Source of the DNA: Octopus bimaculoides
Lineage: Eukaryota
DNA length: 41,451 nt
Direction of reading: 5' to 3'
NCBI RefSeq assembly: GCF_001194135.2
Contig: NC_069004.1
Coordinates: 2,889,613 to 2,931,063, forward strand
The first letter of the stretch is position 1, and each line of letters starts with the position of its first letter. The position numbers and the translations under genes are program-made. Below are positions 1-41,451 of the stretch, in pieces. Below the pieces are notes generated by a model. The model made no database searches and was not told the DNA's origin. It saw nothing but the letters and a program-made list of their open reading frames with translations.

Positions 1-869
1 GCAGTAGCTAATAAACCTTTCTATTAGAGGCACAAGGCATGGTTTTTGAGGGAAGGAGCAAGTCGGTTAGGGAAAACGAACACACGTGTGTTGCCTCTGC
101 AAAATGTCAGAAGTAATGGAGATTAAATACGCTTTACACCGCTTAAACTGCCAAAGGAGTAAGTGTAAACAGCTGAATACTTGTCAGTGATTGGTTGAAA
201 TTATCGAAATAAGACAATTTTTTACATGAAATAAATCCGAATACAAAAATTTTTTTCTGTTCTATAACACAAAATAGATAAGTATACGAAGTTTGAAAGT
301 CTTTCGGTACCAAAAACACTACATAAAACATAAATGAAAACTGGTGCCCCCGTTTTGAACAAGATCCATGATATCAGCTAATAAACGCTTCCCTTAGGTT
401 TGGTTATCGATCGCCACTATTTTGGATGACTATCCTCTCGTGGAGACATCGAGGCAACCTCGTATTTGTTTATGACTGCTTTAGACTCCAAAATATTTTA
501 CTAACACCAGTATAATAGTATAATTATAGAATGCTGTGTGTGAATTTTACCTGAGAATGTACCTTAAGAATGTAAAAATATAAAACAAAGCTATGTAGGC
601 CAATGGGCCGACTTACAACCAAATCAACTTATGACCAGTCAGTCGGAACCAATTGTGGCCGGAAGTCCACGATGACCTGTATTGTATTTCAGTTTAATCT
701 CCGTTCAGATTGACACTTTTATTATTTTTTTTTCTTTTATCTGTTTCAGGCTGTGACCATGCTGGGGCATTATTACCTTGAAGAAATTTTAGTCAAATGA
801 ATTGGCCTCACTATTTATATTTATTTTCAGTTTTCAAGTTTTTTTTCTTAAAAGAAACAGCTGAAGTTG

Positions 870-1005
870 ACTTCTGTGTGTGTGTGCATTCATGTGTACA
901 ATGCGTGCGTGTGTGTGCATGTGTGTACAATGCGCGCATGTGCGTGTGTGTATAATGCACACATTCGTGTGCGTGCATGTGTGCAATGCACACATGCGTG
1001 TGTGT
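870..1005. repeat. (TG)n/(TGCG) degenerate microsatellite
   Basis: Directly visible. Confidence 0.85.
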
Positions 1006-1569
1006 ATTGTTGTTTTAACTGGCAGCTGCAATAGCTTGTCCTCTGACAACTCCAAACAAGGCAGAACCTGTTAGTACAGAAAATACATTCTCAGAAACAT
1101 TCTTGTCAAAACAGTTTAATGCACCTCTCCCCCCCCACACACACACTCAGAGGCCTTACAACAAATAACACGAGTTTTTCCGGTTCTTAGTATACTGAAG
1201 CTACTCTCCAGGTGTTGTATTTTGGTTTTCTACCTGCTCCAATCTGTTCTTCGCCGTTCTAAGAGCTCTCAGTCGATGGTGCTCAGTGCATGCCCCGGCA
1301 GCGGTGAACACTTGGGACTGAACCTCAAACCATGTAGTTGGGAAGCAAACTTCTTACCACACAACCACACCTGTGCCTACTTCGGTGTGTCTTCAATTGT
1401 TGGGAGATTTCTTGCACCACACAAACCTTGTTTCTTTGAATTCATATTGTCTGTCTGTGTGTCCCTCCTCCTCTCCTCTCTGTCTGTGTGTCCCTCCTCC
1501 TCTCCTCTCTGTCTGTGTCTCGATCTCTCACTGTCTATGATTGCCTTTGTCTCTTTCTGTCTTTGTGGA

Positions 1570-1712
1570 GGTGCGTGGCTTAGTGGTTAGGGTGTTGGAC
1601 TCGCGATCGTTAAGGTTGTGGTTTCAATCCCTGAACCGGGTGAGCTGTTGTGTTCTTGAGCAAGACACTTCATTTCACATTGCCCCAGTCCACTCAGCTG
1701 GCAAAAATGAGT
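1570..1712 (+). mobile_element. tRNA-derived SINE (family C here); partial copy at about 24955-25060
   Basis: A-box TGGCTTAGTGG and B-box GTTTCAATCC, then gttcttgagcaagacactt core; no CCA and no complete cloverleaf. Confidence 0.75.
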
Positions 1713-1819
1713 TTAGCCTGGAGAGGGATGGGCCCTGCCAAGCTTTCTCGCCCAGGACACGCTGCATGGCTGCAGTGCCCCAACGACACCCTAAGGGGTT
1801 AAGGGACTTGTTATTGTTG

Positions 1820-2270
1820 TCAGTCTTTGTCTCTCTCTCTCTCTCTCCTTCTTTCGCTTTGTCTGTCACTGTTTTCTCTCTCTCCTTTCTTTTTCTCTTC
1901 CTTGGTCTCTTTTTCCCTGTGTCTGTCTGTCTGTCTTTGTCTCTCTGTCTATCTTTCTCTCTTTCTCTCTCTCACTTTTCTTCTCTGCCTGTCTGTGTCT
2001 CTCCCAGTCTCTGTTTATCTCTCCTGCCTGCCTGTCTCTGTCTGTCTCTCTCTCTTCCCTCCCACTTGATTTCTCTCTGTGCTTGTCTCTCTCTCCCTTT
2101 CTCCCCAATATATTTTTCTTCCTCTCTCCCTCTCTCTCACATCCCTTTCTCTCCCTCTCACTCATCCACGCTGTTAATTACACTCTCCTCTCCCCTACTC
2201 CCTACATCTCCACTATTTACTTTAACCAATCCTTCCTCCCCACTCCTCTTTTTCCCCCTTACTCTCCACT
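1820..2270. repeat. CT-rich low-complexity tract
   Basis: (CT)n/(CTGT)n mixture. Confidence 0.85.
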
Positions 2271-2544
2271 CAGCTGTCATCACAGAATTTACACATGTTG
2301 TTACATTGTTTTCTTAGCTCTAAACAAGTGTCTCTGTCTGTTCGTCTAAATATCACTGTGTACACTTGTGCACAGGGGATGCTTATGGTGCAGTGTGTGT
2401 GTGTGTGTGTGAGGTGGGGGTCGGGATTGTTCCATACTTAATTTCCTGCCATGTACAACAGATTTAATTAGGCATAAGTGACCCAGGCACATTTGTGGTG
2501 AAGGGAATGGGACAGGATTAGGGAAAGTGTGTAACAGAATTGCT

Positions 2545-2755
2545 CTGCAACCACCACCACCACAACAACAATGCCACCACTACCACAACCACCATTGCAA
2601 CAATGCCACTACTACCACCAACACAACCACAACAATGCCACCACCACCACAACTACAACAACCTCCATCACAACGCCACCACTACCACAATCACAACCAT
2701 CACCACCACCACCACCACCACAACGCCACTACAACCATCACATTACAACCACTGA
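2545..2755. repeat. (CCA)/(CAA) degenerate trinucleotide repeat
   Basis: Directly visible; source of the poly-H/T/P ORFs. Confidence 0.9.
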
Positions 2756-2853
2756 AAACTGACATCGCAAACTGCTTGGACCATAATCATCACACACTGA
2801 CAACACACTTACAGTATATATTTATTAACTTTTATCATCAAATTTCCTTAGAA

Positions 2854-3070
2854 AGCTGGCAGAATCGCTAGCACACTGGACGAAATGCTTAGCGGTATTT
2901 TACCTGTCGCTACGTTCTGAGTTCAAATTCCACTGAGGTTGACTTTGCCTTTCATCCTTTTGGGGTCGATAAATTAAGTACCAGTGAAACACTCGTAGTG
3001 GTGGTGGTGGTGGGGAGGTCGATGTAATCGATTACTTCCCTCCCCCACCCCAAATTTCAGACCTTGTGCT
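2854..3070 (+). mobile_element. tRNA-derived SINE (family A here)
   Basis: gctggcagaatc..gttctgagttcaaattcc..gaggttgactttgcctttcatccttttggggtcgataaa; many copies in this window. Confidence 0.8.
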
Positions 3071-3531
3071 TTTGTCCCCATAATTGACCTGATTTAGCTA
3101 CTAATACCTGGGGTCCCTAGTCCTAGTTTCCTCTTCTCCCTTTTGTTTGTCTTCCTTAATATTGCTGGTAAATGGGGTAAAGACCCCCTTTTGTCATGAA
3201 TGACCATCGGATTGCACCTAGAAAGTTAACCTCACGACTGGCACAAACTGATTAAATTTTGGGATCAATCCGGTACTGGACAAAGATTCTGGACTATTTT
3301 CCCTGTTTTTTTACTGAAACTTTTCACAGTGGTCGGGTTCATTTTTAGTATTCTCGTTTGTGAGAGCAGTCAAGTTTATTTCAAATAGTCTCTCATTGAG
3401 AGGACGTTGGTGTTGCCTTGGCCGAGGTTTACACTCTCTGAGTGCTCGTTACATTTTATTATTATTGTTTTTACACAATTTTCTGTTTTTTTTTTAAAGA
3501 AATTTTTGTTTTTGTGTGTTTGTCGTTGCAG

Positions 3532-3616
3532 TTACGTTGATCAGCTCCATGTTGATGTTTGTCCTGTTTATATCAGAACTCAACTATTATCTTACCAAAG
3601 AAGTACATCCAGAACT
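3532..3616 (+). CDS. ERGIC3: ERGIC3 coding exon (TM1 region), runs into N-gap 3617-3856
   Basis: ttgcag acceptor, phase 1; (V)[28 protein letters not shown]. Confidence 0.93.
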
Positions 3617-4516
3617 NNNNNNNNNNNNNNNNNNNNNNNNNNNNNNNNNNNNNNNNNNNNNNNNNNNNNNNNNNNNNNNNNNNNNNNNNNNNNNNNNNNN
3701 NNNNNNNNNNNNNNNNNNNNNNNNNNNNNNNNNNNNNNNNNNNNNNNNNNNNNNNNNNNNNNNNNNNNNNNNNNNNNNNNNNNNNNNNNNNNNNNNNNNN
3801 NNNNNNNNNNNNNNNNNNNNNNNNNNNNNNNNNNNNNNNNNNNNNNNNNNNNNNNNATCTCTACTGATGTGGAGAAACAAGGTAACCGAATCTGCCCCAC
3901 TTCTCCTGCTTCTTGACAAACCCTTGTTCCAGCAACCCTTTAATCAGGGACCTTTCAACTACACCCATCCCATTTTATGTATTTAAGAATTATTTCTCTT
4001 TTATATATTTTAACCCTTTTGTTAACCATATTTCTGTTGAGATGCTCTCTGTTTCTTTCAATTAATTTGAAATATAACAAAGAATTTAGTAAAATAACTT
4101 AGTTAACATTAAGCTAGTGTTAGGAACATAAATTGTGACTAAGGTTTAATGGAATATTTTAATTCAAAACTTACGAAAACAAGACATTTATACTACAGAG
4201 CCAGATCCAGTTTCAGCCGGTTTGGTAATGAAAGGGTTAAGAATCGTTTCTCTATTATATATTTTAACCCTTTTGTTAATATTTCTGTTGTGATGCTCTG
4301 TGTTTCTTTCAATTAATTTGTACCACATCCTTGTGTTGTTGTTTTTCTCTTGTGTTTGTTCTCCGATTTTTTGTTTTACTATTTACCACATGCTCACACG
4401 GACCCGTGGCCTTCCGACTGACTTTGGACTACCTAATTTGCAGAATTCTTTCTACCATTGGATTACATTACTTTGTTCATTCAGAATATGCCATTTCTGC
4501 ACCTTGGTTGTGAATC

Positions 4517-4555
<39 letters not shown>

Positions 4556-6603
4556 NNNNNNNNNNNNNNNNNNNNNNNNNNNNNNNNNNNNNNNNNNNNN
4601 NNNNNNNNNNNNNNNNNNNNNNNNNNNNNNNNNNNNNNNNNNNNNNNNNNNNNNNNNNNNNNNNNNNNNNNNNNNNNNNNNNNNNNNNNNNNNNNNNNNN
4701 NNNNNNNNNNNNNNNNNNNNNNNNNNNNNNNNNNNNNNNNNNNNNNNNNNNNNNNNNNNNNNNNNNNNNNNNNNNNNNNNNNNNNNNNNNNNNNNNNNNN
4801 NNNNNNNNNNNNNNNNNNNNNNNNNNNNNNNNNNNNNNNNNNNNNNNNNNNNNNNNNNNNNNNNNNNNNNNNNNNNNNNNNNNNNNNNNNNNNNNNNNNN
4901 NNNNNNNNNNNNNNNNNNNNNNNNNNNNNNNNNNNNNNNNNNNNNNNNNNNNNNNNNNNNNNNNNNNNNNNNNNNNNNNNNNNNNNNNNNNNNNNNNNNN
5001 NNNNNNNNNNNNNNNNNNNNNNNNNNNNNNNNNNNNNNNNNNNNNNNNNNNNNNNNNNNNNNNNNNNNNNNNNNNNNNNNNNNNNNNNNNNNNNNNNNNN
5101 NNNNNNNNNNNNNNNNNNNNNNNNNNNNNNNNNNNNNNNNNNNNNNNNNNNNNNNNNNNNNNNNNNNNNNNNNNNNNNNNNNNNNNNNNNNNTATATATA
5201 TATATATATATATATATATTAGCATGGTATCATATATCAGTATTGTACTATGGTAGTAGTATCGTTACTTTGGTATCATATTTTATTCTGGTATTATATA
5301 CGCTGGTGATGCATGCTGGGATATTTCAATATTGTGTTATTACTGCTGCGATATATAATATTTTTATGAAGGTATACTGTTCAGCATATGCTTCAATATT
5401 TTATGTTCTTACAATATATTTTTACCATGGTATCATGTCATCATCATCCTCATCATCGTCATTAAATGCCCGTTATCCATGCTTGCGTGGGGTTGGATGC
5501 TTTGACCAGAGCTGGTAAGCTGAGGGGCTGCACCAGACCCCAGTCTGATTTGGCATGGTTTCTACGGCTGGATGCTTTCACATGCCACTGGCACAGGTGC
5601 CAGTTGTGTGACACCAGTATCTGCTACAACTACGATTTCACTTGACTTGATGGAAAGGTGCTTTTTACATGCCACTGTAGATGTTGTAACGATGATTCTA
5701 ATGAGGAAGATGTAATTACTGCAACATGTAGTGCTTTCAGTGTTTTTTTGTTTAGTTATGTGAGATTTTTAAGAGTCAGTTTACAATCACTTGTCATTGC
5801 AGTTTGATTGTAATGGTCGACTTCTGTCCCAACACTTTTATCACTCATCTGTTGTAGGACGCCTGTCTTTTGCAGCTGTTGCTCATCTCTTGTTTATTAC
5901 AAACCACAAAAGCTTCTTCATTGCATGTGAAATTTTGACTTCTTTTCACAGCAGCAGAAACTTTTCTCTTCTATCATAAATTTACACACACACACACGTG
6001 TTTTTAAATGCATGTAGGCAAAGTGGCTGAGTTCGTTTTGAGCATTGGGTCTCACAGAGGCAGAATGGCTGAGTTCCTTTCAAGCTTTGGGCCTCATGGA
6101 GGCAAAGTGGCTGAGGGCCTCAACAAATTCTGCCTGACCCATGCCAGCATGGACAAATGGACATCAGAACAATAATGATGAGGGTAATTTAGCTATTAAA
6201 AAAAACAAAAACAAAGAACTAGCTCTCCATTGGTTACGACAATGAGTGTTCTTGTTGATCCGATTAACAGAACAGCCTGCTCATGAAATTAACATGTAAG
6301 TGGCTGAGTACTCCACAGATATGTGCACCCTTCATGTAGTTCTCAGGGAGATTCAGTATCCAGTGTATACGTTTTTTTTAAAGGTAGCATGTAAATTAAG
6401 GGAAATTTGGTTGCTATTTCTAGTATGTGTAGTGTCCACGTAGACACTTGTTCATTGTCTTGTATTTTTTAGATCACATGACCATTGATTAACTTCTCAC
6501 CTTTTTTTTTTCTCTCTAGTGATAGGAGGGAAGAAAATCAACGTAACAGAGGTAAGACAAATTTTATTTTTCCTGTCTGTCTGTCTGTTTGTTTCTCTGT
6601 ATC

Positions 6604-6640
<37 letters not shown>

Positions 6641-8208
6641 CGTCATCTTCATGATCATGCTGGCATGGGTTGGACGGTTTGACAGGAACTGGCCAGGCTT
6701 CAATTGTCTGTTGTGGCATGGTTTCTACACCCGATTCCCTTCCTAACCCCAACAATTTTACAGAGTGTACTGGGTGCTTTTTATGTGGCACTGGCATGAG
6801 TACCATTATGTGGCATCAGCACAAGTGCCTTCCATGTGGTGCTGGCACGAGTACCATTACGTGACACTGGCATGAGAGCCATTATGTGACATCAGCACGA
6901 GTGCCTTTCATTCAGCCAGTGTTAGAAACATAATTTGTGACTAAGGTTTGGTGGAAGATTTTAATTCAGAACTTACGAAAACAAGACATTTGTACTACAG
7001 AGCCAGAGGCAGTTTCAGCAGGGTTGGTATCAAAAGGGTTAAGAATCATTCCTCTATTATATATTTTAACCGTTTCCTTACCGTAATTCTGTTGAGATGC
7101 TCTGGGTTTCTTTCAATTAATTTTAAATATAACAAAGAATTTAGTAAAATAAATTAGTTATCATTAAGCTAATGCTAGGAACATAAATTGTGACTAAGGT
7201 TTGGTGGAAAATTTTAATTCAAAACTTACAAAAACAAGACATTTGTACTACAGAGCCAGTAGCGGTTTCAGCTGGGTTGGTAAAGACCACTAACAAAAAA
7301 AAAAGGCAAAAACAAAGAAGCAAAAATTAATAAATAGTCTCTTTTTTCTTTTTTTCTGAAAGAACCCTGAAAAAGCTCTGTTAGATCCAAACCGCTGTGA
7401 AAGTTGCTACGGTGCTGAAACTACATCTGACAGGTAAGTTATACTTTTCTAATTACATTCTCTCTTCTGATACCTTTCTCTCAGACACTGTCTGTGTTTA
7501 GTTGTGTTGGTGTTATTGTTGCTGGATTTCCTCGTCGCTTTGCAGAGTACGGGTCTGTATAGACACCTAAATAAATATATAGCTTCAGGGAAATTAGACA
7601 CGCAAGGGTCTTTTCTTCAGCTTGGCTTGAGGGTTGACCTAATTGTCCAACAGGATCCTCTCGAGCTCCCAGTGTTGCGTGTGTATTGTGGGAGGAAAGT
7701 AACTTAAGTCCAATCTAAACAAGTTTGTATGCTTCAGTACACACTTCATTTGCATAACAATGATATTAGAAAGACTCTCCAGCTGAATAAATTGTGTGTG
7801 TGTGTGTGTGTGTGTGTGGCTCTATGTGAATAGCTGTGCGTGTGTGGCTCTGAATATCTGTGTGTATGTGGGTGTGTGTGTATGGCTCTGTGAATAGCTG
7901 TGCTTATGGGCCTCTGTGTGTGTGTGTCTGCATGTGTGTCTGTGTGTGAGACTGTGAATAGCTGTGTGTGTGATTGTGTGTGGATCTATGCAAATAGCTG
8001 TGTGTGCGTGTGACTCTGTATGTTTTTGTCAGTGTGTGTGGGTGTATGCATGCATGTGTGAGTGGCTAAGGGTGTATGTGTGTGTGTCACTGTCTATGTC
8101 TGTGTGAGTAACTCTGTGTGTGTGTGAGAGAGAGAGAGAGAAACAGTGGCTATGTGTGTATGTGCGTGCACATGTATGTGTGTCTGTCTGTGTGTATTCA
8201 TATGTGTA

Positions 8209-8245
<37 letters not shown>

Positions 8246-11200
8246 CTGTGTATATAAGTCTGTGCGTCTCCGTGCCTGTGCCAGGCTGTGGCTGTCCTCT
8301 ATTTCCCCCATTTGATAGTACTACAGCTGGGCCTCATCGGTAATCGTTATATTGGATTTCAGAAAAGTAAATTGATTTTAATTACACGTCTATCTCTGTC
8401 TCTTTGTTTACATTTAGCTGACATGTTTCCTGTCTTGGCATGTTTCATTTATTATTCCTCCTTTGTTATCGTTCTCGTTTGGCTCAGGTCAGCCCTTCTG
8501 AAACAAGCCATTAGTCCAAGGACACTCCAGATGTGACCACCTCGTCTTTCTTTTCTGGTATATAACAGGGTATTTGTCATCTTGCAAGGCTTGTCACTGG
8601 AACCTACTCTGGTGACCGAGAGAGTGGCTAAACCATTGTCCAAGCCTTTGTCTCTCAAATCCAGTGGCCTGCAACTGTCTCACTATCATTTCATTTCTTG
8701 ATCTAGTTTATATTTTACACCAGTGTCGCCTTCCTGGCACTTGTGCCAGTGGCACGTAAAAAGACATAAAAGCACCCACTACACTCTCGGAGTGGTTGGC
8801 GTTTGGAAGGGCATCCAGCTGTAGAAACTCTGCCAGATCAGATTGGAGCCTGGTGTTGCCATCCGGTTTCACCAGTCCTCAGTCAAATCGTCCAACCCAT
8901 GCTAGCATGGAAAGCGGACGTTAAACGATGATGATGATGATAATGATATGAAGCATGCCTGCGTGGTTTACAAAGTTTGCTTCCCAACCTTGTGGTGTTG
9001 AATCAGCCCAACTGCATGACACATTGGCCAAGTGTCTTCTGTTATAGCTCTGAGCTGACTCTGAGTTTTGAGAGTGGATTTGGTGAATGGAAACTGAAAG
9101 CTTCTTCNNNNNNNNNNNNNNNNNNNNNNNNNNNNNNNNNNNNNNNNNNNNNNNNNNNNNNNNNNNNNNNNNNNNNNNNNNNNNNNNNNNNNNNNNNNNN
9201 NNNNNNNNNNNNNNNNNNNNNNNNNNNNNNNNNNNNNNNNNNNNNNNNNNNNNNNNNNNNNNNNNNNNNNNNNNNNNNNNNNNNNNNNNNNNNNNNNNNN
9301 NNNNNNNNNNNNNNNNNNNNNNNNNNNNNNNNNNNNNNNNNNNNNNNNNNNNNNNNNNNNNNNNNNNNNNNNNNNNNNNNNNNNNNNNNNNNNNNNNNNN
9401 NNTGATTTCCTCAAGCGATAAAGTCTTTCAAGTCTCTTCCTCTCTCTCTGCCTCACCAGCGGCTTACTGCTGTTTCTATCTCTTTTGGCTGATGCTGGTG
9501 TCACATAACTGGCACCCATGCCGGTGGCACATAGGGCCTCACAGAGGCAAAGCAGCTTAGCTCCTTTTGGGTGCTGGCCCCTCACAGAGGCAATGACCAA
9601 GACCTTTGGCATTATGTCATGCTTGAGAAGAAGACCCATCAAGCTGAGAAAAATCGCAGTCATGGCAGGTACCGGTGTCACGCAAATGGCACCCATGCCA
9701 GTGGCACGTAAAAGTACCCATTACACTCTCGGAGTGATTGGCATTAGGATGGGCATCCAGCTGTAGAAACCCTGCCAAATCAGACTGGAGCCCAGTGCAG
9801 CCTTCCAGGTTGCCAGCCCTGGTCAAACCATCAAAGCCATGCCAGCATGGATGACAGACATTAAATGATGACGAGGATGATGATGATGTATGGCAAAGAT
9901 GGATGGAGTGTGGGGAAATGTTTATATTATTTATGTTGATTCTTTTGTTTTTCAGGTTGCTGGAAATTTCCATTTTGCTCCTGGGAAAAGTTTTAATCAG
10001 CACCATGTACATGGTAAGTTGTCTTAGAATGTACCACATGTTGAAGTTGGTGTGGCCACAGAATAACAGTTAGTTTCTGCACTTGTTGAAGTTAATGTTA
10101 TCCCTCCACACTGAGTTTAGTTTGAACCCAAACACACAGTGGCTGATGTTATCCCACACACTAAGGCTAATGTTATCCCACACTCACTGTAGTTACTGTT
10201 AACCCATACGCTGTGGTTGGTGTTAACCCACATACTGAAAATGTGGTTATCCCACATTGGTAATATTTTGTGTACCCTTATACCCACACACACGTCATAT
10301 TTGCAAACAGGTTGGTGGTATCCCACACATCGCAATTGAAATTGGTGTCCACAATGTCTGATATTTGTTTCTACTTCTTTGTCTATTTCAGTCCATGATT
10401 TGCAATCTCTGGGTGGACAAAAGGTAAGCGCCATTTGTTTTTACTCTCGTTTTTTTTGTATTTGATAACACTTTCTTTTTTTCCAGTTTGTTTCTATGTC
10501 CCTTTCTCCATACTGACACTCATCATCATCATCCAGAGTTTTAAATCCATAGCAACTGAGGTAAGCAGGTGCAGCCCACCCCAACCTTTGGGCTGGATGG
10601 TGCCCATTCTCCTTTGCTATCATGAGGCTTTTTTGGACCTGGATTTTCTACAGGGAGCATGCCCTTGCTTACCCCCAACCTTAGTTTCTAGACATGAGTG
10701 GTCCAGAGACACTGGGTAGACAAATATATTATTGAGGTGTTGTTTTACAGCAGGGTCCCCTTCCTGTTGCTAACCCATACCTGTCTTTCAAGTAAAGGGT
10801 CTCTTATTTGATGTGTCTTCAAAGGCATGAGATGAGCTGAGGATTTGTCAATAGGGGGATCTAACACCAATACAGCCCTCTGACTCATTGGGTCCTGTTG
10901 AGCTGTCCAACCCATACCAGCATGGAATACAGATGTTAAGTAATGATGATGATGCTGCCCTATGCTTTGTTACTTTTGTAGAAGCGAGCAAGAACTGAAA
11001 ACACAATGTCTAGCCCAAAGCTGCCTCCTTCAATATTACTCTTTCATTCTATTTTGTCTTGAATGTTACTTGGTGACCTAACTAGTTGCTGGTGAAAAAG
11101 GCATTCATTGGTGTTGGTCATAGAAACCTTGCCAAACCAGACTTTAGAATCCAATACAGCCCTCTGACTCATTGGGTCCTGTTGAGCTGTCCAACCCATA

Positions 11201-13418
11201 CCAGCATGGAATACGGATGTTAAGTAATGATGATGATGATGATGTCGAAAAGGAGGAGGAAGGGCATCCAGCTGTAGAAAATCTACTTCAAATTCCATCT
11301 GAATCGTTTTAACATGGAAAAGTGGATATTAAAATGAGTCAAATCAATTTTTGTTAAAGAAATTTGCATAGAATGAATCTGATTAGAAAAAGAAAGAAAA
11401 AACAAAATTTTATGTTTTCTGTTTTTTTTTTCAAGTTTAACATGTCGCACAAAGTGAAGACATTATCCTTTGGGAAACCTTATCCAGGAATTATGAATCC
11501 GTTGGATGGTGTACATGTAATGGCAGACAAAGGTCAGGATTTTCGGTTTCTTTTACTCCCTTTTTCTTCCTTTATTGCATTTTGATTTTCATTCTGTTTG
11601 GTGTATCCTGAATATGGGGGACAATGCATGTCAGTGTACGATTTGGCTATGTGGTTAAGAAGCTCACGTTGCAACCATGTGGCCATGTAGTTAAGAAGCT
11701 CACGTTGCAACCATGTGGCTTTGAATTCAATCCCACAGAGTAGTACCTTCAATGTCTTTTATTATAACCCAAGGCTGAGCAAAGCCTTGTGAGTGGATTT
11801 GGTAGACGGAAATTGAAAGAAGGCTGCTATGGTCATGTGATGTGTATGGATGAGGACAGCTGTGTAAAGAAGATCTCTAGCTGTGAAGAGAACCTGTGGT
11901 AGAGGTAGACCTAGGAAGACATGGGATGAGGTGGTGAAGCATGATCTTCGAATGTTGGGCCTCACAGAGGCAATGACTAGTGACCAAGTCATTTAGCGAT
12001 ATGCTATGCTTGAGAAGAGTGGTCAAGCCAAGTGAAACCATAGTCATGGCTGACGCCAGTGTCACGTAACTGGCACCTTGTATATTCTTTTCTGTCTTAA
12101 GCAGCTTGGTTGGTTTTCATGGCCTATTCTTGTATTTTAAAATCTTTTTACCTTGTTTTGTAATTGTCATTTTTAAAAGAAAAAAAAAAGGGGGTTAACT
12201 CTTGAAGAACATTGTTATGGATTGTCATCATCCTCCTTGTCTTAACATTTGCTTTTTCCTATGGCTGGATGCTCTTTCTGTTGCCAAACCTCACCTGTTT
12301 CCAAGCTTTCACAGAATATTGATTTCAAACTTTGACAGAAGGCCAACAATTTCAAGGAAGCAGTAAATCAATTGCACTAACCCCAGTACGCAACTGGTAC
12401 TTATTTTATTGACCCCGAAAGTATGAAATGCAAAGCTGACCTCGGTGACATTTGAACTCAGAATGTAAAGACAGACAAAATGTTTGCCAAGCACTTTGCC
12501 TGACCTTCCAACAATTCTGTCAGTTTGCCACCTTGAACTTCCACAGAATATTCATTTCTTTATTACCCACAGAGGGGACAAACAGGGATAGACAAAGGGA
12601 TTAAGTCAATTTCATCAACCCCGGTGCATAACTGGTACTTATTTTAATCGACCCCGAAATGATGAAAGGCAAAAATCGACCTCAGCGGAATTTGAATTCG
12701 GAATGTAACGGCAGATGAAATACCGCTAAGCATTTCGCTCAGCATGCTAATAATTCTGCCAGCTCCCTTTCACAGAATATTGGAAATGAAAGACATTACT
12801 GTATGATGGTGACATTCATTTCGAAATAGCTTGTGATGTCACAACAAAGAGACACCAACACTCATCACATGAACCAATCATTTTCATTGGTTTAACATCT
12901 GTTCTTCCATGCTTGCATGGGTTAGCTGGAATTTTGTGGAGGCAGATTTTGTGTTGCCAACCCTCACCCATTTCCTTACGACTGCATGTGTCCAATGAAG
13001 ATTGGAAATGTGTAACAATATTTGTATAATGGCAACAGATGTTAATGGTGATGATGATGATGAAAAGAAAGTAAGATCTAAGAAACGATAAATTTTTGGT
13101 AAACTTTATTATAAAATATCAATCCTTCTTGTCTGATCATACACAGTTTGTCAACATCACCACCACCATCATCATCATTATTATTACTCCATAGGAAGCA
13201 AAGAGGGAAATGGTGGAAGAGTCATTGAAATAAATTTAAAGTATCTGGTTGATGCTGCTCTAATTCTAGCATCGTATACCCGTACCAATTGCCATAAATG
13301 TGCCAAATGTTCCTCCTCCTTGAATCATTGTTTTGCCCACATTCTGAACCAGTTCTCGGCCTCGTAAACCAAATCTGAAATTGAAATGAAAATGTTTATA
13401 AATATTTTTGATGGCCCG

Positions 13419-13459
<41 letters not shown>

Positions 13460-16400
13460 CATACATACAAAAAGAGATAAAGTATTAGAAAAAAAAAATA
13501 AATAAAAATTCTCAGCATGGCAGTAAATCTAAGTGAAAAAGTTAANNNNNNNNNNNNNNNNNNNNNNNNNNNNNNNNNNNNNNNNNNNNNNNNNNNNNNN
13601 NNNNNNNNNNNNNNNNNNNNNNNNNNNNNNNNNNNNNNNNNNNNNNNNNNNNNNNNNNNNNNNNNNNNNNNNNNNNNNNNNNNNNNNNNNNNNNNNNNNN
13701 NNNNNNNNNNNNNNNNNNNNNNNNNNNNNNNNNNNNNNNNNNNNNNNNNNNNNNNNNNNNNNNNNNNNNNNNNNNNNNNNNNNNNNNNNNNNNNNNNNNN
13801 NNNNNNNNNNNNNNNNNNNNNNNNNNNNNNNNNNNNNNNNNNNNNNNNNNNNNNNNNNNNNNNNNNNNNNNNNNNNNNNNNNNNNNNNNNNNNNNNNNNN
13901 NNNNNNNNNNNNNNNNNNNNNNNNNNNNNNNNNNNNNNNNNNNNNNNNNNNNNNNNNNNNNNNNNNNNNNNNNNNNNNNNNNNNNNNNNNNNNNNNNNNN
14001 NNNNNNNNNNNNNNNNNNNNNNNNNNNNNNNNNNNNNNNNNNNNNNNNNNNNNNNNNNNNNNNNNNNNNNNNNNNNNNNNNNNNNNNNNNNNNNNNNNNN
14101 NNNNNNNNAAAAAAAAAAAAAAAAAATAGCGTTAATGTGAAGTTAAAATGAAAAAAAAAAATCAAATCTAGCAATAATTTACAGCTTATCAGAATTTAAT
14201 GTCCATTTTCCATGCTGGCATGGGTTGGACGGTTTGACTGGAGGTCTGGAAAGCTAGAAGACTGCACCAGGCTCCAATCTGATCTGTTTCTACAGCTGGA
14301 TGCCCTTCTTACCGCCAACCACTCAGAGTGTAGTGGTTACTTTTTGCATGCCACCAGCACAGGAGCCAGTCAGGCGGGCCTGGCATCAATCACATTTGGA
14401 TGGTGCATTTTACATGCCACCGGCACGGAAGCCAGTCAGAGGATATTGGCATCAGCCACGTTCGGATGGTGCTTTTTATGTGCCACCAGCACAGGAGCCA
14501 GTCAGTGGGGGTACTGGCATCAGCCACGTTCAGATGGTGCTTCTTCTAACGGGCATGATGGGTCGATAAGTAAGCAACTTCGCTTTTGCCATCCGGTTTC
14601 ATCAGTCCTCAGTCAAATCGTCCAACCCATGCTAGCATGGAAAGCGGACGTTAAACGATGATGATGATGATATCTGGTCTGTTAATTATTACCACTGCTA
14701 TATGTAGTTGACGAAAATCGCATTCACATTTTTTGTAGAAGTCGATAATAAAGAAATTACAAGCATTGACAATTATACGGTTGGAAGGAATTTGACCAGA
14801 TCCATTATCAGGACAGGACCCTTCCATCAAATGGTTTTAATTCCACTTTATAAACGAAAGTTGAATTATAACATTGCATAACGGAAATTTTGACCTCGCA
14901 TTTACACGCGACTGTTTTAAGCGACGTGTTGGAAGAATCGGTAGGGCATCGGGCAAAATATTGTGTGTTGTCTCGTTACGGCATTTAATGTTTTGAGTTC
15001 AAATCCTGCTGAAGTCAAATTTGCTTCACCTTTCTCGTATCGGTAATATAATAACATCAATCAAGTACATCGGTCCAGTGTAATATTTCATTATAGCTAA
15101 GGCGGTGAGCTGGCAGAATCGTTAACGCACCGGACAAAATGCTTTGCAGCATTTCGTCCGTCTTTACGTTCTAAGTTAAAATTCCGCCGAGGTCGACTTA
15201 GCCTTTCACCCCTTTCGGAGATCGATAAAATAAGAACCAGTTCAGTCCTGAAGTCGATGTAATCGACTTCTCTCCGCCTCCGAAATAGCTGGCCTTTTGC
15301 TAAAATTTGAAACCTAGGAAAGGAATTATAAAAAGACTAGACCTGCTCCATCTGGGGCGCAAAACAACACCACCGAGCACTTAAGATAGTCAGACATAGA
15401 AATGGTATAAATAAAAATAGGTGAAGAGGGGGGGATATATTGTTATCGTTTGTTTTTGAATAAGTGTGATGGTGGAGGTGGTGTAAGAATGTCTGTGTTT
15501 TGTATGTCAGGGTGAAATTATAGTTATTTAGGTTTTGAACGAAAGACTGTTGCTGATTTTATCTTGTGTTATTATGTTCTTTGAAACAATGATTTCACAC
15601 ATCATGTTCTGTGTTATATTAAATGGCCCTCCCTTTCTGAACGTGTAGTGTAAGTGTGTGAGAGGTGACTGGAAGGCAAGGAACAACGACCATGAAAGAG
15701 ACTTAGAAGGTCACGTAGTTGACTTCAGATTGTCTGGTTTTCAAATGAAATACAGGAATAGAATATACACAACATGCATGAGGACACATAGACACACACA
15801 TACGAAGTCTATTTGTTGTTTCTAGACCATTGCCCTTCATTCATGTTTTTTTTGGGGGAATTTACGGTATATGTCGATGTACCACTGTATATATTAACAA
15901 TGGAAAGAAACAAGACAACGTGCGTGTGTGTGTGAATAGATGTCTTGTCTTTTCGTTTATATCTCCCTACATATTTTTTAAAGTTTGGTGAGCAGAATTC
16001 TTGAGGAATGAAAAGCAGTTTAAGATTTCGGACAACCTTAAGAAAATAAGATAGGGGAGTTGGACAAAAAAGAAAGAAAAAAAACAGGCTTTATGCATGT
16101 CATATAAACCCCTCATAACTTTTTAATTTTTGTAATTTTCAGTAAATTTTTGTGAATTTGTGTTCTACACACGGGGATTCATACCATTATGCAAACATTA
16201 AAAAATAAAATTTTTTTGGTGAGTGATTAAGGACTATTTAACTTATTTTTAGCACGTCTCACAACCACCTCATACCATCCTCGTTTGTCACTGACGTATT
16301 GTTTGTTTTTCAGTATCTTTCGCCCCATAAACACATTTAAGGGGATTGCTGGGATTTGAACCAAAAATTCGGACAATCCGTATTTTAAACTCTGATTTAA

Positions 16401-19400
16401 AAAGAAAGATTCGAAAAATTAAAATTTTTCTAAAAATCCAGGAAAAAAAAAATTTTTAATATGTTTTCTATAGTCGTGTGAATTCCCCCGTGTATAGAAT
16501 ACAAATTCGCAAAGGTTTTCTGAAAATTTCAAAAAATAAAAAAGTTATGAGGGGTTAATATTGAGTGCTTAAAGCAGAATTCCTCCAAAACACACACACA
16601 ATATATAATATATATTGTGTGTGTGTGTGTGTCTGGTGTGTTTTACTTGTAAGATTCAATGACATATTGAAATATACATAAACCGAGAGAAGCTAGAAAT
16701 TATGAATGAAGGAAGGCCACGAGAGAGAGAGAGAGAGAAACTAATAATGTGTACATGCACGTGCATGTTGGAAATTATTACAACGAGTGTAAAATATTAC
16801 TATTGTGAAATTCATTTAAATATTGCAATCAATTTCGATATTAACAGAGAAACAAAGAACCTTTCTTTTATTTTTTTCTCCGCCTCCGAATGATTAAAGC
16901 TGTTTTAAATAAAATCAAAAGCTCAACGTACTTTTAATAAACTTGTAGTTCTATGTCCATTACGAGTTTTGCTTTCAAAGGAACCGGGATTTGGCCGTTC
17001 GAAGAGCCGGATTCTCACAACTTTCAGGGAGTAGGGGTGGATGCAGAACTACCAGGACACTTGTGTATTTATGCCTAATTACTGAGATGGTAATTTAGTT
17101 AATGTGGTCAGTATACAGTTTATGTACATGTATTACAGTACAAAGGGCAGCTGTTCATACACCGAAGGCCTTGGGGTATTTCGTTTCGACAGGGCTATCA
17201 CCAAACTTGCAACAGTCTTCTAGTAATTTTCTAATTAGAATCAAATAAAACCATGAAATGTTAAAAAAAACCCTCCAAAATCCCGGCGCCGAGGTCAACT
17301 TTGCTTTCATCTTTCCATAATCGATAAAATAAAATAACGTACCAATCAAGTACTGAGGTCGATATAATCGATAAACGAACCCCCTGGCTTTGTGTTTAAC
17401 TTCGAAACTATTCTATAATAATTATTAATTCCGTTTGTGTGTGAAGAAAGCGAAGTTAGGGAGACAACAGACTTGACCCTTTAGCATTCAGATTGCTCTG
17501 TCGAATATATTGCTTATTTATTTATCGTTTTTTGAATTAATCATGGATTGTCTCGTAGCTTCAAAATTTCCATGATACGAGTTGTTTATTTTTTTAGAAT
17601 AACATTTGACATTGTAGGGTAGACGTGAGAAGCCAGGTTTGGTGGCTTTGGGCATAAACCAGGGAGATTATTGGGGTCAGATATGGCCAGTTTATATATA
17701 TATGCTAAAGGGTTTTTAAGCAGTTAAGTTCAGTATAAAACTAGTTAAAGAAAGCAGCGGGGAGGGGGAGGTTTGTCTTAAAAGAAATAGAAAAGTAGTG
17801 GAATGTTTGGTAGAAGAAAAAAAAATATATTAAAAAGCAGCAATATGGTTATTTACAGGACGGAATTGGTTTACATAAGAGACAATGTATGCGTATTTAC
17901 AAACCTGATAATCTCCCGATTCTTTGTGCAATCTAATCCGAGAGACAGAGCAGACTATTAATATTTATATTCCAGGGGTACCTTGCCTTGTCTTGTCTTG
18001 TCTTTTATTTTCTCTCACACACGGCTTGTTCTCTTTGAACGTCACTTCCGGTTTCGTAGTTGTCTCCCTTCCCTGCTTCTGGTTGGCTTTCTTCTCTTCC
18101 TTTCTTTCCTGAAAAACTTTTTCTCTAACTTGTTTTTCCTTTATTACTTTCTCTCTAATTCACTAATTCTTAGTCTTTCTTTTGCTCTGCAATATTTTTC
18201 TTACCTTCTTTACTCCACTTTCATCCCTCCTCCCGTCTCCCTTTCTTTATTTTTTCTTTACTTCTGCACCTATCACTGTCTGGATGTCCACCAGAAAGAT
18301 TTCAACTCAGCACAGCCAACTCAAGAACGTCTTGTCAACTGTTTTGCAGTGCTGCTGCTAATTACAGTGGCAAGTTGTTTTCACCCTGTAAATTGACGTG
18401 GTTATTTGAGGGCTGATGGTTCTTATCACTAGCACAGCATTAATGATGGGTCTTGAATGCTGACGACCTACGTTGGCTAGAGACTATCATAATATAAAGA
18501 AAAAAAAATGACATTTTTATGTATTAATTAATTTGCTTATATATTTATTTATTTGTGTCTTTGCAGAACAAATGATGTTTCAGTATTTTGTGAAGATCGT
18601 ACCAACAATGTATGTAAAAATTGATGGAAGTGTAAGTAATCATCTTTGTTGCTCTTGTGGCTGTGTATCCCTAAGTAAACTCTTGATCCAGCAGACCTGT
18701 AATTTTAGGCAACACTCCAACTGTGACCATCCCTTCTTCATGGTACATGTTATCTAGAGCTACAGCAATATCTTTATCTAATGCAGTAAGAATGGGGAAT
18801 TTGGCTGCTATTTCCTGTTGTTTTACAGTTATGTAGGACTACATTGAGTGATGGCAGTTTAAGTTTAGCTGTTATGTTTAGCACACTGAGTGATAATGAT
18901 AATAAAAAAATATATAGGTGTTTATTTATGTATTGTATATCTTACAGATTGTGCATAGCAACCAGTTCTCAGTGACCCGACATTCCAAAGTGGTCTCTTC
19001 AGGTTTCGGTGACTCTGGTCTACCAGGAATGTTCATTATGTATGAACTCTCTCCAATGATGGTCAGTTATACAGAGAAACAGAGGTGAGTGAACCTGAGA
19101 CAAGAATTCTTCAACCTTTCTCTTGCTTGCTTTTCTATTTTCTCTTACATTAGTTGGTCTCTCTCTCTCTCTCTATATATAGTTGAAATTTATTGAAAAA
19201 CAATGGATGAAGACAGGTGTATAAACAAGTAGGTGTATTAGTTTGACGCTCAGGAAGGTGAGAAAGTCTTTTACATTTCGTGACTGTGCTCTTCAACAGA
19301 CAGAAACACAAGGAAATAAACAGAGAGAGAATTAAAAAAAAACTTTTGGAGTTAGCCGTCAATCATGGCGATATGTATATATATAAAATCATGATATATA

Positions 19401-21014
19401 TATATATGTAATCTTATGCTTGCTCATACACACATGCACTTGCACACACACACAAGCTGGGTTACTATTATCTCCCCTTCCAGTCAATGACATGTGAAAC
19501 TGTTAATCCAGACGTTTTTTCTCTCCTCATTCCTTTCTGTTGAAGAGCATAGGCTCGAAACATCAAACACTCTTCCATTTTTTCTCAGCATCAAACTAAT
19601 ACACCATTTTTGTTGTTTCCTCACCTATCTCTGTCTTTTGCACCTTACACCAGACTAATAATGACAAAATTATAATGTCCCCCAAGTTCTTCATAATGTT
19701 TGATCCCTCTCCTCCTCTTTTTTTTGCAGATCTTTCATGCATTTTCTCACAGGTGTCTGTGCAATTATAGGTGGGATATTTACAGGTGAGTTTTATTTTA
19801 CCTCTCTTTGCTGATGAAGTATTCTTGTTTTGCTTTTTATCTGTGTTCCAGTTCCTGCTCTTAGCCATTTCTTAAGACTTACAAGAAACGTATCTAAGTC
19901 TAAAAGGAGATGAGAGAAAGGATAGAAATGTGCTGTGATGTCTGATTATGTAATGCAAATTCATTATGTGTGAGAGGCATTCAAATACAGAGACCTTCAA
20001 CAGTCGTGGCTGTGTGGTAAGAAGTTTGCTTCCCAACCGTGTGGTTCTGGGTTCAGTGCCACTGTGCGACACCTCGGGCATGTGTCTTCTACTATAGCCT
20101 TGTGAATGGATTTGGTAGTTGGAAACTGAAAGAAGCCCATTGTATATATTCACATATAGGTATATGTGTGCATAAATGTGTTGTTGGTTTGTTTACATCC
20201 CTGTAACTTAGTGGTTTGGCAAAAGAGGTTGATAGAATAAGTACCAGGCTTAAAAAAAGAAGCACTGGGGTCAATTCATTCAACAAAATACTCTCCAAGG
20301 TGGTGCCCCAGTATGGCCATAGGCAAATGACTGAAAAATGGTAAAGGTACCATCACCATCGCCATGGGTCAATCACTGCCTTCTGAGTGGATCTGGTTGA
20401 CAAAAACTGTACAAAGCCCATCATATATATATATGTATGTGTGTGTGTGTTTGGATGTTGACGTTCCATGCTTGTCACCATTTGACTGAAAACGGTGATG
20501 TTGTTTACATTACTTGTTGATGTTGGGTTGCTCTGTGTTATTGAAGACTTGCTTGGAAAACCGATATGGGTTGGAGACAGGAAGAGCATCCCTGTTGTTT
20601 CAATTTTCTGTGAAGAACATATCTGGCCTTGGGGGAATATTACCTTGCTTGACCAGATGGGTATTTGACCATAGACAATCTGCATCAATGAATTTCTGTC
20701 TGACCTCATGCAAGCATTTAAAAGTGGATATCTAAGTGATGATGATGATGATGGCGGTGGTGATGATAATGAATTTCATTAGAATTCTTCTTATTCCATC
20801 TTTATTAATTTTCTAAATTAAATTAAATGCTTGTCATTTGTGAAAAAAAAACCCCCGAAAACAACACAAATAATTATAAATTCAAAGTATTGGCTCTTTT
20901 CTCCCATCGTGTGTCTTCTTGTGATGTATTTCAGTGGCGGGACTCATCGATTCCATGATTTACCATTCATCGAGAGCAATTCAGAAAAAGATAGAACTTG
21001 GAAAAACTTCATGA
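3532..21014 (+). CDS. ERGIC3: ERGIC3 (ER-Golgi intermediate compartment protein 3, Erv46 family), spliced gene, 5'-partial. Visible join: 3532-3616.., 6520-6551, 7363-7433, 9956-10013, 10392-10423, 11436-11532, 18567-18631, 18948-19084, 19730-19785, 20935-21014
   Basis: The exon translations are collinear with ERGIC3 ([92 protein letters not shown]). All visible introns are GT-AG with consistent phases. The last seven exons (58, 32, 97, 65, 137, 56, 80 nt) match the human exon sizes as I recall them. Confidence 0.97.
3983..4320 (+). mobile_element. TTAA-flanked piggyBac-like MITE (4014-4236) plus a partial tandem copy, each preceded by a 23-bp spacer
   Basis: TTAA|CCCTTT...AAAGGG|TTAA termini; spacers at 3987-4009 and 4241-4263. 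Confidence 0.75.
6520..6551 (+). CDS. ERGIC3: ERGIC3 32-nt coding exon (variable luminal loop)
   Basis: T-rich tract then tctctctag|TG ATA GGA GGG AAG AAA ATC AAC GTA ACA GAG|gtaaga. Starts in phase 1 and ends in phase 0, which links exactly to the phase-0 exon at 7363. Confidence 0.75.
6603..6910 (-). mobile_element. RTE-related repeat, reverse orientation, with internal tandem units (similar copies at about 5445-5680 and 25525-25700)
   Basis: Trinucleotide tail followed by catgctggcatgggttggacgg and gtggcactggcatgag repeats. Confidence 0.7.
6915..7285 (+). mobile_element. Same MITE family: 3' half copy, 23-bp spacer, then a near-full copy
   Basis: aaagggTTAA-gaatcattcctctattatatatt-TTAAcc; internal sequence matches 4014-4236. 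Confidence 0.75.
7363..7433 (+). CDS. ERGIC3: ERGIC3 coding exon
   Basis: [23 protein letters not shown]; T-rich aag acceptor and AG|gtaagt donor. Confidence 0.93.
7790..8250. repeat. (TG)n-rich degenerate microsatellite
   Basis: Directly visible. Confidence 0.9.
8720..8945 (+). mobile_element. RTE-related non-autonomous repeat with (GAT)n tail
   Basis: gcacccactacactctcggagtggttggcg..gggcatccagctgtagaaac..cgtccaacccatgctagcatggaaagcggacgttaaacgatgatg. Confidence 0.75.
9405..9890 (+). mobile_element. RTE-derived element 3' region with (GAT)n tail
   Basis: Shares ctcacagaggcaatgacc..gcttgagaaga with the RTE remnant at 11828; ends in ccatgccagcatgga..ttaaatgatga. Confidence 0.75.
9956..10013 (+). 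CDS. ERGIC3: ERGIC3 coding exon
   Basis: [19 protein letters not shown]; ttcag / gtaagt; 58 nt. Confidence 0.97.
10392..10423 (+). CDS. ERGIC3: ERGIC3 coding exon
   Basis: (V)[10 protein letters not shown]; ttcag / gtaagc; 32 nt. Confidence 0.95.
10867..11238 (+). repeat. 88-bp direct repeat (10867-10954 / 11151-11238)
   Basis: 87/88 identical; RTE-related tail sequence. Confidence 0.85.
11436..11532 (+). CDS. ERGIC3: ERGIC3 coding exon
   Basis: [32 protein letters not shown]; 97 nt. Confidence 0.96.
11828..12078 (+). mobile_element. Decayed RTE-clade LINE 3' end
   Basis: [15 protein letters not shown] / [28 protein letters not shown], the classic RTE ORF C-terminus, with a frameshift and a stop. 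Confidence 0.85.
12320..12770 (-). mobile_element. Two adjacent family-A SINE copies
   Basis: Reverse complements of the family-A head and core at about 12320-12535 and 12570-12770. Confidence 0.75.
13105..13110 (-). terminator. Putative ROMO1 polyadenylation signal AATAAA
   Basis: tttatt on + strand, about 155 nt after the ROMO1 stop, followed by U-rich sequence on the - strand. Confidence 0.6.
13266..13374 (-). CDS. ROMO1: ROMO1 (reactive oxygen species modulator 1 / Mgr2 family), last coding exon; nested antisense in an ERGIC3 intron
   Basis: ttcag acceptor then (R)[35 protein letters not shown]. This matches the conserved ROMO1 C-terminus (human [34 protein letters not shown]); 109 nt, phase 2. 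Confidence 0.95.
14195..14670. mobile_element. Two RTE-related repeat ends in opposite orientation forming a foldback, with three internal tandem units of about 62 bp
   Basis: 14195-14240 and the reverse complement of 14610-14655 match at 41/46 nt. Confidence 0.75.
15100..15320 (+). mobile_element. Family-A SINE, CpG-intact copy
   Basis: ggcggtgagctggcagaatcgttaacgcaccggac..ccgccgaggtcgac; about 16 CpG by manual count. Confidence 0.8.
16109..16554. mobile_element. Non-autonomous DNA transposon (MITE) with imperfect TIRs of about 110 bp
   Basis: cccctcataactttttaatttttgtaattttcag... versus ...tgaaaatttcaaaaaataaaaaagttatgagggg; flanks TAAA / TTAA. Confidence 0.75.
17477..17712. mobile_element. 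Short MITE with 11-bp TIR CCCTTTAGCAT
   Basis: ccctttagcat ... atgctaaaggg; flanks are degenerate TTAA. Confidence 0.6.
17982..18039 (-). other. Candidate non-coding first exon of ROMO1
   Basis: Lies between the ETS-CRE motif and a donor-like AAG|GTACCC. Vertebrate ROMO1 has a non-coding first exon. The 5' boundary is unknown. Confidence 0.3.
18040..18051 (-). promoter_or_regulatory. ETS-CRE composite motif (CCGGAAGTGACG), putative ROMO1 promoter
   Basis: Exact overlapping ETS (CCGGAAGT) and half-CRE (TGACG). It sits at the edge of a CpG-rich block, just upstream of a candidate AAG|GTACCC donor at 17982/17981. Function is inferred. Confidence 0.5.
18567..18631 (+). CDS. ERGIC3: ERGIC3 coding exon
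   Basis: (E)[21 protein letters not shown]; ttgcag / gtaagt; 65 nt. Confidence 0.97.
18948..19084 (+). CDS. ERGIC3: ERGIC3 coding exon
   Basis: [45 protein letters not shown]; ttacag / gtgagt; 137 nt. Confidence 0.97.
19200..19310 (-). mobile_element. Repeat fragment with a degenerate copy of the same hammerhead-like motif (probable Penelope-like pLTR); related fragment at 37621-37690
   Basis: The - strand reads CTGTTGA A GAGC ACAG TCAC GAAA TG TA AAAGAC. The flank gaagacaggtgtataaacaa..caggtgtattagt.tgacgc..ggaaggtgagaaag recurs at 37621. Confidence 0.4.
19534..19567 (+). mobile_element. Penelope-like-element-type hammerhead remnant
   Basis: ttt-CTGTTGA-A-GAGC-atag-GCTC-GAAA-CA-TC-aaa; intact 4-bp stem II but a variant core. 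Confidence 0.4.
19730..19785 (+). CDS. ERGIC3: ERGIC3 coding exon (TM2)
   Basis: (R)[18 protein letters not shown]; ttgcag / gtgagt; 56 nt. Confidence 0.97.
20005..20345 (+). mobile_element. tRNA-derived SINE (family B here), near full length; other copies at about 8950-9107, 11640-11825, 23685-23950 and 31620-31930(-)
   Basis: gtggctgtgtggtaagaagtttgcttcccaacc..gggttcagt.ccactg..gtgtcttctactatagcc..gtggatttggtag..ggaaactgaaagaagccc. Confidence 0.8.
20935..21014 (+). CDS. ERGIC3: ERGIC3 last coding exon
   Basis: (V)[25 protein letters not shown]; stop TGA at 21012-21014. Confidence 0.97.
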
Positions 21015-21024
21015 CACGTGACTC

Positions 21025-21030
21025 AATAAA
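21025..21030 (+). terminator. Candidate ERGIC3 poly(A) signal AATAAA (further candidates at 21305-21310 and 21367-21372)
   Basis: AATAAA 10 nt after the stop codon; usage cannot be determined from sequence alone. Confidence 0.35.
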
Positions 21031-21686
21031 TTCCTCTTCCGAGAGAAAAAAAAAAAAAAAAGACAAAATTCAGAAAAACTCATCTCCTTTTGTTGTCTTT
21101 TTCTTTAATGTTTTGTTGCCCCTCCCCTCTATTTTGTCTGTCTCTCTCTTCCCTTTACTCTTGCTCACTGCCTCTCTTGATTACTCAGTCTCTTCCCCCT
21201 CTCTGTCACTCGCTTGCTGTCTCACTTCCTCCCCCTCCCCCCTCCCTGTCTCACTTGCTCATTGTCTGTCTGTTTGTCCGGACTCTTTGTCAGTTGATAA
21301 TTAAAATAAAAAGTTGTTGCTGTTATTGCTTAAATGGATTTCAAGATGTTAATTTATTAATTTCGAAATAAATTTAATTGGGTAAAGGGGCTTGACATTG
21401 TGTTGAGGGAAAGAGGCATCCATGACATGGAGTAGAGAGTGTAATTGTAATGCTTTTCTGTGGTTAGTTGAAGGGAAGGTGAAGAATGAGACAGAAAGAG
21501 GGAGAGAGAAGCGTCCGTGATGTGAGGTTGGGGAACTTTGCCGTTCGTCCTTTCAAGGTTGATAAATACTCTTGAAGGGTGTTATCAATTTAGATCCCTT
21601 GTAAAGATATTTGCTGTTTTGTTCATGCCCTTATGGTGACAGATGTAACCCAGTTGATTGTTAAATGTGTGCATAATAATAATAAT

Positions 21687-22007
21687 AAGAGCACTCAGAG
21701 AGTGCAAACCTTCACCGAGACAACACCAATGTCCTTTCAACGGTTAGCCAGAGATGATTTTTAAAATGAGAATATCTGAAATAAACTCGAATGCTAAAAA
21801 TTAAGAAAGAAAAAAACAGGAAAAATAGTCCAGAATCCTTGTTTGGTACCAGATCGATCCCAAAATCTAATCAGTTCGTGCCAGTCATGAGGCCAAACAT
21901 CCCTGAAAATTTCATCTGAATCCATCCAGCGGTTCTTGAGATATCTTGTCCATGGATGAACAAACGCAACTGAAAACAATACCTCTGCCTTCACGAAGGC
22001 AGAGGTT
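21687..22007 (+). mobile_element. Helentron/DINE-1-like non-autonomous element (HINE); partial reverse copy at about 3231-3450
   Basis: Begins aagagcactcagagagtgcaaacc, ends in a perfect 11-bp hairpin acctctgcctt-cacg-aaggcagaggt, and sits in AT-rich sequence without an obvious TSD. Family assignment is inferred. Confidence 0.55.
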
Positions 22008-22577
22008 AATAATCAATGACAACAACAACAGTTCAAAAAGAAGAAAAATAAATAGAGGAAGCAAACAGTAATATATAAAGAAGTTTCTTTTTATATCATA
22101 AGTGCTCCATCTCTCTCCAGTTTCAGTTTGTCAAACCATCACATAACATAGATCATTGCTACTATCTCCGAAAGGAGCACAGTGAAGTGGGGGGAGGGGG
22201 CAGGGAGAAGAAAAACCCCCCCAGAAAGATAGAGATAGTGACAAACANNNNNNNNNNNNNNNNNNNNNNNNNNNNNNNNNNNNNNNNNNNNNNNNNNNNN
22301 NNNNNNNNNNNNNNNNNNNNNNNNNNNNNNNNNNNNNNNNNNNNNNNNNNNNNNNNNNNNNNNNNNNNNNNNNNNNNNNNNNNNNNNNNNNNNNNNNNNN
22401 NNNNNNTATTATAATTATTATTATTATTATTAAAGCAGATACAAGAGAAGAAGAAATTTATAGCAAATACACACATTTGTGTGTGTGTGTAATATATATA
22501 TCTATATATGCATGTATAAATATACATGTGTATATATGCATATATGTGTAGCTATACATATTTATACACATTCTCAA

Positions 22578-22608
<31 letters not shown>

Positions 22609-22929
22609 TAGGCACACACACACTCATACTTTCTCATTCACTTTGAACTCTTTTTCTCTGCCAAGAAACAAAAAACTGAAAATAACAAAAACAACCAAGA
22701 AGAAAGATGGGAAGAGAGAGAAAAACAAATAAAAAATCTTTTTAAAGAATTAAATTAAAAAATAACAAAAGAAAAAGCAATAACAATAACAAAAAACACA
22801 TATAAATATACACACGAACACACACACGCACTGCACACAAACACAAGACACACATAAACGCATTTAGTAAACACAAGCACTTTTCCGTGTTTGCACGCAA
22901 AGGAAAAAGTAAGAAGGAAGAAGGAGAAG

Positions 22930-22966
22930 GAAAGAGGTAGATAGATGGATAGAGCAATATATAGAG

Positions 22967-22997
<31 letters not shown>

Positions 22998-23300
22998 GCG
23001 ATATAGAGAGAGACAGATAGATAGATAGACAGACAGAGCAATATGAAGACAGATAGATAGATAAAGAGATGGAGAGAGAGAGAAAGAGACAGACAGACAG
23101 GCAGATTTATAGATAGATAAATAAAGAGATGAGGGATAAACAGAGAGATATGTAGAGATAGATAGATACATAGAAAGGTAGATAAAGAGATAGATAGATA
23201 GAAAAATAAAAAATAGGTAGTGAGATAAATAGACAAAGAGAAACAGATAGAAATAGAGAGATAGAAAGGTAGATAAAGAGATAGACATAGATAGAAGTAA
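22930..23300. repeat. (GATA)/(GACA)-rich tract in the presumed FAM8A1 3' UTR
   Basis: Directly visible. Confidence 0.9.
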
Positions 23301-23409
23301 ACAGGTTTTGAGAAGGAAAAAATTCAGGAAAATGCTCTCCAAACAACAAGAACGACAACACTAAACAATAAAACAGTTAAACAAAGGCGAAAGTTAGGGG
23401 GAGAGACGG

Positions 23410-34687
<11,278 letters not shown>

Positions 34688-34884
34688 GTTTGGTCACGCT
34701 CTTACTTCGAAACCACGCGAGACTACAAAAAAAAAAAAACGAGACCCACACGCGCACGCGCACTCTCAACGAGATTTCAACAGAATTATTGGGATTGGTG
34801 GAATCAGTTGCGCGTCGGACAAAAATATTCAACGGCAATTTTTTTTTCTTTTTTTTTTNNNNNNNNNNNNNNNNNNNNNNTCTA

Positions 34885-35290
34885 GTGGCATTTCTTCCGT
34901 TCTCAGTTCGAATTCCACCGAGATCAGCCGTGACTTTTATTTTTTTCGAGGTCGAAAAATAAGTCCTAGTTGAACACAAGGACTAATTTAAACCGACTAA
35001 CTCCCTACTTTAAAATTGCTGGCCTTGTGCCAACATTTAAAACCATATTATGCTAACAGAGGCGATGAGCTGGCAGAATTATTTGTACGCGGAACGAAAT
35101 CCTAAGCGGCGTTTCTTCCGGCTCCACGTTCTAAGTTCAAATTCCGCCAAGGTCGACTTTGCCTTTCATCCTTTCGAGGGCGGAGGGTGTCGATGAAATA
35201 AGTAGCAATCGAATACTGAGATCAATGTAATCGATTAGCCCCCATCCCCAAAATTTCAGGACATATACCTATAAGAGAAAGGATTATTTT
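34885..35290 (+). mobile_element. Two family-A SINE copies upstream of FAM8A1
   Basis: Head and core motifs at about 34885-35040 and 35060-35290. Confidence 0.75.
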
Positions 35291-35506
35291 CCTCTTTTAG
35301 CACACGATACTTTAATGTTTATTTTTCTTGACAAATTTTGTCTTTTCATCAACAGGAAACGTGTTTGCTCTTTGACAGCTGTAAACCATCCTTTTTTTTT
35401 TGCATCTCCTCAAAGCATTTTGACTTCGTCTTCTTACAAGAGTTATTTCTCTTCCTTCGTAGTGCAAACTTTAAACTTTTAGATATTTTATCATCAACTG
35501 TTTACA

Positions 35507-35585
<79 letters not shown>

Positions 35586-35595
35586 NNNNNNNNNN

Positions 35596-35651
<56 letters not shown>

Positions 35652-35670
35652 GTCTGTCTGTCTGTCTGCC
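35507..35670. repeat. (TATC)n/(TGTC)n compound microsatellite
   Basis: Directly visible. Confidence 0.9.
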
Positions 35671-36637
35671 TGCCTATCTGTCTTTCCATACATACATAAT
35701 ACATACATACATTAACTGTTTATTTATCTATTTTGTCCTCGTCCCTTTCAAACCATACACGGTAACCCGGAACAATTTTTTTTCGGCAGTTTCGGCTTAA
35801 GAACCTACACGTCTCTCTGTCTCTCTTTCTTTCTTTCTTTCTTTCTTTCTAGGTATTTCAACCCAGGTATTTCCACCTCCCCACGCATACATACATACCA
35901 TTCATATTTTTCTTGAAGATTATTCCGAAGAAAATGTACTTTCTGGTTGCTGCTCCTGATTTCAAAAGTGCTGATTTAATGCCTTGTTAGTGGAAATTGG
36001 AAGATTGCCAACTGCTTCGAAACACGTCGTGAGTGCATCCATCGACGCACAGAAAGATTTATACCACACGTACGCATGCGTGCGCACACACGCATGCACG
36101 CGCGCACACGCACATGCACGCTCGCGCGCATATAGGTGCTTATAGAAGTACACATACACGCGTGCACACAAACTCACACTAAACTACACGCACAAATGTA
36201 TATATATGTACACACACACATGTTTGATATTATATAATAAAAATAAGAGATGTATGAAATAAGAATATACATGAAAATATAAAAAAGAAAAAAATCGATA
36301 TGTGGAGGTGATACAGCGAATATATGAAAAACCTTATTAAAAATTAAGAATTAAAAGTTAGAAATTACATTGACAGCAGTGAGAAATCTTAATTTTTATA
36401 TTTTAATAAGATATGTACCGTATAAAATCAGTGGATATGAGAGTTAAATATATTTATTCATCCACTTGACATCCTGAAGATTACGGCCGTTTCGCAGCCG
36501 TCTTCGGGTCGAAGTAATTTTAGTGTTGAATAAAATTGTGTTTAGATGTTTGTATTAATAATATGCCTGTTATATGTTTATTGTACAATACAATTGTATA
36601 TTGACAAATCAATGCAAATAATGAAAACTAACACACG

Positions 36638-36692
<55 letters not shown>

Positions 36693-37572
36693 NNNNNNNN
36701 NNNNNNNNNNNNNNNNNNNNNNNNNNNNNNNNNNNNNNNNNNNNNNNNNNNNNNNNNNNNNNNNNNNNNNNNNNNNNNNNNNNNNNNNNNNNNNNNNNNN
36801 NNNNNNNNNNNNNNNNNNNNNNNNNNNNNNNNNNNNNNNNNNNNNNNNNNACGTAGATATGTTTTTATTTATTTATTTAATCATTTATTTAACTCCATAT
36901 TTATCTTTCAGCCAGGATTACGAAAGGATAAACACACTCGGAATCATTAATCTGCTTAAAAACAAACGCAGAAAATATAAATGTATTGTATAATATATTG
37001 TGTGTGTGTGTGTATATATGTGTGTGTGCGCACGTATGTGTCTGTATGTATGTATGTATGTGTGTATGTATGTATGCATGTGTGTGTGTGTGTGTCTCTT
37101 CTGTATTTAATCGTTTAAGTTTTTCCTCCGAGGAAGAATCTGGTTTCTAACAAAGTTACGAAAGCTCCATCATTGGAATGTAAATAACGAAATTAACGTC
37201 ACATTTTAAATTTGAGGAAAGTCTCGCAGACTTTTACTGTTCCGCTTACAAATTGTATTTCTAATTTGAGAGTTAGTTGGTTGATTTCTTTTTCTGAAAA
37301 CCCCCAGCTTATCCAGACTGACAGCTTAGGCATTTGCTTACAAAACCAAATGCTATGTATGTATGTATGTATGTATGTATGTATGCAACTGGACATATCT
37401 ACAGTTTCGTGCCCCATGCCCAAATTTGTTTCTTAATAACGTTTCTTTTTAAATGAAATTTTATAGAGATGCTTTTTCGAAGATATGAAGGTGCGAAATA
37501 GCGTAGATCCTTCGTACGATAACTGGTGGGGATTTGGCGACGTTCTGTGTCTATTTTCTATTTGTCTGAGCC

Positions 37573-37606
<34 letters not shown>

Positions 37607-38016
37607 ATTTATAGAAAAATAAAAGACGAAGACAGGTGTATAAACAACAAGCAGGTGTATTAGTCTGACGCCGGGGAAGGTGAGAAAGGGATATAAAATA
37701 CTAAACTTTCGTTCATATTTGCTATGAAACTGATTCTTCTGAGTAATTTTAAGTGGATTAAGACTGTTCGGTGAACTTTTTTTTATCCTTTATTATCGAC
37801 TGAAAAAATGTTACTCTTATTTGACTGCAATGTATACCGTTTTTCGTTTTTTTCTCTTTGTTTTTAATGTAGGACGCGTTGGATTAATGTCGACCTAAAT
37901 AAACTACGTTGAGAAAAAAAAAAAAAAGGCGAAGAAGGAGCAGTAGAAGCAGAAGCAGCAGCAGCCATAACAGTAGCTGCCAACGTGTCGTATTGATCGA
38001 GATTGACTTTGAACCT

Positions 38017-38066
38017 AACAACAACAACAACTACTACTACTTCTACTACTACTTCTACTACTACTT

Positions 38067-38119
<53 letters not shown>

Positions 38120-38147
38120 GTTACTACTACTACTACTACTACTACTG

Positions 38148-38180
<33 letters not shown>
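38017..38180. repeat. (ACT)n trinucleotide array
   Basis: Directly visible; about 160 bp with few interruptions. Confidence 0.95.
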
Positions 38181-38488
38181 GTATTCAGCTTAGCAGTTGA
38201 CAGTCGTTTGGTCAAATTTGGCAGAGTCGTGACGGCGTTTGTCATGTTCGTTCCGGTCGGTTCTCTCTGCATCTCGAGTTCGAATCCCGCCGAGATCAAA
38301 GTCACCTTTAGAGTAGCTAGAGTGTGTGCCGCCCGGAGCGGCCCTTCCATTTGCCTCCCCCGGACCCCAGAAAGAGCAGATATTGCTTACAGTAGACCCA
38401 AAAGTGCTGCCCCTTTAAAAGCGTCGCCCGGGGCGGACAGCCTCTACCGCCGCGCCCCTAGCTACGCTAGTGTCCCCGTCCATCTTTT

Positions 38489-38523
<35 letters not shown>

Positions 38524-38544
38524 CTCTCTCTCTCTCTCTCTCTG

Positions 38545-38576
<32 letters not shown>

Positions 38577-38710
38577 GTTATCCAACTGTCACATCTTGGA
38601 TGTTCCGATGGCTCAGTAGTGACAGGTACCGAAAGCCTGCAGCTGGTCGGCGTTTGCTCACGTCTACCCGGGTGTCTAAATCCGATTAGCGAAAGAACCG
38701 TACATCTTGA

Positions 38711-38713
<3 letters not shown>

Positions 38714-38800
<87 letters not shown>
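38714..38800. repeat. (CA)n microsatellite
   Basis: Directly visible. Confidence 0.95.
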
Positions 38801-38801
<1 letters not shown>

Positions 38802-39039
38802 GTACTCACATACACACGCAAATATATGTAGAAGTGAGTTAATGGATCTCCGTCGCTTCAAACGAAGACTGTTCCAACTGTTTGATGAACCGAACAGACT
38901 GCTCATTGCGTAACAGTATAAATACTTAAGTAGAATACCCTTAACACAAACGCATCTACCCATAACGTAGTCCTCAGATTCAGCATAACACTGGGTATGT
39001 AATGAAACAGACCCTTTCAATTACGGGTAGTAAATAAGG

Positions 39040-39225
39040 GGACAAAATACTTAGCAGTATTTTGTCTGCTTTTACGTTCTGAGTTGAAATTCCACCGAGG
39101 TCGTCTTTGTCGTTCATCCTTTCGGAGTTAATAAATTAAGTACCAGTTGCATTCTGGGGTCCATCTAATCGACCGGTCCCCTTCCCCCAAAATTTCGGGC
39201 CTTGTGCCTAGAATAGAAAAGAATT
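39040..39225 (+). mobile_element. Family-A SINE
   Basis: tacgttctgagttgaaattccaccgaggtcg..aaatttcgggccttgtgcctagaatagaaaag. Confidence 0.75.
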
Positions 39226-40514
39226 ACGGGTAGTAAATTCTACCCGGTACTCTTTCACACCGTTTCCCTACCCAGTTTCTTTGTGACTATATCTATGTTG
39301 GATAGTTATGAAGCTTGCCCCACTTATCACATTGTAGGTTCGAACCTGGGACTTCTCACTCGTGCACATCCGTCGCACAGTTCGATGTGCTTTAAAACTT
39401 AAGAAAAAAAAAATAACGATCCAAGGGAGATTACTCTTCTTTAAAGTCATTACAATCATCATCATCATCATCTTCATCGTCGTCGTCGTAGTCGTCGTCA
39501 TCATCACCATCATCATCATCATCATCATCATCCTGCAGAGAACGACAACTATCTTTTACAAGTATTCATTAGTGAAGTGGAAACGTTTCGGAACGTGCAA
39601 GGGAGATAACACGTATGTGACATTCGAGTAGGAATGTAGCAGTTATTTCCCTTCAAATTATGCACTTACGGAAACTCAAGCATAAAGACAATTGCGATGT
39701 TCTGTATCAGTAAAAACAGGTTGTTCTCTGAAATAAATCACTTATTAATGAATCTGCAACTTTTAGTTTGTTGATCTGACACCAGGGCGGCGCTTTTAAT
39801 AGCGCTTAGCTGCCAAAATTTCGAGATATCATTGTGTCCGTTTATGATACTTAATTAAATTTTAGCCTTCCAGGGGGTCGTGCAAGCGACCAAGAGATGT
39901 TTTACATGTCGGTGCTAGCATCACTAAGCAGAAGCATAAACCATTCTCTATATTCGAAAATGTGGAAGAATTTGAAGAATTTAGATAGAAAAGCATCTTT
40001 ATGTGAGTATTATCGAATCGAATCATTAACCGTGAATGATTAAAATTAACAAAAGGAGTAAATTTTAAGGGACCAATTTATAATTTTCGCTACTTTTCTG
40101 TGGTCCACCAACAGCTTGAAACAAAAATTTTGTTAAATTCGAAAGGGCCAAACCGTTTGTTGCGAGATTACGTTCTCACGATTTCGGGGTTTATCCGAAT
40201 TTTTCTTTTTCCGGAGGCGTTTAAGTTTAGATTTGAGAGGACAAAACGTCCCCACCCCGTTAAAGGTGAGATTTAAGAGATTCAAGCTTACAAGCTCATG
40301 AGGCCGGCACTTACCTGGATTTTCAAGTTTAGGCTGAAAGGTAAAGACACGCAGGGATAGAGATAGCAGTGATATCTCTGCTAGAGATATACACAGAGTC
40401 ACTGTGCTTAAGCAGGCACGGGTGCCGCGAATACCCAGTGTGATTACGTATAAATAATTACACTGTACAACAAGAATAATCATTATTTTGATTACGGTTT
40501 TGTTATCGGTAGGA

Positions 40515-40730
40515 CAAGGCCTAAAATTTCGCGGCTGGGTGGGGGGTGGTTGGGGGTAAGTCGATTACATCGACCCCCAGACTTCAACTAGTACTTACTT
40601 TATCAATCTCCGAAGGACGAAAGGCAAGGTCGACTTCGGCAGAATTTGAACTCAGAATATAAAATAAAGACAGACGAAGTGCCGTTAAGCCTTTCGCCTG
40701 GCGTGCTAACGACTCTACCACCTCACCGTC
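40515..40730 (-). mobile_element. Family-A SINE
   Basis: Reverse complement of the family-A core (gaaggacgaaaggcaaggtcgacttcggcagaatttgaactcagaa). Confidence 0.75.
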
Positions 40731-41149
40731 TTAAATTTGCCTTAAGTGTACATAAGTCTGTGGATATATTTAGCTACTTCCACTGGAATTCAAAGATTTC
40801 TGATCGATTAGTCGATCGAACGATTGAACACTTCTGCTCGGAAATTCTGACCGAATCCTCCATCTCCATTTATGTTCCACGACGAAGGGAGGTAATATAT
40901 CGTTGGCTTTTTTTACGTGTTTCAGTCGTTGGATTGCGATAATGCTGGGGTATCACCTTGAAAGGGTTTTAGCAGAACAGATCGCCACCAGTTTTCTAAG
41001 CCTGGTGCTTAGTCTATCGGTTTCCATTTTGCCGAACCGTTCAGTTGCGGGACGTAAACATGCCAACTCTGGTTGTCAAGTGGTGGTGGGTGACGAATAC
41101 AAAAGCCCTCACGCCACCCCCATGCATCCCAACGGCCTCATACAGGGAA

Positions 41150-41407
41150 AGACGGGAGAGAGGTAGAGAGAGAGAGAGAGGAAGAGAGGGGAGAGAGGGG
41201 AGAGGAGGAAAGAGAGGTGAGAGAGAAATGGAGACAGAAATGGTGAGAGAGAGAAAGAGAAAAAAGAGAGAGGGGAGGAGAGAGAGTGGTAGAGAGAGAG
41301 AGGAGAGTGAAAGAGGGAGAAAAAGAGAGAGGGAGAGGAGGAGAGAGAGGTAGAGAGTGAGGGAGAGAGAGAGAGGTAGAGAGTGAGGGAGAGAGAGAAG
41401 GAGATAG

Positions 41408-41444
<37 letters not shown>

Positions 41445-41451
41445 GAGAGAG
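41150..41451. repeat. GA-rich purine tract running to the window end
   Basis: Directly visible. Confidence 0.9.

Follow-up and report, generated by a model that had tools for sequence, protein, structure and literature searches.

An antisense ROMO1 gene in an ERGIC3 intron of Octopus bimaculoides, a probable copy of an old nested pair found in molluscs and insects

One intron of the ERGIC3 gene of Octopus bimaculoides contains, on the opposite strand, the terminal exon of ROMO1 with its stop codon and poly(A) signal, and this locus is probably a copy of an ancient ROMO1/ERGIC3 nest that would have persisted mainly through structural inertia. It is an old, ordinary nested pair and not one peculiar to octopus; orthologous pairs in the homologous intron and in like orientation were identified in both Mollusca (octopus, Biomphalaria and Patella) and Arthropoda (Drosophila and insect-like contigs). 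The window examined in this study, meaning the whole stretch of 41,451 nucleotides, is 100% identical to GCA_001194135.2, assembly gaps included, and the features that define the nest are as follows.

about 3525 to 21014, plus strand: in-window portion of ERGIC3 (Erv46 family), from tblastn and the Pfam domains ERGIC_N and COPIIcoated_ERV
11436 to 11532, plus strand: ERGIC3 exon with a split final codon (+ G) and a donor GT at 11533
11533 to 18566, plus strand: host intron of 7,034 bp including the 563-N gap, phase 1, GT..AG
18567 to 18631, plus strand: next ERGIC3 exon after the host intron, from tblastn and its splice junction
13375 to 13395, minus strand: ROMO1 3' splice site, a pyrimidine-rich tract plus AG (tttcatttcaatttcag)
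13266 to 13374, minus strand: last coding exon of ROMO1 (CDS 13374 to 13269; stop codon TAG 13268 to 13266)
13105 to 13110, minus strand: ROMO1 poly(A) signal AATAAA, 156 nt past the stop codon
13546 to 14108: assembly gap of 563 N (estimated length), probable site of the first coding exon of ROMO1

The host gene was mapped with tblastn, using human ERGIC3 and XP_052832462.1 as queries. Both family domains (PF13850 and PF07970) were detected and the exon order is colinear with human ERGIC3; exon 1 lies upstream of the window, and several further exons are missing in assembly gaps. The two exons bordering the host intron join in phase, as the original prediction had it, with the first ending in GCA GAC AAA G ahead of gtcagg, the second opening with AA CAA ATG ATG after tttgcag, and the identical join present in two deposited O. 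bimaculoides proteins (A0A0L8HT03 and XP_052832462.1). The intron is positioned directly 5' of the ERGIC3 MMFQYF exon. The original prediction set its length far above that of the neighbouring introns, which is true of the adjacent and 3' introns (about 0.3-1.1 kb) but not of the upstream ERGIC3 introns, whose lengths are ~12.8 kb (intron 1), ~3.7 kb and at least 2.4 kb.

ROMO1 is the TIM23-associated protein of the Mgr2/Romo1 family, with ~80 aa in two coding exons. The octopus terminal exon follows a phase-2 intron, its first base being the third of the Arg44 codon, after an acceptor reading tttcaatttcag and then A; its match to the Pfam Romo1 profile (PF10247; E=4.2e-13) scores 49.9 bits, above the cut-off of 27.6, but covers only positions 31-66 of the 66 in the profile. 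The exon is intact, keeping 21 of the 21 alignment-invariant columns and showing 86% identity to the Biomphalaria protein, and its AATAAA (13110 to 13105) is the only minus-strand AATAAA or ATTAAA between 12701 and 13266. The Pfam match, acceptor, stop codon and poly(A) signal together bear out the earlier claim of a ROMO1 terminal exon with AATAAA on the opposite strand within the ERGIC3 intron. The two genes would be separate transcription units, ROMO1 having its own 3' splice site, stop codon and poly(A) signal, and splicing of ERGIC3 would discard the entire ROMO1 gene along with the intron.

The 5' half of ROMO1 (~44 codons, CFDRxKMGF...SALR) was absent from all readable window sequence in a hunt that combined tblastn, motif regular expressions and hmmsearch of a five-sequence profile against six frames, with filters off; the best six-frame hmmsearch match had E=0.26 and lay on the wrong strand. 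Since no such exon is present in readable sequence and the ROMO1 intron of relatives measures just 69-332 bp, the first coding exon most likely sits in the gap, which begins 171 bp upstream of the ROMO1 acceptor and borders on (TA)n/(TACA)n at one end and poly(A) at the other. The chromosome-scale v2 assembly (GCA_001194135.2) contains the same gap and so offers no independent check on this interval. Order and orientation across the gap are supported by the consecutive ERGIC3 exons on both sides and by the matching layout in other phyla, and because the gap lies inside an ERGIC3 intron, it poses no problem for the ERGIC3 reading frame. The annotation of the locus omits octopus ROMO1 because half of the gene falls in the assembly gap, and no nested gene is called there by NCBI. 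Protein searches recovered no cephalopod ROMO1 protein, the best matches of the exon being 92% identical and from other taxa, and the ORF surrounding the exon, queried by exact match with the aim of reaching other octopus contigs, had no record.

At least 16% of the host intron sequence has copies nearby, and the intron would have been enlarged to its 7 kb in octopus through transposon insertions. Rfam and tRNA scans identified no RNA genes in the host intron or the window. Four features of the intron are of interest here.

14188 to 14662: MITE-like element with 53-nt terminal inverted repeats and internal 66-bp tandem units, with further copies elsewhere in the locus
16088 to 16575: second MITE-like element, with 52-nt inverted arms
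14600 to 17800: zone of raised CpG o/e (0.7-1.4 versus 0.1-0.4 in the ERGIC3 gene body)
18044 to 18051: single ETS-like 8-mer ACTTCCGG beside TGACG, perhaps the candidate promoter of the original prediction

Analysis of the intron sequence verified no promoter. The ETS-like 8-mer is the sole match where ~0.3 would be expected by chance, which is not above chance level, and a scan for ETS, NRF1, CRE, YY1, DRE, E-box and Sp1 motifs revealed none that recurs across species. The CpG zone might mark unmethylated DNA upstream of ROMO1 or might simply consist of young CpG-rich repeats, and CpG o/e was set aside as a promoter mark since the interval from 14.6 to 17.8 kb is repeat-rich. In compact genomes the distance from the ROMO1 ATG to the downstream ERGIC3 exon is 200-460 bp, so the ROMO1 promoter abuts that exon; by analogy with other species, the octopus promoter may lie between the ROMO1 5' end and the downstream ERGIC3 exon.

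The nest was found in two gastropod genera. Two Biomphalaria assemblies contain the N part of ERGIC3 (plus strand), an 80-aa Romo1 (minus strand) and a 110-aa C part of ERGIC3 (plus strand), and Patella caerulea has the same layout, with ROMO1 antisense between the ERGIC3 parts. In Drosophila novamexicana a 79-aa Romo1 is annotated on the opposite strand within the 372-aa ERGIC3 orthologue, the Drosophila gene CG7011; in Biomphalaria, Patella and Drosophila alike, the complete ROMO1 gene lies within the host intron. The fly pair resembles that of octopus in both genes, their opposite strands, the homologous phase-1 host intron and the phase-2 ROMO1 intron, but differs in its host intron (~0.9 kb, compared to 7 kb with transposons in octopus) and in being annotated by NCBI, while octopus ROMO1 is not. 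The nest was also identified in 15 metagenome contigs (ant-, Trichogramma- and termite-like by best ROMO1 match, with 4 unplaced), as well as in a Trichogramma-like ENA contig and chironomid-like Logan contigs, placed in the same manner. Taxonomic placement failed for loci L035/L036, L049 and L060, whose ROMO1 shares ~70-77% identity with the best named proteins; for the ERGIC3 C part, identity is 50-55% in L035/L036 and ~62% in L049, with L060 left out of this comparison. A fungal or protist origin was considered for metagenome loci that had shown 55-58% identity and was rejected, as introns in the alignments had lowered the values and the proteins resemble those of animals. Lingula and Capitella agree with the nest and are only partly informative, the Lingula contig being without the middle ERGIC3 exons and Capitella ROMO1 exon 2 falling in a gap. 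The nest is absent from Priapulus, the spider Parasteatoda and copepod-like contigs, and is therefore not obligatory.

Homology of these nests is shown by two intron positions. The host intron is in phase 1, 8-9 codons past NPxD and 3-5 codons ahead of MFQY, in every species checked, and the phase-2 ROMO1 intron falls inside the Arg44 codon in 11 other loci, with which the octopus acceptor (cag, then A TTT GGT) aligns. Independent retrogene insertions were excluded as an origin, given that ROMO1 keeps its own intron and occupies the identical host intron in each lineage. The homologous-intron nest in snails, limpet and insects thus strengthens the structural reading of ROMO1 as antisense within an ERGIC3 intron, and the nest would have arisen once, before the mollusc-insect split, and then been inherited. 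The flanking gene belongs to the RDD family in octopus, Patella and Biomphalaria, while the flanking genes are Prp31 and MutS in Drosophila and mTERF and actin in a wasp-like contig; the neighbours thus differ from phylum to phylum, and the nest has outlived ordinary synteny. Such persistence may stem from the requirements of un-nesting, which would take either two breaks within one intron of an essential host or a duplication followed by loss. As the inner gene can hardly be taken out while the host stays intact, the nest could outlive ordinary gene order in the absence of functional coupling. Human ERGIC3 and ROMO1 are roughly 150 kb apart. The gene order in both cattle (PMC11311081) and turkey (PMC8470100) is CEP250-ERGIC3-SPAG4-CPNE1-RBM12-NFS1-ROMO1-RBM39, and in this vertebrate 20q11-type block the pair is closely linked, as in the nest, but un-nested, with four genes between. 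The sample used to date the nest was without cnidarians and non-vertebrate deuterostomes, so an age beyond the protostomes is indicated solely by this vertebrate linkage.

There are several other potential explanations for the octopus locus and for the persistence of the nest. It is very unlikely that the octopus copy does not work, whether as a pseudogene of which the terminal exon is a relic or as an artefact of faulty scaffolding at the gap. The readable sequence shows just half of ROMO1, the NCBI annotation has no gene at this place, protein searches returned no octopus ROMO1 protein and the v2 assembly reuses the identical gap; however, a relic would hardly be expected to keep every invariant column, the conserved position and phase of the acceptor, the stop codon and the poly(A) signal, and a mis-join is countered by the consecutive ERGIC3 exons across the gap and by a location exactly as for ROMO1 in other molluscs and in insects. 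Equally improbable is the proposal, put forward in the original prediction, that two convergent, co-expressed housekeeping genes undergo polymerase collision or coupling, or form intronic dsRNA for A-to-I editing, in a cephalopod-specific regulatory role. The analysis yielded no support for this functional proposal. The geometry is as described, antisense within a host intron, and in opposite-strand nested pairs co-expression is on average lower than in neighbouring pairs, a difference that has been taken as a sign of interference (PMC12274878). However, the mature transcripts do not overlap (the flanking ERGIC3 exons end at 11532 and start at 18567, while the ROMO1 exon and poly(A) signal occupy 13105-13374, with ~1.57 kb from the poly(A) signal to the nearest ERGIC3 exon), and in the absence of exon-exon overlap ROMO1 is complementary only to the ERGIC3 intron, that is, to pre-mRNA. 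Nor is the nest specific to cephalopods, as it is present in insects and gastropods, neither of which is known for cephalopod-type recoding. Insects keep the nest with host introns of 0.6-1.15 kb, and it is therefore tolerated without cephalopod-specific editing. ADAR substrates are, moreover, mostly intramolecular duplexes, and the cis inverted repeats of the MITE-like elements in the intron are more conventional substrates than a trans duplex.

The alternative that selection keeps the nest for co-regulation, with the ROMO1 promoter acting on ERGIC3 through a shared or bidirectional element or an internal start for a short 3' transcript of ERGIC3, is unlikely, although retention in Drosophila despite its much-rearranged genome could equally reflect selection as inertia. 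Selection would account for a nest kept across molluscs and several insect orders despite changed flanking genes, and the short spacer of compact genomes brings the ROMO1 promoter up against the downstream ERGIC3 exon. Yet the nest was lost in Priapulus, the spider and the copepod-like contigs and dissolved in vertebrates, and the motif scan found none in the spacer that is common to the species. Many deposited 109-110-aa ERGIC3 models begin at the Met of the downstream exon, and a nested gene is able to induce a short internal host transcript, as with ceh-10 in polq-1 (PMC12274878). These models are, however, accounted for by annotation that divided ERGIC3 in two at the nested gene, and the first residue of the downstream exon is Ile rather than Met in the wasp-like contig and in locus L035. 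ERGIC3 is indeed split around ROMO1 into models of ~290 aa and 109-110 aa in Biomphalaria and Patella, and models of 109-111 aa with a matching start have been deposited for Lingula, Capitella, Sepia pharaonis and Bugula. A broader version, quite unlikely in our estimation, places the origin of the nest in the bilaterian ancestor, treats vertebrate linkage as what is left of the nest, and has the nest kept by selection, the ROMO1 promoter in the intron also regulating ERGIC3 or initiating a short 3' transcript of it; if true, expression of an ER-Golgi cargo factor would be tied to that of a mitochondrial import subunit.

Comparable nests are known, while no paper discussing the ERGIC3/ROMO1 nested pair was found in the literature. 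The gene for TIMP reportedly lies antisense within an intron of synapsin, an arrangement reported by Pohar and colleagues in 1999 as conserved from Drosophila to human. Like ERGIC3/ROMO1, it is an opposite-strand coding gene in the intron of an unrelated host, kept across phyla, but the synapsin-TIMP nest is reported to persist in vertebrates, whereas ERGIC3 and ROMO1 are un-nested in cattle and turkey, four genes apart. The opposite-strand nest of ceh-10 in polq-1 of Caenorhabditis elegans is likewise similar, and it is a tested model of a nested gene driving an internal host transcript; it differs in being nematode-specific, un-nested in fly and human, and in that the nested gene encodes a tissue-specific transcription factor (PMC12274878).

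The preferred reading, inheritance of an ancient nest held mainly by structural inertia, opens no new mechanism. It does allow the split and short ERGIC3 models to be corrected. In addition, a protein-coding nest in a homologous intron common to molluscs and insects constitutes a rare genomic character, and ERGIC3/ROMO1 provides a clean case for the question of whether inertia or selection underlies the persistence of nested genes.

ERGIC3 occupies the forward strand from ~3525 to 21011-21014 of the window, as located by tblastn with human ERGIC3 and the deposited octopus proteins as queries, and its exon 1 lies ~9.3 kb upstream of the window. The features of the locus that matter here are as follows.

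11436-11532, + strand: ERGIC3 exon, ending GCA GAC AAA G, then gtcagg
12363-12523, 12604-12765 and 15090-15280: SINE-like interspersed repeat copies
13374..13269, - strand: last coding exon of ROMO1, encoding (R) and 35 further residues, then TAG
14188-14662 and 16088-16575: a pair of MITE-like elements, each bounded by terminal inverted repeats of 52-53 nt
18567-18631, + strand: ERGIC3 exon, starting AA CAA ATG ATG, with tttgcag before it
23410-34687, - strand: RDD-family (FAM8A1-like) neighbour downstream of ERGIC3; 27449-27688 matches RDD weakly

The original prediction that the two ERGIC3 exons join in phase was borne out, as the 11532/18567 junction is phase 1 and its reading across 11 residues is identical in both deposited octopus proteins. 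The host intron measures 7,034 bp, counting the 563-N gap at face value; it is outsized, as had been proposed, relative to the adjacent and 3' introns (~0.3-1.1 kb) but not relative to those upstream (~3.7 kb, at least 2.4 kb and ~12.8 kb). The octopus model XP_052832462.1 is short, at 292 residues, since several ERGIC3 exons fall in gaps; it lacks the exons corresponding to about residues 59-135 and 150-206 of the human protein, which probably lie in the window gaps 3617-3856, 4556-5192 and 9108-9402. The same model includes an intron-derived stretch of 23 residues (window 9887-9955).

The antisense ROMO1 terminal exon and its AATAAA were likewise upheld. The exon scores above the curated cut-off of the Pfam Romo1 profile, although only over positions 31-66 of 66, and is preceded by a pyrimidine-rich tract and AG, while the AATAAA lies 156 nt past the TAG and is the sole one on the minus strand between 12701 and the stop. 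The N-terminal half was not found in the readable window with a profile of five N-terminal halves in six frames with filters off (best E=0.26, on the wrong strand), and motif scans, which succeeded for exon 1 at all the other loci, gave no hit in the octopus window. Since the gap at 13546-14108 begins 171 bp upstream of the ROMO1 acceptor and the ROMO1 intron spans 69-332 bp in relatives, this gap would be the obvious place for exon 1. Its borders, a TA/TACA microsatellite and a poly(A) run, are typical of short-read assembly breaks. Translations of the ERGIC3 exons hit an Octopus bimaculoides protein at 99% identity, and XP_052832462.1, from the same cluster, maps to record CM046624.1 of GCA_001194135.2. 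The window matches that record at 100% identity (offset 19,359 bases) with identical N runs, so the chromosome-scale assembly closes none of the window gaps. A mis-join at the gap nevertheless appears unlikely, because the ERGIC3 exons flanking it are consecutive and in the right order and orientation, and the same gene order is present in unrelated assemblies from other phyla.

Comparison with other assemblies recovered the nest in gastropods and in Drosophila. In two Biomphalaria assemblies and Patella caerulea, three genes are annotated in a row: an ERGIC3 N-terminal part (288-297 aa, +), Romo1 (80-81 aa, -) and an ERGIC3 C-terminal part (109-110 aa, +). These annotations have divided ERGIC3 around the nested ROMO1, with the split at the ROMO1-bearing intron (loci L007 1-12094, L008 1-11428 and L012 1-12757; C-terminal model 109-111 aa), which accounts for the numerous 109-110-aa 'ERGIC3' entries whose first residue is the Met encoded by the MMFQYF exon. 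Lingula, Capitella, Bugula and Sepia pharaonis likewise have deposited ERGIC3 models of 109-111 aa. In Drosophila novamexicana, a 79-aa Romo1 gene is annotated on the opposite strand within the 372-aa ERGIC3 orthologue, between the exons for human residues ~263 and ~267, and the arrangement recurs in compact genomes represented by ENA and Logan contigs. The nest is visible in deposited Drosophila annotation. Searchable papers yielded no literature pairing ROMO1 and ERGIC3 beyond regional gene lists, and its conservation across phyla appears to be previously unremarked.

Among 80 loci found by scanning JGI metagenome contigs with a ROMO1 alignment, 15 had opposite-strand ERGIC3 exons in the expected order on one or both sides of ROMO1. 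No ERGIC3 exons accompanied eight loci for which one or both flanks extend to 10 kb, and the remainder were too short or mRNA-like. By best ROMO1 match, nested contigs (JGI, ENA and Logan) resemble an ant (97%), Trichogramma (94-95%) and chironomids (91-93%); further nested contigs came from termite-gut samples, and four were unplaced. In Lingula, ROMO1 lies antisense directly upstream of the MFQYF exon and the middle ERGIC3 exons are missing from the contig; this layout (L009 5628-8962: ERGIC3 exon 1, antisense ROMO1, MFQYF exon, without exons for residues ~40-268) may stem from an assembly error or from a copy that has been rearranged. The Capitella locus has ROMO1 exon 1 in antisense orientation, 3 kb upstream of its MFQYF exon; exon 2 is lost to a gap in the assembly (L010 1776-2989), paralleling the octopus problem. 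ROMO1 is apart from ERGIC3 in Priapulus and the spider Parasteatoda, the latter having a single ROMO1 intron of ~12 kb (L095 10001-22442).

The host intron is phase 1 and sits 8-9 codons past the NPxD motif and 3-5 codons ahead of MFQY in octopus, Biomphalaria, Patella, Drosophila and the termite-, wasp- and midge-like contigs. In addition, 11 other loci share a phase-2 intron of ROMO1 itself that interrupts the Arg44 codon, and the octopus acceptor coincides with it. These shared positions and phases point to a single origin of the nest and exclude recurrent insertion of a retrogene. The shortest host intron measures ~0.6 kb (L019) and the longest ~7-8 kb (octopus and termite-like). ROMO1 structure itself varies: chironomid-like contigs (L004 4756-5056) have an intron after residue ~26 rather than inside Arg44, and the gene is intronless in L019 (2084-2320, nested) and in the copepod-like, un-nested L024 (4347-4586) and L030. 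Published gene lists give the order CEP250, ERGIC3, SPAG4, CPNE1, RBM12, NFS1, ROMO1, RBM39 on cattle chromosome 13 and turkey chromosome 22 (PMC11311081, PMC8470100), where the two genes are linked but un-nested. Because two given genes would lie four genes apart by chance with a frequency of roughly 5 in 10,000 (our own estimate for ~20,000 genes), this linkage is probably a remnant of ancestral adjacency or nesting.

The RDD-family gene downstream is common to octopus, Patella and Biomphalaria; in octopus it starts with a long, low-complexity exon (33474-34687). Prp31 and MutS genes lie close by in Drosophila, the wasp-like contig is flanked by mTERF and actin, and the midge-like contig by cwf18 and guanylate cyclase, leaving the nest as the only thing insects and molluscs have in common at this locus.

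By its anatomy, the locus shows what would be two independent transcription units, with ROMO1 leaving the ERGIC3 pre-mRNA together with the host intron. Where genomes are compact, the interval between the ROMO1 ATG and the next ERGIC3 exon downstream is only 200-460 bp long, and judging from this spacing the ROMO1 promoter must lie there. For octopus, the scans gave no firm position for the promoter: an ETS-like 8-mer occurs once, at 18044, no motif recurring across species was found in the spacer between ROMO1 and the ERGIC3 exon, and the zone of raised CpG o/e (0.7-1.4, 14.6-17.8 kb, inside the host intron) is also a zone of repeats. Within 11000-21300, CpG is by contrast strongly depleted (o/e 0.0-0.4) over ERGIC3 exons and 3' introns, a difference that could reflect germline gene-body methylation with an unmethylated island, or young repeats. 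The MITE-like element at 14188-14662 contains three internal 66-bp tandem units, and the arms of these elements could form hairpins in the ERGIC3 pre-mRNA. The SINE-like repeats, with up to five to seven more copies in the surrounding 60 kb, contained no tRNA gene by ARAGORN. An open stretch of 28 residues at ~11880-11990 (+) resembles, by eye only, the tail of a retroelement ORF fragment.

Nothing favours the proposed transcriptional collision, dsRNA or A-to-I editing: there is no overlap between the mature ERGIC3 and ROMO1 transcripts, and the nest also occurs outside cephalopods. As for why the nest persists, we prefer the explanation that it would last through structural inertia, the losses showing it to be dispensable; selection acting on coupled regulation would be a credible alternative. 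In published work, a nested gene was able to drive an internal host transcript, and opposite-strand nested pairs have a mean co-expression below that of neighbouring pairs (PMC12274878). Expression divergence is smaller in old nests than in young ones (PMC13343718).
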